Origin: Gemmatimonadales bacterium
GTDB taxonomy: Bacteria > Gemmatimonadota > Gemmatimonadetes > Gemmatimonadales > GWC2-71-9
Assembly (NCBI GenBank): GCA_044867445.1
Contig: JBIOUY010000027.1
Span: 18,124 to 82,123 of the forward strand
Direction: 5' to 3'
DNA length: 64,000 nt
Within the stretch, counting starts at the first letter, position 1. Each line of letters begins with the position of its first letter. Position numbers and translations under genes: made by a program. The notes under the pieces are model-generated. The model ran no database searches, was not told the DNA's origin, and was given only the letters and a program-made list of their open reading frames with translations. This document shows positions 1-64,000 of this stretch, piece by piece.

Positions 1-1
1 G

Positions 2-2107
2 AGGGAAGCCGCACTCATCACGCTGGTGTTGCTCCTGACGGCAGGGGCGCTCGCAGCCCAGGAAAATCCCCGGGTGGTTCGTCAGGTCGCCTTCGAGGGC
101 AATCAAGCGATCACCGACGAAGTCCTCGCGAGCGCGATCAGCACTACGCAGTCCAGCTGGTTTGCCCGCAGCTTCTTCTTCCGTTGGCTCGGTCTCGGCG
201 AGAAGCGGTACTTCGACGAGCAAGAGTTCCGCCGCGACGTCGTCCGGATCGTCGTGCTCTATCGCCGCAGCGGCTATCCCAGGGTGGCGGTCGACACGCT
301 GGTCCGGCGGACTCCCCAGAACGCGTTCATCACCTTTCGAATCAAGGAGGGCGACCCGATCCGGGTGACGGCCTTCGGGGTGATTGGGCTGGACTCGCTT
401 CCCCAGCGAATCCGCGAGTTAGCTGTGGTAGACCTACCCTTGCAGCGGGGCGATCCCTTCAATCGCTACGAGATGCAGGCCACGGCCGACACCCTCACCC
501 GCCGCCTAAAAGATCGCGGATATCCCACGGCGCGGGTCTATTCCAGCTTCGAAACCAATCGGGAGACCGAAACAGCCTCGGTCACGCTGGAAGTCGTGCC
601 GGGCAAGCACGCGGTCATTGGCAATGTCCAGGTCGTTGGTGCCAAGCGGGTGGAGCCCGATCTGGTGCGCAACCTCATGGTCTCGCGCCCCGGCCGGCGG
701 TATTCGCAGGACGAGCTGTTTCAGAGCCAGCGCAACCTGTATCAGTCCGATCTGTTTCGCTTTGCCACGGTCAACATCGACTCCGCCCAGTTTCAAGCCG
801 GCGCTGATTCCGTCCCGCTCCTGGTACAGGTCAACGAAAGCAAACGCCGTCGGATCCGGAGCGGAATCGGCTATGGCACCGAAGACTGCTTCCGCGGCTC
901 GGCTGGGTGGACCTCGCGCAACTTTCTCGGGAGCGGCGGGCGCATCCTCGATCTGACGAGCCGGGTCTCGAAAGTCGGGGTGGGCGATCCGGTCGACTGG
1001 GGGCTCGCGAACAGCATCTGCAGCGCCTCCAAGAACGACACTATCGGCTCGGCCAAGGTAAACTTCTCACTGGGCGCCTCCATCCGGCGGCCGGCCTTTC
1101 TGTCGCCCAACAACACCATTTCGGTGTCGGTGTTCACCGAGCGCCGGTCGGAGTTCAGGGTATATCTCCGGCGGGAGACCGGTACCACGATCACACTCCG
1201 GCGGGAGACACCCCGGCGCCGGCTGCCTCTGTCTTTGGCGTATACCCTCTCCTACGGGCATACCGAGGCGACCCCGGTGAGCTTCTGCGCCTCCTTCAAC
1301 GCCTGCACGGAGGACGTGATCGACCTGCTGCGGCAGAACCGGGTGCTCGCGACCATCACCGCCAACGCCAGCATTCCTCGAACCAACAACCCCATCGATC
1401 CTTCCCGCGGATCGCTGAAGTCGCTCGAGCTCACCGTCAGCTCCAAGCTTCTGGGCTCGGCCTCGTTCCAACAGTTCACCCGGCTGGTGGGTGAAGCCGC
1501 CTGGTATCGGCCACTCGCTCGAGATGTGGTGCTGAGCTGGCGAATCCGGGGCGGAGCCATCTTTGCTCCGCGAGTGGACGTCGCCACCCAGTCGGGCAAC
1601 TTCATTCCACCGGAACAGCGCTTCTATGCCGGCGGGCCCAATGACGTTCGGGGGTTCGACCGCAACGAGCTCGGTCCGGTGGTATACGTGGTTTCTCAGG
1701 AGCACCTTGACAGCGTGGGAGGAGTAGACCGGCTCAATCCGGACTCGGTCCAGGTTTCCGCCACTGGCGGCAACACGCTCACGGTGGGGAATCTCGAGCT
1801 CCGGCTCCCTTCGCCCATCTTCAGTTCCCGGATGCGCCTCGCCGCGTTTGTCGATGCCGGCGGGGTGTGGCAGCGGGGGAGCGGCGGCACGGGGGCCGTT
1901 ATCCGAGTGACGCCGGGCGTCGGGCTGCGACTCAATACACCCCTGGGTCCCGCCCGGCTCGACATCGCCTACAATCCATATAAGCTGCAATCAGGCACGC
2001 TCTTTCAGTTCGACTCGGCGGGCGTGCTGACAGTGGTGCAGGACTCCTACGTCCGCGGTCGTGGCAGCAAGTTCAACTATCACATCGCGGTGGGACAGCC
2101 GTTCTGA
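2..2107 (+). CDS. Omp85/BamA-family outer-membrane beta-barrel protein (TamA-like by synteny); 5' end runs off the window
   Basis: The frame is open from nt 2, and REAALITLVLLLTAGALAAQ looks like a signal peptide whose Met lies upstream. It has POTRA-like N-terminal repeats and a C-terminal barrel ending ...VGQPF (terminal-Phe OMP signature). Its stop overlaps the start of the TamB-like gene (TGATG at 2105-2109). Confidence 0.8.
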   Translation, partial: REAALITLVLLLTAGALAAQENPRVVRQVAFEGNQAITDEVLASAISTTQSSWFARSFFFRWLGLGEKRYFDEQEFRRDVVRIVVLYRRSGYPRVAVDTLVRRTPQNAFITFRIKEGDPIRVTAFGVIGLDSLPQRIRELAVVDLPLQRGDPFNRYEMQATADTLTRRLKDRGYPTARVYSSFETNRETETASVTLEVVPGKHAVIGNVQVVGAKRVEPDLVRNLMVSRPGRRYSQDELFQSQRNLYQSDLFRFATVNIDSAQFQAGADSVPLLVQVNESKRRRIRSGIGYGTEDCFRGSAGWTSRNFLGSGGRILDLTSRVSKVGVGDPVDWGLANSICSASKNDTIGSAKVNFSLGASIRRPAFLSPNNTISVSVFTERRSEFRVYLRRETGTTITLRRETPRRRLPLSLAYTLSYGHTEATPVSFCASFNACTEDVIDLLRQNRVLATITANASIPRTNNPIDPSRGSLKSLELTVSSKLLGSASFQQFTRLVGEAAWYRPLARDVVLSWRIRGGAIFAPRVDVATQSGNFIPPEQRFYAGGPNDVRGFDRNELGPVVYVVSQEHLDSVGGVDRLNPDSVQVSATGGNTLTVGNLELRLPSPIFSSRMRLAAFVDAGGVWQRGSGGTGAVIRVTPGVGLRLNTPLGPARLDIAYNPYKLQSGTLFQFDSAGVLTVVQDSYVRGRGSKFNYHIAVGQPF

Positions 2108-5100
2108 TGCATCGGCGGATCGCGCGGTTCGTGTTCGTCTTTCTGCTCGGCACGCTTGCCATGGTGCTCGGAGTGGTGACGTCCATGACGCTGACGCCGC
2201 CGGGACGCGACCTCCTGGCGCGTACCGTCTCCAAGTTTCTCGATCGGATCGTGACCGGCCAGGTGCAGGTGGGTGCGATCTCCGGCTCGTTCCTGTACGA
2301 TCTCACGCTGGAAAATCTGGTGGTCCGCGACACCAGTGGCGCACTGCTCGGCGATCTGCCGCGCGTGCGGGTGAGCTATCGACTGCCCAATCTGTTGGCC
2401 GGTCAGGTGGTGCTGTCGGGAATCCAGCTCGACCGTCCGGTGATCCAGCTGATCAAGCACCGCAACGGCCGCATGAATTACGAGGAGGTCTTCGGGATAG
2501 GAAAAGGCAAGCCGGGCGGCCGCTCGCCCCTGGTCGAGTTCCACAATGTCCGGGTGAACAACGGCTCACTCCGGATCGCGCTCCCCTGGAATCCGGATCG
2601 CTCGCTGACGACCCAGGAGGCCAAGGACTCCGCCTTTCGCGCCGAGCGAGCCAAGCCCGGCAGGGTGATCGAAGAGAGTTATGAGGGCCGGCGGCGGGTG
2701 ATCGTGCTGGCGGACCTCACTACGAGGATGAGCCGGCTCAGGATCGTCACCCCTGACCACCTGCCGTTCACGGCAGATCTCGACTCTCTCGCCACTCGAG
2801 TGAACGATCCAGCGGTCAGGCTCCGGCATGCGGTGGGACGGCTGCGACTTCGGGGCGACAGCGCGGTGGTCAGCCTGTCACAGGGCGCGTTACCCGATAC
2901 TCGCTTCTCCGGCGGCGGCGCGATCACCTGGCCGCACGACACCATCCTGTTCGATTTCCAGATGAACGCGACCCACCTGAATCTGGACGATTTCCGGTGG
3001 GTCTCGCCCGACTTCCCCTCGATGACGGGTCAGGCCGTTCTCACCGCCCGCTCGGAAACCGGGGCGCGCACCGCGTACGACATCCGCAATCTGCATCTCC
3101 GAGCCGGAGCCCAACGCATCGACGGCGACCTGGTCGCGCTCACCGACAAGAAGCGCGGCCTGGGCGTCCGCGACATGCGGCTGACGCTTCGGGACCTCGA
3201 TCTCGATGTCGTGCGGCCCTATCTCGACAGCCTCCCGTTCTACGGCACGATCACCGGCAACGTCGCCGGAACGGGATATCTGGACGCGCTTCGGGTGAAT
3301 GTCGACTTCGCCTTCGCCGACGCGCGGGTCCCTGGTGTACCGGTGAGTACCATCGCAGGCGAGGGAGGAGTCGGCGCGGCCCGGGACAGCGGGCTCACCT
3401 TTACCGGCTTCGCGGTGCGCCGCTCCAATATCGATCTCCATACGGTTCGGCGAATCGCGCCCGCGGTCATTCTCGAGGGGCGGCTCTCGGCGGTGGGAAC
3501 CCTCAACGGGCCGCTGCGAAACGTAACTTTCGGCGGGGTGCTTCAGCATCAGGACGAGGACCGTCCCGCGAGCCGCGCCACCGGCCGGGTGCATCTGGAC
3601 ACCCGGTTCGACACCCTGGGCCTCGCCACCGACGTGAATTTCGATCCGCTCTCTTTCGATGGGATCCGGCGCGCCTTTCCGTCGCTGCGTACCAGCGGCG
3701 AGGTGCGCGGACGATTCCAGAGCGAGGGGAAGCTCTCGCACCTGATGGTTGACGCGTCGCTCAATGGTGACATCGGCTCGGTCACCGCCCGAGGATCGGT
3801 CACGCTCACGCCGCCCAAATGGGGTGCCGAACGGCTGCTGCTCCGCTTCTCCCGCCTGGACCTCGCCGCACTCACCGGGCGGAGACTCCGAACCTCGTTG
3901 GATGGTCAATTGCAGACCACGGGCAGCATCGACACCCTGCGCGCCCCCGAGGGAGAGCTGGAGCTCACGCTCGCTCGAAGCCGGGTCCGCGAATGGGAGC
4001 TGGATAGTGTCTTCGCCCGAGCCGGAGTCCATGACAGTGTGATCCGGGTGGATACTGCGTATGCCGGCTGGAAGGGTGCCCGGGCCGTCGGGTCCGGCTC
4101 GCTGGGATGGCGGGCACCCCACTCCGGCAACATGACGGTATCGCTGGTGGCTGACAGCTTGATCGGTTTCGACTCTCTCCTTCTCGCCGTGACCGGTCAG
4201 AAGCGGGATAGCTCCCCGGAGTCGAGACCACTGGGCGGCACTGCGCAGAGCGACATGCAGCTCGCCGGCAGTCTGGATTCGCTCGTGGCACAAGGTCAGC
4301 TCGCCATCAACCGGTTCGAGTGGCAGCGGATCCACTCGCCCCGGATCACCGGGACTTTCCACTGGATCGGGGGCCATCGGCCGCAGCTCACGGCCGCCGT
4401 GAGCTCCGACTCGATCACGATGCAGAAGTGGGCGTTCCATCGCACCGCTGGAGAGGTGCAAGGCTTCGCGGATTCCCTGAGATGGACCGCGGGAAGCAGT
4501 TTGGGAAGCTCCATCCGGGTGGACGGATCGGGTCAATGGTATGAACGGGGAGACTCCCTGCTGCTTGGGGTGGATACCCTGCTGGCCGTATTGCCGGCCC
4601 ACCACTACCGCCTGGTGAGGCCGGCGTCAGTGGCATTCCACGACTCGACCGAGACCATCCGGGCACTGGCGCTTCAGGCAACCGACGGCTCCGGCGTGAT
4701 GCGGGTCTCAGGAACGGTGCCGGCCAAACGGCCGGGCGCGCTCGCCATCGAGGTCGTGGGCCTCGACTTGCACGATCTCTACGGAATTCTCCAGCGCGAC
4801 ACGCTGGGCGTGGCCGGAGATCTTGGTTTGGATCTGCAGGTCGGCGGCACCGCCACCGCGCCGACCCTTCGGGGAAGCGCCAAGCTGGCGGACAGCCGAT
4901 TCGGCGACTTCCAGGCGCCGTTCATCCAGGGCGTGGTGAACTACGAGGGCCATCGGCTCGATGCCAATCTTGATCTCTGGCGCACCGGTGAGGACATCCT
5001 GCAGGTAGCGGCCCATCTCCCGATGGACCTTGCCCTGAGTGGCGCGGAGAAGCGGCTCCTCGACGGCGCCATCTCGGTCCGCGCGCACACCGACAGCGTC

Positions 5101-6504
5101 GATCTGGGCTTGCTCGAGGCCCTCACACCAGCGGTAACCCGGGTGGATGGAATGCTGGCGGCCGACGTTCAGATCGCCGGCACCTGGAAGACTCCCCGGC
5201 TCGCGGGCAGTCTCGCGGTACGCAACGGCAGTATGTCCGTTCCCGGGCTGGGGGTGCGGTTCGGCAGCGTGAAGGGTGGCGCCGTGCTCCAGGGCGACTC
5301 GGTGCTGCTTCGGGATGTGCGGCTCACCAGCGGAGGGGGCGATCTGGACATCACCGGATCGATCTGGCTCGAGGACCTCTCCCGCCCCGTCTTGGACCTG
5401 GGATTCCGGGCGGCACAGTTCCGGGCCATCGACGTACGCAACTTCCTGACCCTGATCGCGACTGGGGATCTGCAGCTCATTGGCCCGGTGTTTCATTCGA
5501 CCCTGACCGGCAATCTCACCGCCAACCACGGCGTGCTGTACTTTGCCGACCTGGTCAATAAGCGGGTCATCGATTTAGAGGACCCCTCGATTGCCGACCT
5601 GGTCGACACGACGCTTATCCGCAAGGAGAACCTGGGGAACAAGTTCCAGAACCGCTTCCTGGACTCGCTCAGGATCAACGATCTTCGCCTCGCGATGGGC
5701 TCCGACGTCTGGCTCCGCTCGGGCGAGGCCAACATTCAGCTCGAGGGAAGTGTGCGAGTGAGCAAGGCGGAACAGCAGTATACCCCGACCGGCACGCTCA
5801 GTGCCCCGCGGGGCACTTATACCCTGAAGATCGGGCCCGTGACTCGGGACTTCACGGTAGACAAGGGTGAAGTGCAGTACATCGGGAATCTCAACGCCAA
5901 CCTCAATATCCAGGCCCGCCACACGGTGCGTGCGATCCGGGGCGACGAGATCCCCGTCATCGCCGATATCACGGGCACGCTCTACGCGCCCAAGCTCACC
6001 CTGGAGAGCACCATCCGTCCCCCCATTTCGGAGACAGATCTGGTCTCCTACCTCATCACCGGTTATCCAGCGAACGAGGCCACGCTGGTCGGGCAGGGCA
6101 ACGCGCTCGCGACCGGGCTCTCCTATTTCTCCAGCGCACTCTCCAGTGAGCTGGAACGGGCGCTGATCCAGGACCTCGGCGTTCCGATCGATCTGATCGA
6201 GATCCGGCCTGGAGTTTCTTCCAGTCCTGCGGGCGGCGGCTCGTTCACCCAGCTCGCGGCCGGATGGCAGATCGGGAAGAAGACCTTCCTCACCTTCAAC
6301 GCCGGCTTTTGTCCCGACCTCAGTCAGTTGAGTCATCGGAACCTTGGCGCCAGTCTGGAGTTCCGTTTCAGCCATGAGTGGAAGCTGCAGAGCAACCTGG
6401 AGCCGAGCTTCCAATCCTGTAACGGTGTAGTTCGGGTCACCAACCTCACCACCTTCAATCCCTACCAGGTCGGATTTGACATCCTCTGGGAACGGGAGTT
6501 CTGA
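2107..6504 (+). CDS. tamB: TamB-like translocation and assembly module protein (AsmA-like/DUF490 family)
   Basis: 1465 aa with an N-terminal membrane anchor (FVFVFLLGTLAMVLGVV). It has a long beta-rich repetitive body and a C-terminus ...FDILWEREF. It is translationally coupled to the upstream Omp85 gene. Confidence 0.8.
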   Translation: MHRRIARFVFVFLLGTLAMVLGVVTSMTLTPPGRDLLARTVSKFLDRIVTGQVQVGAISGSFLYDLTLENLVVRDTSGALLGDLPRVRVSYRLPNLLAGQVVLSGIQLDRPVIQLIKHRNGRMNYEEVFGIGKGKPGGRSPLVEFHNVRVNNGSLRIALPWNPDRSLTTQEAKDSAFRAERAKPGRVIEESYEGRRRVIVLADLTTRMSRLRIVTPDHLPFTADLDSLATRVNDPAVRLRHAVGRLRLRGDSAVVSLSQGALPDTRFSGGGAITWPHDTILFDFQMNATHLNLDDFRWVSPDFPSMTGQAVLTARSETGARTAYDIRNLHLRAGAQRIDGDLVALTDKKRGLGVRDMRLTLRDLDLDVVRPYLDSLPFYGTITGNVAGTGYLDALRVNVDFAFADARVPGVPVSTIAGEGGVGAARDSGLTFTGFAVRRSNIDLHTVRRIAPAVILEGRLSAVGTLNGPLRNVTFGGVLQHQDEDRPASRATGRVHLDTRFDTLGLATDVNFDPLSFDGIRRAFPSLRTSGEVRGRFQSEGKLSHLMVDASLNGDIGSVTARGSVTLTPPKWGAERLLLRFSRLDLAALTGRRLRTSLDGQLQTTGSIDTLRAPEGELELTLARSRVREWELDSVFARAGVHDSVIRVDTAYAGWKGARAVGSGSLGWRAPHSGNMTVSLVADSLIGFDSLLLAVTGQKRDSSPESRPLGGTAQSDMQLAGSLDSLVAQGQLAINRFEWQRIHSPRITGTFHWIGGHRPQLTAAVSSDSITMQKWAFHRTAGEVQGFADSLRWTAGSSLGSSIRVDGSGQWYERGDSLLLGVDTLLAVLPAHHYRLVRPASVAFHDSTETIRALALQATDGSGVMRVSGTVPAKRPGALAIEVVGLDLHDLYGILQRDTLGVAGDLGLDLQVGGTATAPTLRGSAKLADSRFGDFQAPFIQGVVNYEGHRLDANLDLWRTGEDILQVAAHLPMDLALSGAEKRLLDGAISVRAHTDSVDLGLLEALTPAVTRVDGMLAADVQIAGTWKTPRLAGSLAVRNGSMSVPGLGVRFGSVKGGAVLQGDSVLLRDVRLTSGGGDLDITGSIWLEDLSRPVLDLGFRAAQFRAIDVRNFLTLIATGDLQLIGPVFHSTLTGNLTANHGVLYFADLVNKRVIDLEDPSIADLVDTTLIRKENLGNKFQNRFLDSLRINDLRLAMGSDVWLRSGEANIQLEGSVRVSKAEQQYTPTGTLSAPRGTYTLKIGPVTRDFTVDKGEVQYIGNLNANLNIQARHTVRAIRGDEIPVIADITGTLYAPKLTLESTIRPPISETDLVSYLITGYPANEATLVGQGNALATGLSYFSSALSSELERALIQDLGVPIDLIEIRPGVSSSPAGGGSFTQLAAGWQIGKKTFLTFNAGFCPDLSQLSHRNLGASLEFRFSHEWKLQSNLEPSFQSCNGVVRVTNLTTFNPYQVGFDILWEREF

Positions 6505-6505
6505 C

Positions 6506-7411
6506 GTGCCCAGGGTACTGGTCATCACCAATCCCGCCGCCGCGCGGACCCGCCAGGGTGCCGTAGACGCGGTGATGCGCACGCTCCACTCCTCCGGCTG
6601 GAGCGCCGAAGTGCTTGCCACCGGCGGTCCGGGCGATGCTCGACGCCTGGCGGAGTACGGGGTAGCCGAAGGGGTGGAGACCGTCGCCGTGTTCGGGGGT
6701 GACGGGACCACGATGCAGGCAGCCGCGGCACTGGTGGGCACGGAGGTCAAGCTCGGGGTCATTCCCGGAGGCACCGGGAATCTCCTGGCGGGAAATCTCC
6801 GAATTCCGGCCTCTCCGGCGCGTGCCGCGCGAGTGCTTGTCGCAGGGCGGCCGCGACCGTTCGATCTGGGGAGAATGGAGCGGAATACCGGCGTGGAGTA
6901 CTTCGCGGTGGCCTGTGGTGCGGGATACGACGCCCGAGTGATGGCGGGGACGCAGTCGGTGCACAAGCAGCGCTGGGGCATGGCAGCCTACGTCGCAACG
7001 ACGCTTCGGCTGATGGGTGAGATCCGAAGCACGGCCCACATCATCACCATCGACGGGGTGGAGTACGACGCCAATGCCGCTATGGTGCTCATCGCCAATT
7101 GTGGCGAGGTCATTCCGCCGTACGTGCGGTTGCGATCGGGGATCCGCCCGGATGATGGACTCCTGGACGTCGTGGTCATGCGGGCCAACAGCCTGGGGCA
7201 GAGCGTCCGGGCGGTGTGGGATCTGCTTCGGGACGCACCCGGCGTGGCCGGAGAAGACACCTTTGTGGGTTATGCCCAGGGCCGGGAGATCAGGGTGGAA
7301 ACCGAGCCGGTGCAACCAGTTCAACTCGACGGCGAGCCCGGAGGGGAGACCCCCTTTACCGTACGGGTGGTTCCTGGGGCAATCCGAATCATGGTGCCTT
7401 CGGCGGCGTGA
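6506..7411 (+). CDS. diacylglycerol/lipid kinase family protein (YegS/BmrU-like)
   Basis: VAVFGGDGT catalytic-domain motif. I moved the start to the GTG at 6506, just after the tamB stop at 6502-6504. Confidence 0.8.
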   Translation: MPRVLVITNPAAARTRQGAVDAVMRTLHSSGWSAEVLATGGPGDARRLAEYGVAEGVETVAVFGGDGTTMQAAAALVGTEVKLGVIPGGTGNLLAGNLRIPASPARAARVLVAGRPRPFDLGRMERNTGVEYFAVACGAGYDARVMAGTQSVHKQRWGMAAYVATTLRLMGEIRSTAHIITIDGVEYDANAAMVLIANCGEVIPPYVRLRSGIRPDDGLLDVVVMRANSLGQSVRAVWDLLRDAPGVAGEDTFVGYAQGREIRVETEPVQPVQLDGEPGGETPFTVRVVPGAIRIMVPSAA

Positions 7412-7530
7412 GGCATGGCGCAGATCGAGCGACTGTTTAATTTCTAGAGGGCTCCGCTGTCGTCCCTCGCAAGCAGGCCGCTCGCTTGGCGCGGGATGAC
7501 CCTCTCGAGGTCCTCACATCAGGTATCCCA

Positions 7531-8877
7531 ATGGCCGGATCGGTCCTCCTCATCGACGATGATGTCGACGTCCTGCGCAGCATCGGAAGCTATTTCGAGC
7601 GCCTCGGTTACGAGGTCACTCGCGAGCTGAGCGGAGAGGCGGGGCTGGCCACTTTCGACCGATTGCGGCCGGAGGTGGTCATCCTCGATCTCAGGCTTCC
7701 AGGCATGAATGGAATGGAGGTCCTGGAGGAGCTGCGGCAGCGGGATGCCGCCTGCATTCTTCTCACCGGTGAAGGCGACGTGCCCACCGCGGTGCGCGCG
7801 ATGCAGCTCGGTGCGGAGAACTTCCTCACCAAGCCGGTGGATATGGAACACCTGGCGGCGGCCACCGCCCGGGTGGCCGACAAGGCTCGACTCCGCCGGA
7901 TCAACGAAGCCCTGCTGGTTCAGAGCGCACCGGGACACGGCCTCGACTCGCTGGGCACCTCCTCGGGCATGCAGGATTTCGCCCACCAGGTCGCGCTCCT
8001 GGCTCAAAGCGAACGCACCACGGTGCTCCTGACCGGCGAGAGTGGTACGGGCAAGGGGTGGGTGGCCCGCATGATCCATGACCTGAGCCCGCGGGCCAAG
8101 GCCCCCTTCGTCGAAGTCAACTGCGCCGGGCTCAACGCGACCTTCCTCGACTCTGAGCTCTTCGGCCACGAGAAAGGCGCGTTCACCGACGCCAAGGACC
8201 GGAAGCAAGGATTGTTCGAGATTGCCGACCACGGGACCATCTTCCTCGACGAGATCGGCGATTTGGCTCCCGAGCTTCAGCCCAAGCTCTTGAAGGTGCT
8301 CGAGACCAAGACCTTCCGCCGACTCGGCGGCACCCGCGAGATCACCGTAGACGTCCGTCTGGTCGCGGCCACCAACAAGAACCTGCAGAGCGAGGTCGAA
8401 GAGACCCGTTTTCGGGAAGATCTCTACTACCGGTTGAGCGTCATGCCGCTCATGCTGCCAGCCGTGCGGGACCGCTCCCGGGAGGACCGGCTGTCGCTCA
8501 TCACCAGGCTCATGAGCGATCTTCGCGCCGAGCTTCCCGATGGCCCCGCCACCCTCTCGAGCGAGGTGCTCGAGCGGCTCCTGGCATACGGTTGGCCGGG
8601 GAACGTGCGGGAGATGCGGAATGTGCTGGAACGGGCCCTCATCCTGGGTCGCGGCCAGGGCGCAGTGAGCGTCGAGCACCTTCCGGGAGAGTTCCGAGCC
8701 CGGCCCGGCATTGGTGATCGCCGGCACACACCCCTCAGCCTGGAAGATCTTGAGCGGCAGCACATCGAGCGGACCCTGAAGCACCACACCGGCAATCGTA
8801 CCCGCGCAGCCATTGAGCTCGGCATTTCGCGGGCGACGCTGATCAACAAGATCAAGCGGTACAACCTCACTTCCTGA
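7531..8877 (+). CDS. sigma-54-dependent response regulator (NtrC family)
   Basis: REC domain (LLIDDD...DLRLPGMNG). AAA+ domain with GESGTGKG Walker A and the GAFTDA (GAFTGA-type) sigma-54 contact loop. C-terminal Fis-type HTH. Start set at the ATG at 7531 (MAGSVLLIDDD). Confidence 0.9.
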   Translation: MAGSVLLIDDDVDVLRSIGSYFERLGYEVTRELSGEAGLATFDRLRPEVVILDLRLPGMNGMEVLEELRQRDAACILLTGEGDVPTAVRAMQLGAENFLTKPVDMEHLAAATARVADKARLRRINEALLVQSAPGHGLDSLGTSSGMQDFAHQVALLAQSERTTVLLTGESGTGKGWVARMIHDLSPRAKAPFVEVNCAGLNATFLDSELFGHEKGAFTDAKDRKQGLFEIADHGTIFLDEIGDLAPELQPKLLKVLETKTFRRLGGTREITVDVRLVAATNKNLQSEVEETRFREDLYYRLSVMPLMLPAVRDRSREDRLSLITRLMSDLRAELPDGPATLSSEVLERLLAYGWPGNVREMRNVLERALILGRGQGAVSVEHLPGEFRARPGIGDRRHTPLSLEDLERQHIERTLKHHTGNRTRAAIELGISRATLINKIKRYNLTS

Positions 8878-8883
8878 GGCATC

Positions 8884-9069
8884 GTGGCCGACATTCAGGA
8901 GCGCGATGCTATGGTGTGCCGAGCCTGCGGTCGGGAGGAACGGGCGTCGGAAGGCTACCCCTGTCAGGGATGCGGGACCTTCCTCTGTCTGATCTGCACC
9001 TTTCGCGGAGTGACCCTCTGCCAGGCGTGCGCAGCCAAGGCCGCCGCCGGTCCCGCGCCGGATTCCTGA
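8884..9069 (+). CDS. small Cys-rich (double CxxC zinc-ribbon-like) protein
   Basis: 61 aa carrying the pairs CRAC, CQGC, CLIC and CQAC. It fills the only gap between two plus-strand genes. There is no homology I can name. Confidence 0.5.
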   Translation: MADIQERDAMVCRACGREERASEGYPCQGCGTFLCLICTFRGVTLCQACAAKAAAGPAPDS

Positions 9070-9114
9070 GTCCCACCCACACCCCACCCATCGAACCGCC
9101 CCTCGGTCAGCCCC

Positions 9115-9903
9115 GTGAGCTCCGCCGCCATCGCCCACTCCGGCATCGCTCCCTTTCTCGCCGAGCCAAGCCTGCGATCGGAGCAGGTGACTCAGCTCGT
9201 CATGGGAGAGACGGCAACCATCATGGAGCGCTCGGGTGAATGGCGGCGAGCTCGCACCCGGATGGATGGCTATGACGGGTGGGTTCACCAGGGCTACATC
9301 ATCGAGACGGATGAGGACGCGATGGAGACCTGGGAGGAAGAAGCAGATGGCTGGAGTCTGGGCGCCATGCTGCAGCTGGGAACTCAACGGCTGCGTCTGC
9401 CGCTCCGGGCGCGGGTCGTGCTGGAAGATCAGGGCGTGCGACTCCCGGACGGCCGGCGCGGGCGGGTCGTGGAAGGTACGGTTCCGCCGCGCTCGGAAGG
9501 CATTACCGCTGCCCGGGCCAAGGCACCGGAGCGGTGGGCCATCGAACACTTTGCTGGAGCGCCTTACCTCTGGGGTGGGGTGACCCCCGCAGGAGTGGAC
9601 TGCTCCGGCCTGATCCAGACCACGTTTGCCGCTCGGGGAATTTCCCTGCCGCGGGACTCGGCTCAGCAGGTCGAGTGTGGCATCCCAGTCCCGATCGACG
9701 GCGGACACCCGGGTGATTTGCTCTTTTTTCGGGGAGATGTGGGCCGCCGGATCACCCATGTCGCCTTCGCGGGGGATGCTGACACCCTGGTGCACTCGAG
9801 CGTTGCCAACGGCGAGACGTTGGTCGAGCCCTGGCTCCCGGGCACCCGCGCCGCGTATTTGCGCGAGCGGTTGGTGGCGGTGAGGAGGCTAGAGGAAAGA
9901 TGA
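9115..9903 (+). CDS. NlpC/P60 (C40) cell-wall peptidase with N-terminal SH3b-like region
   Basis: Catalytic Cys motif GVDCSGLIQ and downstream His (ITHVAF...VHSS). GTG start. Confidence 0.8.
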   Translation: MSSAAIAHSGIAPFLAEPSLRSEQVTQLVMGETATIMERSGEWRRARTRMDGYDGWVHQGYIIETDEDAMETWEEEADGWSLGAMLQLGTQRLRLPLRARVVLEDQGVRLPDGRRGRVVEGTVPPRSEGITAARAKAPERWAIEHFAGAPYLWGGVTPAGVDCSGLIQTTFAARGISLPRDSAQQVECGIPVPIDGGHPGDLLFFRGDVGRRITHVAFAGDADTLVHSSVANGETLVEPWLPGTRAAYLRERLVAVRRLEER

Positions 9904-9914
9904 GGGTGGCTAAT

Positions 9915-10047
9915 CTAACAGCTAACAGCTAACAGCTAACAGCTAACAGCTAACAGCTAACAGCGGCGCCCTGGCTGCAGCGTCCGCTGCCTGGTCTGGC
10001 GATCTCGTCCAACGCGGACTGTTAGCTGTCAGCCGTTAGCCGTTAGC
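9915..10047. repeat. paired inverted tandem-array module A (CTAACAG x7, spacer, CTGTTAG/CCGTTAG-type arm)
   Basis: Seven perfect CTAACAG units at 9915-9963. The complementary arm ctgttagctgtcagccgttagccgttagc lies at 10019-10047. The module starts 12 nt after the P60 stop and ends 9 nt before the HAD start. Confidence 0.9.
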
Positions 10048-10055
10048 TTCTGTTC

Positions 10056-10748
10056 ATGAAACTCGTCCTCTTCGACATCGACGGTACCATCCTGCTCACC
10101 GCTGGAGCCGGTAGGCGTGCAATCACCGCCGCGCTCCGTAGTGAGGTGGGCGAGAACACCGCGTTCGAGCGGATCCGGTTCGATGGCAAGACCGATCCCC
10201 AGATCGTAGCCGAGATGCTCGAAGCCGCGGGGCAGCCGGTATCGCAAGATTCGGAGCTGGTGCGCTCGCTCTGTCGCCGCTATGTCCAGTTCCTCGCGGT
10301 GGAGCTGGAGCGCCCCAACAGCCGGACCACCCTGATGCCGGGTGTGCGCCCGCTGTTGGATCGCCTCGAAGCCGAGCCGAGCGTGGTCCTCGGATTGCTA
10401 ACCGGCAACGTCGCGGAAGGCGCGGCGCTCAAGCTGCGCTCGGGAGGACTGGATCCGGACCGTTTTCGCCTCGGCGCGTATGGCTCCGACGCCGGCCATC
10501 GGCATGAGCTCCCCGCTATCGCGGCGGAGCGAGCGGCACCGTTCTTCGGCCGGGTGCCGACCGGCGCCGAGATCGTCATCATCGGTGACACACCGGCGGA
10601 TATCGCCTGCGGCATGAGTGTAGCCGCTCGCGCGGTGGCTGTGGCGACCGGATCGTATTCCGTGGCCGACCTCATGGCTTGTTCTCCGCACGCCTTGTTC
10701 GAGGATCTGCGAGACACCGAGCGGGTGTTGCACGCGATTCTCCACTGA
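10056..10748 (+). CDS. HAD-superfamily hydrolase (phosphoglycolate phosphatase-like)
   Basis: N-terminal DxDGT motif (LFDIDGTIL) and C-terminal GD(T)xxD motif (IIGDTPADI). Confidence 0.8.
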   Translation: MKLVLFDIDGTILLTAGAGRRAITAALRSEVGENTAFERIRFDGKTDPQIVAEMLEAAGQPVSQDSELVRSLCRRYVQFLAVELERPNSRTTLMPGVRPLLDRLEAEPSVVLGLLTGNVAEGAALKLRSGGLDPDRFRLGAYGSDAGHRHELPAIAAERAAPFFGRVPTGAEIVIIGDTPADIACGMSVAARAVAVATGSYSVADLMACSPHALFEDLRDTERVLHAILH

Positions 10749-10751
10749 TCC

Positions 10752-11342
10752 ATGGCTCAGGAGCTCGAGCTCAAGGCCGTCGTCAGCGACCCGGCGCGGC
10801 TGCGGCAAGCACTGCTGACTGCCGGGGCGGTTCTCCAGTTCCAGGGAGAGATGAGCGACCGGCGCTTCGACCGCGGCGGTGAGCTGACCGCGCGAGATCA
10901 GGTCCTCCGGGTACGGAGCTATCATCACGCCGATGGTCGGGTCGACTCGACGCTGGGGTGGAAGGGCCCGGTGCGCCTCTCCCAGGGGTACAAAGAGCGT
11001 GAGGAGCTCGAGCTCCCGATTGCGAGCGAAGGCGACCCGCCCGAGGTCCTCCTGCGAGCGTTAGGGTACGAGGTGGTCCATGCGATCGATCGGCGGGTCG
11101 AGATCTATCGGCTCGACGCCGCCACCCTGCGGCTGGAGGCCTATCCTCGAATGGATCCGCTCCTCGAAGTCGAAGGCGAACCGGCAGCCATCGAACGTGC
11201 CATCCAGGCGACCGGAATCCCGCGCCGGGAATTCACTGCGGATGCGCTGACCGAGTTCGTTCTTCGATTCGAGAATCGAACCGGGCAGACCGCCGCGATT
11301 GCCTGGAACGAGAGCGCCGGCCCCAAGCCGTCCGTCCCCTGA
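10752..11342 (+). CDS. CYTH-domain protein (class IV adenylate cyclase / triphosphate tunnel metalloenzyme family)
   Basis: ExExK signature at the N-terminus (ELELK). About 195 aa, the typical CYTH size. Confidence 0.7.
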   Translation: MAQELELKAVVSDPARLRQALLTAGAVLQFQGEMSDRRFDRGGELTARDQVLRVRSYHHADGRVDSTLGWKGPVRLSQGYKEREELELPIASEGDPPEVLLRALGYEVVHAIDRRVEIYRLDAATLRLEAYPRMDPLLEVEGEPAAIERAIQATGIPRREFTADALTEFVLRFENRTGQTAAIAWNESAGPKPSVP

Positions 11343-12094
11343 TGCTGTCAGGCGACAGCGGCTCCGCCTGGGAGGTGCCTCAGCTCGGTCCGTCGCTCGG
11401 GCGACTGACCGACCCTCCATCGAAGGATCGGACCGGTATTCTGGGAGTCGCGCTGGACGATATCCGCCTCGATCTTGTGACCGGAGTGTTTGATCGGGCC
11501 GGCGCGGGTCGGTCCTTTATCGCCGCAGGCGACCGAGATGATGCGGTTGCCTCGCTCAACCGAGTAGCCTGGCTCGGTCTCTGGGAACGGGCCCTGGCCG
11601 CCGCCGCCGCTCGCATCGCCGAGGCGGCGAACGTGGGGTTCAACGACGCGGCGGTTGAGTCGCGGTTTCATCCTCGTCGGTTGCTGCCCCTTCTGCTTAC
11701 GCCTCAGGACACTCGCGCCATCGCCGCACGGCTGGGGAGTGGCGGTGCCACTTTCGTGGCTGCGCTGGATGTCCTGGAGCAAAGCGTACACGCATCCAGC
11801 CGGGGCGGGCGAACCCGGCTGGTGCAGGAGGAATGGCGGGGAGCGCTGCTGGCGGCTGCGCGGCGGCTGGAGTCGGCCTGGCTGGCACTGGAGGATGCCG
11901 CCCTGGCGGAGCAGCGGCGCTGGCAGGTGGAGATCGAGCTGGTGCGCGCTTGGCGCCGACCCGTATGGCCTATGTGGCTCCTTACTCTGGTATTGCTGTC
12001 CGCGGCAACCTACCTCGGCCTGGTTCTCGGTGGGATTGTCCCGGTGCCTCCTCCCCTCCGAGGCCTGGTGCTCTGGTGGTGGAACCGGCTGTGA
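11342..12094 (+). CDS. hypothetical protein with C-terminal transmembrane segments
   Basis: The start overlaps the upstream stop (TGATG) and the stop overlaps the acpS GTG. C-terminal hydrophobic stretch WPMWLLTLVLLSAATYLGLVLGGIV. No recognisable family. Confidence 0.55.
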   Translation: MLSGDSGSAWEVPQLGPSLGRLTDPPSKDRTGILGVALDDIRLDLVTGVFDRAGAGRSFIAAGDRDDAVASLNRVAWLGLWERALAAAAARIAEAANVGFNDAAVESRFHPRRLLPLLLTPQDTRAIAARLGSGGATFVAALDVLEQSVHASSRGGRTRLVQEEWRGALLAAARRLESAWLALEDAALAEQRRWQVEIELVRAWRRPVWPMWLLTLVLLSAATYLGLVLGGIVPVPPPLRGLVLWWWNRL

Positions 12095-12483
12095 GCGTGC
12101 TTGGCGTAGGCATCGATCTGGTAGACCTGGCTCGGGTAGCCCGGCTGCTGCAGGACAAGGGTGAGCAGGCCAGGATTCGGTTCTTCACCGAGGCTGAACG
12201 AGAATACCTCGACACTCGCCCCGATCCGACCGGGAACGCCGCGGCGCGGATCGCCGCCAAGGAAGCAGTGTATAAGGCGCTGCAATCGCTGCCGGGTGCG
12301 CGCGCCGTGGGGTGGCGGGAGATCGAAGTGGTTCGTGATGGGGAGGGACGGCCCGCCGTTCGGCTTCATGGACTCGCCGAGCGCCTGGCCCAGGAGCAGG
12401 GAGGACTTCGGATTCAGGTGTCGCTCACCCATTCGGCGACCACCGCCGGCGCCGTTGTGGTGGTGAGCGCCGGTCAGCCGTAG
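12091..12483 (+). CDS. acpS: holo-[acyl-carrier-protein] synthase
   Basis: VLGVGIDLVDLARV... and the EAVYKAL motif; about 130 aa. The GTG start overlaps the upstream stop (GTGA). The longer ORF-track version (11833) is an out-of-context extension. Confidence 0.8.
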   Translation: MSVLGVGIDLVDLARVARLLQDKGEQARIRFFTEAEREYLDTRPDPTGNAAARIAAKEAVYKALQSLPGARAVGWREIEVVRDGEGRPAVRLHGLAERLAQEQGGLRIQVSLTHSATTAGAVVVVSAGQP

Positions 12484-12744
12484 GCACTGCAACTGCGCAC
12501 TGCAACTGCGCACTGCAACTGCAACTGCGCACCACGGAGACACGGAAGACACGGAGATTGCACGGAACTGTAAGCGGGCTGCTTCTATTCTTTTGATAAG
12601 CTGAGGGTGCCTCTCCCCACCCCATCTTCTCATGTGAATGAGCCGGCGTGGCATTCCGTGCTGTCTTCGTGCTCTCCGTGTCTCCGTGGTGCGCAGTTAC
12701 AGTGCGCAGTTACGGTGCGCAGTTGCTTTGCCGAAGTGCGCAGC
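12484..12744. repeat. paired inverted tandem-array module B (compound: GCACTGCAACTGC-type plus ACACGGAG-type units)
   Basis: The left arm at 12484-12565 is (gcactgcaactgc)x3 followed by cacggagacacggaagacacggag. The right arm at 12656-12744 is ccgtgctgtcttcgtgctctccgtgtctccgtgg followed by (tgcgcagtta[c/a]ag)n, its reverse complement. A loop of about 90 nt with lower GC separates the arms. The module sits between the convergent acpS and kinase genes. Confidence 0.9.
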
Positions 12745-12755
12745 TTGATTGAGTC

Positions 12756-14567
12756 TTAGCCCAGCACCTCACGCACTTTGCGGGCGAGCACGTCGGAGGT
12801 GAACGGCTTGGGCAAGAAGGCGCCACCTTGCCCCACTCCCCGGGCGGCAAGCTCTCCATCGGAATATCCCGAGAGGAACAGGATGGGGACTTCCGGGTGC
12901 TCCCGGGCCATCTCCAGCGCCAATTCACTGCCGCCCATCTCCGGCATGACGATGTCGGTGATGACCAGATGGACCGGGCCGGCGTGTTCCGCCAGGCGAT
13001 CGAGGGCGTCGCGCCCGTGGCGGGCCTCGAGCACGGTGTAGCCCTGCTTCTCCAGCGCCTTGTTGGCAAAGACCCGCACGGCCTCCTCGTCCTCGACCAG
13101 CAGAATAGTCTCCGATCCCCGGGGCCCAGGCTCCTGATACAAGCGGGGTGATTGGTCGAGGCGCAATCCTTCAATCCTGGGCAGGAGGACCCGGAACGTG
13201 GCCCCGCACTGCGGGGCGCTCTCCACTTCGATGTGGCCACCCGCCTGCTTGACGATACCGTAGACGGTCGCCAGCCCAAGGCCGGTGCCCTGACCCGGTT
13301 CCTTGGTAGTGAAAAACGGGTCGAAGATCTTGCCCTGGATCGCGTGCTCGATCCCGCTGCCGGTGTCGGCGATGGTGAGCCGGATATAGGGCCCGGGCGG
13401 CAGGTCGGGGCCAACTCTCGGGTCGCTCTCGTTCAGAAATTCGTTGGCGGTCTGAACCAGGAGTCGGCCGCCCGCAGGCATCGCGTCACGGGCGTTCACC
13501 GCCAGGTTCATGATGACCTGCTCCAACTGTCGCGGATCGGCGTGCACGGCATCCAGCCCGGGGTCCAGGGAGCTTTCCAGGACGATGTCTTCGCCGAGTA
13601 GCCGGGGCAGCAGCCGCTCCATCTCCCGAATGACCCCGTTGAGATTCACCGGTTCCGGCTCCGCCACCTGCCTGCGACTGAAGGCCAGGATCTGGCGAGT
13701 GAGCGCCGCGGCCCGCTCCGACGCCTTGCGAATTTCCTCCAGGTCATCCCGGCGAGGGTCCGACGGTCCCAGGTCGTTCATCAGCAGGCTGGTATATCCC
13801 TGAATCGCGGTCAGCAGATTGTTGAAGTCATGGGCCACGCCGCCGGCGAATCGCCCGAGCGCTTCCATCTTTTGCGCCTGGCGGAGCTGTCCTTCGAGCC
13901 GCTCTCGCGCCGTGATGTCGCGCGCCGTGAGGATGACGTGCTCCTTCCCCGGCCAATCCCGGGGATGGTTCACCGTCGCTTCCAGGCTGCGCCACCCGCC
14001 ATCCGCGTGTCGAACGCGAAAGGCGATCGGCTCGCCGAAACCTGAGCGGCGAACGGTCGCCGCCAGGGCGAACCGTACGGCATCCACATCGCCGGGGTGA
14101 AGGAACCCCTCCAGGGGCTTTCGGGCGACCTGGTCTGGCGTCCATCCCAGCACATGGGGAAGGGAAGGGCTGGCGAAGCCGATCAACCAGCTCCGATCCA
14201 AGGTGAGGATGACGTCCGAGCCGTTCTCCAGCAGCATGCGGAACCAATCCTGGCGGTCGCGCAGGATATTGGTCCGGAGCCGCAGCTGTTGAGCCATCTG
14301 TCCAATTGCCGAGCCGAGGAGGGCAAAGTCATCGGTGCCCTCCAGCTCGATCGGCACGTCGAAGTCCCCGCCTGCGATGCGCCGGGTCGTACGGATGAGG
14401 GAGTGAGCTCGACGCGAGCGCTCACGCTCATACCAGACCCAAGCAATGAGGCAGAGCAGGAGAAATCCGGCGGTCCCGATGAGATACGTGTCGGGTCCGG
14501 CCGTCGTGGGGCCGGAATGGGAAGAAAAGGAAAACAGAGCCGGAACGGCTCTGAACGCAGCAGGCAT
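12756..14567 (-). CDS. hybrid sensor histidine kinase (TM-HAMP-PAS-HisKA-HATPase_c-REC)
   Basis: H-box AHDFNNLL, then N/G1/G2 boxes (NLAVNARDAM, DTGSGI, GTGLGL), then a C-terminal receiver (LLVEDEE...DIVMPEMGG). Start set at the ATG at 14567; upstream of it the ORF lacks coding character. Confidence 0.85.
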   Translation of the reverse strand: MPAAFRAVPALFSFSSHSGPTTAGPDTYLIGTAGFLLLCLIAWVWYERERSRRAHSLIRTTRRIAGGDFDVPIELEGTDDFALLGSAIGQMAQQLRLRTNILRDRQDWFRMLLENGSDVILTLDRSWLIGFASPSLPHVLGWTPDQVARKPLEGFLHPGDVDAVRFALAATVRRSGFGEPIAFRVRHADGGWRSLEATVNHPRDWPGKEHVILTARDITARERLEGQLRQAQKMEALGRFAGGVAHDFNNLLTAIQGYTSLLMNDLGPSDPRRDDLEEIRKASERAAALTRQILAFSRRQVAEPEPVNLNGVIREMERLLPRLLGEDIVLESSLDPGLDAVHADPRQLEQVIMNLAVNARDAMPAGGRLLVQTANEFLNESDPRVGPDLPPGPYIRLTIADTGSGIEHAIQGKIFDPFFTTKEPGQGTGLGLATVYGIVKQAGGHIEVESAPQCGATFRVLLPRIEGLRLDQSPRLYQEPGPRGSETILLVEDEEAVRVFANKALEKQGYTVLEARHGRDALDRLAEHAGPVHLVITDIVMPEMGGSELALEMAREHPEVPILFLSGYSDGELAARGVGQGGAFLPKPFTSDVLARKVREVLG

Positions 14568-14700
14568 GTGACGACAACGCCGAAAGAGCTGTAATTCCCG
14601 CGAAACATAGTTGATACCTGGTTTACAGTGTACAGTGCACCTCTTCCAATTCCGACTAGCGCACTCTAGTTTAGCAGCTGGTGACTCAAACAGAGTGAAA

Positions 14701-16809
14701 ATGATTCTCAACGGCTGGACGACACCCGTTCTCCTCTCTGCCCTTGTGGTGGCGCCTCCCCGCCAAGGCACGCAAGATCAGGCTCCCGTGGTTCGCCGGC
14801 TCGCCGCCACCGCCCAACTGGCGGCGCAGGAGTACCGGGTCGGCATCGCGAACGGAAAGGTGATCGCCCCGGCCGAGGTGCAGGAGGCGCGGCTGTTCCT
14901 CCGAGAGGCGCGCCGTTCCGCAGCCTTGCTGCCTCGCGCCGTGGGCGCTCCGGCCACGGCCCAGATCGATTCCCTGATGCAGCTGGTTGATCACACCGCC
15001 TCCCCCGACACCATCGCCGCCCGAGTTCTTGCATTCACCTCCGCGCTCTCCCGCCAGTCGGGAGTAACTCTGGACGAGCTGCCGGCCCAAACCCCTTCGC
15101 TCGCTCGAGGAGCCCAGATCTATCAGGGCAACTGTGCCGGTTGTCATGGCACGCTCGGTCGAGGAGATGGCCCCCAAGCGAGAGGTCTCGATCCCAAGCC
15201 GGCCAATCTTGCTGATTGGGTGGCTCTCCGCGACCAATCGCCACTGGATTATTTCCGGCGGGTGAGCATCGGGGTCGTGGGCACGGCAATGCCGGCGTTC
15301 GAGAGTCGGCTCTCACCGGAGGATCGCTGGGCGGTTGCGCTCTATGCTTCGGTGCTCCGTCTGCCCTCGCCGGCGGGAGAGGTGCCGCCCGGGCTCCAGG
15401 CATTCGCCACCAGCGGCAAGATGTCCGATCTCGAGCTGCTCCGAGCGCTCGGGGCTCGGGAAACGGGTGAGGCGGAGGCGCTCGCCCGCCTGGCCCGGGT
15501 TCGTACCGTGCAGGCCGATGCCGGCACCACGGCCACGGCTCAGACCTTCGATCGGGTACGGGCCCAGATCGAATCGACCTACGCGCTCGCCCGCACCGGC
15601 GATTCCTCCGCCAGCTCGCGCGCGTTCGACGCCTACATGACGTTCGAGCAGGTTGAGCGGCAGGTGCGGGCCAAGAACGCATCACTGGCCAGCGATCTCG
15701 AAGCCTCCTTTGCCAGCCTGCGTACCCGTGCGGCCGGTGGCGCCACCCCGGCAGAGCTCGAGACCATTCACCGGCAGTTGGTAGGCCAGCTGGAGAACGC
15801 CGAGCGGCTTCTGGCCGACGAGCTTTCCCCCATCAACCTCTTCGTGCAGTCATTCGTCATCCTAGTTCGCGAGGGGCTCGAAGCGATCCTCATTGTTGGC
15901 GCGCTGATGACCTTTCTCGCCAAGATGGGCGCAGCCAACCGCCGGCGGGACGTGCATATCGGTGTTGGGGCCGCGGTCGGTGCCAGCCTGCTCACCGCCA
16001 TCGCGCTGGAGACCATCTTCCAGCTCACCCCGGCCAAGCGCGAAGCCCTCGAGGGCGCCACCATGATGGTGGCGACGGTGGTGCTCTTCTATGTGAGCTA
16101 CTGGCTGCTTTCCAAGATGGAAGTGGCCAAGTGGAATCAATTCGTGAAGAGCAAGGTGCAGGACGCTCTGACCAGTGGCTCGGCGCTGGCGCTCGCATCC
16201 GCCGCGTTCCTGGCGGTGTACCGCGAGGGCTTCGAGACAGTGCTCTTTTACAAGGCGCTCTTCCTCTCGGGGGCGAGCGGCGGCGCCGTGCCGGTCGTTG
16301 TGGGGATCGTCCTCGGCTCGGTCGTGCTGGTAGCGGTGTACGTCGGCATCTATCGATTCGGAGTGCGGCTGCCGCTCAAGCCGTTCTTTGGCGTGACCAG
16401 CGCGTTCCTGTACTACATGGCCTTTGTTTTCGCCGGAAAGGGGATCGCCGAGCTCCAGGAAGGTGGGCTCATTTCTACCACCGTCCTCACCTGGGCGCCC
16501 CGGGTCCCACCGCTGGGTATTTATCCGACTGTCGAATCGTTGGCGGCTCAAGCCATCCTGCTGGCGCTCCTGCTGGTCGCATTGGCCTGGACCTTCCTCA
16601 TCCAGCCGCGCCGGGTCAGGGTGACATCGGTTCTGGTGCCGGAGCCCGGTGCCCGACCGGCCGGGCCCGGCGGCACAGTCCCGGCCTCCAGCCGCGGCCT
16701 GGAGCTCATCCGGTCGCTTGAGCGGATGGAAGCAGACCTGGCCGAGATCCGCGCCGAGGTTGAGCGGATGAAGCGGTATCTCTCCTCGGTCTCGACCCCG
16801 CCCAGGTAG
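14701..16809 (+). CDS. cytochrome c domain fused to an FTR1/EfeU-family high-affinity iron permease
   Basis: CAGCH heme-binding motif. Two RExxE iron-permease motifs (REGLEAIL, REGFETVL) sit in a polytopic membrane domain. Start set at the ATG at 14701. Confidence 0.8.
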   Translation: MILNGWTTPVLLSALVVAPPRQGTQDQAPVVRRLAATAQLAAQEYRVGIANGKVIAPAEVQEARLFLREARRSAALLPRAVGAPATAQIDSLMQLVDHTASPDTIAARVLAFTSALSRQSGVTLDELPAQTPSLARGAQIYQGNCAGCHGTLGRGDGPQARGLDPKPANLADWVALRDQSPLDYFRRVSIGVVGTAMPAFESRLSPEDRWAVALYASVLRLPSPAGEVPPGLQAFATSGKMSDLELLRALGARETGEAEALARLARVRTVQADAGTTATAQTFDRVRAQIESTYALARTGDSSASSRAFDAYMTFEQVERQVRAKNASLASDLEASFASLRTRAAGGATPAELETIHRQLVGQLENAERLLADELSPINLFVQSFVILVREGLEAILIVGALMTFLAKMGAANRRRDVHIGVGAAVGASLLTAIALETIFQLTPAKREALEGATMMVATVVLFYVSYWLLSKMEVAKWNQFVKSKVQDALTSGSALALASAAFLAVYREGFETVLFYKALFLSGASGGAVPVVVGIVLGSVVLVAVYVGIYRFGVRLPLKPFFGVTSAFLYYMAFVFAGKGIAELQEGGLISTTVLTWAPRVPPLGIYPTVESLAAQAILLALLLVALAWTFLIQPRRVRVTSVLVPEPGARPAGPGGTVPASSRGLELIRSLERMEADLAEIRAEVERMKRYLSSVSTPPR

Positions 16810-16823
16810 TCCTTCTCTCTACC

Positions 16824-17309
16824 GTGGCTTTCACCACTCCGGATCTCTGCGATGAGTTCGGTGCTGAGGTGCAGGTCGCCGATCCAGTGTTCCAGGATTT
16901 CGGCGGCGCCCGGCGGTTCGCCGGCGTCATCGAGACGGTGCGGGTGCAGGACGACAACGCCCTGGTTCGGGAAGTGCTGACCGGGGAGGGCCAGGGCAGA
17001 GTTCTGGTGGTCGACGGTGGGGCTTCGTTGCGCTGCGCCCTGCTCGGCGGGCGGCTGGCCGCACTGGCGCGGACTAACGGTTGGTCCGGTGTAATCGTGA
17101 ACGGCTGCATCCGTGACCGCTCGGAGATCGCAGCTACAGCAATCGGGGTCAAGGCGCTCCAGGTCTCGCCCCGTCGAAGCGGGAAGACCGGAGCTGGCGA
17201 GCGAAGTGTTCCGCTGCACTTCGCCGGGGTGACCCTCCGGTCTGGAGCCTACCTCTATGCCGACGAGGACGGTCTCATCGTGGCGGAACGGGATCTTTTG
17301 AAGTCCTGA
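16824..17309 (+). CDS. rraA: RraA-family protein (RNase E regulator / 4-hydroxy-4-methyl-2-oxoglutarate aldolase family)
   Basis: 161 aa. TPDLCDEF...VQV N-terminus and the GGxxxAxxG...NGWxGxxxxGxxRD pattern. Confidence 0.8.
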   Translation: MAFTTPDLCDEFGAEVQVADPVFQDFGGARRFAGVIETVRVQDDNALVREVLTGEGQGRVLVVDGGASLRCALLGGRLAALARTNGWSGVIVNGCIRDRSEIAATAIGVKALQVSPRRSGKTGAGERSVPLHFAGVTLRSGAYLYADEDGLIVAERDLLKS

Positions 17310-17326
17310 TTGGCCCAGCCCGGAAA

Positions 17327-17364
17327 ACGCAAACGGCCCGCCGGAATCGGCGAGCCGCTTGCGT
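17327..17364 (+). terminator. stable stem-loop downstream of rraA (possible terminator; no U-tract)
   Basis: acgcaaacggc/gccgcttgcgt outer stem plus cgccg/cggcg inner stem around a GAAT loop, about 15 bp with 2 mismatches. It begins 18 nt after the rraA stop. It is followed by AATGAGG, not a T-run. Confidence 0.3.
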
Positions 17365-17644
17365 AATGAGGTGGTAGATCGCCCCCTGAGTTTACGGAGA
17401 CAAGCCGAAGTGCCTGCTCCACCCTTCTTCGACCTACCACTTTTCGTATGAAGTCCTCTTCGACTTCCCGGCCTTGCTAGAAGCAAGCCCAGTGCCATTT
17501 CGCGCATGGGAGCTAAGTACATGCGCCTGCATGACTTGGTAGGAATGGCGGGTCAGTCGGAAGGGCGGATAAGTCGTCGAAGGAATGTACGTTTTTCGGG
17601 GCTTGCTGCCTAACGCCATACAGGGCAACTACTTACAATTCTGT

Positions 17645-18496
17645 TTAATTCTTTGACGACAAACCTTTCTTGCCAACTTCCAGATACCTCCCCGGCGCGG
17701 GGCTGCTTCCCGACCGCCATGCGCTCAGCAGGCCCGCGCCCAAGACCACCAGCAGGACGCTGGTGAGCTGCGCGAGCGTGAACGGGCCCAGAAAGCGATC
17801 GTCCTTGGCGCGCAGGATCTCGACCAGAAATCGCTCTGTCCCGGCGAGCACCAGGTAGAGGCCGAAGAGCCAGCCGATCGGGCGTTGCCGGGTACGAAGT
17901 CTCCAGAGAATGGCAAAGACCACCAGCATGGAGGCGGTCTCGTACAGTTGCGTAGGATGCACCGGCAGGACGATCGATGGGTCGGTCCCGGCCGGCACTC
18001 GGATGCCAAAGAGATTTTCCATGTTTCCCGCGGTCGAGGGAGGGAGTCCGCGGGGAAAGCGCACCGCCCAGGGCAAGCTGGTGGGTCTGCCGTAGTCGTC
18101 GTTCACCATGAAGCAGCCGACCCGGCCGAGCGCATAAGCTGCCGCCAGGGCGGGAGCATTGAGGTGCATGGTCCAGCGCAGCGGGACCCGCAAGCGCCAA
18201 CCATTCAGGATGACAGCGGCCGCCCCGCCGAGAAAGCCGCCGTAGTAGACCAGCCCGCCTCGTGACAGGAGAGTTCGGGGATCCCCGGTAAGCGCGACGT
18301 ACCACAGCTTGGCCCCGATGATGCCTCCGATGACCGCACCGGCAACGATGTCCGCCGCGTAGTCCTCGGCGAGTCCACGGCGGCGAAGCTCCAGCGCGAT
18401 CAGCCAGCCACCCATGAGAAAGGCGACCATCAGCATGATCCCGTAGCCGGTGATCTCGAGCTGGCCCAGATGGATGACGAACGGGTAGACGGTCAT
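17645..18496 (-). CDS. lgt: prolipoprotein diacylglyceryl transferase
   Basis: 283 aa polytopic membrane protein. The GYGIMLMVAF... N-terminus and the YGRPT region are typical of Lgt. Confidence 0.85.
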   Translation of the reverse strand: MTVYPFVIHLGQLEITGYGIMLMVAFLMGGWLIALELRRRGLAEDYAADIVAGAVIGGIIGAKLWYVALTGDPRTLLSRGGLVYYGGFLGGAAAVILNGWRLRVPLRWTMHLNAPALAAAYALGRVGCFMVNDDYGRPTSLPWAVRFPRGLPPSTAGNMENLFGIRVPAGTDPSIVLPVHPTQLYETASMLVVFAILWRLRTRQRPIGWLFGLYLVLAGTERFLVEILRAKDDRFLGPFTLAQLTSVLLVVLGAGLLSAWRSGSSPAPGRYLEVGKKGLSSKN

Positions 18497-19557
18497 GAGG
18501 TAATGGTTTGAGCAACCGGTGTGGCGATCAGTCCTGGGATCGGCAGATCATCGCGAGGCTCGAGGTCCCAGCCGCTGCGATCGCCTCGCGCCAGTCGCCA
18601 GGCACCCGCCGCCGCAATCATTGCGGCATTGTCGGTATTGAGGCGAGGAGAGGCGACGCTCACCCTGGCCGAACCCTCCAGCCGCTGGGTGAGCCGTTGC
18701 ACCAGAGCCCGGTTGCAGGCCACCCCACCGCCGATCATTGCGGCGGAGTAGCCCGAGGCCTCAACCGCCTGGGCGGCCTTGGCGGTGAGCACATCCAGTA
18801 CGGCATCCTGGAATCCGCGGGCGATGTCGGCCCGGTCGCGCTCGAGGTCCGGGCTCGAGCGCACGGCCCGGAGGACAGCGGTCTTGAGTCCACTAAAGGA
18901 GAAGGCGTAGCGCTGTGGGCCGTCGCGGTCGAGCTCCTGAAGCATGGGTCGAGGAAAGCGGAACCGTTCGGGTCTTCCCTCGCGGGCCAGCCGCTCGATC
19001 GCCGCGCCGCCCGGATACCCTAGCCCGAGGAGATTCGCCACCTTGTCGAACGCCTCGCCGGCTGCATCGTCCAAAGTCTGCCCCAACAGGCGATACCGCC
19101 CCCATTTGGGCACATCGAGGAGCATCGTGTGTCCACCGCTCACCAGGAGTCCGATGAAGGGAGGCTTCAGCTCCGGGTCTTCCAGCACCGGTGCGAAGAG
19201 ATGTCCTTCGAGGTGGTTGACGCCGAGAAAGGGTCGGTCGAGGCTGAAGGCGAGGGTCTTACCGTACATCACTCCGACCAGAAGCGCGCCGACCAGCCCG
19301 GGCCCCGCGGTCACTACCACGGCGTCGAGTTGGCTGAGGCCGATGCCGGCATCGGCCAGAGCGCGGTCCACCACCGAGCCGATGGCCCGCACGTGAGCGC
19401 GGCTGGCCAGCTCAGGCACGACCCCGCCAAAAACCCGGTGCACATCCTGCGACAGAATGACCAGACCCTGGAGCGACGGCTGCGTCTCCTCTATCCGCAG
19501 CACCGCCGCCGAGGTCTCGTCGCATGACGTCTCCAGTCCCAGGATCCACTCAGCCAC
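18493..19557 (-). CDS. tsaD: tRNA N6-adenosine threonylcarbamoyltransferase
   Basis: ILGLETSCDETSAAV N-terminus and HLEGH motif; 354 aa. Confidence 0.9.
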   Translation of the reverse strand: MAEWILGLETSCDETSAAVLRIEETQPSLQGLVILSQDVHRVFGGVVPELASRAHVRAIGSVVDRALADAGIGLSQLDAVVVTAGPGLVGALLVGVMYGKTLAFSLDRPFLGVNHLEGHLFAPVLEDPELKPPFIGLLVSGGHTMLLDVPKWGRYRLLGQTLDDAAGEAFDKVANLLGLGYPGGAAIERLAREGRPERFRFPRPMLQELDRDGPQRYAFSFSGLKTAVLRAVRSSPDLERDRADIARGFQDAVLDVLTAKAAQAVEASGYSAAMIGGGVACNRALVQRLTQRLEGSARVSVASPRLNTDNAAMIAAAGAWRLARGDRSGWDLEPRDDLPIPGLIATPVAQTITS

Positions 19558-20470
19558 GGCTGCCTCGCCTCACCAGGTCCACGCTATCGGGCACCGCCTC
19601 GCCAGTGATCCCCTGAGGAAGCAGGACCCGCAACCCGACCCGGCCCGGGGAGGCTCGCCCGTTGGGATTCACCATGACAACCAGGCTGTCCGGCAGCAGT
19701 CCGGCCAACCGGGACACGGGGCCGCGCACTTTCACGCGCACCACTTCGAGGCTGGGTCGAAAGCTCGCGGCCACGGCGCTGGGCATGCCGACAGGCACGT
19801 CTTCGATGGTTCGCTCGCTCGAGGCCTCGATCTCTACCCGCACCGTGACGACGCGGGGCTCGATCCGTACCAGGCGCAACCCCGCAGTGTCGAGGCCGAG
19901 GTCCCGCTCGAGCGGTGCGTCGGCGCTGGTCACCTCGAGAGCCACGGTGCGGATGGAGTCGATGTCCTTGAGCCGGGCAACCGGACCGAACAACCTCACG
20001 GTGCCGGGCACTACCGAGATGCCCTGCACCGAGAAGCCGAGGTCCGGTCGCAGGTTGACGATCGGTTCGACCGGCACCACACGCTGTGAGGTCGAGTCGA
20101 GCTCAACGGTCACGGAGCGAGGCTGAAGGTCCTGCACCCTCACGGTCACCCCGCTTGGAATCTCCAGCTCGCCCGGCGCGAGATCGAGCCGGATCTGGTC
20201 TCCCTCCATGGTATCGGGCAAGATCCGGGTCAGCCGGACAGGTGTGGCGGAGAGCCGGAGCAGGTCTCGCCGCGGGCCGGTGACCAGGGCACGGAGCGGC
20301 TCGGGAGGACGGAGAATGGTGCGTCCCGGCGGCGGACGAACGATGACTTCCACCTTGAGCAGGGCGCTCCCGGGCTCCTCACCGGCTGCGAGAAACCAGA
20401 GAAATACCGAAAGGAAGACCGAGGTGAGCTTCAGAGGCAGGTCAGCCAGGAAGGCGCTGCGGAAGCTCAC
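19550..20470 (-). CDS. YbbR-like domain protein
   Basis: N-terminal TM segment (LKLTSVFLSVFLWFLA) followed by repeated beta-rich YbbR-type modules. No adjacent diadenylate cyclase gene is present. Confidence 0.55.
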   Translation of the reverse strand: MSFRSAFLADLPLKLTSVFLSVFLWFLAAGEEPGSALLKVEVIVRPPPGRTILRPPEPLRALVTGPRRDLLRLSATPVRLTRILPDTMEGDQIRLDLAPGELEIPSGVTVRVQDLQPRSVTVELDSTSQRVVPVEPIVNLRPDLGFSVQGISVVPGTVRLFGPVARLKDIDSIRTVALEVTSADAPLERDLGLDTAGLRLVRIEPRVVTVRVEIEASSERTIEDVPVGMPSAVAASFRPSLEVVRVKVRGPVSRLAGLLPDSLVVMVNPNGRASPGRVGLRVLLPQGITGEAVPDSVDLVRRGSRG

Positions 20471-20471
20471 C

Positions 20472-21011
20472 TTACTTCTCCGCGTCGTCCAGAAGCCGCT
20501 GGATCAGCTTGCGGTTGACCTCCGAATCCCAGTCGTGCGCGCCAATGACCCGTTTGATCAGTACTCCGCGACGGTCGAGGAGAAAGCTCTCCGGGACCCC
20601 GGTGGTCTCATAGATCTCCTGGATCTTGCCGCCCCGATCCTGCAGGATGTCGAAGCTGACGTGCAGGTTGCTGGCGAATGCCCGCACGTCCTCCGGATCT
20701 CCCTGGTCGATACTGACCGCCGCGATCTCGAAGCCTTGGGACCCCACGGACTGGAACAGCTTTTCCATCGAGGGCATCTCCACCTTGCAGGGGAGACACC
20801 AGGTCGCCCAGATGTTGACCAAGGTGACCTGGCCTCGGTAGCGGCCGCGCAGGGAGACAGAGTCGCCAGTTCTGAGGTCGATAGCCCGGAACTCGGGCGC
20901 GCTCTTCCCGACTTCTACTCGAGTGGCACCGTCGCCGAACCAGACGATGGCGCCGGCCCCTGCCAGCAGCCCTCCGACAATGACCGCTACGAACGTCCAC
21001 TGTTTGGACAT
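20472..21011 (-). CDS. TlpA/ResA-like thiol:disulfide oxidoreductase (thioredoxin fold)
   Basis: WATWCLPC active-site motif with an N-terminal membrane anchor. Confidence 0.85.
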   Translation of the reverse strand: MSKQWTFVAVIVGGLLAGAGAIVWFGDGATRVEVGKSAPEFRAIDLRTGDSVSLRGRYRGQVTLVNIWATWCLPCKVEMPSMEKLFQSVGSQGFEIAAVSIDQGDPEDVRAFASNLHVSFDILQDRGGKIQEIYETTGVPESFLLDRRGVLIKRVIGAHDWDSEVNRKLIQRLLDDAEK

Positions 21012-21017
21012 GGAGAC

Positions 21018-21683
21018 TCAGGCAAGCACGGCGCAGCGGCGCTGCAGCTCCCGCACCGCATCCGCGGGGTCGTCGCCACCGAACACGGCGGTGCCCGCAA
21101 CGAAGGTATCGGCCCCGGCATTCCAGGCCTCGGCGATGGTGGCCGTGGTGATGCCGCCATCGACTTCGAGCACCGCCCGCGAACCGTGGCGATCCAGCAG
21201 GGCGCGGACTCGGCGGATCTTCTCGGTGGCCTGAGGCAGGTAGGCTTGCCCCCCGTAGCCTGGGTTCACCGACATGACGAGCACAAGATCCAGATCCTCG
21301 AGCGCCTCCTCGATCAGGGCGATGGGACTCGCCGGGTTGAGTGCCAGGCCGGCGAGCATCCCCAGCTCCCGCGCGGCCGCGAGGTGGCGCTGCACATGGA
21401 TGGTGGCTTCGGGGTGGAAGGTGAATACGCTCGCACCCGCCTCGGCGAACTCGGCGAGGTAGCGCTCGGGTGATTCCACCATGAGATGAACGTCCAGCGG
21501 ATGATCGGTGATTTCCCGAAGTGCCCGGATCATCGGAGCCCCAAAGGTGAGATTGGGCACGAAATGGCCGTCCATGACGTCGACGTGAATCCACTCGGCC
21601 CCGCCGGCGATCGCCCGCTCCACCTGGTCCCGGAGGCGGCCCAGGTCCGCGCTCAGCACGCTGGGGGAAATCCGTACGCTCAC
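21018..21683 (-). CDS. rpe: ribulose-phosphate 3-epimerase
   Basis: SVLSADL...HVDVMDGHFVPN signature; 221 aa. Confidence 0.9.
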   Translation of the reverse strand: MSVRISPSVLSADLGRLRDQVERAIAGGAEWIHVDVMDGHFVPNLTFGAPMIRALREITDHPLDVHLMVESPERYLAEFAEAGASVFTFHPEATIHVQRHLAAARELGMLAGLALNPASPIALIEEALEDLDLVLVMSVNPGYGGQAYLPQATEKIRRVRALLDRHGSRAVLEVDGGITTATIAEAWNAGADTFVAGTAVFGGDDPADAVRELQRRCAVLA

Positions 21684-22273
21684 TGGCTACCTCCTGGTCC
21701 GCCGCTGACGACCAAATCGACTGCTGACCCTCTGGGTCGACCGTTTCCCGGCGCGGGCCGGGTTACCAACACCACTCCCGCCTCCTGGGGACCACGGACC
21801 GTATCGACGCTGCCGCGTTGCATACCGGCTGTCCGCAAGATCCTTTCAGCGGATGGAAGGGAGAATCCGATTAAGTCTGGCACAGTGACCGGCGCCGGAC
21901 CGGCACTCAGGACCAATTGCACGACGCTGTTCGGCGGCAGCACCATCCCGGGTGGCGGATCTTGCCAGATCACCGTCCCTCGGGCCACCGTGGGGCTGGG
22001 GCGATCAGAGTCCATTCGAGGGCGAAATCCGGCTGCCGCGAGCTCTTGGCGCGCCTTGGCCTCGGCAAGATCGAGCACCCGGGGCACCGCATGGTTCGAG
22101 CTGAAGACCGAGCCGGGCGACACCCAGAATGATGAGATCCCAAACCCAATCACAAAGGTCAGGGCGACCAGACCCAGGTCACGCAGAAATCGTCTCCCAG
22201 GCGAGGCTGCGAGCCAAGCCAGCCGCGTCGCGAGCGTTGCGGAGCCGGAACTGGTATGACGGCGGAACCTCAT
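21680..22273 (-). CDS. membrane-anchored protein with two PASTA domains (no kinase or PBP domain)
   Basis: One TM segment, then two modules of about 65 aa of the form VP.L.G....A...L...G. Overlaps the rpe start by 4 nt. Confidence 0.6.
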   Translation of the reverse strand: MRFRRHTSSGSATLATRLAWLAASPGRRFLRDLGLVALTFVIGFGISSFWVSPGSVFSSNHAVPRVLDLAEAKARQELAAAGFRPRMDSDRPSPTVARGTVIWQDPPPGMVLPPNSVVQLVLSAGPAPVTVPDLIGFSLPSAERILRTAGMQRGSVDTVRGPQEAGVVLVTRPAPGNGRPRGSAVDLVVSGGPGGSQ

Positions 22274-23529
22274 ACGCGGCGCCGCAGGCGCGCGGCATAC
22301 GCGCCGTCCATGGCATCCCGTTGAGGCAGAATCATCAGGTCTCCCTTGGCCGTGAGCAGCGTCGGGGGAAAGGTATCGCTTGGCTCCCGCTGAAAGTCGG
22401 GGTGCCGCTCCAGAAAGCGCTCTACCTGCTGCTCATTTTCCTCCGGTTCCAGCGAGCAGGTCGAGTAAACCAGGAGCCCGTTTGGGCCCACCGCCTCCGC
22501 TGCTCCGTCGAGGAGGCGCTCCTGCAGGCCGGCCAGCTCGCCCAGCGCCTCCGGAGTCACCCGCCAGCGGGCATCAGGATGCCGGGCAAAGCTTCCGGTC
22601 CCGAGGCAGGGGGCATCGAGCAACACTGCATCGGCCGAGCGGACGGGCGGGTGACGCGCGTCGGCGACGACGGCGTACTCCCGGCCACTCCCCGCGCGAG
22701 CCAGGTTCTCGGCCAGCCTCCGCACCCGGGCCCGGTTCACATCGGCCGCCACTATCAGAGCCGCGTCTCGCCCCAAGCCGATGGTTTTTCCCCCCGGCGC
22801 CGCGCTGGCATCGTAGACCGCGCGTCCCGGCGGTAGATCCGCGAACCAACCGAGCAGGGCCTGCCCCGGGTCCTGCACGATGAAAGCTCCCTGGTCGAAT
22901 CCCGGCAGAGCCTGAGGTCGCGCTCGATCGGTGACCAGACCAGCGCCGTAGGGGGCCGGCTCGGTCGTGATGCCGGCGGAGCGCCACTGTCGCTCCAGCT
23001 CTTGCAACGGCGTGCGGGCGGGCTGCAGGACCAGCCGCGGACGCCGGTCATTCCACTGGAGCAGCCGCTCGGTATCCTCTGCGCCATACCGATCCAGCCA
23101 CCGTTCCACCAGCCAGAGAGGATGCGAGTGGGCTTGCGCTAGTTGCGCCGCGGTTCGGGCGGCCGTCTCCGCTGGAAGGGGAGCCGTGCGGCTCAGCTTC
23201 CGGAGGACCGCGTTGACCAGCCCACCGGCCTTGTGACCGGCCGTCTCTTTGGCCAGCGCGACACTAGTGTCCACGGCGGCGTGAGCGGGAACGCGGTCGA
23301 GCACCGTGAGCTGAAAGGCTCCCAACCGCAGAACGTCGAGCAGCTCCGCCCCGAGGCGATCTAGACCGCGGGAGACCAGCGGCATCAGCCGGGAATCGAG
23401 CACGGTTTGCCGCCGAAGCACGCCGGCCGCCATCTCGTGAGCGAGGCGCCGGTCGGCCTCGCCCAACTGCTCCAACGCCGGTCCTAAAGCGGCGTCGAAG
23501 GGCCGCCCCTCCCGCACCTCGCGCAACAC
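22270..23529 (-). CDS. rsmB: 16S rRNA (cytosine967-C5)-methyltransferase
   Basis: NusB-like N-terminal domain. SAM-binding DASAAPGGKT motif and the catalytic TCS/PRO motifs (YSTCSLEPEENE). Confidence 0.9.
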   Translation of the reverse strand: MLREVREGRPFDAALGPALEQLGEADRRLAHEMAAGVLRRQTVLDSRLMPLVSRGLDRLGAELLDVLRLGAFQLTVLDRVPAHAAVDTSVALAKETAGHKAGGLVNAVLRKLSRTAPLPAETAARTAAQLAQAHSHPLWLVERWLDRYGAEDTERLLQWNDRRPRLVLQPARTPLQELERQWRSAGITTEPAPYGAGLVTDRARPQALPGFDQGAFIVQDPGQALLGWFADLPPGRAVYDASAAPGGKTIGLGRDAALIVAADVNRARVRRLAENLARAGSGREYAVVADARHPPVRSADAVLLDAPCLGTGSFARHPDARWRVTPEALGELAGLQERLLDGAAEAVGPNGLLVYSTCSLEPEENEQQVERFLERHPDFQREPSDTFPPTLLTAKGDLMILPQRDAMDGAYAARLRRRV

Positions 23530-23564
23530 CTTGAGCGCCGCTCGTCGGGCAGGCAGACCGGCCG

Positions 23565-24368
23565 CTATTCCAGCATCCCCCGAACCGGGCTCGATGGCAC
23601 CGCGATTTCTCGGCGGGACATACGGCCGGCGAGAAACGCCAGGCGTCCAGCTTCCACGGCATGACGCATGGCCAGCGCCATAGCGACGGGTTCCCGGGCC
23701 TCGGCAAGCGCGGTGTTCATGAGAATCCCATCTACACCCTGCTCCATCGTAACGCAGGCATCCGACGCGGTGCCGACACCGGCATCGACGATCACCGGCA
23801 CCTCCAGCCGCCGCTTGATCGTGCGGATGCTGTAAGGATTGAGCAGGCCGAGTCCACTCCCGATGGGCGACGCGAGCGGCATGACCGCGGCACAGCCTGC
23901 CTCCTCCAGCCGGAGCGCCGTGATCAGGTCGTCATTGGTGTACGCCAGGACCTTGAAGCCGTCGCGTACCAGTTCTCGTGCCGCGGCAAGCAGCCCCTCG
24001 GTATCGGGGAGCAGCGTTTCCTTGTCCCCGATGACCTCGAGCTTCACGAAAGCATTGAACCCGGCCTCCCGAGCGAGGCGGGCGTAGCGCACTGCCTCAT
24101 CGGCGGTGTAGCAGCCGGCCGTATTGGCGAGCAGGAAATACTGGTCGGGATTGAGATGGAAGAGGACACCCTCTTCCTTGGTGCGATCGAGATCCACCCG
24201 CCGCACCGCAACGGTCACGATCTCGGAACCGGACGCCTCGATGGCGCGGACCATCTCCGCGTTGTCGCGATATTTCCCGGTGCCGAGCATGAGGCGCGAA
24301 CGAAAGCTCCGGCCGGCGATGGTAAGTGGTGCGTCCAGCGATGGTTCGGTGATGAGGGCAGTAGTCAT
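23565..24368 (-). CDS. thiG: thiazole synthase
   Basis: LMLGTGKY..., KLEVIGD... and PIGSG motifs. Start set at MTTALITEP (24368). The 64-aa extension in the ORF track reads through repeat module C. Confidence 0.9.
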   Translation of the reverse strand: MTTALITEPSLDAPLTIAGRSFRSRLMLGTGKYRDNAEMVRAIEASGSEIVTVAVRRVDLDRTKEEGVLFHLNPDQYFLLANTAGCYTADEAVRYARLAREAGFNAFVKLEVIGDKETLLPDTEGLLAAARELVRDGFKVLAYTNDDLITALRLEEAGCAAVMPLASPIGSGLGLLNPYSIRTIKRRLEVPVIVDAGVGTASDACVTMEQGVDGILMNTALAEAREPVAMALAMRHAVEAGRLAFLAGRMSRREIAVPSSPVRGMLE

Positions 24369-24384
24369 GCGGGAAAGATAAGGC

Positions 24385-24611
24385 AGTAGGAAGTGAGAAG
24401 TGAGAAGTAGAGGAGTAAGGAGTGAGGAGCGATGTCCTCCTGGAGAGAGCCCGGAAGGGCGACCGGAAGGGGCCGAAGCTCGATTTGGTTTCGGCTCCCT
24501 TCGTTCGCTGCGCTCAGTCCAGGGTGACTGCAGGCTCCCCCGACGTTCCCGCCTTCTCACTTCTTACTTCTCACTTCTTACTTCTTACTTCTCACTTCTC
24601 ACTTCTCACTC
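24385..24611. repeat. paired inverted heptamer-array module C (GAAGTGA/GGAGTAA type), inside the thiS-thiG junction
   Basis: The left arm at 24385-24429 is purine-rich heptamers. The right arm at 24553-24611 is CTTCTCA/CTTCTTA units. The 123-nt core contains a degenerate GATCCCTCGCTGCGCTC-like motif at 24495-24528. The thiS stop TGA (24610-24612) abuts the array. Confidence 0.9.
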
Positions 24612-24825
24612 ATCCGCCCCCGACAAAGTGCACCAGCTCCACGCGATCCCCCTGGGCCAGCGTGGTCTCTCCCAGCCGCGGTCGCCGAACGATCTCCCGA
24701 TTGAGCTCGACCACGACAGTCCGAGGATCCAGCGTGAGGTGACCCAGCAGATCGAGCAGAGTGGCCGGGCTCCGAATGCGGCGAGCCTCGCCATTCACCA
24801 GGATCTCGATTTCGGCCGAGGTCAT
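24610..24825 (-). CDS. thiS: sulfur-carrier protein ThiS
   Basis: 71 aa ending ...VHFVGGG (C-terminal Gly-Gly). The ATG at 24825 overlaps the thiE stop (ATGA). The 175-aa ORF-track version is a false extension. Confidence 0.85.
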   Translation of the reverse strand: MTSAEIEILVNGEARRIRSPATLLDLLGHLTLDPRTVVVELNREIVRRPRLGETTLAQGDRVELVHFVGGG

Positions 24826-25445
24826 GATGCTTTCACCCATGGCTCGAGCAGTGCCAGTGTCGCGGCAGCCGAATCTGGTGCCCGCCAAAGTGCCCCGATG
24901 GAAGCGGCTCCATATGCGCCCGCCTGGGCGACCTCGACGGCTCGATTGGCGTCGATTCCCCCGATGGCGATCACCGGTCGCCCCAGGCGGACAGTCTGAC
25001 GCACCAGGTCGAGGCCCGCTCCGGGATGGCCAGGATGAGAGGCGCTCTGATACACGCTTCCGACCATCAGGAAGTCCGCCCCCTCCTCTACAGCCTGCGC
25101 CGCCTCCTCCTGGCTGTGAACCGACCGGCCGATCCACCCTGCCGGAAACACGAGTCGGGCATCGCGAGGAGAAAGATCGCTGGTGCCGAGCTGGACACCC
25201 TGGGCGCCGGTTGCAGCGGCGATATCGGGCCGAGCATTCACGAACACGGCGGCTTCGGGCGGACGGGCGAGGGCCAGGAGTCGCAGCGTCACCTGAGAAA
25301 GACGGGCACCACCGGCTGCCCGGTCGCGAGCATGCAGCGCGACCGCCGAACCGGCGGCGGCGATGGCCGCTGCTCGGATCGCGAAGTCCGGTGCGTCCAG
25401 CACGGCGGCATCGGTCACTGCGTGGAGCCGAGGCAGCGGCCTCAT
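24822..25445 (-). CDS. thiE: thiamine-phosphate synthase
   Basis: 207 aa TIM-barrel pattern (LHAVTD..., GADFLMVGSVY, IGGI). The start overlaps the fmt stop. Confidence 0.85.
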   Translation of the reverse strand: MRPLPRLHAVTDAAVLDAPDFAIRAAAIAAAGSAVALHARDRAAGGARLSQVTLRLLALARPPEAAVFVNARPDIAAATGAQGVQLGTSDLSPRDARLVFPAGWIGRSVHSQEEAAQAVEEGADFLMVGSVYQSASHPGHPGAGLDLVRQTVRLGRPVIAIGGIDANRAVEVAQAGAYGAASIGALWRAPDSAAATLALLEPWVKAS

Positions 25446-26368
25446 GTGAGTTGCTGCCCCACGGAGATTCTACGACCTCGCACCCAGGCTTCGGCCGGCA
25501 TCCGGTTGCGACCGGCGGGCTGGACCTCGCGCACCGCGAGCGCGCCGTCGCCGCAGGCGATCACGAGCTGCTGGTCCGCGGACAGGACGGTTCCGGGTAT
25601 ACCCTCGCCGGCTGTCGGGGTGGGTCCGAACAGTTTGATCGCGGTCGCGTCGAGCGTGGCCCACGCCCCCGGACTCGGGTCGAAGGCGCGCACCTGGCGC
25701 GCCAATGCCTCTGCTCCGCGGGTCCAGTCGAGCCGGGCCGCCTCGCGATCGATCTTGGGAGCATAGGTGGCGAGTCCAGGATCCTGCGGCTGGGGCCGAG
25801 CCAGCCCGGCGGAGATGAGCGACAGCGCCTCGATCAATGCGGTGGCTCCGAGCTCAGCCAAACGGCCGGCCAGGGCACCGGCCGTCTCCCCTGGCCGGAT
25901 CGGAGTTGTGGCGCGATGGAGAATAGGACCGCTGTCCAGTCCCTCGTCCATCTGCATGATGCTGACGCCGGTCTCCATTTCACCGGCCAGGATCGCATGC
26001 TGGATTGGTGCGGCGCCGCGGTAACGGGGCAGGAGGGAGGCATGAACGTTGTACATCCCCCGGGGCGGAACGGTGAGGACCTCCCGTTTGAGGATGTGGC
26101 CATACGCTACCACCACCGCCAGATCAGGTTCCAGCCGCCGAAGGCTCGCGAGAAAGAGATCACCGAGCGGTCGGACCGGCTGGAGCACCGGCAGTCCGGC
26201 TGCCCGGGCAACCTGCTTGACCGGGGGAGCGACCAGGGTGGATCGGGACCGACCCTGGGGCTTATCGGGTTGGGTCACGACGCCGGCGACTGGGAAGCGC
26301 TCCCGCAGCAGTGCCCGAAGCGATGCGACCGCGAACTCCGGCGTTCCGAAAAAAACGATACGCATCAC
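25442..26368 (-). CDS. fmt: methionyl-tRNA formyltransferase
   Basis: IVFFGTPEFA N-terminus and the HASLLPRYRGAAPI motif. Confidence 0.9.
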   Translation of the reverse strand: MMRIVFFGTPEFAVASLRALLRERFPVAGVVTQPDKPQGRSRSTLVAPPVKQVARAAGLPVLQPVRPLGDLFLASLRRLEPDLAVVVAYGHILKREVLTVPPRGMYNVHASLLPRYRGAAPIQHAILAGEMETGVSIMQMDEGLDSGPILHRATTPIRPGETAGALAGRLAELGATALIEALSLISAGLARPQPQDPGLATYAPKIDREAARLDWTRGAEALARQVRAFDPSPGAWATLDATAIKLFGPTPTAGEGIPGTVLSADQQLVIACGDGALAVREVQPAGRNRMPAEAWVRGRRISVGQQLT

Positions 26369-26901
26369 TCCGACCGGGCAGTCGCCGCTTGCACCTCTTT
26401 GGTGTAGCCCGTGTCGTCCTTATGCTCCCGCCGATACTTGGCGAGCAGCATCTGACGCTTGATCAGGCTGAGATGATCGAGGAAGAGGATCCCGTCGAGG
26501 TGATCGATCTCATGCTGGATGGCCCGGGCCTTGAGCCCGGTGGCGTCGAGACGAAAGCGGATGCCTTCGCGGTCGAGCGCCTCGATGACCACCCGTTCCG
26601 GGCGGGTCACATCCCCGTAAATCTCCGGGATGGAGAGGCAGCCCTCCTCGGCGGAGGCACTGCCTTCGGTTTCGAGAATGATCGGGTTAATCATCGCGAA
26701 GCGTTCACCGTCCGCATCGACTACCGCTATTCGCCGGCTTACTCCTACCTGGTTTGCCGCGAGTCCGACGCCTTTGGCGGCATCCATAGTCTCGAACATG
26801 TCATCGACCAGTCGGCGTACCACATCGTCGACGCTGGTCACCTCGGTACTGTGCTGACGCAGCACCGGCGAGCCGAGCAGGTGGAGCGGGAGAAGGCTCA
26901 T
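26365..26901 (-). CDS. def: peptide deformylase
   Basis: GLAANQVG, EGCLS and HEIDHL metal-binding motifs. Confidence 0.92.
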   Translation of the reverse strand: MSLLPLHLLGSPVLRQHSTEVTSVDDVVRRLVDDMFETMDAAKGVGLAANQVGVSRRIAVVDADGERFAMINPIILETEGSASAEEGCLSIPEIYGDVTRPERVVIEALDREGIRFRLDATGLKARAIQHEIDHLDGILFLDHLSLIKRQMLLAKYRREHKDDTGYTKEVQAATARSE

Positions 26902-27230
26902 GCCGCGGGAACCGCCGGGGCAGAGGCGCCGCCGATGCGGACAATCCGGGAGCGCTCGATGATGACCGTTGCCGACCCCGACTCCACCGTGACCCGGACC
27001 TCTTTGACTCCGTCGGTCTCCACTTCCTTGATCTCCTTCACCCGGCCGATGATGCCGCCGCTGGTCATCACTTCATCTCCCTTCTTCAGATTCTCCAGGA
27101 GCGCCGCATGCTTCTTCCGGGCCTGACTCGAGGGCCGCAGGATCAGGAAGTAAAAGACCGCCCCGATGGCGAGCATCTGGAGCAGCAGGATCGTGAGACC
27201 ACCGCCGGAGCCGGTTGGGGTTTGGAGCAT
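26898..27230 (-). CDS. yajC: preprotein translocase subunit YajC
   Basis: 110 aa with a single TM. KGDEVMTSGGIIGRV motif. Confidence 0.85.
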   Translation of the reverse strand: MLQTPTGSGGGLTILLLQMLAIGAVFYFLILRPSSQARKKHAALLENLKKGDEVMTSGGIIGRVKEIKEVETDGVKEVRVTVESGSATVIIERSRIVRIGGASAPAVPAA

Positions 27231-27260
27231 GGGTGTTCCCTGTGGTTCCTCTCAGGTTGA

Positions 27261-29051
<1,791 letters not shown>

Positions 29052-29058
29052 CTCCCGC

Positions 29059-30222
29059 TCACCAGATGAGCATCGCGTCGCCGTAGGAATAGAAGCGATA
29101 GTGGTGGGTCACGGCGTGGTGGTAGGCCGCCATCACCAGCTCGTGTCCCCCGAAGGCGCTCACCAACATGAGGAGCGTGGAACGAGGCAGATGGAAGTTG
29201 GTGAGCAGTCGATCCACCACGCGAAAGTGGTAACCCGGCCTGATCATGAGCGACGTCTCGCCGACGCCGGCACGAACTCGTCCGTCACTCTCGGCGGCGC
29301 TCTCGAGCGCGCGGACTACCGTCGTGCCGACCGCCCAGATCCGACCGCCTTGTTCCCGCACCATCTCCACCAACCCGGCGAGCCGGGGAGTGATCTCGTA
29401 GCGTTCGGGGTGCATCCGGTGCTCCGCCGGATCGTCGGTCTCGACCGGCTTGAAGGTGCCGGGTCCCACCTCCAGGTCGAGTCCACTGATCACCACGCCT
29501 TTGGCCGACAAGGCGTCGAGCAGTTCAGCGGTGAAATGCAGACCGGCGGTGGGGGCGGCCACGCTCCCCTCCCGCCGGGCGTAAACGGTCTGATACCGAT
29601 GGGCGTCAGTTTCAGTCGGCGGCCGGGTGATGTAGGGTGGCAGCGGGATCAGACCGAAGCGGGCGATGGCCTCCGCCGCCGTGGCCCCGACGAATCGCAC
29701 CCGCCGGTTACCGTCCTCGAGGATCTCGACCGTTTCTACCCAGACCTCCGCCCCGAGGGCAATACGCTTGCCCGGCAGCAGGGCGCTGCCCGGCTTTCCC
29801 AGCGCGACCCAGGTCTCGTCCGGCTCGGGGTGAATCAGCAGCACTTCGGCCGGCGCTCCCGAGGGGCGAGTGCCCAGGAGCCGAGCGTGCCGCACCTTGG
29901 TCGTGTTGAGGACCAGGAGGTCACCGGGAGGGATGAGCGACGGCAGTTGAGAGAAGAGGGAATCGACCAGAACCGAGCCGGCCACTGCGCGCTTGTCGCC
30001 GGGTACCGCATGCTGACGAAACGCGCCGCTTGCTCTCCGCTGCGCCGCCCCATCCGTCCGCTGAGTCAAGCGACGCTCGGGATGGCCCGGAATTCTTCGA
30101 TCCGCCCGGATCACAAGCAAGAGCCGACTAGACGCCCGTTCCGGCAGCGGCTCCTGGGCGATGAGCTCGGGCGGAAGGTCGTAATCGAAATCGGCGGTGC
30201 GTCGAGGGGTTTCAGCCGTCAA
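29059..30222 (-). CDS. queA: S-adenosylmethionine:tRNA ribosyltransferase-isomerase
   Basis: [16 protein letters not shown]-terminus and the C-terminal [12 protein letters not shown] motif. Confidence 0.9.
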
Positions 30223-31237
30223 AGATCGTGGTCTGCCCTGGGGGCGGCGTCAGGCCGAAACGGCGGTAGGCCAGTGCGGTGGCGCAGCGTCCCCGAGGGG
30301 TGCGCTCGAGAAACCCCTGCTGTATGAGATAGGGCTCATAAACATCCTGCAGGGTGCCGGCGTCCTCGCCCACGGCGACCGCCACTGTGCCAAGCCCCAC
30401 GGGGCCGCCGCCGAACTTTTCAATGATGGTCGTGAGGATTCTGGCGTCCATGTCGTCCAGTCCGAACTCGTCCACGCTGAGGCGCGCGAGCGCGGCGTCA
30501 GCCACCTCGGCGGTAATGGTCCCGTCGGCTTTGACCTGGGCGTAGTCGCGCACCCGGCGGAGCAGTCGATTGGCCACACGGGGAGTGCCGCGGCTCCGGC
30601 GGGCGATTTCGCTGGCACCGGCAGCTTCCATGGGGACCTGCAGGATCGAGGCGGATCGGGTGACGATCTGGAGCAGCTCCTCCGGAGGATAGAAACCCAA
30701 TCGCTCGACGATTCCGAATCGGGCCCGCATGGGCGGAGTAAGCAGCCCAAAGCGAGTGGTCGCGCCGATCAGCGTAAACCGCTCCAGGTTCATCGGGATG
30801 GTCTGTGCATGAGGACCCTCGGCGATGCGGACGTCCACCCGATAGTCCTCCATGGCCGGATAGAGAAACTCTTCCAGCGCGGGTTTCAGTCGGTGGATTT
30901 CGTCGATGAACAGCATGTCCCCAGGCCCCAGGGAGGTCAGCATTCCGACGAGGTCGCCCGGCTTCTCCAGTACCGGGCCTGAGGTGGTGCGGAGCTGCAC
31001 GCCCATTTCTCTGGCCATCAGGATGGCGAGTGTGGTCTTGCCTAGTCCGGGCGGCCCAAAGAACAAGGTGTGGTCCAGCGTCTCGCGCCGCTGCCGCGCG
31101 GCATCGATGGCGATTTGGAGCGATGCCTTGACCTGCGCCTGGCCGACGAACTCATCCAGGCGCGAGGGACGCAGCGCCGCGTCAGCGCTGGTTTCTTCCG
31201 GCAACGCTTCAGGTGTGGTGACCTGCAACTTGGGCAT
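30212..31237 (-). CDS. ruvB: Holliday junction branch migration DNA helicase RuvB
   Basis: [12 protein letters not shown] and GPPGLGKTT Walker [10 protein letters not shown] Walker B. Confidence 0.95.
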
Positions 31238-31250
31238 GGGTGGAAAGTAG

Positions 31251-31500
31251 CAGCAAGAAGTAAGAAGTAAGAAGTAAGAATGTGAGAGGTGAGGAGTAAG
31301 GAGTAAGGAGCAAGGAGTGAGGAGTGAGGAGCAGGGTTAGTCCTCCTCATCCCGAGCGTAGGCCAGGGATCTGCTCAGCTGTCATCGCGACCCGCCGAGC
31401 AGACCCCTCCGTCAGGTACGCTCCCTCGGGATGACGAACCCGTTCAGTGGGTCACTCCTCACTCCTCACTCCTCACTCCTTAATTCTCACTGCTCACTGC
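31251..31500. repeat. paired inverted heptamer-array module D (GAAGTAA/GGAGTGA type), between the zinc-ribbon ORF and ruvB
   Basis: The left arm at 31251-31334 has about 12 units. The right arm at 31453-31500 is CACTCCT units followed by CACTGCT units. The core is itself a nested inverted repeat: cctcatcccgagcg at 31345 pairs with cgctccctcgggatgacg ending at 31436. Confidence 0.9.
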
Positions 31501-31676
31501 TTTTCTTGCAGCCTCGCCGTCCAGCGCACCGGTCGCTCGCCCGGCTGAATGAAGTGCCGGGCACCACAGTGGGAACACCGGTCGGTCAGCTGGATCGCGC
31601 GCGCCGGCACCAGTTTGCGATTGGTAGTTCCGCAGCGAGTGCAGTTCCACTCGGCGGTCACGGCAGCAACCGGCAT
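31494..31676 (-). CDS. small zinc-ribbon protein (CxxC...CxxC)
   Basis: 60 aa with CTRCG...CSHCG. It fills the gap between ruvA and module D, and its stop lies inside the right arm of the module. Confidence 0.5.
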   Translation of the reverse strand: MPVAAVTAEWNCTRCGTTNRKLVPARAIQLTDRCSHCGARHFIQPGERPVRWTARLQEKQ

Positions 31677-31682
31677 GAAGAG

Positions 31683-32282
31683 TTACTTCCCCGCTCGAAC
31701 CGCGCCGAGCTGCTGGAGCGCGCGGCGGATGAGCTGCGAGGTGTCTTGAGAGGCGCCGGACGCGAGCGCGGCGCGGACCGCGTCTTCTGCGGGCCCCGCG
31801 CCGTAGCCCAGCCCGATGAGCGCGGTTACGGCCTCGCCGGCGCCGCTGGGAGCCGGAGCCGGGGGCTCGAGCCCCACGTCGCCAAACCGGTCCTGCAGCT
31901 CGAGGACCAAGCGTTCGGCCTTCTTCCTCCCAATACCACCAACCGAGCTCAGCGCGGCCAGATCACGAGAGCGGATACTCCGTACGGTCCGCTCGGCTCC
32001 GAGCGCCGAGAGCAGCGCCAACGCCAGCTTGGGCCCGAAGCCGCTCGCGCCGAGCAGGCGCTGGAACACGATACGCTCGGAGGGCCGGTCGAACCCAAAG
32101 AGCGACCAGCCGTCTTCCTTGACCACGAGCTCGGTATGAAGGCTGACCCGTGCGCCTTTGCCGGGCAGGCGCTCCGCCACGCCCAGCGGCAGGGTCAGCG
32201 CGTAGCCCACCCCGCCGTCGGTCTGTACCACAATAGTGTCGCCCTCGCGCTCGACCAGGACCCCGGCGACTATAGCGATCAT
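31683..32282 (-). CDS. ruvA: Holliday junction DNA helicase RuvA
   Basis: MIAIVAGVLVE... OB-fold N-terminus. HhH motifs (LLGASGFGPKLALALLS, LSSVGGIGRKKAERL). Confidence 0.9.
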   Translation of the reverse strand: MIAIVAGVLVEREGDTIVVQTDGGVGYALTLPLGVAERLPGKGARVSLHTELVVKEDGWSLFGFDRPSERIVFQRLLGASGFGPKLALALLSALGAERTVRSIRSRDLAALSSVGGIGRKKAERLVLELQDRFGDVGLEPPAPAPSGAGEAVTALIGLGYGAGPAEDAVRAALASGASQDTSQLIRRALQQLGAVRAGK

Positions 32283-32791
32283 CGCGCGCCGGTGACCTGG
32301 CGGAAGAAGACCGCCTGACGGGTTGCGATCAGCAGATGGGTCAGTGCGACAGCTACTCCGTCCGCCGCGTCACCTGGCGACGGCGGACCCTTGAGACGCA
32401 GCAGTTGGGCTACCATGTAGGCCACTTGCGGCTTGAGCGCGGCACCCTTTCCTACGATCGTCTTCTTGACCAGCGCTGGTGAGTATTCCGCGATGCTGAC
32501 GCCTGCCTCTTCGGCTGCCAAAAGGATCACTCCCCGGGCATGGCTCAGGACCACCGTGGTCCGGACGTTCTTGGCGTAGAACGCACTCTCCACCGCGACG
32601 GCCTGGGGCGCGTGGCGATCGATCAGTTCCGCCATACCGTCGTGGATGACCCGCAAGCGGGTGGGGAGAGGATCGCGCGGAGTTGTGGTGAGCGTTCCGC
32701 ACTCCATCAGCCGGAGGTGCGATCCCGAGCCGCCCTCCACCACCCCGTACCCGAGGACCGTGGTGCCCGGGTCGATGCCAAGCACCCTCAC
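32279..32791 (-). CDS. ruvC: crossover junction endodeoxyribonuclease RuvC
   Basis: VLGIDPGT catalytic Asp motif. Start moved to the GTG at 32791, which removes overlap with the yebC stop at 32802. Confidence 0.85.
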   Translation of the reverse strand: MRVLGIDPGTTVLGYGVVEGGSGSHLRLMECGTLTTTPRDPLPTRLRVIHDGMAELIDRHAPQAVAVESAFYAKNVRTTVVLSHARGVILLAAEEAGVSIAEYSPALVKKTIVGKGAALKPQVAYMVAQLLRLKGPPSPGDAADGVAVALTHLLIATRQAVFFRQVTGAR

Positions 32792-32801
32792 CGCCCGACT
32801 C

Positions 32802-33551
32802 TCAGGCTTGGGCCTCGGCCAGCTGGGCAGCGTCGATATCGAAGTTGGAGAAGACCTTGGAGACGTCATCCAGCTCCTCCAGCGTCTCCACCAACCGAAG
32901 GATCCGTTCGGCGTCCGTGCCTTCCACTTTCACGGTGCTCTTGGGCACCATCGCGAGCTCGGCGGAATCGATGGCGAAGCCGCGCGACTTGAGCGCGTCC
33001 TGCACGGCGTGGAACATGGAGGGAGTCGTGGTGATCACGTATTGATCGCCCTCTTTGGCAAAGTCCTCGGCTCCTGCATCGAGGGCGGCTTCGAGGGTGG
33101 AGTCCTCGTCGCGCCGCGCCGCGTCGAGATAGATCTGTCCCTTTCGGTCGAACATCCAAGCGACGGAGTTGGTTGCGCCGAGGTTGCCACCGTTACGACT
33201 GAACGCATGGCGAATCTCGGCCACGGTCCGGTTGGCATTGTCGGTCGTCACTTCGATGAAGATTGCCGCCCCGCCAGGCCCGTACCCCTCGTAGGTCAGC
33301 TCCTCGTAGATACTGCCTTCGAGCTCGCCGGTGCCCTTCTTGATAGCCCGATCGATATTGTCGTTAGGCATGTTCACCGCCTTCGCCGCATCGATGGCGG
33401 TGCGAAGGCGAGGGTTACCGCCAGGGTCGCCGCCGGCGCTCTTGGCGGCTACGGTGATCTCACGAATGACCTTGGTCCAGGAGGAGGCTCGGCGCGCGTC
33501 GGTGACGGCCTTCTTGCGCTTGATCTGCTTCCATTTGCTGTGTCCGGCCAT
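32802..33551 (-). CDS. YebC/PmpR-family DNA-binding transcriptional regulator
   Basis: MAGHSKWKQIKRKK N-terminus; 249 aa. Confidence 0.9.
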   Translation of the reverse strand: MAGHSKWKQIKRKKAVTDARRASSWTKVIREITVAAKSAGGDPGGNPRLRTAIDAAKAVNMPNDNIDRAIKKGTGELEGSIYEELTYEGYGPGGAAIFIEVTTDNANRTVAEIRHAFSRNGGNLGATNSVAWMFDRKGQIYLDAARRDEDSTLEAALDAGAEDFAKEGDQYVITTTPSMFHAVQDALKSRGFAIDSAELAMVPKSTVKVEGTDAERILRLVETLEELDDVSKVFSNFDIDAAQLAEAQA

Positions 33552-33674
33552 GGCCGAACTCCTTCACGCTAACGATGTTGGGCGGGCGGCAACGGGGGGC
33601 GCCGGCGGCTCGGCGCATCGGCGGAAACATAAGCCGGACAGCCGCTTGCGGCAACGCGGCGGAGCGCTTCACCC

Positions 33675-33703
33675 TTGACCCATCGAGGCCGCCCTGGTAG
33701 TCT
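33675..33703 (+). promoter_or_regulatory. candidate sigma-70-type promoter for the lipoprotein gene
   Basis: TTGACC (33675-33680), a 17-nt spacer, then TAGTCT (33698-33703). It sits about 10 nt upstream of the ATG at 33713. This is sequence resemblance only. Confidence 0.3.
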
Positions 33704-33712
33704 CCCAGCCCT

Positions 33713-34132
33713 ATGCTCCCCGCCAAAATTCATGGTGCCCTGGTGCTCTGCCTGCTGCTGGTCGCCTGCCGCGACCGCACCCCGCACACGCCCAAGATTG
33801 CAGAGGTTTTCCCCAACCTTCCTCTTCCCCCGGAACCGAGCTTCGTGTCGCGTGCCGGCGGACCAGACGCCCTCCAGTTCACTTTCCGATCGCCGGCACC
33901 GGCAGACCAGGTCGCGGCCTATTATCGCAAGGTGTTTAAGCAAGGTGGATGGAAGCTGGTCAGCGATGCCAAAGATGCCGATGGGGCTGTGGTCCTCTTG
34001 GCTGAGCAGAAGGGACCACCGCTCTGGGTTCGCATTCGGAAGTCGGATGATGGCCATAGCACGGTGGTCGAGCTCGCCGGAGCAGTGGTGGCCAAGAAGG
34101 ACAGCACTGGCGCTCGCAAACCGACCTCATGA
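33713..34132 (+). CDS. hypothetical lipoprotein
   Basis: Signal peptide with lipobox (ALVLCLLLVAC). 139 aa; no family recognised. Confidence 0.6.
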   Translation: MLPAKIHGALVLCLLLVACRDRTPHTPKIAEVFPNLPLPPEPSFVSRAGGPDALQFTFRSPAPADQVAAYYRKVFKQGGWKLVSDAKDADGAVVLLAEQKGPPLWVRIRKSDDGHSTVVELAGAVVAKKDSTGARKPTS

Positions 34133-34143
34133 GGCGCTGACGC

Positions 34144-34306
34144 TCAGGTGGACGGGTTCTTAGCGATGATGAGCTCGGTGCCGTCTTCGACACCCTGGCC
34201 CGGCCGGTAGATCTCCTCCCGGTAGATCGCCAACACCACAATCCGCATTCTGTTTGATCGCGCCTAACCCGCCGAGATCGTCAAGTATCGGCGGGGACCG
34301 CCGCGC
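34144..34306 (-). pseudogene. decayed C-terminal fragment of a DnaB-type replicative helicase (frameshifted and truncated)
   Basis: The minus strand reads ...RRSPPILDDLGGLGAIKQNAD, then after a 1-nt frame change IVVLAIYREEIYRPGQGVEDGTELIIAKNPST*. This parallels the DnaB C-terminus [30 protein letters not shown]....GIAEIIIGKQRNGP. A TAA lies directly upstream in the first frame. Confidence 0.6.
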
Positions 34307-34717
34307 TTAGGTCCGATGTCGGGGAGCTGCGCTCGGGCGATGATGAAGCGTAGCCCGGGCAGCTCGGGCTGCCTGAGCCACGGCGTCCCCTGCCTCAGGA
34401 CCACCGGATTCCCGAGCCGGTGCCACCAACTGGCTCAGCACCTGAGCAGCGACTTCAGGGCTCGCCACTCGGAGTTGGCTCATGGCCGCGCTCAGCGCGC
34501 GCCGCAGCGGCGGTGGTATGGTGAGACTGGAAAGTCGATGCTCGAGAGCTTGAAGACGACGTCGATGAGCGCGGTCGCTGGGGGGAGGGTCCTGCAGCAG
34601 GTCCTGGGCAACCCGCAGGGTGAGCCACAAGGCGAAGATTCCCTCCCGGCGTGGCCCTCGGCCTGTTTGAGGCAGGAGAGTGAGTAACTCGGTGGCCGAG
34701 GGGTCCCAGCCGGTCAT
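34307..34717 (-). CDS. hypothetical protein (may be non-functional or part of the decayed helicase region)
   Basis: The ATG at 34717 overlaps the GT9 stop. The sequence is Ala/Arg/Pro-rich with no family. The weak VLSQLVAPARESGG resemblance to DnaB ALSQLNRAVEQRGG is not convincing. Confidence 0.35.
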   Translation of the reverse strand: MTGWDPSATELLTLLPQTGRGPRREGIFALWLTLRVAQDLLQDPPPSDRAHRRRLQALEHRLSSLTIPPPLRRALSAAMSQLRVASPEVAAQVLSQLVAPARESGGPEAGDAVAQAARAARATLHHRPSAAPRHRT

Positions 34718-35721
34718 GCGATGCTCCGCCGCAGGGCATCGAACACCGAGGCTGGTGTGATCTCTTTCATGCAGCGGTGATGACCCTCTGGACACACTGG
34801 CCCTCCCATCGCACTACAAGGGCGACAGGGGAGAGTGGTCTCCAGGACCTCGGCCGCCTGGCCGTAGGGAAAGAAGCCGAATGCGCGCACCGTCGGTCCG
34901 AAGAGGGCAACGAGCGGCGTGCCAACGCCGGTGGCCATGTGCATGACTCCGGTGTCGCCGCTGATCAGCACCCGAGCGTGCGCGAGAAGCGCTCCGGTCC
35001 CCTGGAGCCCGAACCGGCCCGCAGCCCTCCACGTCCGCTCCCGATGGTCTCGAGCCAGCTCGTCGGCCAGCTCGGCATCGTCCGGACCGCCCACGATCAC
35101 CACGTCCATGCCTGCGCAAACCACGCTGTGGAGCAGCCGGGACCAGTAGTCCATAGGCCACCGCTTGGTATGGTGCGCTGCCCCAGGCGCGATGGCGACT
35201 AAGGGACGGCCGGGATGGAGGCCCTGGGCCACCAGCCAGGCGGCGGCCTCATCGCGCGCCCGCCTGGCCAGGAAGAATTCGGGCGACTTGCCGTCGGGGT
35301 GCACATCCAGGTCTCGCGCCGCGTCGAAGTAGCGCTCGGGCACCGGACGAACGTCGCGGTACCGGTTTCGTTTGGTATGGATCAGGAGGGCCCGGCGGAT
35401 GCGGTGCTTCGGGTAGGTCCGCCAGGGACCAGGCACCATAGCGCGCAGCAGCTGGCTGCGCACGCTGTCGTGCAAATCGAGCAGATGGGTAAAGCCCTCG
35501 GCGCGCAGCTCGGCTGCGATGCGGACCAGCGAGCCCGAGGGATCGAGGGCCATGACCCGATTGATCCGCGGATTGTCGCTGAGCAGCGGCGCAAATGCCC
35601 GCTTGGTGAGCACTGTGATCCGGGCTTCCGGATGGCGTTGGCGGATGCTTCGCAACAGCGGCGTGGTGAGCAGCACATCGCCGATGGAGCTGAACCGGAC
35701 CACGAGGACGTTCGGGAGCAT
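34714..35721 (-). CDS. glycosyltransferase family 9 (LPS heptosyltransferase-like)
   Basis: VVRFSSIGDVLLTTPLLRSIRQRHPEARITVLT N-terminus and the C-terminal GDTGVMHMA motif. Start set at MLPNVLVV (35721); the ORF-track extension reads through module E. Confidence 0.85.
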   Translation of the reverse strand: MLPNVLVVRFSSIGDVLLTTPLLRSIRQRHPEARITVLTKRAFAPLLSDNPRINRVMALDPSGSLVRIAAELRAEGFTHLLDLHDSVRSQLLRAMVPGPWRTYPKHRIRRALLIHTKRNRYRDVRPVPERYFDAARDLDVHPDGKSPEFFLARRARDEAAAWLVAQGLHPGRPLVAIAPGAAHHTKRWPMDYWSRLLHSVVCAGMDVVIVGGPDDAELADELARDHRERTWRAAGRFGLQGTGALLAHARVLISGDTGVMHMATGVGTPLVALFGPTVRAFGFFPYGQAAEVLETTLPCRPCSAMGGPVCPEGHHRCMKEITPASVFDALRRSIA

Positions 35722-35740
35722 GGGCCGAGAGGAATGTACA

Positions 35741-35964
35741 GCAGGGGAGCAGGAAGTGAGAGGTGAGAGGTGACGGAGGGGCAGCGAGGGATCTGGGCCG
35801 GCTGCATCAAAGTCGGCGAGTAGATCCCTCGGTCGCTTGTGCTCCGTCGCTGCGCTCGGGGCACGCTCCTCGGGATTGCGCTCGGGGCATGCTCCTCGGG
35901 ATGAGGATTCACTCCGCACTCCTCACTCCTCACTTCTCACTTCTTACTTCTTACTTCTTACTGC
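35741..35964. repeat. paired inverted heptamer-array module E (GTGAGAG / CTCACTT, CTTACTT type) in a divergent promoter region
   Basis: Left arm at 35741-35779 and right arm at 35910-35964. The core holds gcagcgagggatct (35781) inverted against agatccctcggtcgc (35822). It also holds three tandem GCGCTCGGG/GCTCCTCGGGAT-like copies. Confidence 0.9.
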
Positions 35965-35992
35965 CCTCTTCTCACCCCGTTAAGTTTCAGTC

Positions 35993-37558
35993 ATGCCACG
36001 GCCCAAGAGCATTCTGTGGGTGGACGACGAGGTCGAGAGCCTCACGTCACATATCCTGTTCCTGGAAGAGCAGGGGTTTGCGGTTGAGACCAGCCCGCAC
36101 GGCGATGACGCGCTCGTGCTCCTGCAACGCCAGCCCTACGGTGTGGTGTTGCTGGATGAGCACATGCCCGGCCGTCGCGGGCTCGAGCTCTTCCGCGCGA
36201 TCCGTTCCATCGATCACGGCATGCCGGTCGTGATGGTAACCAAGAGCGAGGAGACCGAGACCCTCAAGGACGCGATCGGCGCGGACATCTCGGACTATCT
36301 CATCAAGCCGGTCAATCCCCGGCAGATTCTCTCGGTGGTGACCCGCCTGCTCGACGGCGATCGGATCCGGCAGCAGCGGCTCTCTCGCGACTTCGCCACC
36401 CGCTTTCGCGAGCTCGAGGCGCGGCGGGGTGGTCCGCTAGCCTGGCGAGAGTGGGTCGAGCTGGTGGCCGAGCTCGCCGAGTGGGAGGTGCGGCTGGGAC
36501 AGGCCGACGAGCCGGGCTTGCAGGACGCGCTCCGCACCCTGCAGGACAGTCTGCGGCAGGACTTCGCCCGATACCTCGAGCGCAACTATGCCCGGTGGCT
36601 GCACGACGGCGACAGCGACCGCCCTCCGCTCTCGGTCGACATCGGGGCCGAATTTCTGCGGCCGGTGCTCGACCGGCACGGCAAGGCGCTGCTGGTGGTG
36701 GTCGACTGTCTCCGCCTCGACCAGTGGGCCATGATTCGGCCGCTCATCAGTTCCCGCTTCGACATCGAGACGGCGCATTACTTCTCGATTCTCCCCACGG
36801 CGACTCCCTTCGCGCGCAACGCGATCTTCAGCGGACTCTTTCCCGCCGAGATCAAGGCCCGGTACCCGCGGTGGTGGACCGACCAGGAGGAGGCCAGCCT
36901 CAACGCGCACGAGGCGGAGCTGCTCACCGAACAGCTCAAGGAGATCACCGGGCGCTCCGTACCGGTGCATTACGAGAAAGTCTTCACCGCCGCGGATGGT
37001 GATGGACTGCTCCGGCGGCTCCCGGCACACCTGGCTCAGGAGGGCGTGACCGCGCTGGTCTTCAACTTCATCGATCAGCTCACCCACGGTCGAACCGAGA
37101 ATTCGACGTTGTTCGAGGTGGCGCGCGATACCCCGGCGCTGCGGAATCTGACACGAACCTGGTTCGAGCGTTCACCCCTCTGGGACGCGCTTCGCGAGGC
37201 GGAGCGGCGTGGGGTGCCGGTACTGCTCACCACCGACCACGGCTCAATTCATTGCCATACCCCGGCGACGGTGTACGCCAAGCGTGACACCACCTCGAAC
37301 CTGCGCTACAAGTTCGGCGATGATCTGCGGGCCCAGGAGGCTGATGCTGCAGTGGTGGTGGACAACCTGCCCAGCTTCGGCCTGCCCCCACGAACACCGG
37401 GGACCAGGCTGCTCCTCGCGACCGGTGATCGGTTCTTCGTCTACCCCACGAAGCTGCGGGAGTACCAGGCACGCTATCGTGGGGCCTTCCTCCACGGCGG
37501 GGTCTCTCCCGAGGAAGTGATCCTGCCGATCGCGTTGCTCACTCCACGACACGGCTAG
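35993..37558 (+). CDS. PorX-like orphan response regulator: REC domain fused to a PglZ/alkaline-phosphatase-superfamily domain
   Basis: ILWVDDEVESLTSHILFLEEQGF...LLDEHMPG receiver domain. The C-terminal portion of about 380 aa has the PglZ pattern (VVVDCLRLDQW..., TDHGS). Its 521 aa length matches the PorX family. Confidence 0.7.
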   Translation: MPRPKSILWVDDEVESLTSHILFLEEQGFAVETSPHGDDALVLLQRQPYGVVLLDEHMPGRRGLELFRAIRSIDHGMPVVMVTKSEETETLKDAIGADISDYLIKPVNPRQILSVVTRLLDGDRIRQQRLSRDFATRFRELEARRGGPLAWREWVELVAELAEWEVRLGQADEPGLQDALRTLQDSLRQDFARYLERNYARWLHDGDSDRPPLSVDIGAEFLRPVLDRHGKALLVVVDCLRLDQWAMIRPLISSRFDIETAHYFSILPTATPFARNAIFSGLFPAEIKARYPRWWTDQEEASLNAHEAELLTEQLKEITGRSVPVHYEKVFTAADGDGLLRRLPAHLAQEGVTALVFNFIDQLTHGRTENSTLFEVARDTPALRNLTRTWFERSPLWDALREAERRGVPVLLTTDHGSIHCHTPATVYAKRDTTSNLRYKFGDDLRAQEADAAVVVDNLPSFGLPPRTPGTRLLLATGDRFFVYPTKLREYQARYRGAFLHGGVSPEEVILPIALLTPRHG

Positions 37559-37560
37559 CC

Positions 37561-39393
37561 GTGCGGCCAGGGCTCCGGCTGCTGCGACAGGTGTCGCCAT
37601 ACCGCGGCATGCTCGCGCTCGGCCTGGCCAGCACCTTCTTTGCTTCGTTGCTGGACGGCTTTACGCTGATCATTCTCATTCCGCTGCTACGGAATCTGTT
37701 CGGCACCTCGGGGGAACTGCATGCCGGCTCGACCAGGCTGGAAGAGCTCACCGCCAGGCTGGTCGAGCCAGTGGTAGCCGGTCTCTCGCATGGGGCTGCC
37801 GCCGGGCGCCTGGTCGTGGTCCTTGCGCTCGTGCTGCTGCTCAAGAACGCACTGGCGTACGCCTCCACCCAGATTACTGTGGCAATCCAGGAGGGTCTGG
37901 TGCGCGACCTGCGCGTCCGGATTTTCAATCACCTCCTTACCTTGCCCTTGGGGTACTTTCAGCACACCCGCGCAGGCCAGCTCATTTCCGGAATCATCAC
38001 CGAGGTCGATCAGACCAAGACGGTAATTACCGCGTCCCTGATCTCGCTGTTTCAAAACGTGGTCGTGGTCCTGGTGACATTGTTCGTGCTGAGCCAGATC
38101 TCGCTCCGGCTGACACTGTTCACCCTGGCCTTTGTCCCCGTTCTCGTGCTCCTGTTGCAGACCATGATCCGGCGCTTGCGCGCCCACTCCCGCGCCCGCA
38201 CCCGAGAGCGAGGGGAGATCACGGCTACCATCACGGAGCGCGTCGGCGCCATCCGGCTGATCCGCTCCTACGGAGAAGAGGTCCGAGAAGGGGACACTTT
38301 CGCCGCCCAGGCCAATCGCTATCGCAAGCAGGTGATTCGAACCCAGCGGTTCTCCTCCATCACCAGCCCGCTCACCGAGGTGTTTTCCGGCTTCCTGGTC
38401 ATCCTCATCATCTGGGCCGGTACCCGGCCGGCACTGGTGGGACTCGCTACCCCGCTGGCGCCGGAGGCGATCATCGTCTTTCTGATGGCCGCGCTCAAGC
38501 TGACCTCTCCGCTCAAGACGATTGCCTCCTTTCCGGCGGTCATGGCGATCACTCTTGCGAGCGCGGAACGGGTGTTCGAGATCCTGGACGAGCCCTCGAG
38601 CGAGCTGGACCGTCCCGGCGAAGGGCAGGCCCGCTTCGATCGAGAACTCGTGTTTGACCGGGTTTCCTTTCGCTATGGTGCCGGCGACCCGGTGCTCAGC
38701 GATGTTTCCTTTTCCATGGCGAAGGGAAGGGTCATCGCGCTCGTCGGACCATCCGGTGCGGGGAAGACGACCCTGGCCGATTTGCTCCCCCGGTTTCATG
38801 ATCCGACCGGTGGACAGATTCTCATGGATGGTGTCCCGCTTACTCGGCTCACCCGCCGGTCGCTCCGCTCGCTCATGGGGGTGGTGAGCCAGGACACCGT
38901 TCTCCTCAACGACACGGTTTACGCGAACATCGCCTACGGCTCGCCAGGCGCTACCCGGCTGCAAGTGGAGCTGGCGGCCGCGGCCGCGAACGCCGCCGGA
39001 TTCATCGCCCAGCTGCCCCAGGGCTATGACACCCTTCTGGGGGAGCGGGGAACCCGGCTCTCCGGCGGCCAGCGGCAACGGATCGCTATCGCCCGGGCTT
39101 TGCTGAGGGACCCGCCGATTCTGATTCTGGACGAGGCGACCAGCGCGCTTGATACCGAATCGGAGCGCCTGGTACAGCAGGCCATCGAGCGGCTGATCCG
39201 GGAACGCACCGTGTTGGTGATCGCGCACCGGCTCGCCACCGTCCGCGATGCCGATGAGATCGTGGTCCTCGACGCCGGCCGGGTGGTCCAGCGCGGCACC
39301 CATGAGGAGCTGTTCCGCGCGGGCGGTTTGTACCGCAGGCTGTACGATCTTCAGTTCCGGGACGAGGAAACCATCCTCGCCGCGGATGTGTGA
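37561..39393 (+). CDS. ABC exporter, fused permease/ATPase (MsbA-like lipid/glycan flippase family)
   Basis: Six-TM domain. Walker A GPSGAGKTT, signature LSGGQRQR and Walker B ILILDEATSALD. Confidence 0.9.
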   Translation: MRPGLRLLRQVSPYRGMLALGLASTFFASLLDGFTLIILIPLLRNLFGTSGELHAGSTRLEELTARLVEPVVAGLSHGAAAGRLVVVLALVLLLKNALAYASTQITVAIQEGLVRDLRVRIFNHLLTLPLGYFQHTRAGQLISGIITEVDQTKTVITASLISLFQNVVVVLVTLFVLSQISLRLTLFTLAFVPVLVLLLQTMIRRLRAHSRARTRERGEITATITERVGAIRLIRSYGEEVREGDTFAAQANRYRKQVIRTQRFSSITSPLTEVFSGFLVILIIWAGTRPALVGLATPLAPEAIIVFLMAALKLTSPLKTIASFPAVMAITLASAERVFEILDEPSSELDRPGEGQARFDRELVFDRVSFRYGAGDPVLSDVSFSMAKGRVIALVGPSGAGKTTLADLLPRFHDPTGGQILMDGVPLTRLTRRSLRSLMGVVSQDTVLLNDTVYANIAYGSPGATRLQVELAAAAANAAGFIAQLPQGYDTLLGERGTRLSGGQRQRIAIARALLRDPPILILDEATSALDTESERLVQQAIERLIRERTVLVIAHRLATVRDADEIVVLDAGRVVQRGTHEELFRAGGLYRRLYDLQFRDEETILAADV

Positions 39394-39438
39394 GGCCGAT
39401 TCCTAAACTCCGGCTGCCCGGGGGAGACTGCTCGGGGC

Positions 39439-40419
39439 GTGACTGAGACGTACTCTGATGCCCGGATCCTCCTGATCGGGGCGTTCGACGACGCCATGTA
39501 TGCCCATACGGCGCTGCGCCGTCGCGCGCTTCAGCGTCTGGGCTGCGCGGTCGGGACACTGAATCTGACCAGCCCGCGCCGCTGGTGGAGCCGGTTCCGG
39601 CGGGTCAGTCTGCGGGAGCGGTTGGAACAGGCGATCGCGCAATCGGTGCCCGGGATCGTACTCGTCCTGGAAGGCAGACAGCTCGAGGCAGCGCTCGTCG
39701 CCGAACTCAAGCGCCGCACTCGCGCTCTGTGGCTCAACTGGTTCTGCGATGGCCGCCGCTCGCTCGAGACGGTCAGGTCCATTGCCCCGGCCTATGATCG
39801 GGTCTTCGTCGCTGGCAGCGAGGTGGTCGCCGCTCTGAAGCAGCCGGGCCAGCCGCCGGCCCGGTATCTCGCCCCCGCCTGCGATCCCTCCGTGCATCGG
39901 CCCATGCGATCTCGAGATCAGTTTCGGGCGAACCTGGTGTTCGCGGGCACCGCGACGCCCCATCGCGAGCGACTCCTGTCCGAGTTGGTGGAGTTCGGGT
40001 TGGCGGTATGGGGGCCTGGATGGCGAAAGACGAAACTACGGGACTACTGCCGGGGAGAGTTGCTGGATCACCTCGACTATATCCGGGCCTATGCCGGTGC
40101 ATCGGTCGCGCTCAATCTGCAGTGGGGTGAGAGCTCGGGCCCGGCTCTCGATCCCGGGTGCAACCGCCGGCTTTTCGAGCTTGCCGCCATCGGCGTGCCC
40201 CAGGTCGCGGAGGACCGTCCCGACCTGCATCTCCATTTCCAGGAGGGCTCCGAAGTGCTCGTCTCCCGGGGCATCGCCGACTTCAAGGCGCTCATCACGG
40301 AGGCGTTGCACGACCGGGGATGGGCCGAGCAAGTGGCGGCCGGCGCGCGGCAGCGAGCGCTGACCGAGCACACCTATATGCACCGGATGGCCGAGCTGTT
40401 GAAGGCAGTGAGAAGTTAG
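39439..40419 (+). CDS. CgeB-family (DUF3880-type) glycosyltransferase-like protein
   Basis: The pattern FAGTATPHRERLL...WGPGW...NRRLFELAAIG...HTY..R resembles the CgeB/YkvP-type family. GTG start. The last codons and the stop lie in module F. Confidence 0.55.
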   Translation: MTETYSDARILLIGAFDDAMYAHTALRRRALQRLGCAVGTLNLTSPRRWWSRFRRVSLRERLEQAIAQSVPGIVLVLEGRQLEAALVAELKRRTRALWLNWFCDGRRSLETVRSIAPAYDRVFVAGSEVVAALKQPGQPPARYLAPACDPSVHRPMRSRDQFRANLVFAGTATPHRERLLSELVEFGLAVWGPGWRKTKLRDYCRGELLDHLDYIRAYAGASVALNLQWGESSGPALDPGCNRRLFELAAIGVPQVAEDRPDLHLHFQEGSEVLVSRGIADFKALITEALHDRGWAEQVAAGARQRALTEHTYMHRMAELLKAVRS

Positions 40420-40614
40420 AAGTGAGAAGTGAGAAGTGAGAACAAGTGAGAAGTGAGAAGTGGATCGAGTTCGCCGTTTCCAGTCCGCCGCGACTTCCCG
40501 GTACGTTCGGGACAGATCCCTCGCTGCGCTCGGGATGAGGAGCCCCGCTCCTCACTGCTCACCTCTCACCTCTCACCTCTCACCTCTCACCTCTCACTGC
40601 TCACTGCTCACTGC
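40405..40614. repeat. paired inverted heptamer-array module F (GTGAGAA / CTCACCT, CTCACTG type) between convergent glycosyltransferase genes
   Basis: Left arm at 40405-40462 with about 8 units. Right arm at 40547-40614 with about 10 units. The core carries GATCCCTCGCTGCGCTCGGGATGAGG at 40515-40540. Both flanking genes terminate inside the arms (stops at 40417 and 40601). Confidence 0.92.
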
Positions 40615-41527
40615 TGTTCGGCATCTCCCCCGTCTTCAAATACTCGCTAAACACCCGCAGGTAGCCTTCCGCCATCGCCAGGTGGGAAAAGTGCCGCTCG
40701 GCACGGGCCCGGCACGCGGCGGGATCGATCCGATCGATGCCGCGCGCCAGTTCGACCAACTCCTCCACGCTATCCCCCAGGGCGCCTACTTCCGCTGTGA
40801 CGATCTCGGGCAAGCTACCCCGACGGGTGCCCAGTATCGGTGTGCCGCACATCAAGGCCTCGAGCAGAACATTGGCGCAGGGCTCGTCCCAGAGGGCCGG
40901 CATCCAGAGGCAGCGCGCGCCGGCCAACAGCGTCATGCGTTGTTCCCCGTACACTGTGCCAACGTACCGGACCCAGCGACTGAAGCTAGGCCGCCAGCCG
41001 CCCGCCACCACCAGACGCCGCCGGCTACGCTTCGCTCCCTCCGCGGCCCAGTGATAGCCTTTGGCATGGTGCAGCCGTCCCAGGAAGAGGTCGAAGTCGG
41101 TCTTGATCGGCTGGAAGGGATATTCCCTCGGGTCCACGCCGTTGTACACGAACGTGTGGCCACCATGACGCCGAGCATGATCGGCACTGACGAACAGGGT
41201 GTTCGGGGGGCAGACCTGGCCAGGCCTCCGGTTGCCGGCCAGGCGCCAGATCCAGGGCACCCGGGGCGGAACATGCAATGGCGAGAAGGCGCAGAGAATA
41301 TCGATATCAGCAGGCAACCATGGTTGGATATCGAAACTCGGCCCGCGTGCGGCCCGGACGTCCACCGGCACCAGCGTGGTCTCGCGGACCTCTGATCCCG
41401 ATCCGGCCAGCAGGGTAACGCGGGTTCCCAACTCCGCCAATCCGCGAGCCACAGTGACGATTGCCCGCTGAGTGCCGCCATAACCCTGCACCGGGAGCCG
41501 GTCGGGAAAGAAGAGGGCCACGTGCAT
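40601..41527 (-). CDS. glycosyltransferase family 4 (GT-B, GT1 clan)
   Basis: C-terminal EPCANVLLEALMCGTPILGTRRGSLPE (E-x7-E type motif). N-terminal YGGTQR... region. Confidence 0.75.
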   Translation of the reverse strand: MHVALFFPDRLPVQGYGGTQRAIVTVARGLAELGTRVTLLAGSGSEVRETTLVPVDVRAARGPSFDIQPWLPADIDILCAFSPLHVPPRVPWIWRLAGNRRPGQVCPPNTLFVSADHARRHGGHTFVYNGVDPREYPFQPIKTDFDLFLGRLHHAKGYHWAAEGAKRSRRRLVVAGGWRPSFSRWVRYVGTVYGEQRMTLLAGARCLWMPALWDEPCANVLLEALMCGTPILGTRRGSLPEIVTAEVGALGDSVEELVELARGIDRIDPAACRARAERHFSHLAMAEGYLRVFSEYLKTGEMPNSSEQ

Positions 41528-41636
41528 GGCGCGGTATCATAGTGGGCGGGGTACCGCGAACAAGTGGCGCAACGTGGCGGGTGCAGGAGGGCCACGATAT
41601 GTTACGGCCGCGCCGAACGAAATCTCCTCGAGGTTT

Positions 41637-42500
41637 GTGGTGGTCAAAGTCTCCGGGTTTACCATCGTCCGCAACGCGGTGCAGCTCGATTTTCCTCTGG
41701 TCGAGAGCATTCGTTCGATCCTGCCGATCTGCGACGAAGTCGTAGTCAATGTCGGAAAGTCAGACGACGATACGCTGAGCCTGGTGCAGTCGATTGCCGA
41801 TCCCAGGATCCGCGTTCTCGAGACCGAATGGGATCTCAGCAAGCGCAATTTCGTATTCGGTGAGGAGACGCTGCGCGCCATGCGGGCCTGCCAGTACCCG
41901 TGGGGCGTGTACATCCAGGCAGATGAAGTTCTGCACGAGGACGGCGCCGTCGAGCTGCGCCGCGCCATCGAGGAAAACGACGGCGACCCGCGGGTGGAAG
42001 GACTCTTGGTGCAATACCTGCACTTTTACGGCGGACTGGACACCGTGGCCACCCACCGGCGGTGGTATCGGAGAGAGATTCGGGCCGTGCGTCTCGATCC
42101 AGCGTTGGATATCCGACCGTACCAGGGGGCGCAAGGATTTCGTGTCGGCCCCAACGCGCGAAAGATCCGCGCCCGCCTGACCGGAGCCCAGATGTTCCAC
42201 TACGGCTGGGGCCGCCCGGCCAAAGCGCTGCAGGCCAAGCGCGCAGTGACACGGGGCTTCTTCCCGCACAAGCAGCCGGACACCGCCCCGCTGCTACCGT
42301 GGATCCCGGGCATCCGTCCGTTCAGGGGACAGCACCCCGCCGTTGCCCGGGATTGGGTCGAAGCCCGTCGGCATGACCCTGAGCGCCGGATCGGTCCCCG
42401 CTTTTTCCACCCCCAGCACGTGCGGCTCTACATCTCCGATGCCATCGAGCGCCTGACGGGACACCGGGTGTTCGAGTTCCGCAACTACACCCTGGTTTGA
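41637..42500 (+). CDS. glycosyltransferase (GT2-like)
   Basis: SGFTIVRNA...ICDEVVVNVGKSDDDT...IQADEVLHED pattern. The start is uncertain. I prefer the GTG at 41637 over the ATG at 41526, which would overlap the divergent gene start. Confidence 0.5.
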   Translation: MVVKVSGFTIVRNAVQLDFPLVESIRSILPICDEVVVNVGKSDDDTLSLVQSIADPRIRVLETEWDLSKRNFVFGEETLRAMRACQYPWGVYIQADEVLHEDGAVELRRAIEENDGDPRVEGLLVQYLHFYGGLDTVATHRRWYRREIRAVRLDPALDIRPYQGAQGFRVGPNARKIRARLTGAQMFHYGWGRPAKALQAKRAVTRGFFPHKQPDTAPLLPWIPGIRPFRGQHPAVARDWVEARRHDPERRIGPRFFHPQHVRLYISDAIERLTGHRVFEFRNYTLV

Positions 42501-43537
42501 TCACTTTCGCGCTCGTCGAGGTGGGACGTGCTCCGACTGGCAGGTGGCTCGGTCGGGTCGAGAGGGTACCCTTGCCCGTCAAGCAGGAGCGCGAGCCGGT
42601 GGGCGTAGGTGTGATGATCGAGAGCGTGGCGCCGGCCTGCTCGTGCAATGGCGACACGGGAGTCTGATTTCCGCAGGTAGTATCGCACCAGGTCGACTGC
42701 CTCGTCGGCCGGGTCATACCACACGCAGTGCTCGCCACCCCGCGCCAGCTGGTCGATGCCCTCCACCCAGGGTCCGAGATAAAACCCGCCGCATCCCAGA
42801 ATCTTCCACATCCGGTTCGAGGCGCAGGCCTGCTCCGAGCGCTGATTGGGAAAGGCGTGACCGCCGATCGAGACCGAAGCCCCTCGTACCACTCGGGCGA
42901 ACTGCCGGCCGCGGACCGAGCCACCGACAACCGGGAGATCACCCGGTGCCCCTTCCCAGCCCGGCCCCCTGATCTGCAGATCGAAGTTGGCCGCGACGGC
43001 ACGCAGCAGCTGGTGGCGATAGGGGTACTGGCCCGACCCGACGAATGAGACCTCGCAGCGGTAGCGCCGCCGGCTCCATCGCGCCGGGCGATCGACCTTG
43101 GGATCGACAGCCTGGGGCAGGAAGCCGACCCAGTCTACGCCGGCGGTCCGGTACAGGTCGGCCTGTGAGGGACAGGTGACGAACATCTGGTCGACGGCCC
43201 GGCCCAGTCGGATGATTCGCTCGTGGGCCTGAGTCACCAGGTCGAAGAACCAGAGGGCGGATCGACGGCCGTGCACCACGGCCTCGAGGCTGCTGCCATC
43301 CAGATCGGCGGCGTAGCGGGTCAGGATGACGGTGTCGGGTGCGAAGCCGTCCACGCGCCAGCGCACCATGCGCCCGGCACGAGCGCCGAGACGGCGGTAC
43401 CAGCGGGGGACATCGATCAGGCGGACACGGTGGCCCAGCGCGTGAAGCCCGCGGACAATCGCGGCCTCGGTGCGGTGTGAGCCACGCCGTCCCAGGACCA
43501 CCACGCGGCGCGGCCGTGCTGCTTCTCGCGAGTTCAT
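42485..43537 (-). CDS. CgeB-family (DUF3880-type) glycosyltransferase-like protein
   Basis: It is a paralogue-like match to 39439-40419 (FVGSGQYPYRHQLL...RGPGW...NRMWKILGCGG...HTYAHR). Confidence 0.55.
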   Translation of the reverse strand: MNSREAARPRRVVVLGRRGSHRTEAAIVRGLHALGHRVRLIDVPRWYRRLGARAGRMVRWRVDGFAPDTVILTRYAADLDGSSLEAVVHGRRSALWFFDLVTQAHERIIRLGRAVDQMFVTCPSQADLYRTAGVDWVGFLPQAVDPKVDRPARWSRRRYRCEVSFVGSGQYPYRHQLLRAVAANFDLQIRGPGWEGAPGDLPVVGGSVRGRQFARVVRGASVSIGGHAFPNQRSEQACASNRMWKILGCGGFYLGPWVEGIDQLARGGEHCVWYDPADEAVDLVRYYLRKSDSRVAIARAGRRHALDHHTYAHRLALLLDGQGYPLDPTEPPASRSTSHLDERESDQTRV

Positions 43538-43558
43538 GAAGGACCTAATTTAGCAGTC

Positions 43559-44335
43559 ATGTCCCTCCCCGTCACAATCGTGATACCCACGCTGAATGAA
43601 GCGGACCAGATCGCCGACTGCGTCCGGCAGCTGGCCTGGGCCGACGAGATCATCGTGGCGGATGCGGGCTCGAGTGATAGCACCGTCCCGTTCGCCCGCG
43701 AGGCCGGCGCGATGGTGCTGGAAGGGATCGGGCCCACGATTGCGGCGCAACGCAACACCGCCATCGCCCGCGCGCGCAATTCCTGGATATTCGCTCTCGA
43801 TGCGGACGAGCGATTTAGCGACGAGCTTCGGGAGGAGCTGGCGACTACGCTGTCCAACCCGCAACACCGCGCCTACCGGGTGCGACGCCGCAACTTTTAC
43901 CTCGGCAGCGAGCTTCGTCGCGGCCATTGGGGAAGGGACTGGGTCACCCGGCTCTTCGCCAGGGAGTGTCGCTGGCGGGAGCGCCGGGTGCACGAGACCC
44001 TCGAGTTCGAGGGCGAGTCCGGCGTCCTCCGGGGCACCCTGCTGCATTCGCCGTATCGAACCCTCTCGCATCAGCTGGAGAAGATGGACCGCTACGCCCG
44101 ATGGGGCGCCCAGGATCTCTACGATGGAGGCCGTCGCGCTTCGGCGTGGGATCTCTGGGCTCGGCCCCTGGGCCGGTTCGCCCGGGCCTACCTGCTGCAG
44201 GGCGCGATCTTCGATGGCCGCTTCGGGCTGGTGGCCTCCGCTCTGGGTGCCTACACCGGCTTCCTCAAGTATGCCCATCTCTGGGCCCTGGAGCGTGCTC
44301 GCCTTTCCCAGTCGACGCCCGAGGGGCGTCCGTGA
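43559..44335 (+). CDS. glycosyltransferase family 2
   Basis: VTIVIPTLNEA start and DAD (DxD) motif; 258 aa. Confidence 0.8.
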   Translation: MSLPVTIVIPTLNEADQIADCVRQLAWADEIIVADAGSSDSTVPFAREAGAMVLEGIGPTIAAQRNTAIARARNSWIFALDADERFSDELREELATTLSNPQHRAYRVRRRNFYLGSELRRGHWGRDWVTRLFARECRWRERRVHETLEFEGESGVLRGTLLHSPYRTLSHQLEKMDRYARWGAQDLYDGGRRASAWDLWARPLGRFARAYLLQGAIFDGRFGLVASALGAYTGFLKYAHLWALERARLSQSTPEGRP

Positions 44336-44367
44336 GCCGCCGGCCGGCCACCGCGGTGATCCCTGAT

Positions 44368-45471
44368 ATGCGAGTGGCCTTGATGACCGGCGCCAGCGGC
44401 TGGCGTGGATCGGCTGCCAGCTATGCCAAGATCGCCCGAGGTCTGCTGGAACGAGGCCATGAGTCGCTCTTGCTCACTGGGGCGCCCAGGCTGACGGCGC
44501 GGTTTATCGAGGAAGGACTGCCGGTCACCCAGCTTCCCGCCCGGAACACCGGCCCGCGGGAGGTCTGGGCACTCAATCGGGTGCTGCGCCGGCTGAGTGC
44601 TCAGGCGATCATCGTCGATACCCCTCGTGACCTGCGGCTGGCAGGATATGCCACGCTTCCGCTGGGCACCAGGGTGGTGTATCGCTACAATCTCAATTAT
44701 CGACCTGCGAGAGGGCACCTGGCCGACCGGATGTATGCCCGGAGAATCTCCTTGCTGGTATTTCAGTCGAGGTTCATTCGGGAAGACGCGTATCGGCAGT
44801 CACCCTGGCTTCGTCGTATTCCCGAGGTGCAGATCCCCAACGGATACGATACCGATCGGTACCAACCCGATCCTCAGGCGGGGCTGTCCTTCCGCGCCGC
44901 ACGTGGGATCGATCCGGAGCGGTTCGTCGTCGTCACACCGGGCAAGCTGGCCCGCAACAAGGGGCACGACGTGGCCTTTCACGCGTTGGCGACGGTCGCG
45001 GCGCGGGAGGCGATACCTCTCACCTATGTGGTCCTGGGTGATGGTGTGCGCGAGGCAGAGCTCCGCTCCCTTGCTGAGCGGCTGTGCCTGCCCACGATCT
45101 TCACCGGGTTGCTCAGTCCAGCCGAGGTGGCAGCGGCGCTCAACGCGGCCGATCTAGTGGTGCACCCGTCACCTCAGGAGATTTTCCCCAACGCTGTGGG
45201 CGAGGCGATGTCATGTGCCCGTCCCGTCGTTGCGACCGACGCCGGCGGCACCGGTGAGCTGGTCGGACGCGACGGGGCCGCGGGCGTGCTGGTGCCGCCG
45301 GGTAATTCGGAAGCCTTGGCCGGGGCGGTCGCGGCTCTGGTTCGCGATCCCGAACGACGCCGGTCGCTCGGGATCGGGGGACGCCGGCGGATCGAAACCG
45401 AGTTTCCGCTGCGCCGGATGATCGACGGCTACGAGACCGCTCTCGCCGGGATGCTGCTTGCCCGTGGATGA
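44368..45471 (+). CDS. glycosyltransferase family 4
   Basis: MRVALMTG...GG N-terminus and C-terminal FPNAVGEAMSCARPVVATDAGGTGE. An alternative GTG start at 44332 overlaps the upstream stop. Confidence 0.8.
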   Translation: MRVALMTGASGWRGSAASYAKIARGLLERGHESLLLTGAPRLTARFIEEGLPVTQLPARNTGPREVWALNRVLRRLSAQAIIVDTPRDLRLAGYATLPLGTRVVYRYNLNYRPARGHLADRMYARRISLLVFQSRFIREDAYRQSPWLRRIPEVQIPNGYDTDRYQPDPQAGLSFRAARGIDPERFVVVTPGKLARNKGHDVAFHALATVAAREAIPLTYVVLGDGVREAELRSLAERLCLPTIFTGLLSPAEVAAALNAADLVVHPSPQEIFPNAVGEAMSCARPVVATDAGGTGELVGRDGAAGVLVPPGNSEALAGAVAALVRDPERRRSLGIGGRRRIETEFPLRRMIDGYETALAGMLLARG

Positions 45472-46432
45472 CATCCGCTGGTTCGCGCCCAACGCCTACT
45501 CATCGCTCATCGTTCCTGAGCTGCGGCGGCGAGGCCTCAAGATCGCCCTGGAAGGCAACGCGCCCGCCCGGCTGGTATTCGCCGCCGGAGCCCGGGTGGC
45601 CGACGTCGCCTGGCGCTATTCCCGAGCCATGCGCAGCGGGCTGATACTCTATGTCTGGGATCTCCCGCCGCGAGCCACCGGCACGGGCCGGCCCGACCCG
45701 GTGTGGTGGTTGGCCGGGCACTTTCTTCGCGTGCCGAGACCGTTCGGGGGGTATGGGCGCCGACGGGGGTACTTCAGCCGGCTGAATTACATCGCGGCTC
45801 GCGCGGATGCCGTGTGGGTGGCGAGCACGCTCACCCGGGAGCTGATGGCTGAGCGATTCGGCGTTGCGGCGGAGCGGGTCCCCTACTGCTACGACTCCGA
45901 GCGCTTTCGCCCTGCGGGCGCGGCACCGAGCCGGCCGCCAACTCTGCTCTGTGTCTCTCGCTTGCAGCCACACAAGAATCAAGCGGCGGTGCTTCGCGCG
46001 GCGGCCCGCTTTCGCCGTGAGGTCCGGGTCCGGCTCATTGGCCGCGGCCCTGAGAGCCAGACACTCGCCAACGCCGCCGCCGCCCTTGGTGTACGGTGCG
46101 ACATCGAAACCGACGCATCGGACGCGACCGTGACCGAAGCCTACCATACGGCGGGCGTGGTCGTCTGTCCCAGTCGTTTCGAGGGCTTCGGCCTCACGCC
46201 TATCGAAGGCGTAGCCTCCGGCGCTCCGGTGGTGGCATCGGACATCCCGCCGCATCGGGAGTTCGTGGGAACGGCCGCGAAGTTCTTTGAGCTCGAAGAC
46301 GACGCGGCCTTGGTTGGCGCGATCGATGCTGCTCTGGATGGGGGGCCGGCGGATCCCGAAGCGGTGCGCGCGCTGACCATCCCGGTAGCCGGGGAGCGGT
46401 TCCTGTCCTCCCTCGGCCGCTACCTCCGCTAA
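45458..46432 (+). CDS. glycosyltransferase family 4
   Basis: EGFGLTPIEGVASGAPVVASDIPPHRE motif. The start is TTG at 45458 or GTG at 45464, overlapping the upstream gene end. Confidence 0.75.
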   Translation: MPVDDIRWFAPNAYSSLIVPELRRRGLKIALEGNAPARLVFAAGARVADVAWRYSRAMRSGLILYVWDLPPRATGTGRPDPVWWLAGHFLRVPRPFGGYGRRRGYFSRLNYIAARADAVWVASTLTRELMAERFGVAAERVPYCYDSERFRPAGAAPSRPPTLLCVSRLQPHKNQAAVLRAAARFRREVRVRLIGRGPESQTLANAAAALGVRCDIETDASDATVTEAYHTAGVVVCPSRFEGFGLTPIEGVASGAPVVASDIPPHREFVGTAAKFFELEDDAALVGAIDAALDGGPADPEAVRALTIPVAGERFLSSLGRYLR

Positions 46433-46441
46433 ATTCTCACG

Positions 46442-47638
46442 GTGGCCACGCACCTCCTCCTCACCTACGACTTCCCCCCGATGGGTGGCGGCATCGCGAG
46501 ATGGATGGGCGAGCTTGCCCGGCGCTATGCGCCGGGAGCCTTGGTGGTCTCGACGGGCCAACACGCCGATGCAGCCGATGTCGATGCCATGTTTCCCAAC
46601 CGCATCGACCGTCTGCCCGTGCCCTCGCGGCGGCTGCGGAGCGTTCAGGGGCTTCTGCTCTGGGCTCGCCGAGCCGCGGTGCTGGCCCGGTCCACCGGGG
46701 CCGAGTTTATCTGGTGCGGGAACATCAAGCCGGCGGCCTATCCTGCGAAATGGACCAAGGAGCGGCTGGGGACTCCCTTCGGAGTCCTGCTTCACGGGGG
46801 CGACATCCTCATTCTCCAGCACCAGGCCCATCAATCGGTGCTCAAGCGCCGCACCGCAAAGGCGCTGCTCTCATCGGCCGCGGTTCTGGTGGCCAACAGC
46901 CAGTGGACCAGGGATCGTTGCCTGACGCTGCTGGGTGAGCTGGACATCGAGCCCGCACCCGGGCAGGTCCAGGTGGTCCCGCTGGGCGCCGATCATCTCT
47001 TCTTCCGCCCTGGTCTCGATACCCGCGACGTCCGGGCACGCTACGGCCTGACCCAGGGACGCTGGTTACTCTCTGTCGCCCGGCTCACCCGGCACAAGGG
47101 CATCGATACCGCGCTTGGGGCGCTCGCCATGTTGAGCCGCGAGTATCCCGATCTGCGCTACGCTGTGGTGGGAACGGGAGAAGAGCACGAGGCACTCGAG
47201 GCCGAGGCGCGCGGGTTGGGGATTGCGGACCGGACCCGATTTCTCACCAATGTGCCCGACCGTGATCTTCCCGCCCTCTACAACTGTGCCGAGATCTATC
47301 TGGGTGTCTCACGCCTGATGGAACAGCGAGTCGAAGGATTCGGGATCTCGTTGGTGGAAGCCTCTGCCTGCGCCCTGCCCGTGGTGGCCGGCCGCAGCGG
47401 CGGCATTCCGGAAGCCGTGCGGGACAGGGAGACCGGTCTGCTGGTGGATGCTGAGCGTCCCGAATCGGTTCGGGATGCGCTGGCCCAATTGTTGAACGAT
47501 GCCGGACTGCGGAACCAGCTCGGAAGCGCCGGTCGCCGGGCAGTCGAGGAGTTCTATAACTGGGATCGGGTTACCGCCGACCTGCGACGGATCGGGCACG
47601 AGTTCGGATTGACCGTGAGCGGCGAGGTTGTCTCCTGA
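46442..47638 (+). CDS. glycosyltransferase family 4
   Basis: EGFGISLVEASACALPVVAGRSGGIPE motif. GTG start. Confidence 0.8.
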   Translation: MATHLLLTYDFPPMGGGIARWMGELARRYAPGALVVSTGQHADAADVDAMFPNRIDRLPVPSRRLRSVQGLLLWARRAAVLARSTGAEFIWCGNIKPAAYPAKWTKERLGTPFGVLLHGGDILILQHQAHQSVLKRRTAKALLSSAAVLVANSQWTRDRCLTLLGELDIEPAPGQVQVVPLGADHLFFRPGLDTRDVRARYGLTQGRWLLSVARLTRHKGIDTALGALAMLSREYPDLRYAVVGTGEEHEALEAEARGLGIADRTRFLTNVPDRDLPALYNCAEIYLGVSRLMEQRVEGFGISLVEASACALPVVAGRSGGIPEAVRDRETGLLVDAERPESVRDALAQLLNDAGLRNQLGSAGRRAVEEFYNWDRVTADLRRIGHEFGLTVSGEVVS

Positions 47639-48285
47639 TGTCGCCCATACTGCACTCGGCCGCTGCCGAGGAGTATGACCGGCAATACCGAGCCTGGTCC
47701 GAGCGGTTGGGACCACGGGCGCAGGACCTCGACTGGCGGCGAACCCACCTCATCTGGCGTCATCGAGCACTGTTGCACCGTTACTCGCCGGCGGGAAAGC
47801 GAGTCCTCGATTTCGGCTGTATGGATGGCGTGTTCACCTTGCAGTTGCAGCAGTTGGGCGGTGAGGCGGTGGGGTATGACATCTCGCCGGCGGCGATCTC
47901 CCAGGCAAAGGTCTTCCGCGGTACCGCTGCGCGCCCGGTGTTTACCACGGTGCCTCCCGGTCCCGGACAGTTCGACCTGATCTACTGCAATGAGGTGTTG
48001 GAGCACGTCGAAGACGACTCGGCACTCATCGGGGAACTGGTCGGCTATCTGGCACCAGGCGGATCAGTGGTGGGAACGACGCCGGTCGGTCGCTACTTCT
48101 GGGATCCTGATCACAAGCGTTCCTATGATGCGGTGCTGCTCAAGCGGGCCCTGGTGCCGTGGGGGAAGGTCCGAATTCATCGGTACTACCGCAGCCGCCT
48201 TCGCAACTTGCTCCCGCTACGCCAGAAGGGCGCCGCGGTCTTCATCTTCCAGGTTACGCCGCCGAATCCACCGGCCGGGTGCTGA
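47638..48285 (+). CDS. class I SAM-dependent methyltransferase
   Basis: Motif I VLDFGCMDG and post-I/II pattern (FDLIYCNEVLEHV). The ATG overlaps the upstream TGA. Confidence 0.75.
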   Translation: MSPILHSAAAEEYDRQYRAWSERLGPRAQDLDWRRTHLIWRHRALLHRYSPAGKRVLDFGCMDGVFTLQLQQLGGEAVGYDISPAAISQAKVFRGTAARPVFTTVPPGPGQFDLIYCNEVLEHVEDDSALIGELVGYLAPGGSVVGTTPVGRYFWDPDHKRSYDAVLLKRALVPWGKVRIHRYYRSRLRNLLPLRQKGAAVFIFQVTPPNPPAGC

Positions 48286-49363
48286 TCGCGTAGGTGGGAC
48301 AGTTGAGCACGTAGGCTCCGTCAATTGGGGACCAGGTCTGAATCGGGGTGTGTACTTCCGCCTTCCCCCGCGCATCCAGCCGGAAGACCTTGGGAGCCTG
48401 CACCACGCAGGCACCGCAACCCACACAACGTTCCTCATCCACCAAGACGCGAAGCTGCCTGGTCGGGTGCATGCCGTGGCTGACGCCATCCAGCCGGCCA
48501 TTCATCTGGTCGAGCGTCTGCGCCGTGGCGCGATACCCTGCCTCGATCAGCTCGTCGGTTCGATCGAAGGCGAACATCGAGATGTGCTCTACCTTGGGCT
48601 GCACCAGGATGAGAGGTGGTCCTTTCCAGTCGCGGAGCTGATTCTCGATCTGGGTCTGCATCACGATCTCGAGGCCGCGGATGTAGGTCGCGGCAAAGCC
48701 CTCGGTCTCGGTCTCGGAGCGCAGCACGCTGGTGGCGGCGACGTTCACAGCGATGATCGGCCCCTTGCCCACCGCTGCCGCCAGGCGAACCGGGAGGTTC
48801 TCGACCACTGCCCCATCGACATAGGCACGGCCGTTGATCACGCGCGGCGAGAAGATGCCGGGCAGGGCACAGGAGGCGGCGATCGCGTCGGCGACTCGGG
48901 CCTCCAGCAATCCCGGAAGGCCCCACATTACTTGGCGGCCAGAGTGGAGATCGGCAGTGTTGACCAGAAGACGGCGGGAGAGATCGCGGAAGGTGAGCTT
49001 GCCGACCAGACTGGTGATCAGGGATTCGAGCGGCTCCCGGCGGTAGAGTGCCGGGGCGAGGAGGCGCCGGAGAGCGACGTCGACCCGGGCCACCTGAAAC
49101 ACGTCCCGCCGCCGAACTGCCCGGGCCCGCTCAACCATTTGATCATTGGTTGCGCCCACCGCCCACGCGCCGCCGATCAGCGAGCCAATGCTCGATCCAA
49201 CCACCAGGCTCGGCACGAGCCCACGCTCTTCCAGCGCACGGAACACTCCGATGTGCGCCAGCCCTTTGAGGCCGCCGCCACTGAGCACGAGGGTGAAGGG
49301 TCGCTCTGGGCTCACTCGCTTGCACCGAAAGAGGTTGATTGCGTAACCTTTTGGCCACACCAT
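48254..49363 (-). CDS. patatin-like phospholipase fused to a C-terminal single-cluster ferredoxin-like domain
   Basis: GGGLKG oxyanion motif, GSSIG (GxSxG) nucleophile and DGAV catalytic Asp. The C-terminus carries CVGCGAC...NCP, a Cys pattern typical of small ferredoxins. Start set at the ATG at 49363. Confidence 0.75.
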   Translation of the reverse strand: MVWPKGYAINLFRCKRVSPERPFTLVLSGGGLKGLAHIGVFRALEERGLVPSLVVGSSIGSLIGGAWAVGATNDQMVERARAVRRRDVFQVARVDVALRRLLAPALYRREPLESLITSLVGKLTFRDLSRRLLVNTADLHSGRQVMWGLPGLLEARVADAIAASCALPGIFSPRVINGRAYVDGAVVENLPVRLAAAVGKGPIIAVNVAATSVLRSETETEGFAATYIRGLEIVMQTQIENQLRDWKGPPLILVQPKVEHISMFAFDRTDELIEAGYRATAQTLDQMNGRLDGVSHGMHPTRQLRVLVDEERCVGCGACVVQAPKVFRLDARGKAEVHTPIQTWSPIDGAYVLNCPTYAISTRPVDSAA

Positions 49364-49460
49364 TTTGCAAGAATCATGCGCCAGCGCGCTATGACGGCTC
49401 ACAGTGCAAAGCGGTGCGCGCTGCCCCAGTTCCCGACGTAACCCAAATCACGGGATACCT

Positions 49461-50306
49461 ATGGCTCGAGGACCATTGGGCGAGCTGGTCCGACGCGATC
49501 GGTTCTTCCAGCTGGGACTCAGCTTGGTCGCACTGGTCGTGGGGGCGGCTCTGTTCGCTCCCTGGCTGGCTCCCCACAATCCCCTTTCCGGCGACCTCCG
49601 GAATGCCTACCTGTTGGAGCCGAGCGCCCGGTTCCTGCTTGGAACCGACCCCCAGGGGCGTGATGTCCTCAGCCGGGTGCTCTACGGGGCCCGACTGTCC
49701 CTTTCTGTGGGACTCATCGCGCAATCCGTGGCAGTCACAGTCGGCGTCCTTCTGGGGCTGTTGGCCGGGTACTACGGGCGGTGGATCGATGCCCTAGTGA
49801 TGCGTCTTGCCGACATCACTCTCGCGTTCCCCACTCTCCTCCTGCTGATCGCCGTCGCGGCAGCAGTGCGGCCATCTTTACCAGTCGTCTTCGTGGTGAT
49901 TGGGGTAGTCGGTTGGGCCGGTATGGCGCGACTGGTCCGAGCCCAGGTGCTGGTCTTGAAGCGAGCCGAATTCGTGCTCGCCGCGCAGGCGCTGGGCGCG
50001 CTCGACCGGCGTGTCCTGCTGCAACACCTACTCCCGAACGTGCGGACCCAGGTGATCATCGCCGCGACGCTGGGCATCGCCGGCGCGATCATGGCCGAGG
50101 CCGCGTTGTCGTTTGTAGGACTGGGTGCCCAGCCGCCAACGCCAAGCTGGGGTGCCATGGTGGCGGATGGGCGGGATCTCCTCCGGGTGGCGCCATGGGT
50201 TTCGTTCGCCCCGGGTCTCGCGATCGGGATCGCGGTGTTGGGATTCAATCTGGTGGGCGATGGCTTGCGCGAGGCATACGATCCCAAGCTCCGCAGTGAG
50301 CGTTGA
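49461..50306 (+). CDS. ABC transporter permease (DppC/OppC-like); no partner genes nearby
   Basis: Six-TM pattern and an EAA-like loop (AAQALGALDRRVLLQHLLPN). Start set at the ATG at 49461. Confidence 0.8.
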   Translation: MARGPLGELVRRDRFFQLGLSLVALVVGAALFAPWLAPHNPLSGDLRNAYLLEPSARFLLGTDPQGRDVLSRVLYGARLSLSVGLIAQSVAVTVGVLLGLLAGYYGRWIDALVMRLADITLAFPTLLLLIAVAAAVRPSLPVVFVVIGVVGWAGMARLVRAQVLVLKRAEFVLAAQALGALDRRVLLQHLLPNVRTQVIIAATLGIAGAIMAEAALSFVGLGAQPPTPSWGAMVADGRDLLRVAPWVSFAPGLAIGIAVLGFNLVGDGLREAYDPKLRSER

Positions 50307-51441
50307 TCTCGCCGCGCTCCGCCGGGAGGAGTTCCCCTGGTGCGAGCACACGGTCTACCTCAACAACGCCAGCACTGGCCCACTGCCTGAGCGCACCCGC
50401 CTGGGGTTGGAAGAATTCAACCGCCGCCGGACGCAGCCATTCCGTCTGCCCGATCGCGATGTGTTCGCGATGCTGGATCACTCGAGAGCTCTCATTGGAG
50501 AGCTGATCGGCGCGGACCAGGAGGAGATCGCCCTCTCGGTCAATACCGGTTTCGGGCTGAGCCTGGCGGCCCGGGCCCTGCCGCTCAAGGCAGGGGAGAT
50601 CGTGCTGGGAAGTGATCGTGAGTTCCCCGCGAACGTGTACCCGTGGATGCGCCTCCGCGAGAGCGGCATCACCTTCGAGCGGACCCCCACGACTGAAGCC
50701 GGCTGGCCCGACGAAGACCGTCTGCTGGAGCGGCTGGGGGACCCTCGGGTTCGAGTGGTGGCGATCTCCTGGGTCCAGTTCAGCAATGGGTACATGGTGG
50801 ATCTGGCCCGGTTGTCAGAGGCTACCCGGAGCGCGGGCGTGTTCCTGGTGGTAGACGCGATTCAGGGTGTGGGACAAGTTCCCCTGGACTTGCGGCGGAC
50901 CCCGGTTGATGTGCTGGCCTGCGGGGGCCAGAAATGGCTGCTCTCACCCTGGGGCTCTGGATTCACCTATGTGCGTCGGGAGATGATTGCTCGGCTCAGC
51001 CCAGCCGTTACCGGGTGGATGGCCTTCGAGGGGACAGACGACTTCAGCCGATTGACCCGCTACGACGACAGGCTGAGGGGGGATGCACGACGCTTCGAGC
51101 TGGTTACGCTCCCCTATCAGGAGTTCGCCGGAATGAACGTCTCGCTCGAGCTGCTGCTTTCGATCGGGGTGGAACGCACCCGAGAACACCTACGGGCCTT
51201 GCATCGGCCGATTCTCGAATGGGCGCAGCGTGCCGGGGCCCGGGTGGCGTCACCCACGGACGGCCACGGCTCGGGTATCCTCTGCATTGCGCCACCCGCG
51301 GTGGACGATGTCTTCCGACGGCTCAAGGCGGCTCGGATCATCTGCAGCCTGCGGGAGGGGATGATCCGGCTGAGTCCGCACTTCTACAACAGCGTGAGGG
51401 ATATGGAGCGGGTGGTGGAGGAGCTGGAAGGTGAGAGGTGA
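50296..51441 (+). CDS. class V aminotransferase-fold PLP enzyme (cysteine desulfurase/selenocysteine lyase-like)
   Basis: YLNNASTGPLP N-terminus and VDAIQ...GGQKWL (PLP-Lys region). The GTG at 50296 overlaps the upstream gene end. The last codons GER and the stop lie in the module G arm. Confidence 0.75.
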   Translation: MSVDLAALRREEFPWCEHTVYLNNASTGPLPERTRLGLEEFNRRRTQPFRLPDRDVFAMLDHSRALIGELIGADQEEIALSVNTGFGLSLAARALPLKAGEIVLGSDREFPANVYPWMRLRESGITFERTPTTEAGWPDEDRLLERLGDPRVRVVAISWVQFSNGYMVDLARLSEATRSAGVFLVVDAIQGVGQVPLDLRRTPVDVLACGGQKWLLSPWGSGFTYVRREMIARLSPAVTGWMAFEGTDDFSRLTRYDDRLRGDARRFELVTLPYQEFAGMNVSLELLLSIGVERTREHLRALHRPILEWAQRAGARVASPTDGHGSGILCIAPPAVDDVFRRLKAARIICSLREGMIRLSPHFYNSVRDMERVVEELEGER

Positions 51442-51939
51442 AAGGTGACAGGTGACAGGTGAGAGGTGACAGGTCAGTCTTTGGGCCCGTACCGCTTTCT
51501 CAGCCCCATGAGCAGGGCCTGCGCTCTGGAGCATTGCTTTCGAGCTGGCTGGACGACCGATTTCCGGCACGATGCTCTCCGACATGCAAAGATCCAGCAG
51601 CTCTGCTGTCTCGACCGCGGAACCATAGGCAATGGTCAGATGATGTCGAAACGACCGACTCGATTGACGGGCGTACCCTTCAGCGATATTCAGTTGTACT
51701 GATAATGACGCCCGCTGCAGTTGACTGAAGACACTCGCGAGTCGAGGCTGATAGTAGTCCCGGGTGATCGCCATGACATGACCAACCAGGGCGCGTGCGA
51801 CCTGCCAGGCGACGAGGGACCGATGGTCTCGCATACTGGATGATGGCGCGGGCCGCGCGGCTTGTTGTATCGCGATCCCGCAGCCTCAATCCTGGCAGCG
51901 CTCCGGCCTTCACCTGTCACCTGTCACCTGTCACCTTCC
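51431..51939. repeat. paired inverted heptamer-array module G (GTGAnAG / CTGTCAC type) enclosing a four-helix-bundle gene
   Basis: The left arm at 51431-51472 is six GTGA[G/A/C]AG units. The right arm at 51908-51939 is (CACCTGT)n. The 435-nt core carries the four-helix-bundle ORF on the minus strand. The right arm ends 2 nt before the ATG of the next gene. Confidence 0.9.
51474..51834 (-). pseudogene. four-helix-bundle protein (23S rRNA intervening-sequence protein family), apparently frameshifted
   Basis: The N-terminal about 95 aa fit the family (SLVAWQVA...LQRASLSVQLNIAEGYARQS...AYGSAVETAELL). The family-like C-terminus (...RAQALLMGLRKRYGPKD*) and a stop at 51474-51476, at the arm edge, are in another frame, because 361 nt is not divisible by 3. 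The in-frame 194-aa ORF instead runs antisense through the array and the neighbouring gene. Confidence 0.55.
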
Positions 51940-51940
51940 G

Positions 51941-53530
51941 ATGCCCACATTCACCGCAATGCTCGCCGCCGGTTACGGCTTCACCGACCCCAGCGTCACC
52001 CTCGGCGCGGCGCTGGAAGGCCAGGGGATTCACCAGGAGCCCAAGATCAAGATCCCGCTGGCCATGCTGAACCGTCACGGCCTCATCTCCGGAGCCACCG
52101 GAACCGGCAAGACCAAGACGCTCCAACTCCTCACTGAACAGCTCTCGGCCCAGGGGGTCCCGGTGTTTGCCGCCGACATAAAGGGCGACCTGAGCGGGCT
52201 CGCGATGCCGGGCGAGGCCGGCGATCGCGTGACCGGGCGGGCCAAGGAAGTGGGCTGGGATTGGAAACCGGCCGGTGTGCCAGTCGAGTTCGTGAGCCTC
52301 AGCGGTGGCCCTGGTGTCCAGCTCCGCGCCACCGTGAGCTCTTTCGGTCCGCTCCTGCTCGGCAAGGTCCTCTCCCTCAATGAGACCCAGACCAGCGTCT
52401 TGACGATGGTCTTCAAGTACGCGGACGACAATCAGCTTCCGCTCCTCGACCTGCCCGACCTGCGGGCAGTATTGCAGTTCCTGAGCTCGGACGGGGGCAA
52501 GGAAGCGCTTGCTTCCTACGGCGGCATGTCACCCGCGTCGGTGGGAGTATTGTTGCGGAAGATGGTGGAGCTCGAGTCGCAGGGCGCGGACCGGTTCTTC
52601 GGAGAGCCCGAGTTTGATGTGAAGGACATGATCCATCTGACCCAGGATGGCCGCGGGGTGGTGACCTGCCTCGAGCTCTCCGACGTTCAGGACAAGCCGC
52701 TGCTGTGGTCCACGTTCATGATGTGGCTGCTGGCCGAGTTGTATCACAACCTTCCCGAAGCCGGCGACCTTCCCAAGCCAAAGCTGGCGTTCTTCTTCGA
52801 CGAGGCGCACCTGCTCTTCGACGACTCCCCCAAGGCGTTCTTGGACCAGATTCAGCAGGTCGTCCGGCTGATCCGTTCCAAGGGGGTGGGAGTGTACCTG
52901 GTGACCCAAACTCCCAAGGACGTCCCGACCGACGTCTTGGCCCAGCTGAGCAATCGGATCCAGCACGCCTTGCGGGCGCACACCCCGGACGACGACAAGG
53001 CGCTCAAAGCCACGGTGCGAACCTTTCCCAAGACCAGCTTCTACGACCTGGAAGAAACGCTGACGACTCTGGGCATCGGCGAAGCGGTGGTGACGGTTCT
53101 CGATGGGCGGGGCGTACCCACTCCGGTCGTCGCCACCCGGCTCATTCCTCCGAGCTCCCGCATGGCGCCGCTCACTCCTGAGGAGCTTCAGGCCGATATC
53201 CGGCAGTCGGATTACCTGCAGGAGTATGGCAAAGCAGTGGATCGGGAGAGTGCCCGGGAGATGCTGGCGTCGCGCATGGCGAAGACCGCCACTCCCACTC
53301 CAGTGCCGGCTGAGGCCGGGCCGGTCTCGGTGCCGGCCGGTGGGGCGTCTCCTGAGCCGGCGCGGGGCTCAAGAGTGGGCAAGACCATAGCCCAGGTGGC
53401 AGGAGGGGCGTTGGTGGGTGCGCTTACCTCATCCATCGGTCGGACCGTCGGACGGGAAGTCGTGCGTGGACTGTTCGGGTTACTCGGCGCCAAGCCGCCG
53501 CGAACCACTATTCGGCGATCGCGCTGGTAG
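51941..53530 (+). CDS. HerA-like/DUF853 (YjgR-family) P-loop NTPase
   Basis: Walker A GATGTGKT and Walker B LAFFFDEAH. 529 aa with a low-complexity C-terminal tail. Confidence 0.75.
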   Translation: MPTFTAMLAAGYGFTDPSVTLGAALEGQGIHQEPKIKIPLAMLNRHGLISGATGTGKTKTLQLLTEQLSAQGVPVFAADIKGDLSGLAMPGEAGDRVTGRAKEVGWDWKPAGVPVEFVSLSGGPGVQLRATVSSFGPLLLGKVLSLNETQTSVLTMVFKYADDNQLPLLDLPDLRAVLQFLSSDGGKEALASYGGMSPASVGVLLRKMVELESQGADRFFGEPEFDVKDMIHLTQDGRGVVTCLELSDVQDKPLLWSTFMMWLLAELYHNLPEAGDLPKPKLAFFFDEAHLLFDDSPKAFLDQIQQVVRLIRSKGVGVYLVTQTPKDVPTDVLAQLSNRIQHALRAHTPDDDKALKATVRTFPKTSFYDLEETLTTLGIGEAVVTVLDGRGVPTPVVATRLIPPSSRMAPLTPEELQADIRQSDYLQEYGKAVDRESAREMLASRMAKTATPTPVPAEAGPVSVPAGGASPEPARGSRVGKTIAQVAGGALVGALTSSIGRTVGREVVRGLFGLLGAKPPRTTIRRSRW

Positions 53531-53539
53531 GCAAGACTG

Positions 53540-54823
53540 CTACGGCTCCAGCACCAGCCGCAGGTAGTTCTTCTTGCCCTTCCGCAAGACCATGAATCGC
53601 GCTTCGGGAGGTCCCTGAAGGTCGTCCTCACCGATCTGCAGCTCGACGCTGTCGATCGGCTCACCGTTGAGGTAGAACCCTCGGCCCTGAATCCCCCGGC
53701 GCGCATCGGCCTTGGAGCTGGCCAGCCCGCTGGCGACCAGCACGTCTACTACCGGAAGCCCGGCCGGCAGCTGCGATCGGGACACTCTCCGTTCTGGCAT
53801 ATCGGGAGCCCCGTCGACCACCACCGGCTGATCTCCGGCCGAGCGGCCGAAGAGCGCCTCGCTGGTTCGGATGGCTTCGTCCGCGGCCTGCTCCCCATGC
53901 ACCGTGGCCGTCACCTCTCGCGCCAGCAACCGGTGGGCCGGCCGGCGACCGGGATCGCTCCGGTGCTCCGCCATGGCGGCATCGATTCGCTCGAGCCGCA
54001 GAAAGGTGAAGAGCTTGAGGTACCGCTCCACGTCCCGATCTTCGGTGTTGAGCCAGAACTGATAGAAGTGATAGGGACTGGTGCGTTCACCGTCGAGCCA
54101 GATGTTGCCCCCGCCCCCCTCGCTCTTGCCGAACTTGGTGCCCGTCGCGGTCGTAATCAGCGGGAAGACCAGGCCGTGCACCTGGGCACTCTCGCGTCGT
54201 CGCACCAGCTCGATGCCGGCGGTAATGTTTCCCCATTGGTCGCTGCCGCCCATCTGCAGCTCACAGCCTTCGGCCCGATAGAGATGCCAGAAATCGTACG
54301 CCTGGATCAGCATGTAGCTGAACTCGGTGTACGAGATTCCAGTCTCCATCCGGTTCTGTACCGAATCCTTCTGGAGCATGTAGCCGAGCGAGAAGTGCTT
54401 GCCGGTGTCCCGGAGAAACTCCATCAGCTGGATGCCCCGCAGCCAATCGGCATTGTTGCGCATTCGGGCGGCATTGGCACCCTCAAATGAGAGGAAACGG
54501 GACAGCTGTCGGCCGATCCCCTGGGTATTGCGGTCGATCTGCTCCAGGCTCATGACCGGGCGCTCCTCCCGCTTGCCGCTGGGATCGCCCACCATGCCGG
54601 TTCCCCCACCGACCAGGGCGATGGGGGTGTGGCCAAACCGCTGCAGCCAGGCCAGGCCAATCGCGGGCACCAGACTGCCGACGTGAAGCGAATCGGCCGT
54701 CGGGTCGAAGCCGACGTAGGCGGTGATGGGACCCTGTTGAAGTCGTTCGGGCAATCCGGGCGTGGCGTTCTGGACGAAGCCGCGGGCCGCGAGCGTGGTA
54801 AGGAGGTCGCTCATAGCCGCCAA
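53540..54823 (-). CDS. tyrS: tyrosine--tRNA ligase
   Basis: HVGS (HIGH-type) motif and KFGKS (KMSKS) motif. C-terminal S4-like domain. Confidence 0.9.
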
Positions 54824-54869
54824 TCGTACCCGCTGGAATCAGGCCTCGCAACCGGCTAGCTTTGCGTTC

Positions 54870-57167
54870 ATGGCCCGCCCGGAAGACTCCAAAGAAAAGC
54901 GCGTTCGCCTCTCGCCCCGCGTCCGTCGAAACATCCTCGTGGGTGTTCTCGCGGTGTTCGCCTTCGTGTGCGCCGTGGCCGTTGCGGCGTGGACCCGTGC
55001 CTGCGCCGGGAACAGTTGCCCCTCCATCGGCGAGCTGGGCGGGTACGATCCCAACCAGGCGTCCAAGATGTACGCGGCCGACGGCCGGCTGATCACCGAC
55101 CTCGGCCTGGAACGGCGGACGGTGGTCCCTCTAGGGGAGATGTCACCCTATGTGAAGGCTGCCTTCATCACCACGGAGGACAAGCGGTTCTACGACCACC
55201 ACGGGATCGACTGGTATCGGGTATTCGGGGCGATCAAGAACAACATCACCAAGTTCCGGGTGGCCGAGGGCTTCTCCACCATCACCATGCAGTTGGCCCG
55301 GAATCTCTGGCCGGAGGACATCAGCGGTCGGGATAAGTCCCTACGGCGCAAGCTGCGGGAGGCCCACGTGGCCAGGGAGATCGAGGCCAAGTTCCCCAAG
55401 GACAAGATCCTCGAGCTCTATCTTAATCAGATCGACCTGGGCAACCGGGCCTACGGCGTGGAGGCCGCCTCTCAGCGCTACTTCGGGAAATCGGTCCGCG
55501 AGCTCAACGTCGCTGAGGCGGCCACGTTGGCAGCCATTCCCAAGGCTCCCTCACGCTACAATCCCCGGAAGAATCCCAATCTCAGCATTCAGCGCCGCAA
55601 CACGGTCCTCAACCTGCTTCGGGACAACGGGCTGCTCACCGCTGACGAGACCGAGCGCTGGAAGGCGTACCCCCTATTGCTCTCTTCCCGCTCCGACTTC
55701 AGTGGGGTGGCGGAATATTTCGTGGAGTACGTGCGACAGCAGCTCGATGCTCGGTTCGGTTCGGACCTCTACCGTTCCGGGTACCGGATCTACACTACGC
55801 TCGATCTCGACATGCAACAGGCCGCCGAACGGGCGCTGGAAGCGCGACTCGAGGCCATCGAGAGCGGGGCGGACGGGAAGTTCGCCTATCCCAGCTATCG
55901 CCAGTACATGGACTCCAAGTCCGATGCCAGCGACGACAACACCGGCGCGAACAGCCCGTACCTCCAGGGATTGATGGTGACGCTCGAGGCCAAGACCGGC
56001 TCCATTCGCGCGATGGTCGGCGGCCGCGATTTCGAGGACAGCAAGTTCAATCGAGCCACTCAGGCGAGGCGGCAGCCCGGCTCTACCTTCAAGCCGTTCG
56101 TTTACGCAGCGGCGATCGAGGCGGGATACCCACTCTCCTATGTCATGGTCGACGATCCGCTCAGCGTAGAGATCGATCCCACGGAGCCGCCGTGGAATCC
56201 GCAGAACTACGATCTCGAGTTCGATGGAGCGATGACGTTGCGCCGAGCCCTGTATCTCTCCCGCAACATCATCGCCATCAAGCTGGGAATGGAGATCGGT
56301 GAGCAAGCGGTGATCAGCGAGGCGACCAAGTTCGGCATTACCACGCGGATTCCACCGGTGCCATCGATCCACATCGGTTCCGCCGACGTCTACCCGCTCG
56401 AGATCATCGCGGCGTATACCGCCTTTGCCAACCTGGGCACTCGCACGCTTCCCAACGCCATTCTCCGGGTCGAAGACCGCAGCGGCAAGATCGTCTGGCA
56501 GCCCACGGTCCGAAGCGTCACGGTGATGGACACGGCCCACGCCTGGCTGATGACGGACGCGCTGCGCGATGTCGTGCGCCATGGCACCGCGGTGGGCTCA
56601 GTAGGATCTCGGATCGATTTTCCCGCCGGGGGAAAGACTGGCACCACCAATGACGGCTACGATGTCTGGTACATCGGATTTACTCCCGACCTCGTCACCG
56701 GGGTGTGGATCGGGTTCGATCAACCCAAGAAGATCAAAGCCAACGCGCAGGGAGGGGTGCTTGCGGCCCCGGCTTGGACCACAATGATGAATGAGGTGTA
56801 CGAGCGGCGCGCGGCTCCGGGGGCATGGCCCCGGCCCGATGGGTTAACCGCCTTGGACATCGATAAGACTACCGGCTACAAAGCGACTCCGTTCTGCCCC
56901 AAGGACGTGCACTACATCGAGTCGTTCATCCCCGGGACCGAGCCAACCGCCTTCTGTCCGATCCACTCACCCTTCGGCTCGCTGGGCGGCGTCATGGGCG
57001 GTGTCGGGGCTGGGCCCGCGGCGGCTGGTTCGCCGCCAACTGCGCCGGCCTCCGGCACCGGCAAACCTGGGGTTCCGCAGCGGCCTACACCGGCCGACAC
57101 TACCCCCACTGGAACCACCTCGGGCGTAATGGGGGGTGCAGGCCCTCCACCGAGCTCCCAGCGCTAG
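54870..57167 (+). CDS. class A penicillin-binding protein (transglycosylase/transpeptidase, PBP1A type)
   Basis: GT51 motifs (EDKRFYDHHGID, GFSTITMQLARN). Transpeptidase motifs STFKP, SRN and KTGTT. Start set at the ATG at 54870, followed by a TM anchor. Confidence 0.9.
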   Translation: MARPEDSKEKRVRLSPRVRRNILVGVLAVFAFVCAVAVAAWTRACAGNSCPSIGELGGYDPNQASKMYAADGRLITDLGLERRTVVPLGEMSPYVKAAFITTEDKRFYDHHGIDWYRVFGAIKNNITKFRVAEGFSTITMQLARNLWPEDISGRDKSLRRKLREAHVAREIEAKFPKDKILELYLNQIDLGNRAYGVEAASQRYFGKSVRELNVAEAATLAAIPKAPSRYNPRKNPNLSIQRRNTVLNLLRDNGLLTADETERWKAYPLLLSSRSDFSGVAEYFVEYVRQQLDARFGSDLYRSGYRIYTTLDLDMQQAAERALEARLEAIESGADGKFAYPSYRQYMDSKSDASDDNTGANSPYLQGLMVTLEAKTGSIRAMVGGRDFEDSKFNRATQARRQPGSTFKPFVYAAAIEAGYPLSYVMVDDPLSVEIDPTEPPWNPQNYDLEFDGAMTLRRALYLSRNIIAIKLGMEIGEQAVISEATKFGITTRIPPVPSIHIGSADVYPLEIIAAYTAFANLGTRTLPNAILRVEDRSGKIVWQPTVRSVTVMDTAHAWLMTDALRDVVRHGTAVGSVGSRIDFPAGGKTGTTNDGYDVWYIGFTPDLVTGVWIGFDQPKKIKANAQGGVLAAPAWTTMMNEVYERRAAPGAWPRPDGLTALDIDKTTGYKATPFCPKDVHYIESFIPGTEPTAFCPIHSPFGSLGGVMGGVGAGPAAAGSPPTAPASGTGKPGVPQRPTPADTTPTGTTSGVMGGAGPPPSSQR

Positions 57168-57168
57168 C

Positions 57169-58419
57169 ATGCCAGCCCGCCGCCTGGCGGCCCGGTGGGT
57201 GATCCCGATGGAGGACCACCCGATCGAGCGGGGTGCGGTGCTGATCGGTGACGATGGCCGGATCATCGCGGTGGGTCCGGATGAGCAGGTTGCTCGTTCT
57301 TCCGACGTGCCGGCCGAGGAATTCGGGAATGCCGCCCTGCTCCCCGGGCTGATCAATACCCATACCCATCTGGAGCTCACCGGTCTCCAAGGGGAAGGCG
57401 CCGAGCCTGACTTCCCCCGCTGGATCATGAGCGTGCGTGAGCGCAAGGCGGCTCGCACCCGAGAGCAGTTTCTCGCGGCTGCACATGCCGGACTCGCGGC
57501 CTGTTGGGCCGCTGGGGTAACCACCGTCGCCGATACCGGAGATTCCGGCGCGGTGATTCAGGCCCTGGCCCAAGCCGGCGGCTCCGGGATTGCGTACCAG
57601 GAAGTCTTTGGAGCTCATCCCGACGATGTCGGCGTGAGCCTCCCGGGGCTTCAGGCCAGGGTCGAGGCTCTCGGCGCCTTCGCCACCGGCCGAGTCCGGA
57701 TGGGAGTCTCGCCCCATGCTCCGTATACGGTCAGCGGTCGACTCTATGCCGCGACGGCCGAATGGGCTCGGGCTGAGTCCCTTCCGCTAGCGGCGCATGT
57801 TGCCGAATCGCCTGCCGAGTGCGACCTTCTCGCCCGGGGAATCGGCGGCTTCGCGGAGGCATGGCGGCGGCGCGGCATTCCGCTGCCGAGCCCTCTGGGT
57901 TGCACGCCACTCGCGTGGCTGGATGAACACGGGGTGCTGGGCGAAAGCACCCTCTGTATCCACGGCATCCAGGTGACCTCGACCGATCTGGACCGAATGC
58001 GAGCTGCCGGGGCGGCCCTCGCACACTGCCCTCTGTCAAATCAGGCCCATGGCCACGGGAGCGCACCGCTGCGGCAGTATCTCGAGCGTGGTATCCGGGT
58101 TGGCCTGGGAACCGATTCGGTCATCAGTGTCGGGATGTTGAACCTCATGGCCGAAGCGCGGGCGGCGCGAGGAGCGGCTGGTCTGGACCCCCACCGCGCC
58201 CTCGCGCTGTGCACATTGGAAGCTGCTCGGGCGCTTGGGCTCGACGGCGAGATCGGGAGCCTCCGGGCCGGAAAGTGGGGGGACTGCACCGTGATCCTGC
58301 TGCCGGCCGATGTGACCGAGCGATCGCTGGTCGAGCGAATCTTGGCAACCGGCCCGGAGGACGTGGTAGCGACCTACCTGTCTGGAGGAGCGGTGTATCG
58401 AGCTCACGCCCGAGTATGA
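57169..58419 (+). CDS. amidohydrolase-superfamily deaminase/chlorohydrolase-like enzyme
   Basis: INTHTHLE metal-binding motif, and downstream HxxE and CIHG/GTDS motifs. Start set at the ATG at 57169, just after the PBP stop. Confidence 0.75.
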   Translation: MPARRLAARWVIPMEDHPIERGAVLIGDDGRIIAVGPDEQVARSSDVPAEEFGNAALLPGLINTHTHLELTGLQGEGAEPDFPRWIMSVRERKAARTREQFLAAAHAGLAACWAAGVTTVADTGDSGAVIQALAQAGGSGIAYQEVFGAHPDDVGVSLPGLQARVEALGAFATGRVRMGVSPHAPYTVSGRLYAATAEWARAESLPLAAHVAESPAECDLLARGIGGFAEAWRRRGIPLPSPLGCTPLAWLDEHGVLGESTLCIHGIQVTSTDLDRMRAAGAALAHCPLSNQAHGHGSAPLRQYLERGIRVGLGTDSVISVGMLNLMAEARAARGAAGLDPHRALALCTLEAARALGLDGEIGSLRAGKWGDCTVILLPADVTERSLVERILATGPEDVVATYLSGGAVYRAHARV

Positions 58420-58862
58420 AGATCCAACGGCATGCGGCAATCCTGCGCGTGGTGCGCGACCGGCGCATCGAAAGCCAGGATGAGCTGCGTGAGGCGTTGG
58501 CCACCGAGGGCTTCGTGGTGACTCAGGCTACGCTCTCCCGTGACATTCGCGAACTCGGCCTGGCCAAGCTGGCCGATCCTCAGGGCGGGGCGTATTACAC
58601 CCATCCGCATCGTGCGGCCGTGCGGCCGGACTTGGCCCAGATCCTGCCGACATTGCTGGTGAGCGTGGATGGGGTAGGACCCCTGCTCGTGATCAAGACG
58701 GCCAGCGGGTCTGCCGGTGCCGTAACCGAAGCCCTGGACCACGCGGGCTGGGCCGAGATCATCGGGACCATCGCCGGGGACGACACGGTCCTGGTCGTCA
58801 CCCGCAGCCAACGGCTGCGTGAATCCATCGCTTCCCGGATCCAGGGACTGGTCAAAAAGTAG
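58416..58862 (+). CDS. argR: arginine repressor
   Basis: RHAAILRVV...ESQDEL...GFVVTQATLSRDIRELGL winged-helix N-terminus. C-terminal GTIAGDDTVLVV motif. ATGA overlap with the upstream gene. Confidence 0.85.
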   Translation: MKIQRHAAILRVVRDRRIESQDELREALATEGFVVTQATLSRDIRELGLAKLADPQGGAYYTHPHRAAVRPDLAQILPTLLVSVDGVGPLLVIKTASGSAGAVTEALDHAGWAEIIGTIAGDDTVLVVTRSQRLRESIASRIQGLVKK

Positions 58863-59042
58863 ACAGGCAACGTCATTCCCTTGCTCGCCTGCTCGGCGTT
58901 CATTACGATTCCAGAGCGCGATTAGCCGGTCTGCATCAGTCCAGCCTACCGGTCCTATCCCGCCGGGCCCGTCTCCCACCCCCGGGGCGAGCGAGGCGGG
59001 TTTCGTGCGTCCTCAACCCGTTTTCGCCACGGAGAAAATCGC

Positions 59043-59597
59043 GTGCGGTGCCTGGCGTTGAATGCCTCCTTCGAGCCACTGACAATGGTGCCGGTGCGGC
59101 GCGCCTTGCGACTCGTCATCGAGGGCAAGGCGGAGATCGTGGAATCCGACGGTCCCGACCTGGTTCGAAGTGAACGCCTGACGCTGCCCAAACCTGCAAT
59201 TATCCGGCTCATCAAGTTCGTGCACGTTCCCCGCCGCTTCCGTCGCCAGGTCACCAACACATTCCTCTTTGCTCGTGATGGTTACCGATGCCAGTTCTGC
59301 CACCGGGGACAGAACGAGCTGCGTCATCGGGAATGCCTGACCCGGGACCATCTGGTCCCGCTCTCTCGCGGGGGCGACAACGAATGGACCAACGTGGTGA
59401 CCGCCTGCAGTTCCTGCAACACTCGCAAGGGTAATCACCTGCCCGAAGAGTGCGGCATGCACCCGCTGATCGTGCCGAGGGAGCCGCACTTCGTACACCT
59501 GTCGTGGGCTGTGCGCCGGCTCTCGGCGGCGCAGGCGAAATACATCAAGTTGTTCTACGGTGAGGAAGCCCTGCGGGCGTTGGGGGGGACGGTCTGA
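59043..59597 (+). CDS. HNH endonuclease-family protein
   Basis: CQFC...LTRDHLVPLSRGG...NVVTACSSCNTRKG, the zinc-finger HNH pattern. GTG start. Confidence 0.8.
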   Translation: MRCLALNASFEPLTMVPVRRALRLVIEGKAEIVESDGPDLVRSERLTLPKPAIIRLIKFVHVPRRFRRQVTNTFLFARDGYRCQFCHRGQNELRHRECLTRDHLVPLSRGGDNEWTNVVTACSSCNTRKGNHLPEECGMHPLIVPREPHFVHLSWAVRRLSAAQAKYIKLFYGEEALRALGGTV

Positions 59598-59601
59598 GGG
59601 C

Positions 59602-59790
59602 GTGAAGCGTGAAAGGTGAAACGTGACAGGTGAAGCGTGAGAGGTGAAAGGTGAAAAGGCGCCAAAATTCGGCTCCTTTTTACTTTTTACGGTTCACGTT
59701 TCACGTCTTTTACGTTCTTTTACGTTTCCCGGTTCACGTTTCACCTGTCACCCGTCACCTGTCACCTGTCACCTTCACCCCTCACTTCAC
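59602..59790. repeat. paired inverted heptamer-array module H (GTGAnnn x8 / about 16 complementary units, AT-rich inner part)
   Basis: The left arm at 59602-59657 is eight exact-period GTGA[A/C/G][A/G][C/G/A] units. aaaaggcgcc pairs with ggctcctttt around the 7-nt loop AAAATTC (59664-59670). The right arm runs to 59790 with CTTTTTA, GTTCACG, TTTCACG and CTGTCAC units. The module starts 5 nt after the HNH stop, and the convergent gene stop (59782) lies inside the right arm. Confidence 0.92.
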
Positions 59791-60465
59791 TCTAAACGCC
59801 GGGCTCCTCGCCTCCAGCCGCAGACTCGGTAGCCCCGCCAGTCGTAGCAGGAACCGCGTTGCTCCGCGGCCCATCGCGTCGCCAATGCTCTCCTTTCCTC
59901 GTGCCACCTCTCCCAGGTCGCCGGCGAGGAAGCGCTCCAACTCGTCAAGATCGGTATCCGACAACGTAGACACCTGCAGCGAGGCGGCATAGTAGTAGGT
60001 GCCGGCGTCGGCAGGCAGCACGTTCACCTGATAGGAGAAGGCGAGAGCGGCACTGAGCGCGTCCAGAGTGGCATATCTCCTCTCCTGTGCCCGGCCTCCT
60101 ACCAGTGTCAGCATGGTGTACTGATCGAGCAACGGCTCGTGACGCATCACGACGTCCCACTCCGCCTGTCGGATGAAGGCGTCGAACCAGCCGGGCTTCG
60201 ACCGCCACACCTCAACTCGGTAATGCAACCGCACCGGGAGCCCGGACCGCAGGGCGGAGAGCCACCGGGTATCCCCCAACAGATTGTGCGAGCGGACAAT
60301 GGGCGCTCGAGCACCGTCGGCGGCAGAATCCCGGGCCAGCCTCACCTCGAGCGACACCGACCCGGTGTCTTGTGCAGCGGCGGGCTCCGCGGGGATCGTC
60401 CCCAGAGCTAGAGGGATGGCCACTGCCCAGGCTCGCCAGACAGCGGTGCCGGGCAGAAGAGGCAT
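59782..60465 (-). CDS. secreted hypothetical protein (possibly DUF4390-like)
   Basis: Signal peptide MPLLPGTAVWRAWAVAIPLALG...AAAQD. The body resembles the family found next to NtrY/NtrX operons, but I cannot confirm that. Start set at the ATG at 60465. Confidence 0.5.
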   Translation of the reverse strand: MPLLPGTAVWRAWAVAIPLALGTIPAEPAAAQDTGSVSLEVRLARDSAADGARAPIVRSHNLLGDTRWLSALRSGLPVRLHYRVEVWRSKPGWFDAFIRQAEWDVVMRHEPLLDQYTMLTLVGGRAQERRYATLDALSAALAFSYQVNVLPADAGTYYYAASLQVSTLSDTDLDELERFLAGDLGEVARGKESIGDAMGRGATRFLLRLAGLPSLRLEARSPAFRVK

Positions 60466-60476
60466 CGCGAAGAACA

Positions 60477-62258
60477 CTAGAACCGGCGCTGCAGCCTGAC
60501 CACGAACTTGACCGGCTCGGCGTCGGTGAGGGCCTTCACCAGATACGCGCCGATCTGGCCTGCATCGATCCCGACCCCGACATCCCACTTCCACTCGTGC
60601 AGGGAGGGAATGCGGTTGACCGGCACTTGACTCGGCCCATCCCCCGCGAGCCAGGCCTTTCCAGCGTCACCCAGCAGCACCAGATCGGCCTCTTCGATGC
60701 CGATGAAGCGCCCGTTGGGTCCACCGTCTCGGTCCCGGAAGCGGTGGCCGAGGTTGAGGCCCAGCCTGGTCCGCACCTCGATTTGGGCGGCGATCATGCG
60801 GTCGCAGAGCGCCAGCTGGGACGGATCGTTGAAGCCTCTCGGTGCGCAGGTGAAGGCCCGGAAGTCATAGCCCGGCATCAGGTCCAGCCCGCCCAGTGAG
60901 ACTCGGCGCTGCACCGGCAGCCGGTCGCCGCCGACCCATCCATCCGCCCGGAGCCGAGCGTTGACCCGGAGCGAGGGCGTGAGCCGTGAATACCGCCGCA
61001 GGTCCAGGGAGAGACGATCGAAGTGGTAGCCACCGAAAAGCGGGGGCGCGGGACGAATGACCTCGGGTAAGGTCACCGGCGCGACGTTATCGCTGGTGGA
61101 GTGCTCGAACCGGGCTCGGAGGAACCAGCCGGTGCTGGGAAGGTCCCGCTCGTTTCGAGTATCGAAGTCCAGCGCCAGGCCGGTGGTAAAGTAGGCGCCG
61201 TCGTCGATCAGCGGATTTCGCCGCCACCGGTCGCTGTTGCGCAGGAGCGACCATGGGTCAGTGGCGCGGACCGAATGTTCGCCGTCGCGACGGAGACTGA
61301 GCTCGAATCGGAGCGGACGCAGCGGCTGAACCCAGGCCGCCGCGCCGCCACCCTGGCGTTCGAAGTAGTCGTGGTAGTCGCGTTGGAGCAGGAACGCGGA
61401 CCAGCCATTCTCGCTGGGTGAGAGTGGCTGGTCCTCGATGGAGCTGGTCTCGCTGTACACTCGCCCCGTGATGCCGGCGACAGCGGTCTTGACCTCGAGG
61501 CGGAGGTTGTACCCGAAATCGCTGCTCAACCGCGAGCCTTCGCTCGCACTCCGCAGGATCCCCCGTAGGTCGAGCCTTGCCACCGAGCCGCGAGTCGGGC
61601 GCAGCTCGAACATCGGCCCGAACACAATGGGCAGCCCTTCTATCCGGTTGTAGGTGCCTCCGGTCCCCAGCGTGAGTGTGGTTCTGACTTTTCCGGTCTG
61701 AAAGCTGGTCCGCGCGGTGGCCAGCTCGGACAGGGGGCGCCGGCGCTCGCGCAGAACCAGTATGCCGTCGGCGTTGCGCAGCACCGGTGCGGCATCCCAG
61801 TACACCCGCTCGCGGCCCTCGTGCTGAGCGTTGGGGGAGCGGATCAGGCGTCCACCAACCACCAGGATGTCCCCGTCCACCACCGCGCCCGGCAGCAGAT
61901 ACAGGGTGCCATTGGCGACCGCGATCGGACCTGAGACCCGGCCCGAGATGCGGAGCGCGCCGCGATACTGCCCCAGACGGCCCTCGAACCGGCTGTCAGG
62001 TGGTAGGCTTACATCTCCCTGCATGCGAGTGGTGGCGGAATCGTTGTAGAAGGCGATCAGGTCGCTGACGACGCTGGACGGAGGCCCGCCGCGCATCACC
62101 GTGTCAATCGGAGGGGCGTCGGGATCGATGACGATGACGCTGTCCTGAGCCCGCAGGCGCGTGACGACGCCGAAGAAGAGAAGAGCATGAAAGGTGAAAC
62201 GTGAAACGTGAAAGGTGAAACGTGAAAGGTGAAGGGCGGAGCGAGGTGATATGGGCAT
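60477..62258 (-). CDS. Omp85-family outer-membrane beta-barrel protein with an N-terminal bactofilin-like/polymer-forming repeat region
   Basis: C-terminal barrel ending ...VRLQRRF (terminal Phe). The N-terminal region has GxxxVxGDIxVVGG-type repeats. The only in-frame starts (ATG 62258, GTG 62273) lie upstream of repeat array I, so the array is translated (SRFTFHVSRFTFHALLFFGVV). Confidence 0.7.
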   Translation of the reverse strand: MPISPRSALHLSRFTFHVSRFTFHALLFFGVVTRLRAQDSVIVIDPDAPPIDTVMRGGPPSSVVSDLIAFYNDSATTRMQGDVSLPPDSRFEGRLGQYRGALRISGRVSGPIAVANGTLYLLPGAVVDGDILVVGGRLIRSPNAQHEGRERVYWDAAPVLRNADGILVLRERRRPLSELATARTSFQTGKVRTTLTLGTGGTYNRIEGLPIVFGPMFELRPTRGSVARLDLRGILRSASEGSRLSSDFGYNLRLEVKTAVAGITGRVYSETSSIEDQPLSPSENGWSAFLLQRDYHDYFERQGGGAAAWVQPLRPLRFELSLRRDGEHSVRATDPWSLLRNSDRWRRNPLIDDGAYFTTGLALDFDTRNERDLPSTGWFLRARFEHSTSDNVAPVTLPEVIRPAPPLFGGYHFDRLSLDLRRYSRLTPSLRVNARLRADGWVGGDRLPVQRRVSLGGLDLMPGYDFRAFTCAPRGFNDPSQLALCDRMIAAQIEVRTRLGLNLGHRFRDRDGGPNGRFIGIEEADLVLLGDAGKAWLAGDGPSQVPVNRIPSLHEWKWDVGVGIDAGQIGAYLVKALTDAEPVKFVVRLQRRF

Positions 62259-62287
62259 ACGATGGTCCTTCACTGTTCACGTTTTAT
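62187..62287. repeat. paired inverted heptamer-array module I (GTGAAAC/GTGAAAG x7 with a short complementary arm)
   Basis: The left arm at 62187-62235 has strict 7-nt period. The right arm at 62267-62287 is ccttcac tgttcac gttttat. The left arm overlaps the 5' coding end of the Omp85-like gene. Confidence 0.85.
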
Positions 62288-62304
62288 GCCTTTGGTGCTG
62301 CGCT

Positions 62305-63675
62305 TCAGGTCTCACGTTTGTCGCTGTTGCCGATGCCCAACCGCCGCATGCGCCGATACAGGTTGGCCCGATCGGTCTGGAGTACGCGCGCGGCCTCAGC
62401 CACGTTGCCCTGGGACTGAGCCAGCGCGGCCGCGATGAGCCCGTGCTCGAATTCATCCAGCGCATCGTTGAGTGGCCGGCCCAGGGCCGCCGCCGCTGCC
62501 GGCGGGATCGGAGTAGGGCGAAGCACCTGGCGCACCGCCGGCGCGTCCACCACGGGGCCGCTCAGGATGCTGAGCCGCTCGACCAGGTTGGCCAGCTCCC
62601 GCACGTTACCCGGCCAGGGGTAGGAGCCCAACGCGTCTATCGCTGCCGGAGTGAACGCTACGCCGTCTCGGGGCCGTACCCGCTCGGCCAGATGGGACAC
62701 CAGCGCGGGCAAGTCCTGCAGCCGCTGCCGGAGCGGCGGCAGGTGGATGGGGAAGACGTTGAGCCGGAAAAACAGATCTTCTCGAAAATTTCCCTCGGCA
62801 ACCTCGACGTCTAGCCGGCGGTTGGTGGCCGATACAATCCGGACATCCACTCGCACCGTGTGCTCCGCACCGATCCGCTGGAGATCGCCGGTCTCCAAAG
62901 TCCGCAGCAATTTGGCCTGAGCCTCGGCGCTCAGGTCGCCGATTTCGTCGAGGAAGAGCGTGCCGCCATGCGCCAGCTCGAAACGGCCCAGGCGCCTCTC
63001 GGTGGCCCCGGTGAAGGCCCCGCGCTCGTGCCCGAACATCTCGCTCTCCACCAGGTCGCGAGGAATGGCGGCGCAGTTCACGGTGACGAACGGCCGCTGG
63101 GCCCGTTGACTCGCCGCGTGGATCGCGGCAGCGACCAACTCCTTCCCCGTACCCGAGTCGCCGGTGATGAGTACCCGTGCCTCGGTTGGGGCGACTCTGG
63201 CGATGAGGGCCCTGACGTCCTGCATGGCCGGGCTATCGCCGATGAGGGTACCTCGCGGTGCCAGCTCCGCCCGAAGCGCGCGGTTCTCGGCCCGGGTCCG
63301 ATTCAGCTCCAGCGCGGCCCGTACGGTCACGAGGACCGACTCCGGCGCGAGCGGCTTCTCCAGGAATTGGAAGGCGCCGAGCTTCACAGCGCGCACCGCA
63401 TCGGTGAGTTGAGCCTTGCCGCTCATCATGATGACCGGGATGTTGCGTCCCCGCTCGCGCATGCGAGCAAGCGTCGCCAGTCCGTCGGGGCCCGGGGGCA
63501 TCAGCAGGTCGAGCAGGACGACGTCGGGATCGGCGTCATCCAGCATGAGCAGCGCGGCGTTCCCATTGGCCGCCTCCGCCACGGTGTAGCCTTCCTCCCG
63601 CAGCAGCGCGGCCAGCATCCGGCGAATGTTGGCTTCGTCATCCACCAGGAGTACCTGTACCGAGCCGGCGCTCAT
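62305..63675 (-). CDS. sigma-54-dependent response regulator (NtrX/NtrC family)
   Basis: REC domain (LLVDDE...DLLMPPG). GDSGTGKE Walker A, GAFTGA loop (ERGAFTGA) and a C-terminal HTH. Confidence 0.9.
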
Positions 63676-64000
63676 TTGCCCAGCATCCTGACCACGAAGG
63701 TTGCGCCGCCGCCGGGTGTCTGCTCGACCGTGATCGTCCCCCGGTGCATCTCCACCGTCTGTTTGGCGAGCGCCAGGCCGAGTCCGGTGCCGCCGCTCTT
63801 TCCGGTGCAGTAGGGGTCGAAGATCCGGCCGTCCAACTCCGGCGGAATGCCTGGCCCGTGGTCTCGAATCACGACCCTGACCGCTCCGTCGGGAGCTGGA
63901 GCGGCCATGATCTCGATGTCCCCCTGACCATCACACGCCTCTACCGCGTTGCGTAGGATGTTGCTGAAGGCCCGGCGTAGCGGATCGTAGTGACCCAAGA
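63672..64000 (-). CDS. sensor histidine kinase, C-terminal HATPase_c part only (N-terminus beyond the window)
   Basis: N-box NILRNAVEA, G1 DHGPGI and G2 GGTGLGLA. The stop overlaps the regulator start (ATGA-type coupling). Confidence 0.85.
   Translation of the reverse strand, partial: LGHYDPLRRAFSNILRNAVEACDGQGDIEIMAAPAPDGAVRVVIRDHGPGIPPELDGRIFDPYCTGKSGGTGLGLALAKQTVEMHRGTITVEQTPGGGATFVVRMLGK

Follow-up and report, generated by a model that had tools for sequence, protein, structure and literature searches.

The window analyzed here, a stretch of 64,000 nt from a Gemmatimonadales bacterium, contains hairpin modules built of tandem heptamers, and one of them (module G) encloses a gene. Module G is located between two co-oriented host genes on the plus strand, i.e. 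a class-V aminotransferase gene on its left (50125..51441; PF00266, 5.6e-33) and a gene for a HerA-like ATPase on its right (51941..53530; PF05872, 1.2e-185; syntenic in the related loci L001, L033 and L094-L116), and is antisense to both. Its core of about 435 bp is composed of a 75-nt leader (51835..51909, minus strand), which extends from the upstream arm to the ATG, and a 119-codon gene of the four-helix-bundle family. The genes found up to 8 kb on either side code for glycosyltransferases, a methyltransferase, a permease, the aminotransferase, HerA, TyrRS, PBP1, an amidohydrolase and an HNH protein; neither a recombinase, transposase or reverse transcriptase nor template/variable repeats were detected within this range, and module G thus has no adjacent reverse transcriptase with TR/VR as in a diversity-generating retroelement. 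Rfam gave no family at the gathering score anywhere in the window, and no relatives were found in viral contigs.

The left arm (51429..51474, plus strand; downstream in the sense of the gene) consists of GGTGAGA, GGTGAAA and GGTGACA units, overall 6.6 copies of GGTGAVA, for which TRF gave a period of 7 with 89% matches, and the right arm (51910..51936, plus strand; upstream in the sense of the gene) of 3.9 copies of TCACCTG with 100% matches. TCACCTG is the reverse complement of the left-arm unit GGTGACA, and minimum-free-energy folding of either strand gave pairing between the two arms, which form a long stem from terminal inverted repeats as do those of the intervening sequences (IVSs) of rRNA genes. 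Module G equally has the features of STRR-type repeats, namely head-to-tail 7-nt units, an intergenic location and a copy number variable among relatives. For the string GGTGAVAGGTGAVA, 13 copies were counted in the window where 0.01 would be expected, and GGTGACAGGTGACA is found again, exactly, in the module at 59739-59773. A sequence-only reading of this DNA had stated that the arms of module G are the same as those of the gene-less modules; this holds for the heptamer family, NGTGANA, which is common to module G and other modules of the window, but not for the sequences themselves, which are not identical.

The arms closely adjoin the host genes. The TGA stop of the aminotransferase gene (51439-51441) is inside the left arm, which supplies the last codons of this gene, and only 4 nt separate the end of the right arm from the ATG of the HerA-like gene. 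Whichever strand is read, the purine-rich arm is always on the 5' side, and 30 of 47 purine-arm units contain a stop triplet, compared with 17.5 ± 2.6 in shuffled units.

The four-helix-bundle gene and its frameshift

The gene occupies 361 nt on the minus strand (51474..51834) and is split over two frames, where an intact ORF of about 115-125 aa would be expected for the family. The uncorrected ORF (51834->51250, 194 aa) matched PF05635 (2.5e-19; 69.9 bits against a cut-off of 33.8; profile positions 2-84 of 106) and TIGR02436 (3.6e-18; 65.8 bits against a cut-off of 24), and the peptides quoted in the sequence-only reading are present, so that its assignment of the gene to this family was upheld. 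Its view that the gene is broken, with the C-terminus and the stop at the arm edge in a different frame, was likewise correct. The N-terminal frame covers 51834-51562 and the C-terminal frame 51563-51474, ending at a stop (51476-51474, TCA on the plus strand) that directly adjoins the left arm. Alignment to the intact ortholog L001 (10270-10280; CCAGAATCGG against CCGGAAATCGG in the window) assigned the +1 shift to one extra A at 51561..51563, where the gene strand has AAA (plus-strand TTT) and intact orthologs have AA. When one A is deleted, the result is a 119-aa protein collinear with the orthologs P0001, L094 and L095, all intact at 119 aa; it matched PF05635 with 79.4 bits over profile positions 2-105 of 106 and no other Pfam family, and hence no flanked HUH/Y1 transposase, the hallmark of REPIN/RAYT systems, is encoded. 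The structure 2GSC in PDB (XCC0516) was also matched by the window protein (E 2.9e-8). As to the two frames searched separately, the N-terminal one was recognized by PF05635 and TIGR02436 as well as by an HMM built from 80 homologs of the gene in this lineage, whereas the C-terminal one had no Pfam match by itself and was recognized by the lineage HMM (18.4 bits, E 7.9e-5).

The window protein is 83-87% identical to intact orthologs, the value for one at the same site being 87%, and the dN/dS ratio of the gene is 0.088, i.e. the gene evolved under purifying selection. On the basis of this ratio of about 0.09, the break in the window copy is either recent or a sequencing error. The gene of the cassette decays often, and the window copy carries a +1 frameshift.

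Cassettes in Gemmatimonadales

The expectation that the four-helix-bundle genes of relatives also lie between inverted arrays was borne out by a survey of Gemmatimonadales homologs: complementary tandem-repeat flanks were found in 67 of 80 cases (84%) and in 13 of 2000 random 435-nt segments (0.65%), and a stricter score gave 58 of 80 against 1 of 2000, these loci being mutually related and mostly from metagenome-assembled genomes, so that the counts do not represent independent events. The 13 cassettes under the flank threshold are in part artefacts of truncated ORFs. The match of an arm to its own partner had a median score of 20, as compared with 7 against arms of other modules. Heptamer-type arrays are frequent, 341 of them having been counted in 857 kb, and a small gene might therefore lie between two of them merely by chance. 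Such a juxtaposition has a negligible probability, because it is refuted by the difference between 84% and 0.65% and is hard to combine with the presence of a single arm on each side, complementary to the other, with the fixed geometry and with the recurrence of the pattern in other phyla. In the 857 kb, no cargo other than the four-helix-bundle gene was seen between such arms. The nine larger inverted pairs met in a search for other cargo are arms that belong to adjacent modules and face outward, with ordinary genes between them.

The cargo cores are 418-507 nt long, typically about 440 nt, and the leader is a homologous part of fixed length: the distance from arm to ATG has a median of 75 nt (IQR 70-82) in 47 Gemmatimonadales cassettes, and the leader alignment has recurring GCG...GCG, ATTGgT and TAnnnT motifs. 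The 75-nt leader proved to lack a sigma-70 consensus in a promoter and terminator scan, and the consensus structure of 30 leaders had zero predicted pairs. No rRNA motifs were found in any Gemmatimonadales locus. In the paralogs L061 and L066, homology extends through arm, leader, gene and arm but not beyond the arms, which are thus duplicated together with leader and gene. The copy numbers of the arms change rapidly between close relatives (about 16 + 13 in L001, about 10 + 6-9 in L094 and L095, 3.9 + 6.6 in the window), arm sequences diverge widely even where the proteins have 50-60% identity, and different cassettes of one genome, e.g. L052, L064 and L071, have different arms; the two arms of each module nevertheless remain complementary.

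Gene-less modules and the history of the insertion site

Gene-less modules are common, with about 40 in 857 kb and 8-9 in the window. The sequence-only reading had regarded them as possible deletion derivatives of a cargo-bearing element, analogous to MITEs. The arms of the cargo and empty modules of the window do belong to one heptamer family, and hairpin-flanked DNA is prone to deletion. When the 435-nt cassette and its 75-nt leader were compared by BLAST with the window, however, the empty cores had no similarity to them, the best matches being chance 10-15-mers outside modules, and three empty cores (31332-31451, 35774-35908 and 40463-40550) contain instead a small palindrome, TCATCCCGAGCG...CGCTCGGGATGA, which is unrelated to the cassette. 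The gene-less copies of MITEs are internal deletions of an element that encodes a transposase; the cargo here is not a transposase, so that the relation between autonomous and non-autonomous copies is absent. Empty modules of relatives at the site orthologous to that of module G have, moreover, unrelated arms. We therefore abandoned the view of the gene-less modules as deletion derivatives, which has become very unlikely.

At this site between the aminotransferase and HerA-like genes, relatives have nothing, an empty module, the small palindrome or a cargo cassette. Where no module is present, 19-55 nt separate the end of the aminotransferase gene from the HerA-like gene, and the empty modules have 8-9-mer arms, CACGAAGGA and CACGGAAG; an empty module with GGTGAGA-type arms was found in no relative at this site. 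The element is gained and lost as one unit at such sites. The proteins of the syntenic cassettes of L033 and L111 have identities of 0.51 and 0.45 to that of the window, as against up to 0.57 for non-syntenic copies, and since the former are no higher than the latter, vertical orthology with the window copy is not supported, and either gain or loss would fit.

Generic hairpin modules may have come first, the leader and gene being a separate selfish insert that targets hairpin loops or is tolerated only there, with the tips of rRNA helices as one of its targets. The abundance of gene-less modules, the presence of other small elements such as the palindrome in module loops, and the different arms of cassettes within one genome agree with this explanation, as does the location of rRNA inserts: IVSs of 23S rRNA are found in helix 9, 25 or 45, and helix 45 is a hairpin tip. 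We consider such an origin somewhat unlikely, however, because the homology of the paralogs takes in the arms, the lengths of leader and core are fixed relative to the arms, no GGTGAGA-armed empty module occurs among relatives at the aminotransferase and HerA site, and no insertion enzyme is known.

Comparison with rRNA intervening sequences and other repeats

ORF-bearing IVSs of 23S rRNA are known from Coxiella burnetii, where a helix-45 IVS encodes S23p, and also from Leptospira and Xanthomonas. Like module G, 23S rRNA IVSs have a PF05635 protein, terminal inverted repeats, a stem of about 30 bp and a decay-prone ORF. A true 23S rRNA IVS with heptamer arms was found in Azospirillum lipoferum 4B (LSU rRNA 722.6 bits, PF05635 114.6 bits); its arms are 36 nt long with 397 nt between them, and insert sizes are thus alike in Coxiella (428 nt), Azospirillum (397 nt between arms) and module G (435 nt). 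Tandem-heptamer arms are common to all three, and the GACAGAT tandem repeats of the Coxiella IVS are also variable in copy number, and RNase III cleaves this IVS in vitro where the first of the heptamers begins (PMC4990558). The same gene-in-hairpin architecture is present in cyanobacterial plasmids, where it is clear in 9 of 15 cases, in a Riemerella plasmid and in Gemmatirosa. Module G differs from the 23S rRNA IVSs in being outside rRNA, its flanks being the aminotransferase and HerA-like genes to which it is antisense. The link of the hairpin modules to IVS-type elements that had been suggested from the letters alone is supported by the flanks of 67 of the 80 cassettes, the plasmid cases, the Azospirillum IVS and the Coxiella heptamers (PMC4990558).

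The cyanobacterial STRRs, the Xanthomonas GGGAATC arrays and the Beggiatoaceae TAACTGA arrays resemble module G in having a period of 7, an intergenic location, variable copy numbers and, often, inverted pairs (PMC4692102); 70-75 convergent pairs of GGGAATC arrays are described in Xanthomonas. They also adjoin the ends of neighbouring ORFs, as the arms of module G do. The descriptions of these arrays tie them to no gene family, whereas one gene is the only cargo here. A GGGAATC array that overlaps the annotated start of Xanthomonas XCC0516 is present without comment in a published repeat table (PMC4692102 supplement), which agrees with the link to IVS-type elements. Regarding literature that links PF05635, TIGR02436 or S23p with heptamer or STRR repeats, we found the Coxiella IVS paper only, and none describing the present association.

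The coexistence of many short gene-less hairpins with a few gene-enclosing copies that have the same repeats is reminiscent of REPIN/RAYT systems (PMC3116915). By analogy, the four-helix-bundle protein, which belongs to the same family and has a fold homologous to that of Avd of diversity-generating retroelements, a protein binding nucleic acid and reverse transcriptase (PMC10053308), might be a trans-acting factor that generates, maintains or mobilizes heptamer hairpins, its gene being flanked by its own substrates. This would fit the exclusive cargo, the purifying selection on the protein, the conservation of the architecture over several phyla, the retention by every cassette lineage of its own arm sequence, and the weak matches of cyanobacterial members to the bAvd model of Pfam (PF22296), a model to which the window protein had no match. 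Such a role is nonetheless unlikely: the family has no known catalytic motif, arms differ widely between 50-60% identical proteins, many copies have decayed, and the Coxiella protein was reported not to be made in vivo (PMC4990558). Module G further differs from both REPIN/RAYT systems and MITEs in that its gene is not a transposase or HUH gene, its arms are tandem arrays of 7-mers instead of a unique palindrome, and the empty cores are unrelated to the cassette.

Proposed mechanism and implications

The explanation that we favour with moderate confidence is that module G and the ORF-bearing 23S rRNA IVSs are elements of one kind, module G being a copy located between genes; more generally, the heptamer repeats of intergenic DNA and the IVSs of rRNA seem to belong together as a single type of element. 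In a transcript that crosses such a module, the arms would fold into a duplex of about 30 bp and draw the host flanks together, and this duplex would be of the kind that RNase III cuts when excising rRNA IVSs. RNase III has been proven to excise rRNA IVSs only, and processing of module transcripts, which the sequence-only reading had proposed for mRNA, may occur by analogy with them. The purine arm would give stops in all three frames, by which translation of the host gene would end at the edge of the module. With such arms, an insertion could be harmless in rRNA helices, inside operons and between genes, the gene being its cargo. A protein under such strong purifying selection must have some function, which a model of a harmless passenger leaves unexplained. 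The complementarity of the arms may be kept by template switching at the DNA level as much as by selection on RNA. Mismatches in the arms gave no strand-specific RNA signature (81 G.U against 67 A.C, p = 0.29); with no G.U bias, RNA-level selection is not demonstrated and a purely DNA-level process fits equally well.

To our knowledge, the origin of 23S rRNA IVSs and the role of the ORF conserved in them have been open questions from about 1990 onwards, and the same is true of the reason why, among bacterial intergenic repeats, tandem heptamers are the most common. The same geometry, with one gene family as the sole cargo found, is present in Gemmatimonadota, Cyanobacteriota, Bacteroidota and an alphaproteobacterial 23S rRNA gene, and these questions become directly testable in culturable strains. 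It is conceivable, albeit improbable, that PF05635 proteins and tandem-heptamer hairpins constitute one ancient cross-phylum system comparable to RAYT/REPIN, in which the protein creates, maintains or spreads the STRR, GGGAATC and Gemmatimonadales modules and the ORF-bearing IVSs are copies that landed in the tips of rRNA helices; if true, this would explain how rRNA IVSs originated and also why period-7 repeats are in excess between bacterial genes. At a more practical level, the cassette explains the genes annotated as "four helix bundle protein" inside operons, as between cas6 and cas4, cmr2 and cmr3, and nrdB and nrdA, and such operon-inserted cassettes may inflate guilt-by-association calls for the PF05635 family.

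Inverted heptamer arms and a frameshifted gene

Module G (51429-51936) was confirmed to be a four-helix-bundle gene enclosed by inverted heptamer arms, as had been proposed from the sequence alone. In plus-strand reading, the left arm (51429-51474) is (GGTGAGA/GGTGAAA/GGTGACA) x6.6 and the right arm (51910-51936) is (TCACCTG) x3.9, the reverse complement of the left-arm unit; the double heptamer was counted 13 times across the window, where 0.01 would be expected. The minus-strand ORF between the arms (51834 to 51250, 194 aa) matches PF05635 (2.5e-19) and TIGR02436 (3.6e-18), aligning to profile positions 2-84 of 106 only. The family-like C-terminus claimed for another frame is also present: this frame, ending in ALLMGLRKRYGPKD, has its stop at 51476-51474, in contact with the left arm. 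The suggestion that both frames be compared with family models gave a divided answer, because the short C-terminal frame searched alone had no match in Pfam and was recovered only by an HMM of 80 lineage homologs (18.4 bits, E 7.9e-5), against which the main frame scored 146 bits. Across the 64 kb, this HMM gave no scoring match besides these two frames.

The break itself could be located by comparison with P0001, the intact 119-aa ortholog (87% identical) at the syntenic locus L001: the window reads CCGGAAATCGG and the ortholog CCAGAATCGG, a difference of one additional A (plus-strand TTT, 51561-51563). Removal of this A restores a 119-aa protein that is collinear with orthologs, covers PF05635 positions 2-105 of 106 (79.4 bits) and also matches PDB 2GSC, Xanthomonas XCC0516. 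Since dN/dS against L001 is 0.088, with similar values before (0.084) and after (0.093) the shift, it appears that either the gene was protein-coding until very recently or the additional A is an assembly error. The 194-aa read-through ORF (51250-51834) is present in a public protein collection (P0003), and the frameshifted gene has thus been annotated as an over-long protein that overlaps the arm as well as the aminotransferase gene end.

Gene-in-hairpin cassettes in Gemmatimonadales

To survey homologs for flanking inverted arrays, we took the best 80 of 212 matches to the module G subfamily, corresponding to 80 Gemmatimonadales loci, in which period 7 predominates among tandem repeats (341 arrays in 857 kb). 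A complementary stretch was sought between 160 nt upstream and 130 nt downstream of each cassette, with 2000 random 435-nt segments of the same loci as control. Complementary flanks with a score of at least 12 were found for 67 of these best 80 cassettes, which come from interrelated and mostly metagenome-assembled genomes, versus 13/2000 random segments; raising the score limit to at least 15 left 58 of the best 80 versus 1/2000. There is one arm per side, and the median score of a cassette's own arms is 20, versus 7 against arms of other modules. The median stem is 33 bp with about 89% pairing, the arm-to-ATG gap has a median of 75 nt (IQR 70-82; exactly 75 in the window), and core lengths are 418-507 nt (435 in the window). 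The unit sequence varies by cassette (GGTGAGA, GGTGAGC, GGGAGAC, GCGAAAA, GGGAACT, GGTAGCT), and 8-mers or units of about 20 nt are sometimes used. The 5' arm is G-rich in 66/67 modules, and therefore, by symmetry, a purine arm precedes a pyrimidine arm on either strand of every module. Among modules of this topology in the sampled loci, no cargo other than the four-helix-bundle gene was found; larger inverted pairs, considered as cargo-bearing modules, were rejected because they are outward-facing arms of adjacent modules.

In one genome with four paralogs in 17 kb (L061 2200-9700 and L066, loci of contig CAVPGI010000015.1), homology spans arm, leader, gene and arm, ending at the outer arm edge. 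Several of these copies have decayed, with the start codon lost in two (ATA, ACG) and 1 nt deleted close to the 3' end of one. One of these cassettes adjoins a tRNA-like sequence.

History of the insertion site

Module G lies between two plus-strand genes, a class-V aminotransferase ending at 51441 and a HerA-like ATPase starting at 51941, and its cassette is antisense to both. The last codons and TGA stop of the aminotransferase are contained in the left arm, which thus provides its stop codon, and the HerA ATG is 4 nt beyond the right-arm end. The same cassette is intact in the syntenic loci L001, L094 and L095 (HerA about 91% identical), where the arms have about 16 and 13 units (L001) or about 10 and 6-9 units (L094/L095), compared with 3.9 and 6.6 in the window.

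Comparison of this site in 23 syntenic relatives revealed five states: no insert, the two genes being only 19-55 nt apart (8 loci); a gene-less hairpin module whose 8-9-mer arms are unrelated (L096, L098, possibly L115); the short palindrome TCATCCCGAGCG...CGCTCGGGATGA (L108, L109); a different gene (L102, L105); and the four-helix-bundle cassette (in L033, L111 and the window clade). In the HerA tree, cassette-free lineages fall between cassette-bearing ones, and identity to the window protein is 0.51 for L033 and 0.45 for L111, with non-syntenic copies reaching 0.57. On the basis of these site states, tree and identities, the cassette is gained and lost as one unit at this site. No mobility enzyme was found within 8 kb on either side of module G.

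Modules without the gene

The window has 8-9 modules, and only module G carries the gene. The others, all with inverted tandem arms, are located at 9915-10047, 12484-12724, 24385-24610, 31255-31498, 35756-35975, 40407-40615, 59600-59785 and 62188-62300, and a solitary array is found at 27263-27293. Units of these eight include CTAACAG, AGTGAGA/AGTAAGA, GGTGAGA and CGTGAAA/GGTGAAA, module 12484-12724 has 13-mer arms with 8-mer arms nested within, and in all eight the purine-rich arm is 5' on either strand.

The sequence-only reading suggested that such modules may be MITE-like deletion derivatives of a gene-bearing element. This view is not supported, because neither the cassette nor its leader resembles the cores of these modules and three of the cores (31332-31451, 35774-35908, 40463-40550) share a different sequence, the palindrome TCATCCCGAGCG.AGCGAGGGA ... 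TCCCTCGCT.CGCTCGGGATGA. The palindrome stands alone at the aminotransferase|HerA site of two relatives (L108 430-589, L109 1931-2105) and resembles a REP-like element that likewise occupies hairpin loops or the intergenic site itself.

The sole nuclease gene near any module in the window, an HNH endonuclease gene (59043-59597), ends right at module 59600-59785. This pairing is syntenic in L001 (2050-2737) and is probably a coincidence.

Relation to 23S rRNA intervening sequences

A copy on plasmid AZO_p2 of Azospirillum lipoferum 4B lies within a 23S rRNA gene (L174, NC_016586.1 13889-15245; Rfam LSU rRNA 722.6 bits). Its 36-nt arms, with heptamers GAGGACG/GATGACA/GAGGACA, are 86% complementary and 397 nt apart, and they enclose a PF05635 ORF (114.6 bits) whose ATG is inside the 5' heptamer arm; the PLSDB gene table has no feature at this intervening sequence (IVS) of about 470 nt. 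This copy is a true IVS and is built like module G. Similarly, the Coxiella helix-45 IVS has a variable number of tandem GACAGAT heptamers upstream of the S23p ORF, and the in-vitro RNase III cut falls where the first of them begins (PMC4990558). These data, together with the flanked Gemmatimonadales cassettes, support the proposed link of the hairpin modules to IVS-like elements. Module G has the same parts as ORF-bearing 23S IVSs but is not a member of them, since it lies outside rRNA. Heptamer arrays in intergenic DNA (STRR, GGGAATC pairs of Xanthomonas) are the other closest known kind. In Xanthomonas, a GGGAATC array and the annotated XCC0516 start overlap (PMC4692102 supplement), and a large survey described the function of intergenic heptamer repeats as unknown (bioRxiv 10.1101/309039). 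Apart from the incidental Coxiella description, a full-text literature search of incomplete coverage gave no link of the four-helix-bundle family to heptamer arrays.

Possible role of the arms

In relatives lacking the module the neighbor genes lie so close together that co-transcription is probable. A transcript across module G would carry both arms, and these could pair as a duplex over about 30 bp. By analogy with rRNA IVSs, this would be the type of substrate cut by RNase III, and the arms may neutralize the insertion at the RNA level. Arm length changes fast, yet the arms remain complementary. DNA-level template switching between arms could equally maintain this complementarity; arm mismatches have no G.U bias on either strand, which counts against an RNA-only view.

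Since 7 is not divisible by 3, a purine array whose unit contains a stop triplet would stop all three frames for ribosomes arriving from either side. Among 47 Gemmatimonadales cassettes, which are phylogenetically non-independent, purine-arm units contain a stop triplet (TGA, TAA or TAG) in 30, versus 17.5 +/- 2.6 for shuffled units, and the pyrimidine strand does so in only one. The protein is under purifying selection, and decay is frequent.

Occurrence in other groups

The search beyond the lineage was done by tblastn against plasmids, and in the cyanobacterial sample, plasmids only, clear inverted tandem arms abut the gene in 9/15 loci, the remaining six being partial or different. These nine are Nostoc edaphicum (GGGAGTA), Calothrix (GGGTGTA), Anabaena sp. 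90 pANA02 (GGTGACA), Geminocystis (GGGAAAA), N. punctiforme (GGGTGTG), Nostoc C052 (GGGAACA), Picosynechococcus sp. PCC 7003 (GGAGATA), Nostoc ATCC 53789 and Stanieria. Gemmatirosa kalamazoonensis has octamer arms, and Riemerella anatipestifer (Bacteroidota) has GGTTCAA-type arms.

Several cassettes lie within operons (L085, Anabaena sp. 90; L086, Pseudanabaena galeata; L176, PCC 7003; L083, N. edaphicum), including cas6/cas4 of type I-D (L085), cmr2/cmr3 of type III-B (L176) and nrdB/nrdA (L083). A clustering study places '23S rRNA IVP' among proteins linked to CRISPR adaptation modules (PMC10910872); such cassettes may be the source of this listing, and the CRISPR association of the family could be parasitic, not functional.

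GGTGACA flanks the gene both in the window (51910-51936) and in Anabaena sp. 90 (L085 1280-1450), and the two proteins are only about 30% identical; the common unit could be convergent or the outcome of constrained arm sequence. GGTGA would be complementary to the 16S rRNA 3' end.
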